Shown: positions 1-32,000 of the stretch, piece after piece
Layout: each line of letters opens with the position of its first letter
Position numbering within the stretch: the stretch's first letter is position 1
Origin: Haloquadratum walsbyi C23
GTDB lineage: Archaea; Halobacteriota; Halobacteria; Halobacteriales; Haloferacaceae
Direction: 5' to 3'
Assembly: GCF_000237865.1 (NCBI RefSeq)
Contig: NC_017459.1
Coordinates: 2,220,001-2,252,000 of the forward strand
Length of the DNA: 32,000 bases
The notes under the pieces: model-generated
Seen by the model: only the letters and a program-made list of their open reading frames with translations
What the model was told of the DNA's origin: nothing
Databases searched by the model: none
Made by a program: the position numbers and the translations under genes

Positions 1-305
1 GACAGGGAACTTCCAGAAATGAGTAGTGTCTCAAATATTATCTGGGTATCTTCGCGTTTATTTAGTTACTGATTATTTTGATCGTGCCAGTCCTCGTACT
101 AGTTTTTCCTGTTTGCATGGATTCCGATTTCTGTCGGCAGTTCAGGGTACTCGATATACGTTGATTTGACTCCTTTTAGGATTCGTCGGCATCAGTTAAT
201 CTCATTGGTGTACCGATATAGTATCCTGTCTAGTTCCCACGTCTGTCCTCACAGAGTAACGAGCGGAGATTCTCAAACCGCTCAAAAATGACGGAGATAT
301 TTGGG

Positions 306-322
306 TCAATCGCCGAACATTT
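306..322. repeat. 17-bp direct repeat, copy 1 (TCAATCGCCGAACATTT); candidate attachment-site copy distal to secY
   Basis: It is identical to 5757-5773, which is the stop codon plus the last codons of secY. On the reverse strand it reads ATG TTC GGC GAT TGA (MFGD*). Here there is no upstream secY body. Confidence 0.6.
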
Positions 323-334
323 AAGACGACATTC

Positions 335-358
335 GAAAAACGGCTACCCCAGTGGGGT
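335..358 (-). terminator. Hairpin plus T5 run downstream of the 79-aa ORF
   Basis: On the minus strand, ACCCCACTGGGGT (5-bp stem, 346-358) is followed by AGCCGTTTTTCG (T5 at 336-340). It lies directly after the stop codon at 365-367. Confidence 0.4.
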
Positions 359-364
359 GACCAT

Positions 365-604
365 TCAAATCAGTTCAGAGCTGTTGAACGTCTCATCACG
401 CTCGTATTCAATGAGTTTCAACAGAGCGTTCAAAAACTCTGTCTCGTTGTGATCATCTGTGCTTCGAAGCGCATCTTGTGCACGCTCTCGGGTAACCTCA
501 TCTTTGGGTACACTCAATCCGTTCATAAAATGGATTCGGGGTGCTGATTGAAGTACTTCCTCCCCATACCAGCGACCATCTTGGTAATCCTGTCTCTTAC
601 CCAT
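365..604 (-). CDS. Hypothetical small protein (79 aa)
   Basis: It has an ATG start at 602-604 and an acidic C-terminal half (TDDHNETEFLNALLKLIEYERDE). A terminator-like hairpin and T-run follow it. I recognise no family. Confidence 0.45.
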   Translation of the reverse strand: MGKRQDYQDGRWYGEEVLQSAPRIHFMNGLSVPKDEVTRERAQDALRSTDDHNETEFLNALLKLIEYERDETFNSSELI

Positions 605-740
605 AAGTTCGTGGAGTCGTAACCGGACGTTTCAGACGCTCTCAGAGGTATTTTGAATCAAAAAATCGAGGCGAGAAGCGATTCAAATAGTGATATCGGC
701 TGTGGGGGTGACAGAACGCCGGTAATCAAGCTCACTACAA

Positions 741-1287
741 TTGTTCCAAAGAGGTGCTGAAACTGTAGATACCGAGGATTTCAGTCGTGCTCGCCGATCC
801 CGATCCCGTTCCGCTAAAATCCTGACTCGAGTTGTGGGTAAGAGACAGACCTTGACGACGACCCGGCCTACCTGGCGATCCCGCATCCAGAAGGACTACC
901 CGACCGACCGCTCGACCAGCTACGAAGAAGTGAACCTCGCTGTCGATGACAGCACCTACGACACGGTCTCGCGGCTCCGGTCGTACCTGAACAACCGCTG
1001 GCGGGACAGCGAGGCACTGTCCCCGTCGCGGCAGGCCGACCGGATGACCACCGAGAGCGTTCGGCGTGTCATCCGCTCGCTGACCGTGGAGGCCGACGTG
1101 CGCCCGCAGAGCATCGAGGGCGGGCAGGCGACCCTGAGGACGTGACGCCCACACGCTTCGGCACAGCGTCGCTTACAGGATGCTCCACGAGGAGGACGGC
1201 TACACTCTATACGATGTCCGGAACCGGCTGCGCCACGCAACAATCAAAACAACCGAAGAACGGTACGACCATTTCGACCGCATCTGA
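741..1287 (+). pseudogene. Tyrosine recombinase (phage-type integrase) catalytic region, 5'-truncated and multiply frameshifted
   Basis: Frame 1 from 1150 reads HTLRHSVAYRMLHEEDGYTLYDVRNRLRHATIKTTEERYDHFDRI*, the classic box II (H-x-x-R ... H ... Y). The preceding GDPEDVTP is in frame 2. The segment ALSPSRQADRMTTESVRRVIRSL is in frame 0. LDDDPAYLAIP is in yet another frame near 860-900. Confidence 0.7.
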
Positions 1288-1289
1288 CC

Positions 1290-1666
1290 ATGACGGAAGA
1301 CGACGTTGGTCCCAAGAACCCGCAGCCGGAAGGACACTACCCGCGCTTCGCGGACAACAAGTGGCACTACGTCCCCGACGAGTTGGCGCAGACGATCTCG
1401 CTCGGGCCGGCAGGCGACGGTGAGGAAGGCCAGGACTGGGTGCTAACGTACACGCCCGAGCGGCGAAACGAAGATGACCGGGAGAAAATTCTCGTTCGAC
1501 TGACGCCACGCGCGCTGCACGAGCTGTACATCGAGACAAAGGGCGCCTCTCAGCAGACCAGCGGATGTACGGGCACAGCGCAGAGTGCGACCCTTGCGGC
1601 GACCAGGTCGATCTCGACGAGGCGATTCCGAACCAACGCGGGAAGCCATGCCACAGACGCTGTTAG
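1290..1666 (+). pseudogene. Hypothetical protein whose C-terminal Cys4 segment is reachable only by a -1 shift at 1538-1544
   Basis: Frame 0 is acidic and protein-like up to ...RALHELYIETKG, then becomes S/T/R-rich. The -1 frame continues RLSADQRMYGHSAECDPCGDQVDLDEAIPNQRGKPCHRRC* (CxxC-x17-CxxxC), with its stop at 1664-1666. Confidence 0.4.
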
Positions 1667-1814
1667 GCCGAGTACACTGGCGCGCCAGACTGGTTCAGCG
1701 ACTACGTGTAGCGAGAGACGGGAAACAGCAGGAAGACGGTGGCGAGGAACCCGGTTTACCGGACGTGAGTAGGAGGAGGGTTGAGGCCGGGAAGATGCCC
1801 TTCTAGAACGCTGG

Positions 1815-2264
1815 CTACGCCGATGCCGGGGATTCGGACGAATCACCGAGCGACTTGGTCAGTTCAACCTCAATCTTGACCGTGTCGTACGGGACATAGG
1901 GCTGCTTCGCGCCGCCCTCTTCACGGAAGTGGACGATCCGGTACTCGGCCAGAGTCTGAACATCGTCGTGGACCTGCCGGATGTCACGGTCGAGGCGGTC
2001 AGCGAGGTCGCGGATGCTATCGGCCGGAGCGTCCATCAGGCTCCGCACCAGCTCCAGGCGGCGCGGCGTGAGGATGCGCTGGAGACGGCTGGCGTCCTGG
2101 AAGTTGACGACGTGCGGCACCTCTTCACCCTGCTCCCAGCGCTCTGCACGGTCCAGGGCGCTCTCCTTTTGATCCTCGAACGGCTTTGACGTGATGCGAA
2201 GGGTAGAGGGGTACTCAACGTCCTCTGGAGGTTCGTGGGCGTGGTCAGGCGATTTCTTGCTCAT
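1815..2264 (-). CDS. Winged-helix DNA-binding protein, putative antitoxin/regulator partner of the upstream TumE-like gene
   Basis: Starting from the internal ATG at 2262-2264 it reads MSKKSPDHAHEPPEDVEYPSTLRITSKPFED...LTPRRLELVRSLMDAPADSIRDLADRLDRDIRQVHDDVQTLAEYRIVHFREEGGAKQPYVPYD. From memory this resembles the haloarchaeal 'HVO_A0114-type' putative DNA-binding proteins. It overlaps the upstream gene by 20 nt. Confidence 0.65.
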   Translation of the reverse strand: MSKKSPDHAHEPPEDVEYPSTLRITSKPFEDQKESALDRAERWEQGEEVPHVVNFQDASRLQRILTPRRLELVRSLMDAPADSIRDLADRLDRDIRQVHDDVQTLAEYRIVHFREEGGAKQPYVPYDTVKIEVELTKSLGDSSESPASA

Positions 2265-2592
2265 GGATGGTTTCGACCTCGTCGAGGAATTTCTGTAGGT
2301 GGGACCGAAGGCCCTCGAATTCGATACCTTCGACCTCTCCACGGTAATGGCGGTGGTGTCGCCCAACGCCGTGGGCGTCGTTCGCGTTGTCGTACCGGAG
2401 GATCTCTTCATCGACCGGGCCGAGATACTGGAAACTGTATTTCAGTTCCTCCGGGAACTCGTCGCTCTCGGGGACATCCCAGGCGAGCGCTTCCCATCTG
2501 TCGCCTTCAGGGAATTCGTCGTCGTCCTCGAAGATTTTCGTCGCCGGCATCGGAGCACCTGTATTGTCCACATAAGATAACGGGTGCTTCAC
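2245..2592 (-). CDS. DUF6516 / TumE-like putative toxin
   Basis: The core is YSFQYLGPVDEEILRYDNANDAHGVGRHHRHYRGEVEGIEFEGL...FLDEV. From memory this fits the Y-x-Y...RYDNA-x-H...HH-x-H pattern of DUF6516 proteins. The start is either GTG at 2592 or ATG at 2550. Confidence 0.55.
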   Translation of the reverse strand: MKHPLSYVDNTGAPMPATKIFEDDDEFPEGDRWEALAWDVPESDEFPEELKYSFQYLGPVDEEILRYDNANDAHGVGRHHRHYRGEVEGIEFEGLRSHLQKFLDEVETIHEQEIA

Positions 2593-3116
2593 TCATAATC
2601 GTTGTGGTGACGGGACAACATACTATCTGAAGGCCGTCCACCTTTTGCGTAGATTTAAAAGATCGATGCAGAAACATCCGTATGGCGGAACGATCACATT
2701 TCGAGAAAGCAAAGACATACGGCCTGAAACGTCCCGAGGTTCTCATCCTCTATTACTTCACTGGGTGGTTCAACGGAATGACGGTCACCGTCCACGGCCG
2801 CACGATCTCTATTGCCACCACGTACGAACCAACGCTTCGTCAGCTGTGTAGCGACGATTAGGAACCAAGCTTCGACGAGGCGCACGAGCGACTCATCGAG
2901 TGCGGGATCTTCAAGTCACAGAGTCGGGGCGAGAACACCTACATCGGCGGTCGTCGGTGTCGATGACCCCCGACGCAGGATTGCATGCAGATCATCGAGG
3001 ACATCTTCAGCGAGGAGGAGCAGCTGTTCCCGTCGTAGGTCCTCAACGAACACACGCGCCCCCCGACCTTCCGTGACGGAAGCAAACTTCTCCAGCACCG
3101 GAAGGGCGTCCTCGCC

Positions 3117-3437
3117 TCAAAACACCTCTTCGGCAGCCTCGAACGGGTCACCGGCGTCGATACGTACCCCCGGATCGACATTCCACAGCGCCCCGATCTC
3201 CGACTCTTCAGCCACGGCGAGCAGGCCGGTCCCACCGTCTGGATCTACGAGAACCGTGAGAACATGGTCCGGTTCTGGAATCACCTCATCGACAACGGTC
3301 TGATTGACCTCGACGGCGACCGGCTTCGGCGGAGCCGAAAGGGCGTGCCGAACTACTCCTCGCACGATGTTGTCTGGACCATCCCAGGCGTCGGCGGCGA
3401 CCTCGTGGACGCGTTTAAACTCTTCAAATACAATCAT
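3117..3437 (-). CDS. Hypothetical acidic protein (106 aa), possibly the first part of a stop-interrupted longer gene
   Basis: It has an ATG start at 3435-3437 and an acidic, halophile-like composition. The same frame stays open, apart from two stop codons, down to 2694. Confidence 0.4.
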   Translation of the reverse strand: MIVFEEFKRVHEVAADAWDGPDNIVRGVVRHALSAPPKPVAVEVNQTVVDEVIPEPDHVLTVLVDPDGGTGLLAVAEESEIGALWNVDPGVRIDAGDPFEAAEEVF

Positions 3438-3560
3438 ATCACCTTTCGCTCATAATCCAGCCACAGCCCCTGAATGGGGTGCCGGCATCCACTATTCCCA
3501 CATATAATCTGGAGCGTACACATCCCTGAGATGGTGAGCGTAGTGACTATTCTGACCGAG

Positions 3561-3612
3561 GTGTATGGGTAGGTGTACGGGTGTACGACAGGAGTCTTAC
3601 CCCTGTGTACGG
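3561..3612. repeat. Four direct copies of GTGTAYGR (iteron-like or arm-site-like cluster)
   Basis: The copies are GTGTATGG at 3561-3568, GTGTACGG at 3573-3580, GTGTACGA at 3581-3588 and GTGTACGG at 3605-3612. They lie in a non-coding-looking stretch. Confidence 0.5.
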
Positions 3613-3946
3613 TGCGGTAGAGCGACGGACTGCTCGTACGCCTCTTCGTATAAAGATTCAGATGTCTCTGGGAGTGCAATATGGTCGTGCTGACAATCAG
3701 TCCTGCCGACTCACAACCCGGTTGTCCTCGTCGCTATGTCGCTCTCGGAGTGGGAGGGTCGATAATTCAATGTTTGCCATCCTCTGTCCACAATCCACCA
3801 GGTTTTGAACTCAAATGTGAATTTACTTGAATATACCCTTTGACGTCTTCGGTCGTAGCAGCGAGAGGATCAATATCGTCTGATTCACACAGTTTCAGTT
3901 TCAGATACTGGTTGTCGTGGTGCGACGATCGTGATGATGTTGATCC

Positions 3947-4402
3947 TTGGAATCCAGAAAAAACAACGTGAAGAATTACGTGCGGTGGCTGAAGAGTGAA
4001 GACTCCAGCAATCGCAAAATCGAACACCGAGTCAGAGGTATCCGAGGAACGTATCGAATACTGGTCGAGGAGAACACCGTTGACAATAATCCTGCTGACA
4101 ACTACTTTCCATCTGATTTTCTCGATAGCACCGTACGTGGGGATGCTCAGAACGAGCGAACGATAGCCGAGAATAAACGAGGTCCACGTACCAACTTCGA
4201 TACTATCGAGCCAGAGGAATTTGAGAAACTATTGGAAAACGTCAAAGCTCCACGATTTAGAAACCAATTCATCTGTAAGATGATGTGGCAGTTGATGCTC
4301 CGCAGCGAGCAAATCACGTACACGTCGGCTCGTTTTGATACAGTCTGGATTACGACCACCTCCGAGTTCTCTTCTCTATCTCGTAATATTTCACCTTTTT
4401 GA
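3947..4402 (+). pseudogene. Truncated tyrosine recombinase (core-binding domain plus start of catalytic domain only)
   Basis: VKNYVRWLKSEDSSNRKIEHRVRGIRGTYRILVEENTVDNNPA looks like a core-binding domain. ...EEFEKLLENVKAPRFRNQFICKMMWQLMLRSEQI looks like the box I Arg region. The ORF stops about 150 aa in, with no H-x-x-R or Tyr motifs, and it has a TTG start. Confidence 0.6.
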
Positions 4403-4420
4403 TACACCTATGCTGAAATC

Positions 4421-4450
4421 AACGCAACACCACCCTAAATGTATTATTGC
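4421..4450 (-). promoter_or_regulatory. Repeated promoter-like motif, copy 1 (minus strand TTTAGGGTGGTGTTGCGTT)
   Basis: It shares the CACCCTAAA core and flanks with 4851-4881. The TATA-like TTTA lies 32 nt upstream of the GTG at 4407. Confidence 0.35.
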
Positions 4451-4495
4451 TAATGGGTTCTGGTTGCTCAGTGGGGAGCCTCAATACAGCGACAG

Positions 4496-4840
4496 CTACT
4501 GTGGGTACTCCTGAAAGCGGAGTCGTGATTCGGGGAGACTCATCACCTGTGCCTCGGAGTGCCAGAGGTAATCGTACCGTTCCCCTCTGTCCATCTCAAC
4601 CAGTTCATCCCGTGATTTCTCTACGCTACTGCTGTCGACCCCTTGGAGATAGACGACGCCATAGACTACATTTGATGGAGAGCATTCGTAGTAGAGGTCG
4701 TTCACCGTCAGCTCCTCATCTAAGTTCAAGTTCACAAAAACCTCGTCAGCTGGGCGGTCAAACTCCCAAATGACGCAGACAAGCAGGTCAGTATCTAAAT
4801 CATATGCTAATTCATCTCCCTCAGAATATTGATAGTTCAC
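4496..4840 (-). CDS. Hypothetical acidic protein (114 aa)
   Basis: It has a GTG start and an acidic composition. The TATA-like motif lies 29 nt upstream of the start, consistent with a leaderless transcript. Confidence 0.55.
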   Translation of the reverse strand: MNYQYSEGDELAYDLDTDLLVCVIWEFDRPADEVFVNLNLDEELTVNDLYYECSPSNVVYGVVYLQGVDSSSVEKSRDELVEMDRGERYDYLWHSEAQVMSLPESRLRFQEYPQ

Positions 4841-4850
4841 AGCGAGAACT

Positions 4851-4881
4851 GACGCAATACCACCCTAAAGGAGTTATTCGC
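4851..4881 (-). promoter_or_regulatory. Repeated promoter-like motif, copy 2 (minus strand TTTAGGGTGGTATTGCGTC)
   Basis: The plus-strand sequence GACGCAATACCACCCTAAAGGAGTTATTCGC is near-identical to copy 1. It is positioned 29 nt from the start codon at 4840. Confidence 0.45.
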
Positions 4882-4896
4882 TTTCGATTTGGACAG

Positions 4897-5244
4897 TTAG
4901 TTGTCAAGGAATCCCTGTGCCCGTAGGTTTTCTGCCCACGTCTTCAGTACGTCATCTATTTTCAGCCCATCGGTGCTGTATTCATATGCGTTCAGAGCGT
5001 CAATTCGATACGCAATCGGCGTCCACTCGCCGTTTGATTCAACTCGAAACCTAAATTCGGGATCTCGCATCAGATCCCCCTGCTGGAGGTAATACTGGCA
5101 AATAATCAGTTCGTCGCCGTGTCGCTCAATACTTAGATCCATTATTGCGTCCGAGTCGGATTCAATGTCGAGGTGGAAGTCGGAGTCAATTGATTCGTCG
5201 TGCTGATTGACGATAGAAGTGATAATATTCTTGAATTTCACCAC
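4897..5244 (-). CDS. Small acidic protein resembling DUF6908-type proteins of bacterial ICEs/plasmids
   Basis: The segments ...LSIERHGDELIICQYYLQQGDLMRDPEFRFRVE... and C-terminal ...WAENLRAQGFLDN match my recollection of DUF6908 (C-x-Y...GD-x-MRDPE ... W-x-x-NL-x-x-QGF). It has a GTG start and a promoter motif 28 nt upstream. Confidence 0.55.
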   Translation of the reverse strand: MVKFKNIITSIVNQHDESIDSDFHLDIESDSDAIMDLSIERHGDELIICQYYLQQGDLMRDPEFRFRVESNGEWTPIAYRIDALNAYEYSTDGLKIDDVLKTWAENLRAQGFLDN

Positions 5245-5250
5245 GTTGAA

Positions 5251-5276
5251 GTCGACTCAAAATCACCCTAAAAGAG
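5251..5276 (-). promoter_or_regulatory. Repeated promoter-like motif, copy 3 (minus strand TTTTAGGGTGATTTTGAGTC)
   Basis: It has the same CACCCTAAA core at 5264-5272 but is more diverged from copies 1 and 2. Confidence 0.35.
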
Positions 5277-5582
5277 CTATGTCGATTCAGGGACGACACG
5301 ATACGCGATGTGTCCGTGTTCAGTCGCCGTTCCTGCTTCAACCGTCCCAATGTCAAGCCAATAAGTGATTTTCTTTTGTGTCCTGTCGAGTGAAACGTTA
5401 GCTCCGTCAGCCAGTCCGTCGATAGTAAATGACCCCATCATCTCACTCGCCACTTCGAGTTTCTCGTCTTCATTCAGCGAAGAGTCCGTCTCTTGCTCGA
5501 TCTCGTCTATGATCTCGGTGATTCTCTGTTTGACTGTCTCGAAACCAATATCACTGTCAATGCGTGGAATTCCCTATGTCAT
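5277..5582 (-). pseudogene. Small wHTH-like acidic ORF with an in-frame TAG at codon 3
   Basis: The minus strand reads ATG ACA TAG GGA ATT..., then 98 open codons: IPRIDSDIGFETVKQRITEIIDEIEQETDSSLNEDEKLEVASEMMGSFTIDGLADGANVSLDRTQKKITYWLDIGTVEAGTATEHGHIAYRVVPEST*. The first canonical in-frame start after the TAG is GTG at 5453, which would give 58 aa. Confidence 0.4.
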
Positions 5583-5756
5583 AGTCGTAGATAGGCTCTA
5601 TTACCCCGAATAATTGCTGAGCGGATTACCGATTCCTCTGTCATCACAGTCTCAGGGGTGGGTTGGCGTTACTACAGCAGGGACTCTCGTATTTACCCAA
5701 AGGAAGAATTTGAGGAATCGAGAAGATGTTTGAGACTGATGAGTAAGATTACATCA

Positions 5757-5773
5757 TCAATCGCCGAACATTT
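5757..5773. repeat. 17-bp direct repeat, copy 2 (inside the secY 3' end)
   Basis: TCAATCGCCGAACATTT is identical to 306-322. Confidence 0.6.
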
Positions 5774-7226
5774 GACGCATCATCGGGTGCATCTCCATTA
5801 ATTGTTCTTCGGCAATTTCCTCATACAGTTTGTATGTAATCGAGACTGTGAGTAAGAGTCCCGTCCCGGAGACGCCACCAATTGTTCCGAGCATATTTGC
5901 AAGAACAGCAAGCAATCCAACAAGTCCACCACCGATAACGGTCACTTGTGGGATATATCGCTCCATCACTTTCTCAATCACCTGTGGATTCCGTCGGAAT
6001 CCAGGGATTTGCATTCCTGAATTCTGGATTTGGCGGGCGGTTGCTTCTGGACCCATACCGGTTGTTTCGACCCAGAAAATGGCGAATACCGCACCCCCAG
6101 CAATCATGAATGTAAGATCGATTAACACCCGAGCGATGATAGCAAGCGGCTCTTGTGAAGTAAACCCAAGGAACCACATCCAATCCTGTCGAGACTGAAT
6201 CGGCGCAAGATACCAAAACAATCCACCGGTAACCTGCCCCTGGGTGTATTCGCCAAGCCATAGCGGCATCCCGCTCCACCAGTTATTAAGAATTTGTCCA
6301 AGGAACTGGATGTTCGCCTGTAATGCTCGTACAAGAATCATTGGTAGGACACTTGCATAGATGAGCTTCACCGGGAATCGTCCACGCGCTCCTTTCACAT
6401 TTGCATGCGCAAGTGGAATTTCAACGCGGACACTCTCAGCATAGACAACAATCCCGAAAATAAACACTGTCGTAATCAGCGCCAAAATCTGACCTTGTCC
6501 AAGGAAGACATCCGAAAGCCCACCTGGTGTCAGCGGTGACCCGATATCAACAGCGCCAGTCACGATACCAACCCATGTTGGAATAAAGCCACTTTGTCCA
6601 CCAAGACTCTGCCAACTAAATAATCCAGCAACAAGTTGCTGACTTACGCCGGCGATAATGAACAATCCAACGCCGGATCCAACCCCCCACTTGCTCACAA
6701 TTTCATCCATAAACAAGATGAGAATGCCGCCAACAAACATCTGCGCGAAAATGATTGTCTTCACCCCACCTACCCCAACGGCAAGTGAGTCTGCAACTGC
6801 CTGACTTGCTGGGAGGAAATTCCCTGCAAATACCATTGGCAATCCAGTCAAGCAGATCATCACAACGACAAGTAGTTTTTGAAGTCCCTGATAGAGAATC
6901 TGATCACGTGGGTCATCAGTGTCAAGACCAAGGAGATTCGCACCACCAAGCAACTGAAGCACAATACTTGCTGTCACGATTGGTCCAATCCCTAACTGTA
7001 GAATCGACCCTTGTGACCCAGCAAGGATGCTGCGGAATTGCCCATAGAAATCTCCCCCAGCACCGCCTGTCTGTAATCCAAACATTGTGACGTTCGTCAA
7101 GAAAAAGTACATGACGAGGATGCCAGCCGTCCATCCTAACTTTTGACGAAACGGCACATGCCCCTCTGGACGCGCAACAGAGGGCATTCGTGTCAATACC
7201 GGTTCAGCGGCCTCCTTCCATCCCAT
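5757..7226 (-). CDS. secY: Preprotein translocase subunit SecY
   Basis: It is a 489-aa polytopic membrane protein with typical SecY segments (GIGPIVTASIVLQLLGGANLLG; C-terminal YEEIAEEQLMEMHPMMRQMFGD). It sits directly after L15, as in all archaeal spc clusters. Confidence 0.97.
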   Translation of the reverse strand: MGWKEAAEPVLTRMPSVARPEGHVPFRQKLGWTAGILVMYFFLTNVTMFGLQTGGAGGDFYGQFRSILAGSQGSILQLGIGPIVTASIVLQLLGGANLLGLDTDDPRDQILYQGLQKLLVVVMICLTGLPMVFAGNFLPASQAVADSLAVGVGGVKTIIFAQMFVGGILILFMDEIVSKWGVGSGVGLFIIAGVSQQLVAGLFSWQSLGGQSGFIPTWVGIVTGAVDIGSPLTPGGLSDVFLGQGQILALITTVFIFGIVVYAESVRVEIPLAHANVKGARGRFPVKLIYASVLPMILVRALQANIQFLGQILNNWWSGMPLWLGEYTQGQVTGGLFWYLAPIQSRQDWMWFLGFTSQEPLAIIARVLIDLTFMIAGGAVFAIFWVETTGMGPEATARQIQNSGMQIPGFRRNPQVIEKVMERYIPQVTVIGGGLVGLLAVLANMLGTIGGVSGTGLLLTVSITYKLYEEIAEEQLMEMHPMMRQMFGD

Positions 7227-7241
7227 AGCTTACTCTTATAG

Positions 7242-7736
7242 TTAATTTTCGTCGTTACTGTTAGGTTCTTCGTCTTCATCAACAGCAATTGACTTTCCTT
7301 GTTCAGTGAGCGTTGCACTGCCACCGGCATCCTCAATCAGCGTTCGTGCGGTATCGGAGAATGCATCAGCAATAACGTGTAACTCCTGTCGAACTTGACC
7401 GTCACCAAGTACTTTCGTTATATCTGCACTGTCAGCATCATCAGCAATATCTCGTGCATCGATATGATAGGCACCATCATCAAATTCAGCAGTCTCCTCT
7501 GCAACGAACAATGCTGCACCCTCATCGAGTTCCTGAACGGATATTTCTGCAACAGTCCGCTCAGCACCTGGTGGTCGTTTGAATCCGTGTTTCCCAATCG
7601 GCTCATAATTATGCTGTTCATGTTTATCACGACCAGCACGACCTCGACCACCACGGTGACCAGCACCGCGGCGATTTTTGTGCGTTCCACCACCATGCGT
7701 TCGTGACCCACGCTGTCGTCTTTTCTTTGATGTCAT
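7242..7736 (-). CDS. rpl15: 50S ribosomal protein uL15
   Basis: The N-terminus is [35 protein letters not shown]. It has a 4-nt start/stop overlap with L30 and an acidic C-terminal tail. Confidence 0.95.
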   Translation of the reverse strand: MTSKKRRQRGSRTHGGGTHKNRRGAGHRGGRGRAGRDKHEQHNYEPIGKHGFKRPPGAERTVAEISVQELDEGAALFVAEETAEFDDGAYHIDARDIADDADSADITKVLGDGQVRQELHVIADAFSDTARTLIEDAGGSATLTEQGKSIAVDEDEEPNSNDEN

Positions 7737-8200
7737 CGCATTGCCTCCAGAAGTTCATTAATTTGATCGGTGTCGTGAACACCGATCTGTCCGCCCTCAG
7801 CAGTCGGGTGTTTCTGCCCCCGATGACCACCACGCGGCGGATGTAACCGAAGAACAGGTGATAATCCCTGATCGCGAAGAGTCGTTTCCTCTTCGATAAG
7901 TGCAGTTGCAAGTGCATCGAAGTCATCATACTCGGTATGCGCTTCGAGCCACGTTTCATCAACTGTTTCATCACTATTCTCAGATTCAACGCGTCGTTCG
8001 AGCACTGTCGAAAGCACCTCAACACTTGGCTCCCCATGTGCGACGTACTCATTCACCTTTGTGATCATGCCGCGATACGTCTCTGTTTCAGGAACGAGCG
8101 CGCAATGATTCACTCGGTGAAGATTAAGCATAGCAAGCGTATCTTCAACAGCGCCACTCATATTGACAGGACCACGCAGTTGGATGATCGCTTGCATCAC
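7733..8200 (-). CDS. rpl30: 50S ribosomal protein uL30
   Basis: It contains [27 protein letters not shown], and its position in the cluster fits. Confidence 0.93.
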
Positions 8201-8856
8201 TCAGACACCTCTTGCTCGCGTTGTTTAGCTGCCGCACGACGAGGCGTCCGCGACTGCGAAGCATTTCGAAGTGCATTATATGTTGCTTTTGCAAGATTAA
8301 CTGTCGTTCGAGTGTTTCCATTCGAACGCGTCCACGCATCTTCAACGCCTGCAAGTTCAAGAATATTACTCACAGTCTCAGCAGCCGCCAACCCAAGTCC
8401 TTGCGGGGCGGGCATCACTTCAACTGTCACCGACCCAGCCTTACCCTCGGCATTTCGGGTCAACGAATTGACGCCGCCAGCAGAATCTTCCCATGACCCA
8501 GAGCCACGATCAACGGAGATAAGATTTAATTTTGCAACGTCAATCGCTTTTTGAATTGCGGAACCAACTTGATCATCACGTCCCTCGGCATAACCAAGGA
8601 ATCCATTGCGATTTCCGATTGCGACAACACAACGGAATTTCACGCGTCGACCAGAATCAGTCATCCGTTGAACCATGTTAATATCGAGCACCTCGTCGTC
8701 CAATCCAGGGAGTAACTGATCAACGAGTTCTGGTTCCTTGAGTGGAAGTCCGGAATTAAGCGCTTGTTCCATTGACGTTACATCGCCATCTTGTACCATA
8801 CGACCAAGTCGTGTGCGCGGTGTCCAGCCGTCGCTGTTTCGTTGACTCTGGCTCAT
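8197..8856 (-). CDS. rps5: 30S ribosomal protein uS5
   Basis: It contains [25 protein letters not shown], and its position in the cluster fits. Confidence 0.95.
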
Positions 8857-9470
8857 TCGTTATCACCCACTGATTGGGAATTATTATTATCTGTATCCGC
8901 GTCGGTGTTCATAGTTATATCTGTGTCTTGTATGGTCTCAAGCACCGTATCGAAATGCTCTGGAAGTGTCGTTGCATCAAAGTCGCTGTTATACAGCGGC
9001 TCATCGCGCTGCTCGGCATAGGCGGCGATATGCTCGCCACGGTTACGCGACCAGTCTGCAAGCACTGACTCATTATGTGGGATTGAGACACCCGCATCAA
9101 TTGCTCCTTCCTGGACAACAAACACCTTGTTACCGGGTGTTGCTGTGTTCAATCCAATATCGAGGACAGCCTCATCGAGATCTGCTTCAATAGCACGCAT
9201 TCCTGCAAGGTATCCGGTGAGATACGCACTTGGAAGGTTCCCTGTTGGTGCCTCCCAACCGTACTCACTCAGATGCTCTGAGGAAGCGGCTACGTGTGTT
9301 TCATCGCCATCCGGACCAGGTGTTATCAGCTGCGCCCTAACATGCCGGTTGCTCACACGAGCAACAAGGCGTGGCTTACCAGATTTTAGCAGGCGCAACC
9401 TCTGGTGGTAATCAGTCCGGACCTCGCGACGACGTCGCATCGGTACTTTGTATCGTGGTCCTGTTGCCAT
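8853..9470 (-). CDS. rpl18: 50S ribosomal protein uL18
   Basis: It contains [35 protein letters not shown] and has an acidic C-terminal extension. Confidence 0.95.
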
Positions 9471-9931
9471 TATTCAATCACTATCTCCACATCATAGTTG
9501 CTGTCAATATACGCTTCAAGCCGGGCGACATCTTCGAATTCCCCGCCGGACGCCTTATTATATACCTCGCGATACTGTGTCGGCGTCAGTGGACCGTCGT
9601 CGCGAAGTTCACGAAGTCGACGGCGTTGTGCTCGAATTCGGCTCACCCATTCGTCTTTTTCGTTTTTTCGACCGCCAGAGCGTCCTTTCCGGGACCCTGG
9701 ACCTTTGCGGTGTCCATATGCCCGTTTTTCCGCTCGGCTTCGAGCGCGACCCTTCGAGTTGCTCTTTGCATCCTCTGCGCGGATGATCCCTTGGTCAACT
9801 AATTCGCGGATGTCCTCACGGGTAATTGCTTCTGCAATTTCACCCTGTTCATCAGGGTCAAACCAGATACGACTCTTTCCAACTGAAAGGACATCTGCAG
9901 CCATTCGACGTTGTGCTTTCAGGTCTGTCAT
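9470..9931 (-). CDS. rpl19e: 50S ribosomal protein eL19
   Basis: It contains [24 protein letters not shown] and a basic middle region. Confidence 0.95.
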
Positions 9932-10893
9932 TCGTCTGTAGCCTCCGTAGCTATGACTGTATCTGCATCTGCGTCATCTCCAACCTCAACCTCAACATAT
10001 GTTGGATTTAGAACACGAATCTCTCGCTCCGCGGCGACATCTTCAATTCGTTCACGCTTTCGCCCGCCAACCTTCGAGGCAATACGAACAGCCTCCGTGT
10101 CACCGTCGACACCCTCAAGATCATCGACATTGTGCACACGCACTTCTTCAAAGCCAGATGGGTGAAGACCACGGGCTGCTGTTGGTGAACGGTACCCTGC
10201 TTCAACAAGATCGCCTTTGCCTTTGATACCGCGGCGTTGTTTCGAAAGAGCTCCGCGAGGCTTCCGCCATGACTCTGGCGTTCGTTTTTTCATATGATGA
10301 TCTTGTCGGCGGAATGCGGGTTTCCCTTCACGGTGTTTTTGTCCGAGTGCACGAGCCGTTTCGGGATCAAGATCAGGTGTTTTATTCGCATGTCCGCGTG
10401 GACGAAGTTCGGTTTCGACTGTGTCTGTTTCCTCGACTTCCTCGTCAGACTCAACTTCGACAGCTGCATCAGTTTCCGTTGAGACTTCGAGTTCACCGAC
10501 ATCAGCCTTAATTCGAGCTGCAAGCGCGTTTCCAATGTCATCGACATCTGCTAAGGCTGATTGGCTCGCTGCACGGATGTCCTCAAATGAGTCATAGCCT
10601 GCCTCACGGAGTGATTCAGCTCGATCGCTACTAACACCGCTGATATCCTCAAATGACTCAGCGTCATCTGTGGCTTCAGATTCGCTATCAGTATCAGCGT
10701 CAGTGTCGGTTCCTTGATCAGGCTCTGAGTCGACTGCATTGGCGTCATTGTCAGTGTCTGCATCAGCATCTGCATCTGCATCTGCATCTGCATCTGTCTC
10801 CGATGCGTCCACATGATCGACTTCTTCTGAGCCTGAATTAATCTCTGTCTCGTCTGTTTTGTCGTTTGTATCCTCGTCGTGTTCGTCAGCCAT
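9928..10893 (-). CDS. rpl32e: 50S ribosomal protein eL32 with a long acidic, repeat-containing N-terminal extension and an HhH-like segment
   Basis: The C-terminal core is [34 protein letters not shown]...[15 protein letters not shown] chose the ATG at 10891-10893 (MADEHDED...), 1 nt after the L6 stop, instead of the ORF-track start at 10938. Confidence 0.9.
10757..10797. repeat. (GCATCT)n hexanucleotide microsatellite inside rpl32e, encoding (Asp-Ala)n
   Basis: There are five perfect GCATCT units at 10766-10795 plus an imperfect flank. The translation is [11 protein letters not shown]. Confidence 0.9.
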
Positions 10894-10894
10894 T

Positions 10895-11461
10895 TCAGGC
10901 ACCTCCTTGTTGTGGCTTCTGCGTGATGTAGACCCCATCTTGGAAAATTCGGGTATCTTTATCAGTCACGCGCGTGAGTTGTTCGATGTCAGCCGCAGTC
11001 TGTCCGACATCTTCTTTCGATGGACCTGTCAGTGTGACCATCTCGCCATCAATCTGTACATTTGTGTCACCACGGATTGGGGTACGACGAGAGTCTTTTT
11101 CACCAAGGAAATTCTCGATGATCACCTCATCACCCTCGACAGATACCTGCATCGGGAAGTGAGCATAGTAGACTTCCATTTCATATGACCAACCGTCGGT
11201 TACTCCATGGATCATATTCGATACATGACTCTCAAAGGTGCCAACAGTGGCACTTGTCTTTGCGTCTGTCTCATCAGTTTCGATAACGACTGCATCTGCA
11301 TCTGCATCTGCATCCGCATCCGCATCTGCATCGATACTGACTGTCACAGACGGGTACCAAAGCGTTCGTGTCACACTACCGTTTGGTCCCTCAACCGTCA
11401 ACGCGAGGTTTGATACCTCAGCGCTAACATTCTCTGGAATTTCAATTGCTGTTCGGGTCAT
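10895..11461 (-). CDS. rpl6: 50S ribosomal protein uL6 with an internal (Asp-Ala)n insertion
   Basis: It contains [13 protein letters not shown] and [21 protein letters not shown] ... [10 protein letters not shown]. The insertion is [22 protein letters not shown]. Confidence 0.95.
11292..11333. repeat. (GCATCY)7 hexanucleotide microsatellite inside rpl6
   Basis: It reads GCATCT x3, GCATCC x2, GCATCT, GCATCG, in frame. Confidence 0.9.
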
Positions 11462-11465
11462 TATT

Positions 11466-11858
11466 TCAGTATACGTAAGCGATTACTTGACCACCAATAC
11501 CCGTTTCACGGGCTTCATAGTGGCTCATTACGCCGTGGCTTGTAGTGACGATAAGTGCGCCATAATCACGAGCTGGGAGGTATCTTTTTTCCCATCGTTC
11601 GAACTCATCGGCACCAGCTGAGTATCGGGGCTTTACTGCACCGCACTCATTAATGCCACCGCTCAATTCAACCTCAAATCGACCGGCTTTACCATCATCA
11701 ACGAATTCAAATCCGTTGATATACCCGCGGTCATAAAATACCTCGAGCACAGAGCCAATCACATTTGAGGCGGGCTGTATCTCATGAGAGAGGTGTCCAA
11801 CACTCTCTGCATTATCAACACCTGAAAGTGCGTTCGCAAGTGGATCATTTCCTGTCAT
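11466..11858 (-). CDS. rps8: 30S ribosomal protein uS8
   Basis: It contains [19 protein letters not shown], and its position in the cluster fits. Confidence 0.95.
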
Positions 11859-11860
11859 AA

Positions 11861-12037
11861 TTATCGATACTTCTTGAATCCCATGTCGCGGGCGACTTCA
11901 CGAAAGCATTGTCGACACAGATAGATATCATACTTTCCGACAAGACCTTGATTGCGACCACATCGTCGGCACTCATGAGTCTGTCCTGTCCGATGGCTTG
12001 CGTGTTCACCCGTCTGTTCAGTTTCTGATTCGCTCAT
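11861..12037 (-). CDS. rps14: 30S ribosomal protein uS14 (zinc-binding type), 58 aa; absent from the ORF track because it is under 60 aa
   Basis: My manual translation is [58 protein letters not shown]. The ATG is at 12035-12037 and the TAA at 11861-11863. Confidence 0.9.
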
Positions 12038-12043
12038 GTACGA

Positions 12044-12601
12044 TTAGTTGTCTCCGCCATCGCGCGTGTCTGCGCTGACACGTGTAATATCTACAGTGAA
12101 TTCTGATTCGATAAACTGTACTGCATCTGAAGGTGTCAGTCGATGGCGAGACGGAATCGGCTGTGATGCTTTATCCCGTTTTGTCACTCGATATCCGGGT
12201 CGTGTGAGATTAACCGTCACATCGAGTCCATAAATACCGATCTGTGGATCATATTCTTGAGACGGGAATGTCGTATGTTCTTCGACTCCAAAGCTGAAAT
12301 TACCAGTTTCATCGAACTGCCGCTCTGAGATGGTGACAAGCGGCAGTGCCTTTTCAAGGAATGATTTGGCGTCTGCCCCTCGCAATGTGACCTTCGCACC
12401 GATTGGATCACCTTCACGTGCGCCAAACTGTGATGCTGCACGCGTTGCGGTCGTTCGGACAGCGGTCTGACCAGCAATCTCTTCAAGAATCTCCTCTGCA
12501 TTGGCGAGTTCACGTCCACCCTCGCCGACTGCCATATGAACAACAACCTTCTCAAGTTGTGGTTCACGCATCTCATGGAAAGTACTGTCAGTTTCGCTCA
12601 T
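12044..12601 (-). CDS. rpl5: 50S ribosomal protein uL5
   Basis: It contains [29 protein letters not shown], and its position in the cluster fits. Confidence 0.95.
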
Positions 12602-13395
12602 TCATTACCCTCCTGTGTGTTAGTGTCGTCGTCTGCGTCGTTATCTGCATTGTTGTCGACATCATCACCGGTAACATCCGGGTCAGCAGTGTCCTCATCA
12701 TCGGTAAAATTCTCATCGATGACAACAACATACGGCTCAATTGTTTCAAATTGTCCGTCACCTGTCGATACCGATACAGTATTTTCACTGCTTCCAGCAG
12801 TGACGGTGATTGTCTCGATCTCGCCAATCTCGCCTGAATGCTTTCCACTAACAGCAGTCACGAGTGCACCTTCCTCATATGGGAAGTGCGCGACAATTTC
12901 TTTCGTCTCATTATCGATGACAAGCGAATCCCGTGGATTGTACGTATCAATCTCATCAGCATTGACACGGATATTTGCGCCGTCGTGTAGCGTGAGTTGA
13001 ATCGCCCCACCGCTAACCTGCTGTTTATTAATTATCTTTCCGAGTCGGCTGTTTGCATCCGATATATCAATTGGTGTGAGTGCAAGTCGACCGCCCGCTT
13101 CTGGGAAGACTCGATAATATTCTTCACGTTCAGTAAACGCAAGAATATCAAACAGTCCAACCGGTCGCTGTTCATCACTTACAACATCACCATTGACCAA
13201 GACAGATCGCTGATTCAATGCATACCGCGCTTCTTTTTTCGAGTCTGCATATCCCAGCACATCTCGTAAAAGAATCACCAATGGCACACCCGATTCACCA
13301 TGTGGACCTGCCCCAGCCTTGACCGTGAATGTCTCTGTCTTCCGTTCAATCGGCCATGAATCCGGTGCAGAGAGCCGTTTTTGATGCTGTGTCAT
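12598..13395 (-). CDS. rps4e: 30S ribosomal protein eS4 with an acidic C-terminal tail
   Basis: It contains [29 protein letters not shown]. The tail is [26 protein letters not shown]. Confidence 0.95.
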
Positions 13396-13751
13396 TGCTC
13401 ATCTCCTTCTTCAAGACGTGCTTCACGTTTGCTATCTTCAAGATTCAATTCTGTTACACGAAGATTTGATGAATCGATCGGTCGCGGGACCTCCTCGCCA
13501 TCAGCCTTCTCAATTGTTACGTCTTCAACATGAATAACCGTCTCAGTGAGATCAACAGTAACGACTTCAGCTTCATGACCGGCATCGTCACCTCGAAGCA
13601 CTTCAACAGTATCACCTGTATTGACGCGGACGTTCCGCTGTCCATACTCTTCACGAAGTTCATCAGAAAGCGTTGCACGAACTGCTCGCTGCCGTTCATG
13701 TAATGGGGCAGTTTCCGTTCGCGTTCGCTGTTTGCGTGGTTGTTTACTCAT
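13392..13751 (-). CDS. rpl24: 50S ribosomal protein uL24
   Basis: It has a KOW-type segment, [28 protein letters not shown]. Confidence 0.93.
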
Positions 13752-13760
13752 AATCCATAC

Positions 13761-14162
13761 TTACACAATCATTGTTGCTGTTGATGCAATACTCCCAAAG
13801 CGCTCAGCTACTTCACGCGCAATTGGACCTTTAATTTCGGTCCCACGCGGTTCTTCCATCTCGTCGATAATAACAGCAGCATTATCTTCGAATTTGACGC
13901 GCGTTCCATCTGGACGGCGGATTGATTTTCGCTGCCGAACGATGACGGCTTCCAGCACCTGGCGTCGCATTTCGGGCGTTCCCTTTGTCACTGAAACAGT
14001 GACTTGATCGCCAATGCCTGCTTTGGGGTGTCGATTCTTTGTTCCTGAGCTACCCATCACGCTGATAACTTTCAGTTCACGTGCGCCGGTATTATCAGCA
14101 CATGTGACAAGGGACCCACGTTCAAGGCCCTTTGTGACATCGGCTTTCAGTGCCTCCATCAC
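13761..14162 (-). CDS. rpl14: 50S ribosomal protein uL14
   Basis: It contains [15 protein letters not shown] ... [10 protein letters not shown]. Confidence 0.95.
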
Positions 14163-14491
14163 TCAGCACCTCCAGTGTCGATCTGTTCGACAACAACGTG
14201 GGATTTCGTCTTCGACAGCGGTCGGGTCTCTGCGATGCGAACCGTATCGCCCTCCGCAAGGTCAACGCACGGTGGTGCGTGTGCGGGGATGCGACTACGC
14301 CGCTTCATAAGGCGGTCGTACTTGGGAACGCGAACATCGTATTCACGTTCGACAATAACGGTCTTGTCCATATCTGTTGAGGCAACTGTGCCTTCGAGTG
14401 TCTGCCCGCGCACGGAAAGCGATCCGTGGAACGGACAGTTCGTGTCAGCACAGGATACCTCTGGTTCGGTTACATTCAGTCCTATCGCCAT
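14159..14491 (-). CDS. rps17: 30S ribosomal protein uS17
   Basis: It contains [32 protein letters not shown]. Confidence 0.93.
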
Positions 14492-15168
14492 AATGAGTCT
14501 CCTGCTTTTTCAGTTCGTAACGCGGGTCGTGAGAGCAATCGTGTTCCATCCACCGTAACGTAGGCCGCATCCTCGCACATCTCAGCATTCTGTGCTGTTG
14601 ATCCCGATATTGGGCGATTGGACTGACAAGCAGGCAAGTCTGAATTGTGTCGTGCCTCACCAGTAGTATCCAATCGGTGGTTGGATGTGGTCCCCGACGT
14701 CTTCACAACGCCGGCGGCTTCATCTGTGATATTCATATTCGATTCGTGTGTCGTTGATGAGTGTTGAGCTGATCCTGAGACCGATTCAGCTTTATCACTC
14801 GTCGGGTTCTGCCCGTGACTATGTGTTAATGTAGATACACTATCGATCTCGATTGCTGATTCAAGACAAAATTCGAATACCGAATCACGTTTCGGCACCT
14901 GTTTGATCTGTGTATCACATTGCTCCTGCCCCTGTGGCTGACTGTGGGTATGCATATGTACTGGCTCCTGAGTGCTGACACAATGATGAGCCGGTGGCGA
15001 CGGCGATTCCATTGCCACTGTAGATATCGATTCAATGTGGAGTGTCTGCATTGTTTCATCAACCACACGTCCGCTGATTCCAATGAGATCTGGATTTGCG
15101 GCATCAGCAACGGCTATATAAAGCCCAATAAGTTCGTGTCGTGTGAGTGTCTCAGGTGTCAGTGCCAT
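14482..15168 (-). CDS. rnp1: RNase P protein component 1 (Rpp29/Pop4 family), about twice normal length because of two internal insertions
   Basis: The conserved blocks are LTRHELIGLYIAVADAANPDLIGISGRVVDETMQTLHIES, VPKRDSVFEFCLES and YVTVDGTRLLSRPALRTEK. It holds the conserved position between L29 and S17. Confidence 0.85.
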   Translation of the reverse strand: MALTPETLTRHELIGLYIAVADAANPDLIGISGRVVDETMQTLHIESISTVAMESPSPPAHHCVSTQEPVHMHTHSQPQGQEQCDTQIKQVPKRDSVFEFCLESAIEIDSVSTLTHSHGQNPTSDKAESVSGSAQHSSTTHESNMNITDEAAGVVKTSGTTSNHRLDTTGEARHNSDLPACQSNRPISGSTAQNAEMCEDAAYVTVDGTRLLSRPALRTEKAGDSLWR

Positions 15169-15192
15169 TTGGGTTAATATAGCGGTGAGTCG

Positions 15193-15420
15193 CTAGCTTT
15201 CGGAGTCCGGCTCGGTTTCATGATCTCCTTCTTCATGTTGGATTGTTTTGATGCGAGCGATTGTCCGTTTGAGTTCGCCAACACGTCCCGGATTTTCTGG
15301 AGCCCCTCCGGCAGCCTGCTCCGCTTTCGAGTTGAGCAACTCTGTTTCGAGTGTTTCAAGCTCAGCCTGTCGTTCTGCAGGCGTCATGTCGCGGAGTTCA
15401 TCAGCGTAGACAATTGCCAT
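15193..15420 (-). CDS. rpl29: 50S ribosomal protein uL29
   Basis: It contains [23 protein letters not shown]. Confidence 0.92.
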
Positions 15421-16392
15421 CTATACGTCCTCCTCATCGATATCTTCCATTTCTGCAACGAGGTCTTCAGCCTCAGCTTCAACCTCAGCATCAAGTTCTT
15501 CGACTTCTTCTGCAACCGTTTCAGTGTCGTTGCCTGAGTCATCTGAGACAACTTCAATATCCTCAACGTCCTCATCATCGCCGCCAATGTCGACAGGTTC
15601 AGTGACAACCTCCTCATCCTCAGATGACACTCCAGGATCAGCTTCAACAACCTCCTCATCGATGATTTCTTCAGGAGTCTCTTGTGGAACGGTCACGTCA
15701 TCATCAGCACCAACATCAGGAATGTCTGCGGGATCCTCCGCAAGGAGCGAGTCAACTCCATCACTTTCTGCAACCTGCTCAACGGGTTCAACATCGACAT
15801 CATCGTGAATCTCGAAGTCATCAGGAAGCTCTGCTCCCGGTGGGATGATTTTCACCGTCACGCCGATTGTTCCGAGTTTCATTACGGCAACTCCCTGTCC
15901 CTCATCGACAATTTCCTGAGCTGGCTCACCGTTATGCTTGATGTATCCACGGTTAAACTTCTCAACGCGTGATCGCGCACCAGTTACCTTTCCACTCAGG
16001 ACAATTTCGGCTCCAAGCGCACCAGATTCAATGATTCGATCAATCGTGGTATGACCGGCTTTCCGGAAGTACCATCCGCGCTCAAGCGCGTTTGCAAGAC
16101 GATCTGCAACAATCCGTGCGTTCAGATCGGGCTCATCAACTTCCTGAACATCGATCTGTGGATCATCGAGATTAAATCGATCTTCAAGCTCGCGAGTGAC
16201 CTTTCGGATATTTTTTCCACCCTTTCCGATGACCATCCCCGGTTTTTCTGCCTTGAGGACAATCTGCGTACCCATCGGAGTCTTTGCAACATCCATACCA
16301 CCATAACCGGCACGACCAAGTTCATCTGCAAAGAACTCATCAATCTGCGAGCGTTGCAACCCATTTTCTATGAATTGATGTTCGTCTGCCAT
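15421..16392 (-). CDS. rps3: 30S ribosomal protein uS3 with a roughly 100-aa acidic C-terminal tail
   Basis: It has a KH segment, KPGMVIGKGGKNIRKVTRELE. Confidence 0.95.
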   Translation of the reverse strand: MADEHQFIENGLQRSQIDEFFADELGRAGYGGMDVAKTPMGTQIVLKAEKPGMVIGKGGKNIRKVTRELEDRFNLDDPQIDVQEVDEPDLNARIVADRLANALERGWYFRKAGHTTIDRIIESGALGAEIVLSGKVTGARSRVEKFNRGYIKHNGEPAQEIVDEGQGVAVMKLGTIGVTVKIIPPGAELPDDFEIHDDVDVEPVEQVAESDGVDSLLAEDPADIPDVGADDDVTVPQETPEEIIDEEVVEADPGVSSEDEEVVTEPVDIGGDDEDVEDIEVVSDDSGNDTETVAEEVEELDAEVEAEAEDLVAEMEDIDEEDV

Positions 16393-16868
16393 TAGATATC
16401 TACCCCATCTGTTCCAGGTTGTTCAATAATTAATTCAACATCGCAAATGGTCGTATTCCATGGGTCAGCACTACCAAATGCGCGTGGCTTTCGACCTTGT
16501 CGCTCGCCTACTTTGTGTGCAGCAACATGTCTGATCGCCATTGCATTCCCATCAAATCCCTGTTCATTTGCATTTGAAGCGACATTCTCAATTAACTCAA
16601 GAAACGCTTTTGATGCCTTCTCTGGATAGCGTCCAGCATCCCATCCATCAATGTCTGAACGGTGACCAACACCGGAGTTATGTTGACGGAATGGAACTGA
16701 CTGTCGCTGTGCAATCACATCATCGAGATATGATTCTGCGTCTGCGATAGTCATTCCCTTTATTTCGCGGGCAATGGCTTTGCTATGCTTCAAACTGATT
16801 GGCCGGTCGCGAAGCATTCCTCTGGCGGTTGTCTCCGGGTCGGCCTTGACACTGTAATTGATACCCAT
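16392..16868 (-). CDS. rpl22: 50S ribosomal protein uL22
   Basis: It contains SLKHSKAIAREIKGMTIADAESYLDDVI. Confidence 0.94.
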   Translation of the reverse strand: MGINYSVKADPETTARGMLRDRPISLKHSKAIAREIKGMTIADAESYLDDVIAQRQSVPFRQHNSGVGHRSDIDGWDAGRYPEKASKAFLELIENVASNANEQGFDGNAMAIRHVAAHKVGERQGRKPRAFGSADPWNTTICDVELIIEQPGTDGVDI

Positions 16869-16894
16869 ATGTGGTGTAGTATGATTTGTTGACG

Positions 16895-17317
16895 TTACTT
16901 GAGCGGCACAAACTTCGAAGACCGTGTTGCACCAATGCCGGCTTGTCCATGCTCAACAGACGTTCGTGTCAGTTGGAATTCGCCAAGATAATGACCGATC
17001 ATTTCAGGTTCAATTCGAACCCGTTCAAATGACTGACCATTATATACAGCTATTGTCTTCTCAACGAATGACGGCAGGATTGGCATATCACGAAGATGTG
17101 TCCGAATCGGATCATTTGCTGTCTTCTGGGGGTCTGCATCACGAACAGTCTCGCGTAACTTTTGCTGCTCCGTTGTCAAACCGCGTTCAATAGTTCGCCG
17201 CTGTCGAGCGGGGAGCAATGCTGTGATGTCTTCGAGTGACATTGCCTGCAGTTCATCAAGTGTGTGACCGCGATAAGTGAACTCACCCTCACGGCCAGTA
17301 CGGTATTCAGAACTCAT
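16895..17317 (-). CDS. rps19: 30S ribosomal protein uS19
   Basis: It contains [29 protein letters not shown]. Confidence 0.95.
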
Positions 17318-17461
17318 GTAATTATGATATGATTGTTGTAGTCGTTTGTTATACTGCTGTACATCTGTCTATTGTCTTGGTGTGAATGATACTGGATTGA
17401 ACATGGATGCTCAATGGTGAATAGTTATCATTATACTGATAATTGTAATCACAAAAACGCA

Positions 17462-18193
17462 TCACTCACTGCTCCCATTACCACCACGTCCGGTTCGCTT
17501 CGATGCAATATCGCCCACTTTCCGTCCTGGTGGAGCATCTCGTGAGACAGATTTTGGTTGTCCGGGATGCTGTCGACCACCACCACCGAATGGGTGATCA
17601 ACAGCGTTCATCGCAACCCCACGGACACGAGGCCACTTGATTCCTCGAGCTTTCATCTTATGATGCTTCTTTCCAGCTTTTACGAACGGTTTCTCTGTCC
17701 GCCCACCTCCAGCAACAACACCGATCGTCGCCTGACATGCTGGACTGAGTCGCTTTGTCTCACCAGACGGAAGTTCGATGACAACTACATCGCGGTCATG
17801 TGTCATCAGTTGCGCACTTGTTCCAGATGCTCGAGCGAATTTCCCACCATCGCCAACCTGGCTTTCAACATTACAAACGGGGACTCCTTCTGGAATCTCT
17901 CTGAGTGGAAGTGTATTTCCTGGCTTAATCTCAGCACTTACACCAATTTGCATCGTTTCACCGACACGAATCCCTTCAGGAGCAAGAACGAGTCGGCGGT
18001 CGCCATCATCAAACTCAACGGCTGCGACCGGCGCACTTCGCGCAGGATCGTGTTCAATGTCAACGATTGTTCCTGTAATTGTATCGTCTGATTCGGATTG
18101 CTTGTGAGATAATTCAGCCTTATATCGATGCGATGGTGCTCGGAATGTGGAAGTTCCACGTCCACGTCGCTGCCCTTGGATTCGACGTCCCAT
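17462..18193 (-). CDS. rpl2: 50S ribosomal protein uL2
   Basis: It contains HPFGGGGRQHPGQPKSVSRDAPPGRKVG. Confidence 0.97.
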   Translation of the reverse strand: MGRRIQGQRRGRGTSTFRAPSHRYKAELSHKQSESDDTITGTIVDIEHDPARSAPVAAVEFDDGDRRLVLAPEGIRVGETMQIGVSAEIKPGNTLPLREIPEGVPVCNVESQVGDGGKFARASGTSAQLMTHDRDVVVIELPSGETKRLSPACQATIGVVAGGGRTEKPFVKAGKKHHKMKARGIKWPRVRGVAMNAVDHPFGGGGRQHPGQPKSVSRDAPPGRKVGDIASKRTGRGGNGSSE

Positions 18194-18196
18194 GGA

Positions 18197-18451
18197 TTAG
18201 AACACCCCAATCCGTGATGCGATGTCTTGTGCATCATCATCATCAGAGAGACGGACAGTAGCCTTCTTTTTTGCACGCGGTGTTATCTGTGTTTTTGTAT
18301 CAATGATTGTGATTTCGTATCGTGATTCAATTTCATTTTCAATTTCGTCTTTCGTCGCATCAGTATCGACGATAAACTGTAATTTATTATCGAAATCCAT
18401 CTCATCCATTGCTTTCTCGGTGACAAGTGGATACTCAATAAGTGAACTCAT
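18197..18451 (-). CDS. rpl23: 50S ribosomal protein uL23
   Basis: It contains YPLVTEKAMDEMDFDNKLQFIVD. Confidence 0.93.
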   Translation of the reverse strand: MSSLIEYPLVTEKAMDEMDFDNKLQFIVDTDATKDEIENEIESRYEITIIDTKTQITPRAKKKATVRLSDDDDAQDIASRIGVF

Positions 18452-19194
18452 CGATCTGCTACCTCTTTGATTGCACTTTCTGTATACACTGTTAATCGAC
18501 CTGGTTGTGTGCCTGGAGCAAGATCCTCAGCACTTACATTCGCGGCTGTTACAACGTCAGCACCAGCAAGGTTTCGCGCCGCTTTCGATGGCTCATCGCT
18601 TGTAATGAATAAGATCGACTTCGGTCGTCGATACTTTCGACCACGGGTCTTCCCGCGACCGGCACGAATTGATTTGTTTTCATCTGAGCGAACGATATCA
18701 GCATGAACACCGAGTGATTCGAGCACGTCAACAACTTCCTGTGTTTTTATTAATTCCTCGAACTCGTCGGAAACAACCAGCGGAAGTTCGACATCATTCT
18801 CAAATTGATGCCCACGTTCTTCAACCTGGCTTGGGTCAGCCGTCGCCGCAACTGCCGACTGGAACGCAAGCTTTCGTTCTTTCGTATTGACCGACTTACT
18901 CTGATCTTTCTCTGCTTTTGGTGGATGTGCCTTCCGTCCAGAGACTGCTTGTGGAACTCGACGAGCTTGTCCATTCTCACGCGGGACGTGAGCCATACCC
19001 CGTCCACTGCCGAAAGACTCGGCTGGTGTTCGCATCCCTGCATATGGGTCAGCACCATACGGTTGTTTTCGATTTGCCTGTGCAGCAACAACAGCACGCT
19101 CAATCACATCCGGGCGGTACGGTGTTTCAAACACCGCCGGAAGTTCAAGCGTGTCTGCTTTATCGCCATTCAGATTGTGGATTGTTGTCTCCAT
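18448..19194 (-). CDS. rpl4: 50S ribosomal protein uL4
   Basis: It contains GRGMAHVPRENGQARRVPQAVSGRKAHPPK. Confidence 0.95.
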   Translation of the reverse strand: METTIHNLNGDKADTLELPAVFETPYRPDVIERAVVAAQANRKQPYGADPYAGMRTPAESFGSGRGMAHVPRENGQARRVPQAVSGRKAHPPKAEKDQSKSVNTKERKLAFQSAVAATADPSQVEERGHQFENDVELPLVVSDEFEELIKTQEVVDVLESLGVHADIVRSDENKSIRAGRGKTRGRKYRRPKSILFITSDEPSKAARNLAGADVVTAANVSAEDLAPGTQPGRLTVYTESAIKEVADR

Positions 19195-19200
19195 TCGTTA

Positions 19201-20217
19201 TTACCCCTGGTTTGATGCGGTCGACACGTAGCGTACTTCTGGGTCGAGACGCGGTTGGTCACTTGGACGGACGGCAGTTCGAAACCGTAGAAGCCGCTGG
19301 TCCGGTCCTGGTAGTGATCCCTTAATAAGTGCGTATGGACCATCAACTTCTCCATATCCAACGAATCCACCATCGACCGTCGGTTCGTTGCCGTTCCCAA
19401 TCTCAATAAGCCGTTTGTTTAATTCTGTACGCTGATGATATCCTGTCTGTCCCTGTTGTGGAACAGTCGATCGAACACGAGATGGGTTCCATGGACCAAG
19501 ATTCCCAATCCGTCGACGGTATCCCTGGCGTGCATGTTTTCCTTTTCGCTTTTGAACGCCGAAACGTTTGACCGGTCCCTGCGTTCCCTTTCCTTTTGTG
19601 ACACCAGCAGCATCAAGATATTCTCCAGCACGGAAAATATCTGAAATTTCATGTTCGCCACCGTCTGAGATGAGATTAAGCCCAAACTCAACACGGTCAG
19701 TCAGTGTGCCGCCACCAACGCGTGTCTCCATGACATCTGGAGTCTTCTTCGGAATATTTCGCATCCCTGCAGGCAGCGTGTGAGTAATGAGACGAACATC
19801 ATCGATGTCACCCGTCTCTGCGTCGTCGCGGAGAGCGGCTGCATCATCCTCAAATGTGTCTTCATTGGGGAGATCAAGTGTTCGCTCAAGTGACGTGTCA
19901 AACTCACGTCCCCACACTTCTGTCAAGGGTTTGGAACCATACGGCGTATCTTCGTACGCTCGAAGAGCAACAGCGCGCATCGGCGGTGTCTCAACAACGG
20001 TCACCGGTACTGCCTCTTCCATTCCCTCACGGGGGGAGTTGGCTTCGTCGTTGACCATCAACACCTGTGTCATCCCGGCTTTATAACCGGCAAATCCCTG
20101 CACTCCGGGGGCGCCATCATTACTGGCCCATGACCGGATACGCGGGACTTCTGACTCCGCACGCTTGCGTGGGCTGAAACCCATCGAGCCTTTTCGTGGT
20201 CTACTTGGTTGTGGCAT
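19201..20217 (-). CDS. rpl3: 50S ribosomal protein uL3
   Basis: It contains MPQPSRPRKGSMGFSPRKRA ... FAGYKAGMT. Confidence 0.97.
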   Translation of the reverse strand: MPQPSRPRKGSMGFSPRKRAESEVPRIRSWASNDGAPGVQGFAGYKAGMTQVLMVNDEANSPREGMEEAVPVTVVETPPMRAVALRAYEDTPYGSKPLTEVWGREFDTSLERTLDLPNEDTFEDDAAALRDDAETGDIDDVRLITHTLPAGMRNIPKKTPDVMETRVGGGTLTDRVEFGLNLISDGGEHEISDIFRAGEYLDAAGVTKGKGTQGPVKRFGVQKRKGKHARQGYRRRIGNLGPWNPSRVRSTVPQQGQTGYHQRTELNKRLIEIGNGNEPTVDGGFVGYGEVDGPYALIKGSLPGPDQRLLRFRTAVRPSDQPRLDPEVRYVSTASNQG

Positions 20218-20221
20218 GTAA

Positions 20222-21133
20222 TCACTCCGTAATTGTCAATAATGCGAGAGATGCGAACATCGCTTCCTCAGTTCGCACAACCTCGCTTCCTTGTTGCGGA
20301 ATCGTATTGAGCCAGAGGTCAAACCCTGGATCGATATTGGGTTCAACCACTTCGCTGGCAGTATTGTCACCGGTAGTATCAACATTTGTGGGTGAGACCG
20401 TTTTCTCATCCGTTTGTGTTTGGCTATCCGGCGCATTATCATCGCCAAGGATGACTGGAAGCCCACGACCAGGCGCACCAAAAGCGATTGTCGCTCCCGC
20501 GCGATTGACGCGTGCGGCAAGTTCTGGCAATCGCCCTGTGGTTACTGTGTCACCGTGTCTGGACGTCGCAACGGTGATACCTGCAGCAGCGTGCTCAAGT
20601 GCATCCACAAGGTCCAGGCAGGAGACATCAAACCCCGAAAGTGGAGTATCGACGATCCGTGCCCGGACCGGTTCTCGCGAAGAGATCCTGATAGCAACGC
20701 GTGTCCCCTCTCGTACAGATACCGATTCTGGCACATGGAGAGAGACCGGGTGTTGCAATTCACAATTGACCCGAACGCGGTCATCAGGTCCGACCTCGGT
20801 CACGATTCCCTGTGTTAACGACCCTGAATCAGTTGACTCAGAGCCGGTCGTAGATGACACGCGGAGGGGCGGAAGGACACCGACGTACTCAAGTTCGTCG
20901 CGTCGCCCCCATATCTTCTTTCGGAGATGCGGTGGCGTGGCAGCGTATCGAAGCACCGTTTCAACAAACTCGCCTCCAAGTCGTCGCTCGCCTCCCCGGT
21001 CGGGAAAGACAATGAGGTGGTCTACTCGAAATACTGTTGCCGAACGGGCGATGTATCCGAGCTTGCGAGTCGCCTCGCGTTTATCCTCAGCCTCACGAAC
21101 GACAGAAGACGGAATAAGTACTGACAGCGTCAT
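20222..21133 (-). CDS. SPOUT-superfamily putative RNA methyltransferase (COG2106/DUF171 type), first gene of the L3 operon
   Basis: It contains LSVLIPSSVVREAEDKREATRKLGYIARSATVFRVDHLIVF. It lies 4 nt upstream of L3, the conserved archaeal arrangement. Confidence 0.8.
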   Translation of the reverse strand: MTLSVLIPSSVVREAEDKREATRKLGYIARSATVFRVDHLIVFPDRGGERRLGGEFVETVLRYAATPPHLRKKIWGRRDELEYVGVLPPLRVSSTTGSESTDSGSLTQGIVTEVGPDDRVRVNCELQHPVSLHVPESVSVREGTRVAIRISSREPVRARIVDTPLSGFDVSCLDLVDALEHAAAGITVATSRHGDTVTTGRLPELAARVNRAGATIAFGAPGRGLPVILGDDNAPDSQTQTDEKTVSPTNVDTTGDNTASEVVEPNIDPGFDLWLNTIPQQGSEVVRTEEAMFASLALLTITE

Positions 21134-21399
21134 TCCGGTCCCTTCAGCGTCACATCTAGACTGTATTTCTGATATTGGAGCCCTCGGTAAAAGGCTAGCG
21201 AAAGCTTACGAGCAGTGTGAGTCTGTCTCATTCGGTAGTTGCAAATGCTGTTGGTATGCTCTTATACTACCCAGTTCTGTCCGGTAATTCTTGATATTCT
21301 CCCCACCCTGAAGATAGCGTTTCACCCTTGCATCTTTCATAAATCCGCAAACGTTATGTATGAATCTCTCATTCTGACGAATGGATTGGTCGCAGATGC

Positions 21400-21470
21400 G
21401 CGCTGGTAGTGTAGTGGTATCACGTGACCTTGCCATGGTCACAACCCGGGTTCAAATCCCGGCCAGCGCA
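21400..21470 (+). tRNA. tRNA-Gly (anticodon GCC)
   Basis: I folded it manually. The acceptor stem is GCGCTGG/CCAGCGC and the D arm is GTGT-AGTGGTA-TCAC. The anticodon stem is TGACC/GGTCA with loop TTGCCAT. The T arm is CCGGG-TTCAAAT-CCCGG and the discriminator is A. No CCA is encoded. Confidence 0.93.
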
Positions 21471-21478
21471 TCTCTGTG

Positions 21479-21487
21479 TTTTTATTT
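21479..21487 (+). terminator. Oligo-T tract downstream of tRNA-Gly
   Basis: TTTTTATTT starts 9 nt after the tRNA 3' end. Archaeal terminators are typically oligo-T. Confidence 0.4.
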
Positions 21488-21826
21488 GATGACATGGTGA
21501 CAATAATAACTTGTCTATAATTTTTAGACTCACACTGCACACACTGAAACTGATTCACTCAGACAAATCATGTCAATGGTGAGCGAGTAGTGGGAGCAGT
21601 AACAGGTGACTATCAGTTATTTTGCCATGGTGAACTACCCCTGCCTACCCAGTGGTTGATGCTGCTTCTTGTTTCTAGGACGATACTCGCAGACATCTAA
21701 ACGGAAAGCAGCACAAGTTCCCTGCGCCACAGTGCACGGGGTATTTTATATAGTATCATTTCGAGGCTTGAAGCTGTCGCGTTCTGAGTATATAAAAACG
21801 GCGTGAGCCGTTAGTGACGGCCCGTA

Positions 21827-23068
21827 ATGTCTGTGCAATTTGATTCAGCAAACAGGCCGTCAGAAGACGTAACGGACGCCTCTAATATCAATTCTACTGA
21901 TCTCGTCGCTGACGAACTGTACTCGCTGCTCGACGAAGTCGACAGCGAGTCGATTGCCGATGAGTTCAAGATTGGGCTCCATTCCGACAAACACGACTTT
22001 ACAAACCACGTCAAAACGGCTGTTCGTGAGGGTCTTGACCCCTCCAGCTCACTCGCTGAACTTGAGGATAAGACCATTGTCGACGACTCACTCGAACACA
22101 TGCCTAAATCACGGTTTTCAGAACTCACGAACGACCGCGACTACTGCGCGGTCGTTCAGCTCCTCTTCGAAGTACTGCACACACCACAGTTGTATCATCA
22201 ACGTGGAGTTCAACGAAAACGACTGGAGTGGATGACACGAGATGTCGTCGCTGTTGATGCCACAAACCTCGAACTTACGCGCTCTGTTGTCGTCTCAGAC
22301 GAGTTCGTTGGAGACGACGACAAGGTCTACAAGATCGACACAGACGATGGTGGTCTCGAACTTCACTGCGCAGCACGTGTGGATGGAGAAAATAAACATC
22401 CACTCGACGCTACTGTTACAGAGGGCGACACCCACGAAAGCCCGCAGTTCGATCTCCTCAAGGAAGATGTCGAGGTCTTTGCAGACCTCGACTCGGTAAT
22501 CTGGGTCTTTGACCGCGCATACACGCGATATCTACGGTTCTGTGAGATCAAGCATAGTGGCAATGATTTTGTCACACTGATGCACTCAGACGCTCGATTT
22601 GAACTCATTGAGACACTCGAAGAGTTCGAGGTCACCGTCTCAGGGAACAACGCCGCTCAGCCGACTCACTCAGATGAGGAATCAACGCGACGGGTTCGTG
22701 ATGAACGAATTGAGTTAGCCGAGACTGGCGAAGAGTTCCGCAGGATTGTGCTGGAAACACCCGATGGAGAAGAGATTGAGTACCTGACGACGCTGGCGTC
22801 GTCAGAGTACGATCCAATCGACGTGATCAACATCTACACACTACGGACAGTAATTGAGATCCTCTTCCGAGAGTGGAAACAGTACCTCAACATCGAGAAC
22901 TTTCACTCGAAATCGCTGAACGGCGTGTTATTCGAGCTGTTCTGTGCATTGATTGGATATATGCTGGTCGTATGGTTTCGCCAACGCCACCCAGTCAAGG
23001 GTGGCGTGGCGCGTGCTATCCAGAAAGTTCGAACCTTCTGGAATGAGACGCTAGATTCATTCGGCTAA
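21827..23068 (+). CDS. IS4-family DDE transposase (413 aa)
   Basis: The candidate catalytic residues are in VAVDATNLEL and VFDRAY. The Y-(2)-R-(3)-E-(6)-K signature is in YTLRTVIEILFREWK. Confidence 0.9.
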   Translation: MSVQFDSANRPSEDVTDASNINSTDLVADELYSLLDEVDSESIADEFKIGLHSDKHDFTNHVKTAVREGLDPSSSLAELEDKTIVDDSLEHMPKSRFSELTNDRDYCAVVQLLFEVLHTPQLYHQRGVQRKRLEWMTRDVVAVDATNLELTRSVVVSDEFVGDDDKVYKIDTDDGGLELHCAARVDGENKHPLDATVTEGDTHESPQFDLLKEDVEVFADLDSVIWVFDRAYTRYLRFCEIKHSGNDFVTLMHSDARFELIETLEEFEVTVSGNNAAQPTHSDEESTRRVRDERIELAETGEEFRRIVLETPDGEEIEYLTTLASSEYDPIDVINIYTLRTVIEILFREWKQYLNIENFHSKSLNGVLFELFCALIGYMLVVWFRQRHPVKGGVARAIQKVRTFWNETLDSFG

Positions 23069-23084
23069 TCAATCTTCACTTCCC

Positions 23085-23120
23085 GGCGACAGCCGTCACC
23101 CACCAGCGACGGCTGTCGCC
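23085..23120. repeat. Perfect 13-bp inverted repeat (hairpin) inside the IS, 17 nt after the transposase stop
   Basis: It reads GGCGACAGCCGTC - 10 nt - GACGGCTGTCGCC. Its arm GCTGTCGC echoes the terminal IR CTGTCGCG. Confidence 0.8.
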
Positions 23121-23329
23121 TGTGCCGCGATCATTGATCATTTCTTTCCCTGAACTGCTACTTCTCTTGGCTCAACACGGATTTCACCGACAACTGTTCG
23201 ATGAGTGAACTCCCATACGATTCTTACCCAGCAGTTCGTTAGGAGAGAATTTCGCCGGGCTTTATGAACTTAGAACGCGACAGGCTTGAAGTCGAAACTG
23301 TCCTGACTGTTGGTCCCTGAGTAGTGTGT

Positions 23330-24076
23330 ATGGGTGATCGTAACCATCGACATGACGCGATTATTGCACTTTCACAGAATGAATATCGTGATGCTGGTGA
23401 TGCATATACGCTTGCTAGCTACGGACGATTATCAGGGTTGAGCAACCGTGGGCGTGAGTTGTTTGACTCTGACGATGCTCCATGGGCTGGATACGCACTT
23501 GAGTCGTTTTTCCTCGCTGCTATCTGCTATCGTTTGAGTGATGGGAAGCCACGAGCTCGTAATCGCGTTGGACAAGGAATCTTGATTGCGAGTGATCTTC
23601 GCGATAACATTCTTGAATCACCTGTCCTTGCGGCTGCATGTGATGAATGGATTGGAACGTTTCGAGCAATCGCCGGTGATGATGATCGAGCAGCAGCAGC
23701 ATATGATCGAGCAATAAAAGGATATAAAAATGCAGATCCTGATGATCCTGTCAGTACAACAACTGAACCACTCTTACAGGCGGCTGAAAGTGGAGTGAGA
23801 CAACTAACACGTCCGAACGATGAGAATGTTAAATGGGACAATATCCATGGGTCAGCGCCAGAGCAAGCACTCTCTCATCGAGTTCAGTTTTTCCGATCCC
23901 GTGTCCCAACAGCGATTCAATCACGTATCGAAGAGCAAACCCTCCATGCACCTCGAGGGTCAACAGAGTATGGGAATGATGAATTCCACTGTCCAGACTG
24001 TGGGTCGCATGATGTAAATTACGTAGCTGATACTGTGTTGTGCCTTCGATGTGACAGCCCGACTGAGCGTCGATAG
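23330..24076 (+). CDS. Hypothetical protein with a helical N-terminal region and a C-terminal Cys4 zinc ribbon
   Basis: I chose the ATG at 23330 (MGDRNHRHD...); the ORF track starts at the GTG at 23324. The C-terminus is CPDCGSHDVNYVADTVLCLRCD. I recognise no family. Confidence 0.6.
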   Translation: MGDRNHRHDAIIALSQNEYRDAGDAYTLASYGRLSGLSNRGRELFDSDDAPWAGYALESFFLAAICYRLSDGKPRARNRVGQGILIASDLRDNILESPVLAAACDEWIGTFRAIAGDDDRAAAAYDRAIKGYKNADPDDPVSTTTEPLLQAAESGVRQLTRPNDENVKWDNIHGSAPEQALSHRVQFFRSRVPTAIQSRIEEQTLHAPRGSTEYGNDEFHCPDCGSHDVNYVADTVLCLRCDSPTERR

Positions 24077-24152
24077 TGAATATCACAAACCCAGCCATCG
24101 AATCTGTATATAAAACGACGCATAATTAATATCTGAATTGATGTCTGCGGTA

Positions 24153-24710
24153 TCAAGATGTGGGTCGCCATGGACTTCCGATTTCGTTGCGCTGATAATC
24201 GTTGAATTGCCCATTCTTGAAGATGCTCACACGGCCATTTTCCTCGCTCACAGTCACCGCAAATAAGACACCAGTACGGGTTGATACCTCAACAGCGCTA
24301 AGATGTTTTGTCCCCATCCAATCTGCATATGCAATCTCATCACGACGCTCGACTTCTGCAGCACTTGGGCTTCGGATGCGAACCATCTGCTCTTGAATTG
24401 TCCCATCAGCGGTGATGACAATCGCACCGTCGCGCTTAAAAGCAACATTACGAGCGGCTGTGACGAATGACTCAATCGAGTTCGTTGCCACTCGACACGT
24501 CTCAACCGGCCAGACATTCGCTCCAAGTGGGTCAGCGTACGCCCCAAAATTAACATCAGCAAGGACGATGAAATAAAGACTTGGACCGCTAACATATTGT
24601 TCATCCCATCGGTCAAAAGAGAGGCTTAAACTCTCAGCAACAGCCATCACTCGATGCCGAATCTCATCAACAGTCGCGTGCGTCGCCTGTAGTGGATCAT
24701 CGCTTGACAT
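24153..24710 (-). CDS. Stand-alone DisA_N / diadenylate-cyclase-fold protein, paralog B (185 aa)
   Basis: It contains GPSLYFIVLAD, RDGAIVITADGTIQEQMVRIR and WMGTKHLSAVEVSTRTGVLFAVTVSEENGRVSIFKNGQF. The DGA motif is present. The canonical RHR position reads KHL. Confidence 0.75.
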   Translation of the reverse strand: MSSDDPLQATHATVDEIRHRVMAVAESLSLSFDRWDEQYVSGPSLYFIVLADVNFGAYADPLGANVWPVETCRVATNSIESFVTAARNVAFKRDGAIVITADGTIQEQMVRIRSPSAAEVERRDEIAYADWMGTKHLSAVEVSTRTGVLFAVTVSEENGRVSIFKNGQFNDYQRNEIGSPWRPTS

Positions 24711-24713
24711 ATG

Positions 24714-25241
24714 TTATTTCACTCGCCATCGCCCGCCAAGTTCTTCTCGTTTGTAGTCTTTGAATTCACCGTCTTTAAACACACTCACCCGGCCATTCTC
24801 CTCGCTAAGAGTGACAGCAGCAAGAATCGCATCAAGTGAAGATACCTCGAGTGCGCTGAGATGTTTGGCGCTCATCCAATCGGGATACTCAATGTCCCCG
24901 ATGTCAAGTCCATCTGCAGGACGGATTCTGACCATTCGCTCCTGAAATGTTCCATCGGTGGTGACAATGACTGCTCCATCGCAATCAAATGCGATCTCCT
25001 CAGCGGCTGCAATAACAGGATCAAGATCGCGACTCACAACATGAGCTGTGTCGATTGGCCATCGATTTACTCCAAGCGGATCAGCATACCCGCCAAAACG
25101 AGCACCGGCTGCAACGACGAAGTATAAACTTGGTCCGCGGACGTACTGACTGTCCCAGTTATCAAATCGTCGGCTAACATCTTCAACAACGTATGTAAGT
25201 AGATCAATCAGTTCATCTGTCGTCGCAAATGATGCTTTCAC
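24714..25241 (-). CDS. Stand-alone DisA_N / diadenylate-cyclase-fold protein, paralog A (175 aa)
   Basis: It contains GPSLYFVVAAG, CDGAVIVTTDGTFQERMVRIR and WMSAKHLSALEVSSLDAILAAVTLSEENGRVSVFKDGEF. It has a GTG start with GGAGG 11 nt upstream. By eye it is about 50% identical to paralog B, and a 3-nt gap separates the two genes. Confidence 0.75.
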   Translation of the reverse strand: MKASFATTDELIDLLTYVVEDVSRRFDNWDSQYVRGPSLYFVVAAGARFGGYADPLGVNRWPIDTAHVVSRDLDPVIAAAEEIAFDCDGAVIVTTDGTFQERMVRIRPADGLDIGDIEYPDWMSAKHLSALEVSSLDAILAAVTLSEENGRVSVFKDGEFKDYKREELGGRWRVK

Positions 25242-25723
25242 TTATTCGAACTCCTCCATATACTAACCTGTACGGTACAATCATATCTTTGTTCATTATT
25301 AACATCCTCCTGGCGCTGAAGCGCGAGGATTCCTTCGTGGGGCGTCGGACCGTCTGCATCAGCGGGAAGCGATTCTGAATCTTCCGATTGAAGATTCACA
25401 CGAGTTGTCTTATGACATAACATAACGACGGGTTTCTTGATAATGTCGGTTGTTGAAGAGTTTGTTGGATTCATCGCCGCGCTGACATACGAGGCTTTAT
25501 TTTCAGTTTTACGTAAGTATTCAGACAAAGGATATATCGGTATATCTAATGAAAATGAGATGACATTGCCGACGTATAGATAATATCAAAAGAGGGAATT
25601 AAGAAAATCATATGTGTAATCAAACTGTATCTTCAATCTTGAGCACGTAGTGATATCCCTGAGATCAATTACAGGATATACATTCAATATCGTTTCTGTA
25701 GTCCTGTATGTGTTCAGCGAGGG

Positions 25724-26935
25724 CTATAGCGACGCTTCGTCTCGTACGGCTGACCGATCAATATCATCAACATCATCAATTCCTGCCAGTCCCATTGTAA
25801 GATCGATTTGTGAAAGTGTGTTTTCAAGCACTTGCTCAACGCCTTCCTGTCCGGAATGTGCAAGTCCATATGCAAATGGGCGTCCGAGTAGAACCGTATC
25901 AGCTCCAAGAGCGAGAGCCTTGAATGCCTGAGCACCTCGTCTGATTCCAGAGTCAAACAGAACCGTTGTTTCGTCACCGACAGCCTCAGCAATCTCAGGA
26001 AGTGCCTCTATTGCGGCGATTGATCCATCAACTTGTCGACCACCATGAGTCGATACCTGCACAGCATCAGCGCCTGCCTCAACAGCACGGCGAGCATCAT
26101 CAGGGTGGAGGACACCTTTGATGATGATTGGGAGGTCAGTCTGTTCACGAACAAATGCGAGGTCATCCCAAGTAAGTGATGCATCTCCAAAGATTGAGAG
26201 GAAACGGTCAACAGCTGCCTCAGGATCTTCCTCTGGAGGACGAGCCAGTGAATCACGAAATGCTGGATCCGAGAAGTAATTTCCAATCCCTTCTCCCTCT
26301 AAAAATGGATAGTATCCTTTCTCAAGAAGACGATCTCGCCAGCCAAGCGTTGGTGCGTCGACTGTAACAACGATTGCATCATATCCTGCTGTTTCTGCTC
26401 GGTCGAGGAATGACGTTGCAACATCACGGTCGGATGCCCAATAATACTGGAACCACTTTGGTGTGTCACCAAGTGCCTCAGCGACATCCTCCATTGTCGC
26501 AGAGGAGAGTGATGAAAGCACAAACGGGACGTCCATCTCTGCACAGGCACGCGCTGTTGCGATTTCACCATCATCATGTAGCAGACTTTGGACGCCAAGT
26601 GGAGTAATCATCAGTGGATATGAATGCTCATTACCGAGCACGGTCGTCGAGAGGTCGCGGTCAGCAACACCTCGAAGCATTCGCGGAATAATCCGCCACC
26701 GCGAGAAGTCTTTATTCCGTTCAAATGTCTCCTCTGTTCCAGCCCCACCGTGAACGTATGCCTTTGCCTTCCATGACATCTCTTCAAATGCTTCTTCACG
26801 AAGGTCGCTGAAAGAAACGGGGAAATCTGGTGTCTTATCCTCAAACATTCCCTCACGATAAACGCGACGAATATGCTTGACTCCAAACTGCTCACCATGG
26901 ACGTCCGCAGAATCCTGTTTACTCACAATTAACAA
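25724..26935 (-). CDS. FMN-dependent alpha-hydroxy-acid oxidising enzyme (lactate oxidase / lactate 2-monooxygenase-like)
   Basis: The FMN_dh hallmarks are PLMITPLGVQ, WFQYYW, IVVTVDAPTLGWR, PIIIKGVLHPDDARRAVEAGADAVQVSTHGGRQ, FDSGIRRG and LGRPFAYGL. The start is TTG at 26935 or GTG at 26926. Confidence 0.88.
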   Translation of the reverse strand: MLIVSKQDSADVHGEQFGVKHIRRVYREGMFEDKTPDFPVSFSDLREEAFEEMSWKAKAYVHGGAGTEETFERNKDFSRWRIIPRMLRGVADRDLSTTVLGNEHSYPLMITPLGVQSLLHDDGEIATARACAEMDVPFVLSSLSSATMEDVAEALGDTPKWFQYYWASDRDVATSFLDRAETAGYDAIVVTVDAPTLGWRDRLLEKGYYPFLEGEGIGNYFSDPAFRDSLARPPEEDPEAAVDRFLSIFGDASLTWDDLAFVREQTDLPIIIKGVLHPDDARRAVEAGADAVQVSTHGGRQVDGSIAAIEALPEIAEAVGDETTVLFDSGIRRGAQAFKALALGADTVLLGRPFAYGLAHSGQEGVEQVLENTLSQIDLTMGLAGIDDVDDIDRSAVRDEASL

Positions 26936-27197
26936 TGTACATTTGAAGCATTATGAGACTAACCATACGGGCAGTATTGTGTGTGGATTCATGATAGACT
27001 ATGTTACATAATTGTGTATATGATATTTGAATGCAAATACAAATGCGTTTATCCCGTCTAGAGAGTCAGATGAGTCCGTGACTTCTTAATTTTCTTACCA
27101 TCACTTGACTCACACAAGAGTCAATCGGAACAATTTAACTGTAGATGCATATGCGACGATTTTCCCATTTGAGAATGTCCTCCGTCAGAAGTAATAG

Positions 27198-27251
27198 TCA
27201 GCACGATTTCGTTCGGTTGCCAGGTCAGCCGGAGTGATCTCTGTTTGATTA
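27198..27251. repeat. Duplicated junction module A1 (pairs with B1 at 31646-31699)
   Basis: 45 of 54 nt are identical to B1 in direct orientation. It ends a short frame, ...NSQHDFVRLPGQPE*, that parallels ...NAQHDSVRLLDPLE* in B1. Confidence 0.7.
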
Positions 27252-27416
27252 TATGCTGAGCAGGCGCAATACCACGGCGTTTAGTGATTCAACAAACTTC
27301 TGGGTGAACTGATTCACTCATTCGATGCGAGAGAACTATTCTGACTGATGCATGTCTATTTAAGCACCCAATTCTTCTGTGAACTACTATACGCGGAGGA
27401 GGATGTCAATCACTCC

Positions 27417-27510
27417 CAACTGTTCTCTCAGAAGGTAGCAGGCGCGATTCTATGACGTTCATTCACCTCTCCGCCAAAATGTATGGACAGAAGGTTGGCT
27501 TCAGCACTCA
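27417..27510. repeat. Duplicated junction module A2 (pairs with B2 at 31708-31803)
   Basis: CAACTGTYCTCT...GTAGCAG...CGATTCTNTGACGTTCNTTCAC...AAATGTATGGANAGAAGGYTGGCYTCRGCACTCA is about 80% identical to B2 by eye. Confidence 0.7.
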
Positions 27511-27533
27511 CGACTCACAATCTATCCATAGTA

Positions 27534-28818
27534 CTCGACTCTGCACGTTTATAAACTACCCTCAGAATGGAGAAAGAGGTGGTCAATGTCTTCCATCAGT
27601 CCATCGAGATCGCGGTCTGGTTGATCGCGCACCCAGGAAAACATGTTGTAGATCGTCTCCTTGAGACCGTGTTCGAGTTGTGATCGGAGCGACGAGGCTT
27701 TCGAGACAAGTCGCTCCGAGGCGCTCGATTCCGGACCAAGCCGAAGAAGGCTGTAGGCCAGCATCTGAAGGTGCCAGTGACGACTGGCACCGTCAGAATC
27801 ACGAACCTCGCAGTCTCCTAAGCCAAGATCCTCTTTCGAGTCCTCGAAGAATGTCTCTACTCGCCATCTGTACGAATAGCTCCGAATAATGTGTGCCGAA
27901 GGCGCGTCAATCTTGCTCGTCGCAAGATACTTTACTGGATTCTCTTTGTCCTCATCGGTAACCTTCTCTGTGATTACCAGCCGAACTTCACCTAATTTCG
28001 AGACAGGGACTGTCTTAGTCCAAATTTTGTACGTTTCACCGTCAACTTCTCGCTCTTCCTTGTCGATGCACTCTTCGAGCGCATCGACGCGTCTCTCTTT
28101 GTTCGCGTAGGTCACCTGTCGGTTGCCCCGTAGTGGTCCAATCCAGTCCTTGCCGTGTGATTCGACGTGTTCGATCAGACCGGAGTCATGAGCAAACCAT
28201 GCATCGAAGAGGTAGGTGCCCGCAGGCACACCTACCTCTTCTTCTAATTCCGTGATTATCTCTCGTGCGAGGTCGTATTTTGTCTCCTGTTCGTCTTCCT
28301 CGTCCTCGTCGTCGACCTTCTCGTACTGGCGAAAAGCAAGTGGATAGGACGTTTTATCATCGGTATAGAACGCGTAGACGAGGTTCTGTCCCCAAACAGG
28401 CTCACCCTCAGAGTGATCGTAGAACTCTCCAGCACCGGGAAGGGACTTCCCGGTTCGCTGGATGACTGAATCGTCAATAACGATATAGCCGTTTTGTGAC
28501 CAGCGTGTCTCTCCGTGTTTTTGCAGTTCCTCTAACCGCTCGTGATTGAGCTGATCCTCATCCCAATCGTATTCGGTGATGAACTTGTTGAGTGCTCGGT
28601 CACTTCCGGCAGGAAGGACCTCTCGTGCAATTCCGGTTACAGTCTTGCTGCGGCCCGCAGCAAGACCTGTCACGTACGTTTTGGCGTGAGTCGTTTGATG
28701 ATATGATAGCGAGTCGAATTCATCCAGCACGTCGGTGCACGAGAGGAAATCCGTAATCGGCAGCATCAAGTTTCAATGCTGCCTACATCACGCCCCTATT
28801 TAAACGTGCAGAGCCGAG
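27534..28818 (-). mobile_element. IS701-like insertion sequence (1285 bp) with 22-bp imperfect terminal IRs and a 7-bp target-site duplication
   Basis: The left end is CTCGACTCTGCACGTTTATAAA (27534-27555). The right end is TATTTAAACGTGCAGAGCCGAG (28797-28818). They match at 19 of 22 positions as inverted repeats. CATAGTA flanks both ends (27527-27533 and 28819-28825). Confidence 0.85.
27549..28766 (-). CDS. IS701-like (IS4-superfamily) DDE transposase
   Basis: The N-terminal region, TYVTGLAAGRSKTVTGIAREV...ALNKFITEYDWDEDQLN, is typical of IS701-type enzymes. Other motifs are YIVIDDSVIQRTGKS, YLFDAWFAHDSGL and the Y-(2)-R-(3)-E-(6)-K signature in YSYRWRVETFFEDSK. I chose the ATG at 28764-28766; the ORF track starts one codon earlier at a TTG. 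Confidence 0.88.
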   Translation of the reverse strand: MLPITDFLSCTDVLDEFDSLSYHQTTHAKTYVTGLAAGRSKTVTGIAREVLPAGSDRALNKFITEYDWDEDQLNHERLEELQKHGETRWSQNGYIVIDDSVIQRTGKSLPGAGEFYDHSEGEPVWGQNLVYAFYTDDKTSYPLAFRQYEKVDDEDEEDEQETKYDLAREIITELEEEVGVPAGTYLFDAWFAHDSGLIEHVESHGKDWIGPLRGNRQVTYANKERRVDALEECIDKEEREVDGETYKIWTKTVPVSKLGEVRLVITEKVTDEDKENPVKYLATSKIDAPSAHIIRSYSYRWRVETFFEDSKEDLGLGDCEVRDSDGASRHWHLQMLAYSLLRLGPESSASERLVSKASSLRSQLEHGLKETIYNMFSWVRDQPDRDLDGLMEDIDHLFLHSEGSL

Positions 28819-28875
28819 CATAGTAAATGTGTTTAGCGAATCTATAGAGCTCGTTCGTTCCGTAATCTATAGAAT

Positions 28876-29253
28876 CTAGTCGGTCGGTTCTTCCTCTAAC
28901 TGTTCTCTCGTCTCCTCCACAAAATGTTCGAGTATCTCTTCGAGGTAATCTTCTCGCCCTCCGTAATTATCGGCACCTGCCAGCCTGGCCACATACCCTC
29001 TACTGGGCGGGTCAGTCGAATACAATCGTGATTCGACTATTGGAATATCAACGCCAGCATCGTCCAAATCAGATTCGACCTGTGACCGGACCTTGTCGGT
29101 TGCTTCCGGGGTGAGGATTATTCTCTCGGTAAGTTCATTCGTGACTTTGAGCAGGCAGTAAGCACCCAGGCATAAGAAACCAAAGAAACCAAAGAATCCA
29201 TCAGACCCAAGCAGTACTCTGTCATCGTCGAATGACTGAATTTGTTGTGGCAA
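28876..29253 (-). CDS. Hypothetical protein with one N-proximal hydrophobic helix and an acidic C-terminus (125 aa)
   Basis: It contains GFFGFFGFLCLGAYCLL followed by an acidic soluble part. The start is TTG only. It is divergent from the CapA-like gene. Confidence 0.45.
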   Translation of the reverse strand: MPQQIQSFDDDRVLLGSDGFFGFFGFLCLGAYCLLKVTNELTERIILTPEATDKVRSQVESDLDDAGVDIPIVESRLYSTDPPSRGYVARLAGADNYGGREDYLEEILEHFVEETREQLEEEPTD

Positions 29254-29363
29254 TCACAATAGTGTGCTGAAACCTCTGTATTCAGCAAGCCGTTTGTGTC
29301 AACTGCAAAGTATTTCAACAAAGCCAATCCGTTTTTTATATCAAGGAGTCTTTCATCAGATCG

Positions 29364-31523
29364 ATGAATAACTGGTCCCGCCGTGAATTCGTTCGGATTG
29401 CAACGGTCGGAGCAGGAGCGGGAATTGCCGGGTGTAACGCTCTTTCGCCGTCCGGGTCGATCAAAACCGATTCGGAGACGGGACGGACCAGTCAAAAGCC
29501 CGCACGTAGCTCCGAGCCCATATCGGGGCGAGTTCTCGATATAGAGGGTGGGGAGATCACCGATGCGAAGCTGAAAGCGATCGTCCCTGGGAGAGGATCC
29601 GTAGCCGAGACAACCACTGATGAGCAAGGTCAATTTGAAGTAGTGGAGGTCGACGAATCTATATGGCTTCGCGCAACGAAAACGGATTTTATCGGACGGA
29701 CTGTCGCTGTGGCTCCGGGAACAAGTCCTCGTATCAGACTCTCACCTCGTGAGGGAACAGTCGCGCTCAGTTTCGGCGGCGACGTAATGTTTGGTCGTCG
29801 GTTCTACGAGGACGACCACCCTCTCGAACCGCACTTCCAGATTCGACCTGATGACCGGATGGAATCACACCAGACGATACTACAGTACATCTCCCCCCTG
29901 TTACAGGACGCCGATCTCACGTCAGTGAATCTCGAAACACCGCTGACGACGACGGCATGGAGACACCCCTCCAAACGGTACCACTTCGTATCGCACCCGG
30001 ACGCCGCACCCGCGATGGCCGATGCCGGGGTCGACTACGTCGCACTGGGGAACAACCACACGCTGGACGCATTGACACCGGGATTGGATGAGACCTTACA
30101 GGCACTTTCTGCGGCCGGGATCGAACAGTCTGGTGCTGGCAAGTCCAGCACAGAAGCGTGGGAACCGACGTACTTCGAACGGCGGGGACTTACCATCGGC
30201 TTGGTCTCCTGTACTACCGTTACGGGCGACCAGTACAATATCGACTGGTCAGCCGACGACAACCAGTCCGAGACATACTCAGTATCGGGAGACAACGTGA
30301 CCGGGATACCCGACACTGAGCAACTGACGTTCTCCGGGAGTGTCGGGGTCGCAGCGGCGACTCGCGACCGAATATCTCGGACGGTATCGGAGGTCGATGC
30401 GAACGCGGACGTAACCGTCGTCCAGATTCACGGCGGCTCCGAGTATCAACAGGAACCGACCGACAAAATCAGACGCCTGACCGAAACGGCAAAGACAGCG
30501 GGTGCAGACGTTGTCGTCAATCACCATCCACACGTAACCGGTGGAGTGGAACTGCAGGATGAGACACTGGTCGCGTGGACGCTTGGAAACCTCGTGTTCG
30601 ACCAAGAGTTCTGGTCGACGTTTCCGTCGTATCTCTTGACGGTCCACGTCACTGCTGATGGAATTCCCAGAGCGTACGTTGACCCGCTATTAATTGAAGG
30701 ATACGTTCCGAAAGGGGTGGTCGACAAACCGAGGACGTGGCAACTCCGAGAAACTGCCGCGTTGTCGTCGGATGAGTTCTCACTTGACCACGACAGGCTG
30801 GAATACATCGCAAAAGACGAGACACCGGCCCGGACAGCAACCCGAACGCTGGACGGAAATGGGACGATTTACACGCGGAACTCGGGATGGGTCAACCGAG
30901 TCATAGACGGGGCGGAGTCTGTCGAACTGGGCCGTGACCTGCTTCCGACTGGAACGTTCGACGACCCTGATATCGACGACGATCGGCACGAAGGTCCGTT
31001 GTGGCGGTTCAGTCGTGGAGCGGACTCCAACGGTCCGGAGTTCGGATACGACGGGAGTGGCGGGATTCAACTCTCTCGAACCGCGGATAACACCGAACGG
31101 TCGGTTTTGACGACGACCGAGCGTGTACCAATGGTCGGACCGACGACCCTTCTCGGCCAGTACCGCCACGAGACGGACACCCGACTGGAACTGCTCGTGC
31201 GATGGTACGAGTCGACCAGTGGTTCGGCACTCGATTCAATGTTGATCGACCTCGACCGAACGACTGGCTGGGAAAGTCTCGAACGGTCGCTGTCGACACC
31301 CGAGGAAGCTACCCACGTCCGCTTTTATTTCCGGCTCTATCCTCCCGATGACGGAGAGAAACGCGTCGCCAATTTTGACAACATTCACTTGGTCGAATGG
31401 ACCGAGTCAGCAACCAGCAGCGACAAAGACTGCGATTTCCTCCGTGTGCATGAGTCCTCGACCATCGAGTTTACATCGAGTAGCCAATCTGACGAGGCTA
31501 TCTCGTGGGAAGCTCTCGATTAA
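29364..31523 (+). CDS. Secreted Tat-lipoprotein with a CapA/PGA_cap metallophosphatase-type domain (poly-gamma-glutamate capsule synthesis family), an N-terminal CarboxypepD_reg-like domain and a C-terminal jelly-roll/CBM-like region
   Basis: The Tat signal and lipobox are MNNWSRREFVRIATVGAGAGIAGC. The PGA_cap blocks are SFGGDVMFGRRF, VNLETPLT, YVALGNNHTLD, VQIHGGSEY, VVVNHHPHV and GNLVFDQ. It is visibly GC-richer than its surroundings. Confidence 0.82.
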   Translation: MNNWSRREFVRIATVGAGAGIAGCNALSPSGSIKTDSETGRTSQKPARSSEPISGRVLDIEGGEITDAKLKAIVPGRGSVAETTTDEQGQFEVVEVDESIWLRATKTDFIGRTVAVAPGTSPRIRLSPREGTVALSFGGDVMFGRRFYEDDHPLEPHFQIRPDDRMESHQTILQYISPLLQDADLTSVNLETPLTTTAWRHPSKRYHFVSHPDAAPAMADAGVDYVALGNNHTLDALTPGLDETLQALSAAGIEQSGAGKSSTEAWEPTYFERRGLTIGLVSCTTVTGDQYNIDWSADDNQSETYSVSGDNVTGIPDTEQLTFSGSVGVAAATRDRISRTVSEVDANADVTVVQIHGGSEYQQEPTDKIRRLTETAKTAGADVVVNHHPHVTGGVELQDETLVAWTLGNLVFDQEFWSTFPSYLLTVHVTADGIPRAYVDPLLIEGYVPKGVVDKPRTWQLRETAALSSDEFSLDHDRLEYIAKDETPARTATRTLDGNGTIYTRNSGWVNRVIDGAESVELGRDLLPTGTFDDPDIDDDRHEGPLWRFSRGADSNGPEFGYDGSGGIQLSRTADNTERSVLTTTERVPMVGPTTLLGQYRHETDTRLELLVRWYESTSGSALDSMLIDLDRTTGWESLERSLSTPEEATHVRFYFRLYPPDDGEKRVANFDNIHLVEWTESATSSDKDCDFLRVHESSTIEFTSSSQSDEAISWEALD

Positions 31524-31645
31524 TCTATCTCAGCACGGAACAAGAGTGATATTGACGAACGTGGGCAAAAAATCGGTCAGGCGGTGTTTGACCTCTACGA
31601 CCTCGAGGATGAAAACGTACAGGAACACGTAAACAGGTACAACGC

Positions 31646-31699
31646 TCAGCACGATTCCGTTCGGCTGCTAGACCCGCTGGAGTGACCTCTGTTTAATTA
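31646..31699. repeat. Duplicated junction module B1
   Basis: See A1. It is preceded by an open frame, SDIDERGQKIGQAVFDLYDLEDENVQEHVNRYNAQHDSVRLLDPLE*. Confidence 0.7.
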
Positions 31700-31707
31700 C
31701 TAATTTT

Positions 31708-31803
31708 CAACTGTCCTCTATTAGAGTGTAGCAGATACGATTCTCTGACGTTCGTTCACTTCTTTCCCGAAATGTATGGATAGAAGGCTGGCCTCGGCAC
31801 TCA
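31708..31803. repeat. Duplicated junction module B2
   Basis: See A2. It lies only 8 nt after B1, whereas A1 and A2 are 165 nt apart. Confidence 0.7.
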
Positions 31804-32000
31804 TAGGGTTCATCATTGATGGATGCCACTCCAACTCAGAACGGTATCATCGTCATCAGCCAATTATATCATTCATCACCAATCAAAAGAACATTGTGCC
31901 AACAGAATCCCGGGTGTGGTTGTATTCGATAACTGCACGTTCTGCAGACAGTCACTCAAAACGATATATGTCTAAATAACCTGAGCGAATGCAAGCGTCC

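Follow-up and report, generated by a model that had tools for sequence, protein, structure and literature searches.

The secY terminus is repeated around a block of mixed composition

In the 32-kb window, the whole stretch of Haloquadratum walsbyi C23 DNA that we analyzed, secY is the final gene of a ribosomal-protein cluster, and its 3′ terminus recurs on the far side of a block at 323–5756 (Table 1). The sequence TCAATCGCCGAACATTT is present in exactly two copies, at 306–322 and 5757–5773, with no further copy at up to two mismatches across the window; 0.02 matches were expected by chance, and two or more copies arose in 0 of 100 shuffles. A search of the window with the 15-mer core, allowing three mismatches, gave one extra match, at 16990, which is at chance level. 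These counts confirm both copies of the direct repeat that an earlier note had placed at the secY terminus, and they set aside the possibility that the 17-mer is a common dispersed repeat. The copy on the secY side is the reverse complement of ..ATG TTC GGC GAT TGA, the M-F-G-D-stop of SecY, and beyond the distal copy the chromosomal flank runs from 305 down to 1. The earlier note had also seen a degraded secY tail beside the distal copy. That likeness is weak alone, but the stretch can be aligned gap-free with the corresponding arm of a related element from another genus, and that arm still matches secY. Within the block, GC content is 60–68% over approximately 850–3500, against 44–51% around it, so the block is partly foreign in composition.

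Table 1 Features of the secY-adjacent block in the C23 window
Feature	Position	Strand	Description
Distal att copy	306–322		attR side in the secY direction; identical to the secY terminus
E1 remnant	323–3889		Colinear with the intact element (L108/L112) except for a 3.25-kb deletion
Distal arm	323–364	-	secY-like stretch at 323–340; dyad CACCCCACTGGGGTAGCC then a T-run, ~337–362
ORF79	365–604	-	Small att-adjacent gene; kept at the distal end of related elements
17-nt inverted repeat	590–848		Arms 590–606 and 832–848, 94% complementary, 225 nt between
Tyrosine recombinase, C-terminal half	849–1287	+	GC-rich haloarchaeal-plasmid type; frameshift near 1140–1150
DUF8161 protein	1290–1772	+	160 aa, full length; 99% identity with intact E1
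HVO_A0114-family HTH protein	1815–2264	-	PF25212, E = 5e-33; full length, 98% identity with E1
TumE-family toxin	2245–2592	-	PF20126, E = 6e-11; full length, 98% identity with E1
Pseudogene of 301-aa E1 protein	2682–3455	+	Three in-frame stops; internal deletion of ~44 aa
Cognate secY-clade integrase relic	3794–3898	-	35 codons, residues 54–88; 77–83% identical to clade members
E2, secY-proximal piece	3890–5756		In place of the first ~0.84 kb of E1
Second tyrosine recombinase, N-terminal half	3947–4320	+	Divergent, truncated; up to the box-I arginine (LRSEQI)
Three 27-nt repeats	4422–4448, 4852–4878, 5255–5281	-	TTTAGGG motif in each
Three small acidic ORFs of E2	4496–5573	-	ORF114 4496–4840; DUF6908 protein 4897–5244; ORF98 5277–5573
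Proximal att copy	5757–5773		Last four secY codons (MFGD), TGA stop and 2 bases
secY	5757–7226	-	489 aa; Pfam SecY E = 5e-67; integration target

Two decayed elements make up the block

The block had been described as a single decayed and immobilised element. Decay is evident, as only 35 codons of the cognate integrase survive, but the block is a composite of two elements, E1 and E2. In the E1 remnant, a deletion at approximately 3809–3813 has removed the rest of the integrase, a 536-aa gene and a 57-aa gene. At its other end, the non-coding distal arm is near-identical in an element of Halegenticoccus tardaugens, and ORF79 shows 50% identity to its counterpart in contig L055 and 87–89% in L106 and L107. 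The second arm of the inverted repeat duplicates the start of ORF79 and stops exactly where the GC-rich DNA begins, at 849. Homology to a Halorubrum litoreum plasmid integrase begins at the same position, with 82.7% nucleotide identity, and the translated recombinase fragment reads HTLRHS...RLRHATIKTTEERY. This fragment is a pseudogene of plasmid type and not the cognate integrase. The GC-rich module belongs to the intact element and did not arrive separately at a later time. The integrase relic is oriented as secY, like the integrases of intact elements. The C23 copy has no functional integrase, and its membership in the secY-associated integrase clade rests on these 35 codons and on colinearity. 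The toxin–antitoxin-like pair noticed earlier was identified by Pfam as TumE and HVO_A0114-family genes; both are intact, the latter product being the presumed antitoxin or regulator.

In E2, the E1 stretch that has been replaced comprises a dyad, a gene for a protein with a ribbon-helix-helix (RHH)-like N-terminus and integrase residues 1–53; homology to E1 ends at 3889. Contig L021 has only 5756→5517 of E2 in common. The recombinase fragment in E2, which points towards secY, has its best matches in a distant secY-associated subclade, at approximately 25% identity. The tyrosine-recombinase fragments reported earlier are real, but they number three rather than two (849–1287, 3947–4320 and 3794–3898). 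ORF98 lacks a start codon and has an in-frame TAG after the ATG at 5579. Read from the sequence, TTTAGGG in each 27-nt repeat lies 26–29 nt upstream of the start of a small minus-strand ORF, a spacing that fits promoters better than the iterons proposed earlier; the repeats are probably archaeal promoters of leaderless genes.

[quoted passage not shown]

Six near-identical contigs (L002, L004, L005, L020, L022 and L023; backbone 98.6–99.2% identical) have an empty site. They read ...CAAATGTTCGGCGATTAACCCAAATATCTCC, passing from secY directly into the left flank of the window (322 down to 51 or 1), with a single repeat copy. The site is also empty in a sister-species contig (L025) and in the metagenome-assembled genome (MAG) J07HQW1 (L026), which are approximately 87–89% identical and have the same TGA stop as both C23 copies, a state that favours insertion over an ancestral block. 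An empty site with a single 17-mer after secY, which the earlier note had proposed as a check, is present both in metagenome contigs and in the genome of a sister species, and the breakpoints fall within the repeat rather than off it. In J07HQW1, the att site is empty, yet a relic of the toxin–antitoxin module lies 3.8 kb further on, indicating a history more tangled than one insertion.

The block corresponds to indel #524 in supplementary Table S6 of Dyall-Smith et al. 2011, a C23-specific difference of 5436 + 15 nt listed there as 'in_gene; sequence not affected', without interpretation. Repeat-mediated deletion has been proposed as the general mechanism for Haloquadratum indels and was found to be the cause of 10 of 11 resolvable ones (Dyall-Smith et al. 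2011), and #524 is tabulated among the repeat-bounded indels. On that view, the block would be ancestral, flanked by two chance 15–17-mers and lost from strains like HBSQ001 by recombination between them. Recombination between the two att copies of an integrated island would leave the same trace, and some of the empty sites may well be secondary. As the origin of the block, however, deletion is largely refuted, and we regard it as very improbable: one repeat is a conserved gene end and the other is non-coding, making a chance pair improbable; the block consists of mobile-element DNA, foreign in GC; the sister-species contig and J07HQW1 are empty; in other genera, the same site is taken by homologous elements whose integrase is intact; and deletion accounts for loss of the block, not for the origin of the repeat.

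An intact E1 lies at the same position

An intact E1 of approximately 7.8 kb was found at the same position on contigs with a Haloquadratum secY. Read from the secY stop, the order is a GC-rich dyad, an approximately 208-aa protein whose N-terminus is RHH-like and then a tyrosine integrase of 376 aa, followed by 536-aa, 57-aa and 301-aa proteins, TumE/HVO_A0114, DUF8161, the recombinase pseudogene, ORF79, the distal arm and att. Contigs L108–L115 carry the intact RHH-like gene and integrase 52 nt after the Haloquadratum secY stop and are colinear with the window from 3889 to 757 at 88–99.7% identity. The full extent of E1 was stitched from L112 and the window through a 2.5-kb overlap (99.7% identity), and none of the contigs examined holds an integrase-bearing element together with its own distal att. 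In L108 and L109, identity jumps from 87% to 100% exactly at the conserved secY end; such metagenome contigs may be chimeric at this point, and the host of intact E1 is uncertain.

One integrase clade follows secY in many haloarchaea

secY was followed directly by an integrase of this clade in each of the 12 contexts inspected, which come from at least eight named genera and from unclassified lineages: Halorubrum (three contexts), Halobaculum, Haloferacaceae archaeon 50, Ca. Halobonum, Natrinema, Haloarcula, Halobacterium, Natrialba magadii, the JGI contig L121 and the Haloquadratum-backbone contigs L108–L115. In every context examined, the integrase gene starts approximately 0.6–0.9 kb after the secY stop. 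The gene for the ~200-aa protein with an RHH-like N-terminus reaches 4 nt into the integrase gene. The integrases are 37–68% identical to one another, belong to Pfam Phage_integrase and all retain R-K-H-R-H-Y.

Among 71 species representatives, seven have a direct repeat of the local secY terminus (14–35 nt) no more than 10 kb downstream. In four of them the repeat reaches 20 nt or more, a length seen in 0 of 710 random-probe controls (maximum 16), and secY-tail controls gave repeats of at most 13. Two Halegenticoccus species have different cargo at the site, and their common native flank restarts a few hundred nucleotides past the distal copy; elements of Haloquadratum and Halegenticoccus share a conserved non-coding distal arm and ORF79. 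SecY ends in ...MFGD* in two integrase-bearing genomes and in ...MFGNE* or ...MFGSD* in their congeners, a difference that would follow if the terminal codons came from the element. Related elements bear a secY-end variant, GGAGATTAA or GGCGATTAG versus GGCGATTGA or AACGAGTAA in the host, which indicates that the element brings its own mimic instead of copying the target. This supports the earlier proposal that the element carries the secY terminus and leaves the gene intact.

A one-copy empty site and a two-copy occupied site would also fit target-site duplication, with the 17-mer as the duplicated target of a casposon-like or other self-synthesising or transposase-driven element. Casposons are known to insert at the 3′ end of one protein gene, aEF-2. 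Nonetheless, the element ends lack terminal inverted repeats, no ORF has a Cas1, polymerase or transposase domain, the secY-end mimic is element-borne, and repeat length differs between loci, from 14 to 35 nt, leaving transposition exceedingly unlikely.

Most repeat-bounded inserts after secY in other species lack an integrase and carry vapBC, PIN or RelE-type cassettes or ATPase genes. Together with the apparent ability of Haloquadratum to recombine through 10–19 bp repeats, this could point to integrase-independent capture of circular DNA, by short chance homology or a host Xer/IMEX-like recombinase, with the recombinase fragments as unrelated passengers. We consider such capture very unlikely given the constant position of one integrase clade, the relic of that clade within the window element and the conservation across genera of non-coding arms beside the core; inserts that have no integrase are more easily understood as elements that have decayed or that are mobilised in trans.

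The content of two elements, a ParA-type ATPase in L103 (from an ORF reading) and an MCM helicase in L119, marks them by sequence as plasmid-like, and no virion genes were seen in secY-site elements. No circular or attP form was found, the 17-mer matches in IMG/VR being chance ones inside a phage tail-fibre gene. Relatives of the clade integrase were absent from IMG/VR and from the phage collection searched (tblastn, E ≤ 1e-5), and the comparison suggested earlier, with haloviruses and small (PL6-type) Haloquadratum plasmids, revealed no link.

Repeats, empty site, intact integrase-bearing relatives and cross-genus association thus all support the site-specific integration into the secY end put forward earlier. 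Insertion there by a tyrosine integrase, with the block at 323–5756 as its remains, is in our judgement very probable, and the integrase clade appears to be dedicated to the secY terminus as a docking site in many haloarchaea.

Proposed mechanism and relation to known systems

We propose that a circular element would carry an attP mimicking the last secY codons (roughly ...ATGCG-CAR-ATG-TTY-GG...), and that its integrase would recombine this attP with the chromosomal secY terminus, the crossover presumably falling within a core of approximately 15–16 nt (AAATGTTCGGCGATT in Haloquadratum). After integration, the terminal codons and stop that complete secY would come from the element, with the GC-rich dyad next to them, and the second core copy would remain at the far end. 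The likeliest route to the C23 arrangement would be tandem integration at the same att and then internal deletion. E1 there has lost its RHH-like gene, all but 35 integrase codons and a further 3.25 kb. The C23 island is unable to move by itself, although its att cores are still identical, making excision in trans conceivable. The intact toxin–antitoxin pair may help retain it.

Elements at tRNA genes of Hqr. walsbyi include the DV7 prophage (C23) and DV11/GI3 at tRNA-His (HBSQ001) (PMC3119063). Like tRNA-targeting archaeal plasmids and proviruses, the secY elements have a Phage_integrase recombinase and a direct repeat that duplicates the target 3′ end and keeps the gene intact; each is specific to a strain, the counterpart strain having an empty site, and they are foreign in composition and prone to decay. 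Unlike them, they use the last codons of an essential protein gene, a different integrase clade and a core of ~15–17 nt rather than the 22–43 nt of the Hqr. walsbyi tRNA cases. Reported archaeal integrations into protein genes include Halorubrum virus BJ1 in the HMG-CoA reductase gene, Msmi-Pro1 and NitGar-E6 (PMC8371274). These share with secY an attB inside a coding gene, deduced from genome comparison alone, but they are single cases with assorted targets, whereas a whole clade in at least eight named genera shares the secY target, and the secY elements rewrite the final codons and stop of their gene.

Lambdoid phage 21 and e14 insert in icd, and streptococcal ICEs insert in rpsI, rplL or rpmG, with a replacement 3′ end. 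There, too, attB is the conserved 3′ end of a coding gene, and a near-synonymous replacement supplied by the element keeps an essential gene functional, albeit in another domain of life and with unrelated integrases. In temperate pleolipoviruses, integrases of the SNJ2 type are transcribed together with small accessory DNA-binding proteins (PMC5861418; PMC8371274); SNJ2 targets a tRNA gene. The secY elements likewise place a haloarchaeal tyrosine integrase beside a small accessory protein, here of ~200 aa with an RHH-like N-terminus, but differ in target, and no virion genes were seen in them; the phage collection searched may not include SNJ2. Finally, SSV-type 'suicidal' integrases (Fuselloviridae and others) are also archaeal tyrosine integrases found as recombinase fragments in the integrated state, with attP inside int, so that on integration the gene is cut in two, one half ending up at each border of the element. 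In the secY elements, by contrast, the att core lies outside any element ORF and int is intact in integrated elements; the C23 fragments are decay products.

secY was not among the integration targets that we found in the literature. The mechanism, as far as recombination can be deduced from sequence, would be ordinary tyrosine-recombinase integration, and the indel itself has been known since 2011; what appear unreported are secY as a target and an integrase clade apparently dedicated to it.

The secY terminus forms the direct repeat that bounds the block

The 17-mer TCAATCGCCGAACATTT is present in the window as two exact copies (Table). No further copy at up to two mismatches was found in the window, and two or more matches arose in 0 of 100 shuffles; a search with the 15-nt core at three mismatches gave just one extra match in the window, at chance level. 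On its complementary strand, the secY-proximal copy reads ATG TTC GGC GAT TGA, the final four codons and stop of the SecY ORF that ends the ribosomal-protein cluster. The 17-bp direct repeat was thus correctly recognized in the earlier note as the 3′ terminus of secY. Direct repeats that match the target sequence at both element ends are a feature of tyrosine-recombinase integrative elements, and this feature is present in the window. GC content reaches 60–68% across ~850–3500, against 44–51% in the surroundings.

The block has a prior record as region #524 in the comparison of strains C23 and HBSQ001 by Dyall-Smith et al. (2011), where it is listed as INDEL_LONG (C23 2220323–2225758; 5436 nt plus a 15-nt overlap), annotated "in_gene; sequence not affected" and absent from HBSQ001, with no ancestral-state call and no main-text discussion. 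The spacing of 5451 nt between the 17-mer copies equals the size of this region, and subtracting 2,220,000 from a C23 position gives the position in the window. As a general cause for such indels, the same study named "repeat-mediated deletion", and the block fits the description of repeat-bounded Hqr. walsbyi indels in being strain-specific and flanked by a short direct repeat that is single-copy in the other strain. Deletion between chance repeats leaves the origin of this 17-mer repeat unexplained. Contigs with and without the block were collected by looking up the exact SecY protein and by scanning metagenomes for the end of secY. Six contigs with a backbone 98.6–99.2% identical to the window (L002, L004, L005, L020, L022 and L023) read ...CAAATGTTCGGCGATTAACCCAAATATCTCC and pass from there into the left flank of the window (322 down to 51 or 1); each has a single core copy, within which the breakpoints lie. 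The window's element is present at ~99.5% identity in contigs L003, L008–L019 and L024. A sister-species contig (L025, ~87% identical) and the MAG J07HQW1 (L026, ~89% in secY) are empty too; both read GGCGATTGACCCAAATATC, with a TGA stop as in both C23 copies. Because relatives at ~87–89% identity are empty, insertion is favoured as the origin of the block. The empty site after secY that the earlier note had proposed to look for was found in all eight empty contigs, with one core copy and breakpoints inside the core; HBSQ001 lacks the block as well.

The distal part of the block derives from a larger element

A blastx comparison of window 3600–4500 with the secY-clade integrases, a family of tyrosine integrases encoded just after secY, exposed a 35-codon relic of a cognate integrase. 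At least 24 contigs encode its best match, P0013, and the layout is identical in the eight inspected (L108–L115). In these contigs, a Haloquadratum secY ending in ...AAATGTTCGGCGATTAG is followed by the dyad GGGACCACAATGTGTCCCC and by genes for a 208-aa protein, a 376-aa integrase, 536-aa, 57-aa and 301-aa proteins, TumE and HVO_A0114, the integrase gene overlapping the 208-aa gene by 4 nt. The N-terminus of the 208-aa protein looks ribbon-helix-helix-like (RHH-like) in sequence, and no Pfam model matched this protein.

Stitched from L112 and the window, the intact element, which we call E1, measures ~7.8 kb; no single contig combined an integrase-bearing element with the distal att of that element. 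Judged by alignment and by a gene-by-gene match to L108 and L112, window 323–3889 is a decayed copy of E1. C23 lacks the RHH-like gene and the 536-aa and 57-aa genes in this comparison, keeps only residues 54–88 of the integrase and has the 301-aa gene as a pseudogene. TumE, HVO_A0114 and DUF8161 are full length in C23 and 98–99% identical to the intact E1 copies. The first two form a toxin–antitoxin-like pair, with adjacent overlapping genes that match PF20126 and PF25212 and are each 98% identical to the E1 copy. At window ~3217–3224, the metagenome copies (L008, L108 and L112) have ~74 extra nt, which corresponds to a small C23 deletion inside the 301-aa pseudogene.

Table. Features of the window and their counterparts in E1-bearing contigs
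Feature	Window position	Strand	Remarks
17-mer, distal copy	306-322		17/17 identical to proximal copy
17-mer, secY-proximal copy	5757-5773		end of secY
SecY ORF	5757-7226	-	489 aa
Cognate integrase relic	3898 to 3794	-	35 codons, residues 54-88; 77-83% identity, best to P0013
E1 segment	3889 to 3813		L108 10169-10245, 96%
E1 segment	3809 to 3217		L108 13501-14144, 88%
E1 segment	3224 to 1529		L108 14218-15911, 97.5%
E1 segment	3224 to 757		L112 14218-16685, 99.7%
Pseudogene of 301-aa gene	2682-3455		three in-frame stops
E2	3890-5756		secY-proximal, distinct from E1; three small acidic ORFs (one DUF6908) and recombinase half
Second, divergent recombinase, N-terminal half	3947-4320		in E2
L4-Archaeoglobi ribosomal leader	20688-20787	-	Rfam gathering-level match, unrelated
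tRNA-Gly(GCC)	21400-21470	+	Rfam gathering-level match, unrelated
C/D-box sRNA sR-tMet	31790-31861	-	Rfam gathering-level match, unrelated

Contigs L108 and L109 share 87% identity up to the secY end (L108 ~9325) and then 100% for 11.7 kb. Either two Haloquadratum species have this downstream region in common, or the contigs are chimeras formed at the conserved end of secY, as may happen in metagenome assembly. We dropped this pair as proof of inter-species transfer, since an assembler can link different upstream paths to that conserved end.

A second element and a composite history

In C23, the first 0.84 kb of E1 is replaced by E2, the secY-proximal piece. In the simplest history, two elements would have integrated in tandem at one att, and an internal deletion would then have removed part of them. 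As no middle att is left between E1 and E2 (15-nt core with three mismatches, searched in the window), this history is an inference. A search for homologues of the plus-strand recombinase half at 3947–4330 returned that pseudo-ORF alone, and exact-protein look-up gave no record for the DUF6908 protein or for ORF79, the small att-adjacent gene.

E2 also holds three 27-nt repeats (4422–4448, 4852–4878 and 5255–5281), each placing TTTAGGG 26–29 nt upstream of a small minus-strand ORF start (4407, 4840 and 5244). On this geometry, we replaced the earlier iteron reading: the repeats are probably copies of an archaeal promoter that drives leaderless genes, and the first copy is now directed into the antisense strand of the recombinase fragment. 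On the minus strand at window 5571–5579, ORF98 lacks a start codon; a frame opened by the ATG at 5579 meets an in-frame TAG two codons on, and the gene is probably inactivated. Near the distal end, a 17-nt inverted repeat (590–606 and 832–848, 94% complementary) has a second arm that repeats the first ORF79 codons (GKRQ) and ends exactly at the start of the GC-rich plasmid-like DNA (849); it looks like a rearrangement scar of an inverted partial duplication.

The MAG J07HQW1 carries, 3.8 kb beyond its empty att, a 97%-identical relic of the p301–TumE–HVO_A0114–DUF8161 module (L026 15226–16595), which may stem from an older integration that has lost its ends. Contigs L021 and L108 lack the distal att and ~2.4 kb of flank, and a relic of this kind may have offered the homology for their deletions. 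The locus has clearly gone through repeated gain, homologous deletion and replacement.

An exact 17-mer scan of IMG/VR yielded no attP; its two matches (L006 and L007) were chance hits and were ruled out as attP, both falling within an ORF for a 1441-aa tail fibre, in a tailed phage without similarity to the window. The attP of E1 in Haloquadratum is predicted to read ...GGGGTAGCCGTTTTTCGAATGTCGTYTTAAATGTTCGGCGATTAGGGACCACAATGTGTCCCC..., and the circle junction of the C23 island ...TCGTCTTAAATGTTCGGCGATTGATGATGTAATC....

A clade of tyrosine integrases adjoins secY

We scanned SecY in one genome per species, which gave 80 loci with up to 10 kb downstream, and analyzed the 71 with usable downstream sequence. 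The module of RHH-like gene and integrase was present in 6/71 loci, starting ~0.6–0.9 kb past the secY stop: Halorubrum trueperi, Hrr. aquaticum, Hrr. sp. DTA98, Haloferacaceae archaeon 50, Halobaculum rarum and Ca. Halobonum tyrrellensis. Their integrases are 39–68% identical to the Hrr. trueperi enzyme. R199, K224, H320, R323, H348 and Y357 are invariant in the alignment of the six, which makes the R-K-H-R-H/W-Y catalytic set complete in each; the window relic spans residues 54–88 alone. The Haloquadratum representative matches the Pfam model Phage_integrase. A profile search recovered 133 clusters at E ≤ 1e-10, of which ~100 exceed 55% identity to the Hrr. trueperi enzyme, all with generic names. 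Five further members were looked up, from Natrinema sp. 74, Haloarcula sp. GH36, Halobacterium sp. NMX12-1, Natrialba magadii ATCC 43099 (37% identity) and the JGI contig L121, and all five had the gene order secY, ~200-aa protein, integrase. L121 was ruled out as a circular ~8-kb contig, being another secY-integrated copy.

In 12/12 contexts inspected, Haloquadratum-backbone contigs included, the clade integrase adjoins secY. An integrase next to att is present in L094, L054, L043, L072, L103, L104, L108–L115, L116–L119 and L121, and absent in the window, where only the 35 codons at 3794–3898 and two unrelated halves are left. With relics alone there and an intact integrase in the relatives, the window copy is a decayed, non-autonomous member.

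The junctions share a layout of stop codon, GC-rich dyad, TTTATTT and then GTAGCC...ATG of the RHH-like gene. Predicted folding energies of the dyad range from -3 to -16 kcal/mol (~-6 to -12.5 for the ten that show the dyad architecture). Hrr. sp. DTA98 and Hbl. rarum have a SecY terminating in MFGD* (secY 3′ ends at ~11440–11470 of L094 and L054); that of congeners, other Halorubrum and Halobaculum, ends in MFGNE* or MFGSD*/SE*. The element thereby seems to supply the last SecY codons, rewriting the C-terminus of an essential protein.

secY-tail repeats and a shared distal arm occur in other genera

The local secY terminus was repeated directly, over 14–35 nt and within 10 kb downstream, in seven of the 71 loci, with four repeats of at least 20 nt. 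The maximum among 710 random probes was 16, and with the secY tail as probe, neither upstream DNA nor the reverse complement of the downstream DNA yielded a match longer than 13. GC content between the repeats is below that of the host. The cargo comprises vapBC-like, PIN and RelE-like modules (from ORF translations) as well as an Arch-ATPase/DUF234 gene and HTH regulators (Pfam), and no integrase was found between the repeats of these loci.

Halegenticoccus soli and Hgc. tardaugens have different inserts, of 3.6 and 5.4 kb, and the native flank common to both restarts a few hundred nt past the distal copy. The Hgc. tardaugens element has a GC content of 0.51, against 0.68 in the host, and encodes a homologue of ORF79 with 50% identity to the C23 protein. 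Its non-coding distal arm is nearly identical to that of C23, reading TAATGGNCACCCCACTGGGGTAGCCGTTT..AATGTCG and then the secY mimic. This alignment refines the "degraded secY tail" of the earlier note: the stretch does match secY in the Hgc. tardaugens element, and it is part of the element arm. The same distal arm and ORF79 end L106 and L107, from Haloquadratum populations, with other cargo (TrkH/TrkA and HNH). Contigs with the C23-type element all stop at window 642–823, probably because several variants share the distal end.

An Arch-ATPase/DUF234 gene lies right after secY in L081, L105, L070 and L098 (Halorubrum and a Haloferacaceae MAG), with 83–85% nucleotide identity to L055 14038–15531, inside the Hgc. 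tardaugens element. In L098, a PIN cassette and a second secY-tail copy precede this gene, an arrangement that suggests tandem stacking. In Halorussus salinisoli (L089, 11459 and 18171), the secY-end repeat runs at least 60 nt past the stop, identical in both copies; unlike the short cores elsewhere, it may be another kind of duplication and is not counted as solid support.

Relation to other mobile elements

In SSV-type elements, attP lies within the int ORF and the int(N) and int(C) halves flank the element, whereas no ORF crosses the core here. A split integrase of this type was ruled out, as integrated elements have a complete int and a core outside their ORFs; the N- and C-terminal halves in C23 do not fit it either, since they differ in GC, are internal and come from different genes. 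Casposons and target-duplicating transposons have terminal inverted repeats, a Cas1 or transposase, and repeats copied from the target. We found no terminal inverted repeats at the C23 element ends and no Cas1 or transposase domains in element ORFs, and this reading is also contradicted by the element-borne secY mimic, which differs from the host sequence. The integrase-less, repeat-bounded inserts in other species suggested Xer/dif-like (IMEX) capture, an explanation weakened by the finding of the integrase clade.

The comparison with plasmids and haloviruses proposed in the earlier note turned up little: in DNA searches of 1–5800, only the GC-rich 849–2292 matched, to plasmids of other genera in PLSDB, which may lack PL6A/B, and known phages gave one weak integrase match only. 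We found no similarity of the element to known haloviruses or IMG/VR contigs, and no relatives of the clade integrase in IMG/VR (integrase profile) or in the phage collection (one clade integrase as query); one distant relative is plasmid-borne. Plasmid-like genes occur in the elements, namely an MCM helicase in L119 and a ParA-type ATPase in L103 (read from the ORF), and by gene content the elements look plasmid-like.

Discussion

Our results support and extend the interpretation of the earlier note that an element integrated site-specifically at the secY end and is now immobilised. As read from its sequence, the C23 copy is a decayed, composite and non-autonomous relic in which the att cores and the toxin–antitoxin pair are intact. 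Integration by a tyrosine recombinase into the 3′ end of a gene, with the target end duplicated, is standard. Archaeal integration in protein-coding genes is on record, such as that of BJ1 in the HMG-CoA reductase gene (review PMC8371274). Full-text literature searches found no description of secY as an attachment site, nor does one appear in the genome paper of Nab. magadii. The mechanism would be ordinary, and the new part is the secY target with its apparently dedicated integrase clade.

A far-reaching reading, which we consider unlikely, takes the secY terminus beyond the attB of a single element: throughout Halobacteria, it would offer a platform on which elements stack behind the ribosomal-protein cluster, loosely resembling an integron or IMEX array. 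Tandem insertion would be the work of the secY-clade integrase, which could also mobilise in trans many integrase-less cassettes, each bounded by a secY-tail copy (vapBC, PIN and RelE-type modules, ATPase and K+-transport genes), and the C23 island, both of whose cores are still identical, would remain excisable with a helper element.

Through this analysis, an entry left uninterpreted in a supplementary table of 2011 becomes a defined relic of a mobile element. The analysis also points to a family of integrative elements in haloarchaea, apparently undescribed, with the integrase directly after secY in all contexts inspected, and it accounts for a hypervariable island that follows the ribosomal-protein cluster and at which Haloquadratum metagenome assemblies break. 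Because it encodes ...MMRQMFG, the target is near-invariant across the class, which would explain how one integrase clade works in at least eight named genera and suggests the secY terminus as a broad-host-range, single-copy integration tool for haloarchaeal genetics. Finally, our findings suggest that mobile elements can alter the C-terminal residues of an essential translocon subunit.

Follow-up and report, generated by a model that had tools for sequence, protein, structure and literature searches.

The question raised by this locus is whether two small neighbouring proteins of Haloquadratum walsbyi C23, each resembling a diadenylate cyclase (DAC) domain with an altered active-site motif, form a working nucleotide cyclase. 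Their genes lie on the minus strand at 24153..25241 of the window, the 32,000-nucleotide stretch of DNA that was analysed. The upstream paralog, gene B (24714..25241, minus strand), is an ORF of 175 aa with a GTG start and encodes a ‘SAKH’-type DAC-fold protein. The downstream paralog, gene A (24153..24710, minus strand), is an ORF of 185 aa with an ATG start and encodes the ‘GTKH’ type. Read from the minus strand of the DNA, both genes are in the same frame across a spacer of 3 nt (24711..24713) between the TAA stop of B and the ATG start of A, the junction being ...TAA CAT ATG... The spacer is too short to hold a ribosome-binding site of its own for A, indicating that translation of the two genes is coupled. 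The two products share 51% identity over 176 residues (BLASTP, E 5e-69). The ORFs and this alignment confirm the description in an earlier note of a paralog pair of 175 and 185 aa, 3 nt apart and about 50% identical.

The motifs cited in that note were all found, and the codons of DGA, KHL and SEE were checked in the DNA itself. GPSLYF(I/V)V is present in both proteins. The DGA region reads DGAIVI in A and DGAVIV in B, the KHL region TKHLSA and AKHLSA, and the SEE region VSEENGRVSIF and LSEENGRVSVF, respectively. The DGA motif of A (D94-G95-A96; 24423..24431, minus strand; codons GAC GGT GCG) aligns with the H-DGA of CdaA-like proteins. K135-H136-L137 (24300..24308, minus strand; AAA CAT CTT) takes the canonical RHR position, and S155-E156-E157 (24240..24248, minus strand; AGC GAG GAA) that of the canonical SEE, the metal and phosphate site. 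The equivalents in B, all on the minus strand, are D88-G89-A90 (24972..24980; GAT GGA GCA), invariant in the family alignment (A3), K126-H127-L128 (24858..24866; AAA CAT CTC), preceded by S-A instead of G-T, and S146-E147-E148 (24798..24806; AGC GAG GAG).

Fold and family of the two proteins

The profile search for the DAC domain that the earlier note called for (Pfam PF02457, DisA_N) recovered A at 37.2 bits, above the cut-off of 27. B reached 20.6 bits and fell below it, but belongs with A by its 51% identity. In both cases only profile positions 51-118 of 119 were covered, and in this family it is just the C-terminal half of the DAC domain that sequence profiles detect. Structural comparison reached further. 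The AlphaFold2 models (pLDDT 73 for A and 82.8 for B) matched diadenylate cyclases exclusively when compared with the PDB by Foldseek (DisA, CdaA, CdaM, DacM and CdaS; probability 1.0, TM ~0.5-0.6, TMq 0.50-0.59). The top matches were DisA, CdaA and CdaM for A, and CdaA, DacM and DisA for B. The alignments ran over 150-180 columns, with the predicted DAC fold taking up the whole chain of each protein. An hhalign comparison of A with CdaA-like proteins (probability 97.8%) placed R-DGA on H-DGA, GTKHL on GTRHR and SEE on SEE. The models and this alignment bear out the DAC fold proposed for both proteins, and it is predicted with near certainty. Weak first-domain alignments from HMMER, in which the family ‘RDGA’ fell on the ‘RRIGAL’ strand of CdaA, scored below 0 bits; they were rejected because Pfam, the NCBIfam DacZ model and hhalign all put DGA on DGA with consistent spacing.

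Of the signature motifs of the DAC superfamily, DGA is carried by both proteins and is invariant in their family, as is the metal-binding Glu of SEE, aligned in A with the SEE of CdaA. The RHR motif is replaced by K-H-L in A and B, in which the His alone is identical. Within the diadenylate cyclase superfamily, A and B fall into a subfamily specific to Halobacteriales, no member of which was found in the literature searched. Compared with CdaA/DacA and DisA, the fold is the same and DGA, the Thr-basic-His segment and SEE align. The haloarchaeal proteins, however, lack both a membrane anchor and an HhH or linker domain, carry KH(L/M) for RHR, have replaced the His before DGA, contain a DGA-to-KH loop ~9 residues longer and possess invariant motifs of their own. 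CdaS, a small sporulation DAC with N-terminal regulatory helices, is of similar size, has an N-terminal helix before the DAC core and was matched by Foldseek (2fb5). It differs in its canonical RHR, its homo-hexameric state and its restriction to Bacillus-type bacteria; against the CdaS model (NF038328) A scored 23.1 bits with a cut-off of 225 and B gave no match. A second family of small archaeal DACs with a hydrophobic third RHR residue is marine, its proteins being ~190 aa long (P0310 and its relatives). Unlike A and B, it reaches 58 bits on the DacZ model, passes Pfam DAC throughout, keeps Arg at position 1 and is without the motifs of the haloarchaeal family.

DacZ is the essential diadenylate cyclase of haloarchaea (Braun et al. 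2019). The claim that A and B are DAC-only in comparison with DacZ held. At 175-185 aa, they lack the N-terminal pyruvate-kinase-C-like domain that precedes the DAC domain in DacZ (Braun 2019), and they scored 16.4 (A) and 16.5 bits (B) on the DacZ model (NCBIfam NF041371), the threshold of which is 430. DacZ and the A/B family have the DAC domain in common and occur in the same organisms. In the DacZ profile, D94 of A comes to lie near position 194, aligned with D194 of DacZ; the D194A mutant of DacZ is inactive (Braun et al. 2019), and the catalytically important residues of DacZ are stated to be conserved (Braun 2019). A further likeness is found in gene context, as the dacZ gene of Haloferax lies in an operon with mscS2 (Braun et al. 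2019) and some A/B homologues lie beside MscS, Trk and RCK genes. A DacZ homologue is encoded elsewhere in Haloquadratum walsbyi (WP_011571793.1, listed in Braun 2019), which answers the question of whether a canonical enzyme is also present. When haloarchaeal DacZ was sought by a homologue search starting from the DacZ-like P0310, the ~190-aa marine family alone was recovered. No archaeal CdaZ was found in the PDB by sequence, and no dacZ among the fetched family loci. A weak plasmid match (H26) was rejected as DacZ, being a truncated member of the A/B family.

The altered RHR motif

The RHR motif of the pair had been called degenerate. The reading itself is correct, with DGA kept and RHR changed to KHL, but the term is misleading, as K-H-(L/M) is essentially fixed among 208 homologue clusters (GTKHL 126, GTKHM 35, SAKHL 31, SAKHM 7). 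The change at position 1 is conservative, with Lys here and Arg in sister proteins, position 2 is an identical His, and at position 3 Leu or Met replaces Arg. Sister proteins read GTRH(M/V), and in the marine archaeal family the third Arg is Ile (GTRHI in 115/120). The His before DGA has been lost in the A/B family, where R, C or Q is found instead.

The remainder of the domain is strongly conserved. There are ~37 invariant positions over 30-206 sequences, including DGA, K135, S138-A139, E141 and SEE. The Asp of DGA and the Glu of SEE, with K135, H136 and S138, show no variation across more than 200 clusters. Invariant motifs specific to the family are GPSLY, DPLGxNxWP, DGTxQ, MVR and WM. The spacing from DGA to KH is 41 residues, whereas the CdaA-like sequence used in the alignment has ~32. 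The rate of evolution is as low in B as in A, the mean identity within each group being 0.62 and 0.65, respectively. Since K-H-(L/M) is fixed across the family under strong conservation, the comparison indicates that KHL is not a product of decay and that A and B are not a decayed enzyme. Nor does a departure from the canonical motif mean that activity is lost. PanS enzymes, in which the motifs are DGF/GGR, are active and make 3′3′-cUA or c-di-AMP (Ragucci et al., bioRxiv 2026), RHI is usual in the marine archaeal DACs, and the sister proteins carry GTRH(M/V).

Distribution, pairing and gene neighbourhood

Members of the family occur in Halobacteriales only, with a patchy distribution and often on plasmids; 153 matches were obtained among 185,579 species genomes. 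One copy is carried by each of 28 plasmids, 2-3 copies occur together in several genomes, and none was found in phages. In Haloferax volcanii DacZ stands alone (Braun et al. 2019), the A/B family being absent from this species. Universal, single-copy occurrence in haloarchaea is a feature of DacZ and not of this patchy, multi-copy family. Its accessory status follows from this distribution. The earlier note had reached the same conclusion from the position of the locus between two IS elements, an argument that fails. The flanking transposase genes are real, but each has its own terminal inverted repeats and they belong to two different IS families. The locus is syntenic in Haloquadratum J07HQW1 and J07HQW2 without either IS, and the GC3 of the pair is native to the Haloquadratum genome. 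A composite transposon or recent acquisition was rejected on these grounds.

Most family members are single-copy, the pHH126 copy of Haloarcula hispanica among them, and A resembles these in its ‘GTKH’ type; the B-A order is carried by ~14 of 80 loci. In most loci with the pair, the gap at the B-A junction measures -4 to +8 nt, with a 4-nt overlap in L007, L011 and L052. Three true, diverged natural fusions of the form B-linker-A were identified (L005, P0002 and P0028). Apparent fusions in L008 and L016 were rejected as over-extended ORFs in another frame. The B orthologues form one clade (78% NJ bootstrap), in which G133S and T134A (protein A numbering) are fixed in 13/13, and their DGA-to-KH loop is 3 residues shorter than that of A. 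Monophyly of the A copies received an NJ bootstrap of 34% only. From these comparisons, the B-A pair marks one sub-lineage of the family, and A and B stem from one old duplication and have been kept together since, in one lineage as a fusion. The suggestion that the two proteins act as a heteromer gains strong comparative support from the conserved order, the stop/start overlaps, the single B clade and the natural fusions, and an A:B heteromer is considered likely.

The pair is adjoined in every Haloquadratum case by a convergent gene for a zinc-ribbon protein of 250 aa (23324..24076, plus strand) with a C-terminal CxxC...CxxC and no Pfam or PADLOC match. It has the same position in seven loci (L001-L003, L085-L088), and this position is kept among them even in a different genomic context. 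The sequence comparison leaves it a possible lineage-specific partner of the pair. The neighbours of the Haloquadratum pair are this protein and an FMN-dependent dehydrogenase, not transporters. An ORF of 96 aa at 25238-25528, which overlaps the start of B by 4 nt, was rejected as a third operon gene because the DNA is unconserved in J07HQW1 and J07HQW2 beyond ~57 nt upstream of B and the ORF has no family match.

Elsewhere, a 2H phosphoesterase gene (PF13563) directly follows A in 7 of ~14 pair loci, with the two HxT motifs preserved in six of these seven. An example is the gene at 10549-11217 of L008; the Haloquadratum locus has no such gene. Acb1, an enzyme of the 2H fold, cleaves cyclic dinucleotides. 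All nine annotated plasmid loci (9/9), which amount to about five independent contexts, are situated among genes for Trk/RCK, APC, Usp, CBS, MgtE, MscS and cation:proton antiporters. Transporter-linked RCK proteins bind c-di-AMP. In the genome loci, Usp genes were counted 23 times near and 9 times far, and TrkA_N genes 7 times near and once far. Across the 80 genome loci, the association with ion transport is modest (24 loci near, 15 far). There is no universal conserved neighbour; immediate neighbours are diverse, with no partner family in more than 7 of 107.

Proposed activity and role of the pair

Catalysis by DAC domains takes place between two domains that face each other, one NTP being held by each. 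The reading slightly favoured here is that A and B together make up an accessory, minimal nucleotide cyclase of two subunits, which consists of DAC domains only and belongs to the subfamily specific to Halobacteriales. Catalytic activity is reasonably probable. Because catalysis requires two facing domains, the most likely arrangement would be a head-to-head pair of B and A, and single-copy relatives would form homodimers. The joint active site would be intrinsically asymmetric, given the shorter DGA-KH loop of B and its loss of the canonical Thr (T134A, G133S). The product would most likely be c-di-AMP or a close relative, with c-di-AMP itself a plausible candidate at somewhat less than even chance. 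The signal is predicted to act in ion and osmotic homeostasis, in parallel with the housekeeping DacZ. This role is the most likely one because in other genomes the homologues have genes for K+, Mg2+ and Na+/H+ transport, MscS, CBS and Usp around them, and its chances may be put at about even. In other pair-bearing lineages, the co-operonic 2H phosphoesterase probably degrades the product.

It has been reported that excess c-di-AMP is toxic in Haloferax (Braun et al. 2019). A second, unregulated cyclase would be hazardous for this reason, which was counted against an active enzyme, as were the missing third Arg of RHR and the missing His ahead of DGA.

The alternatives differ in how the active site is read. 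A and B may be non-catalytic pseudo-enzymes that bind ATP or the c-di-AMP made by DacZ and serve as a buffer, a sensor or a regulator, the target being DacZ or transporters, for instance. The incomplete RHR and the absent pre-DGA His suit this explanation, since RHR-to-AAA mutants of DisA (MtDisA) and CdaS are inactive and their ATP binding is also abolished. The canonical Thr is additionally lost in B, DacZ is already in the cell and overproduction of c-di-AMP is toxic. Such a role is nevertheless unlikely. The Asp and Glu that carry out the chemistry are among the invariant residues, the active PanS enzymes are further from the consensus, and a co-operonic phosphoesterase with intact catalytic motifs is easier to reconcile with a synthesised product than with a binding protein. 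A further explanation accepts an active, asymmetric, heteromeric DAC and differs in its product, which would be a mixed-base, linear or otherwise non-canonical dinucleotide with the 2H phosphoesterase as its dedicated hydrolase. The half-sites do differ, KH being preceded by GT in one and SA in the other and the loops differing in length by 3 residues. The longer spacing extends the region matching the PanS lid loop, which sets base choice; the lengthened segment holds the invariant DGTxQ and MVR, and the partner enzyme is of the 2H and not of the DHH type. As the family is mostly single-copy, and hence presumably symmetric, and the plasmid contexts match classical c-di-AMP target families, this explanation is less probable again. 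The stricter form, in which B and A are an obligate heterodimer making a non-canonical asymmetric messenger that the 2H phosphoesterase of related lineages hydrolyses, appears equally doubtful from the sequences.

The earlier note had also raised the idea of a defence module, for which no recurrent defence context was found. In its specific form, a minimal DAC constitutively makes a signal that restrains a toxic effector, as decoy signalling against viruses of the Panoptoo type. Minimal DAC-only proteins work in this way in bacteria (Ragucci et al., bioRxiv 2026), and the family is accessory, patchy and often on plasmids, with IS elements flanking the locus in the window. PanS resembles A and B in being small and DAC-only, with non-canonical active-site motifs and a longer loop in the lid region, and its active-site asymmetry is a route to a product other than c-di-AMP (Ragucci et al., bioRxiv 2026). 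PanS, however, is bacterial and carries DGF/GGR, whereas A and B carry DGA with GTKHL or SAKHL; it is a homodimer with conformational asymmetry, whereas that of A and B would come from two paralogs. It always occurs with PanE, an S2TM-beta membrane effector, and no effector partner or conserved adjacent membrane effector was found among the 107 immediate neighbours of the family. The window does not hold a two-gene operon of the PanS-PanE kind, the neighbours being the soluble zinc-ribbon protein and the FMN dehydrogenase. A, B and the window neighbours have no PADLOC match, and at most 2 of the 107 neighbours share any defence model, the Cas12f-like matches fitting TnpB transposon proteins. 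With the absence of phage copies and the stable, syntenic locus of native composition in Haloquadratum, a defence role is very improbable.

The preferred reading, an accessory minimal cyclase, bears on a field in which archaeal c-di-AMP work rests on one enzyme, DacZ. According to reviews, the c-di-AMP-degrading enzyme of archaea and most of the receptors are not known. In many haloarchaea a second DAC lineage of minimal structure is present, often on plasmids among transporter types controlled by c-di-AMP. The B-A pair and its fusions offer a test case for DAC heterodimers with built-in asymmetry, a topical matter since the 3′3′-cUA of PanS, and the adjacent 2H phosphoesterase one for a cyclic-dinucleotide hydrolase. 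If A and B are simply extra c-di-AMP synthases, the outcome would be a refined annotation and no new principle. An obligate heterodimer with its own messenger, if true, would give haloarchaea a self-contained second-messenger module parallel to DacZ and c-di-AMP, together with a candidate for an archaeal cyclic-dinucleotide phosphodiesterase.

Fold and active-site residues

Gene B (24714–25241, minus strand, 175 aa, GTG start) lies directly upstream of gene A (24153–24710, minus strand, 185 aa, ATG start). The junction reads TAA-CAT-ATG on the minus strand, a 3-nt gap that leaves both genes in a common frame. A and B share 51% identity across 176 residues (E 5e-69), in agreement with the spacing and approximately 50% identity given in an earlier note. 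The motifs quoted there are all present in A and B, and the DGA, KHL and SEE codons are confirmed in the DNA. The diadenylate cyclase (DAC) profile PF02457, suggested as a check, recognises A (37.2 bits against a cut-off of 27) but not B, which falls under the cut-off at 20.6 bits. Both matches are restricted to profile positions 51–118 of 119. The NCBIfam models CdaS, CdaA, CdaM, DacZ and DisA match weakly (13–23 bits), far under their cut-offs. Proteins of the family already carry the RefSeq name ‘diadenylate cyclase’.

AlphaFold2 models of A (pLDDT 73, pTM 0.74) and B (pLDDT 82.8, pTM 0.84) were made from family alignments. The PDB matches of both are exclusively diadenylate cyclases, namely DisA, CdaA/DacA, CdaM/DacM and CdaS (probability 1.0, query-normalised TM 0.50–0.59). 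As these alignments span 150–180 columns, each full chain forms a single DAC domain with no extra domain, and the models uphold the proposal that the two proteins are DAC-only.

A profile–profile alignment of the family with CdaA-like proteins (97.8%) pairs R93-D94-G95-A96 of protein A with the canonical H-D-G-A, G133-T134-K135-H136-L137 with G-T-R-H-R, and S155-E156-E157 with S-E-E. CdaA chain alignments from a PDB sequence search agree on the GTKHL/GTRHR and SEE/SEE mapping. D94 corresponds approximately to position 194 of the profile of DacZ, the essential haloarchaeal cyclase, whose D194A mutant is inactive (Braun 2019). An alternative HMMER mapping, placing the family DGA on a ‘GAL’ strand, was rejected with a sub-zero-bit score.

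The KH(L/M) motif across the family

The best homologous cluster is from H. walsbyi itself (97% identity), and the DNA shares 86–89% identity with the assemblies J07HQW1 and J07HQW2. There are more than 400 homologous clusters, and all with a named source belong to Halobacteriales. The family is narrow: when 1.84 billion representatives were searched exhaustively with an HMM, no more than 114 proteins reached E ≤ 1e-3. Invariant positions number about 37, among them E26, F32, W35, GP-LY, D60-LG-WP, DGA, DGT-Q, MVR, WM, K135, S138-A139, E141 and SEE-GR.

Across 208 clusters the motif is GTKHL in 126, GTKHM in 35, SAKHL in 31, SAKHM in seven and GTKHR in two, and the nearest outgroups carry GTRH(M/V)SA. 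From these counts and outgroups, the first position is always basic and the second always His; the third is hydrophobic except in a few clusters. The RHR motif of the pair had been described as degenerate. Judged from this conservation, KHL is instead a conserved variant of RHR and not the product of decay.

Other DAC-like families were also recorded. A large, uncharacterised marine archaeal family of ~190 aa proteins (P0310, P0322–P0440; marine metagenomes including Tara) has GTRHI(S/T)A in place of GTRHRAA and a variable residue preceding DGA. GTRHI occurs in 115 of its 120 clusters; all members pass the Pfam DAC model, and among curated families DacZ matches best (58 bits). In three further proteins (P0314, P0319 and P0321; 316–388 aa) the long N-terminus resembles a coiled coil, and the C-terminus is DAC-like but divergent, with the motifs ERDGALL, SA(K/R)HNAA and SEET; no curated family match was found for them. 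Six very acidic clusters of 188–216 aa (P0237, P0249, P0250, P0259, P0265 and P0270) are full-length distant relatives with G(T/G)(R/K)H(x)SA, which in P0259 is GTKHRSA.

Inheritance of the pair and its locus

B and A occur in this order at ~14 of the best 80 genome loci and as a fused gene at one; the remainder are single-copy. At most pair loci either 3–8 nt separate the B stop from the A start or the two share a 4-nt overlap. In a neighbour-joining tree all upstream (B) copies form one clade (78% bootstrap), and the downstream (A) copies group weakly (34%) among single-copy genes. B orthologues are marked by G133S, by T134A, which removes the canonical Thr, by Phe at position 11 and by a DGA–KH loop three residues shorter, each in 13/13; C72A is found in 12/13. 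Position 11 is His in A copies and Tyr in single-copy members. Every other family invariant is kept in B, which evolves as slowly as A.

The active site of DAC enzymes is assembled from two domains face to face. At L005 the fusion protein contains a full B(1–178)-linker-A(217–394), and the clusters P0002 and P0028 are homologous fusions (78% and 66% identity). Because the site needs two facing domains, these fusions support an A:B heteromer, predicted to have an inherently asymmetric site. This is good comparative evidence, and together with co-inheritance it favours the heteromer that had been suggested for the pair.

A PF13563 2H phosphoesterase of ~220 aa (e.g. L008 10549–11217) follows A on the common strand at seven pair loci (L005–L009, L011 and L052), in most starting −4 to ~+125 nt relative to A. 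Both HxT motifs are intact in 6/7, the L007 copy being truncated. The gene is missing after the pair in the Haloquadratum, L004/L012 and L016 loci. Acb1, a 2H-fold enzyme, cleaves cyclic dinucleotides, and the partner may have a substrate of this kind.

J07HQW1 and J07HQW2 share the gene order of this locus: FMN dehydrogenase, B, A, convergent zinc-ribbon gene, tRNA, RNA methyltransferase, L3 and L4. Both insertion sequences (IS) are missing from their corresponding locus. The first (21774–23283), 1510 bp long, has terminal inverted repeats of 23 nt, encodes a DDE_Tnp_1 transposase of 413 aa and is inserted ~300 nt from the tRNA gene (21400–21470). Upstream of the FMN dehydrogenase gene lies the second, unrelated element (27534–28818); it measures 1285 bp, has inverted repeats of 18 nt and encodes a DDE_5-type transposase of 406 aa. 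The two are strain-specific insertions of different families. GC3 of A (0.44) and B (0.40) matches that of the native L3 (0.44) and L4 (0.38), unlike the transposases (0.57). The IS flanks had been read as the mark of an accessory locus, an argument that fails on the IS-free synteny and native GC3.

The zinc-ribbon protein (23324–24076, plus strand, 250 aa) is acidic, with a C-terminal CPDC...CLRC, and has no Pfam or PADLOC match. At all Haloquadratum loci examined its gene is convergent to A, and in a second species of the genus it stays with B-A in different surroundings. It was not found adjoining family members outside Haloquadratum. The FMN dehydrogenase–B spacer (25242–25723) is 482 nt, compared with 249 in J07HQW1 and 182 in J07HQW2, and is unrelated to their sequence beyond ~57 nt upstream of B. 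It holds a GC-rich hairpin (near 25305–25330); a non-conserved 96-aa ORF (25238–25528) has a stop overlapping the B start (GTGA).

Elsewhere in the window, an Rfam L4-Archaeoglobi ribosomal-protein leader match (20688–20787, minus strand, 60.5 bits, gathering score 34.5) lies inside the Methyltrn_RNA_3 coding region (20222–21133) rather than in an intergenic leader, with the L3 start ~470 nt downstream. A C/D-box sRNA sR-tMet match is present at 31790–31861 (minus strand, 53.6 bits, gathering score 50). The PGA_cap (poly-gamma-glutamate capsule synthesis-like) protein at 29364–31523 (plus strand) has an N-terminal CarboxypepD_reg domain; its GC (0.574) and GC3 (0.63), well over neighbouring native genes, suggest foreign origin.

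Genomic contexts and predicted role

No neighbour is universal; among 107 immediate neighbours Usp is the most frequent family (6), followed by 2H phosphoesterase and histidine kinase (5 each) and amino-acid permease (4). Homologues occur on 28 haloarchaeal plasmids, and none was found on phages. All nine plasmid loci inspected with RefSeq annotation, representing approximately five independent contexts, lie among cation-homeostasis genes. The neighbours are Trk/RCK, APC and Usp in Haloarcula hispanica (pHH126), Haloplanus and Halorientalis; CBS plus MgtE in Halorussus, Haladaptatus and Haloferax gibbonsii; MscS plus cation:proton antiporters in Natronosalvus and Natrinema; and an antiporter directly downstream in Haloarcula marina. 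Across the 80 genome loci there are 23 Usp genes near and nine far, and seven TrkA_N genes near and one far; any gene of these types is near in 24 loci and far in 15, a modest enrichment. These are protein types under c-di-AMP control; the Haloferax dacZ gene lies alongside mscS2, and c-di-AMP is bound by RCK proteins linked to transporters.

A and B might instead be non-catalytic nucleotide binders, and canonical RHR-to-AAA mutants are dead. PanS, the minimal DAC of the Panoptoo defence system, still makes 3′3′-cUA or c-di-AMP with DGF and GGR (Ragucci et al., bioRxiv 2026), so deviation from RHR does not predict inactivity. The deviations differ, the A/B family having DGA and KH(L/M). A cyclase with a non-canonical product is a further alternative. 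A Panoptoo-like defence module, a possibility also raised in the earlier note, has the least support: defence models give no match for the pair and no recurrent one among the family's neighbours.

The best-supported reading is that A and B form an accessory nucleotide cyclase that is DAC-only and, in this lineage, works as an A:B heteromer. What is shown is the fold, the motif mapping, the conservation, the genomic contexts and the joint inheritance and fusion of the pair, whereas catalysis, product, heterodimer geometry, phosphoesterase substrate and physiological role are predictions. A DacZ homologue, for which the note proposed a check, is also present in H. walsbyi (WP_011571793.1, listed in Braun 2019). 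No paper on the family was found in the literature searched. The family stands apart as a haloarchaeal subfamily of minimal DACs with fixed KH(L/M), one sub-lineage of which has a conserved, predicted heteromeric pair with a 2H phosphoesterase. The product is probably c-di-AMP or a close relative, which would feed ion and osmotic signalling.
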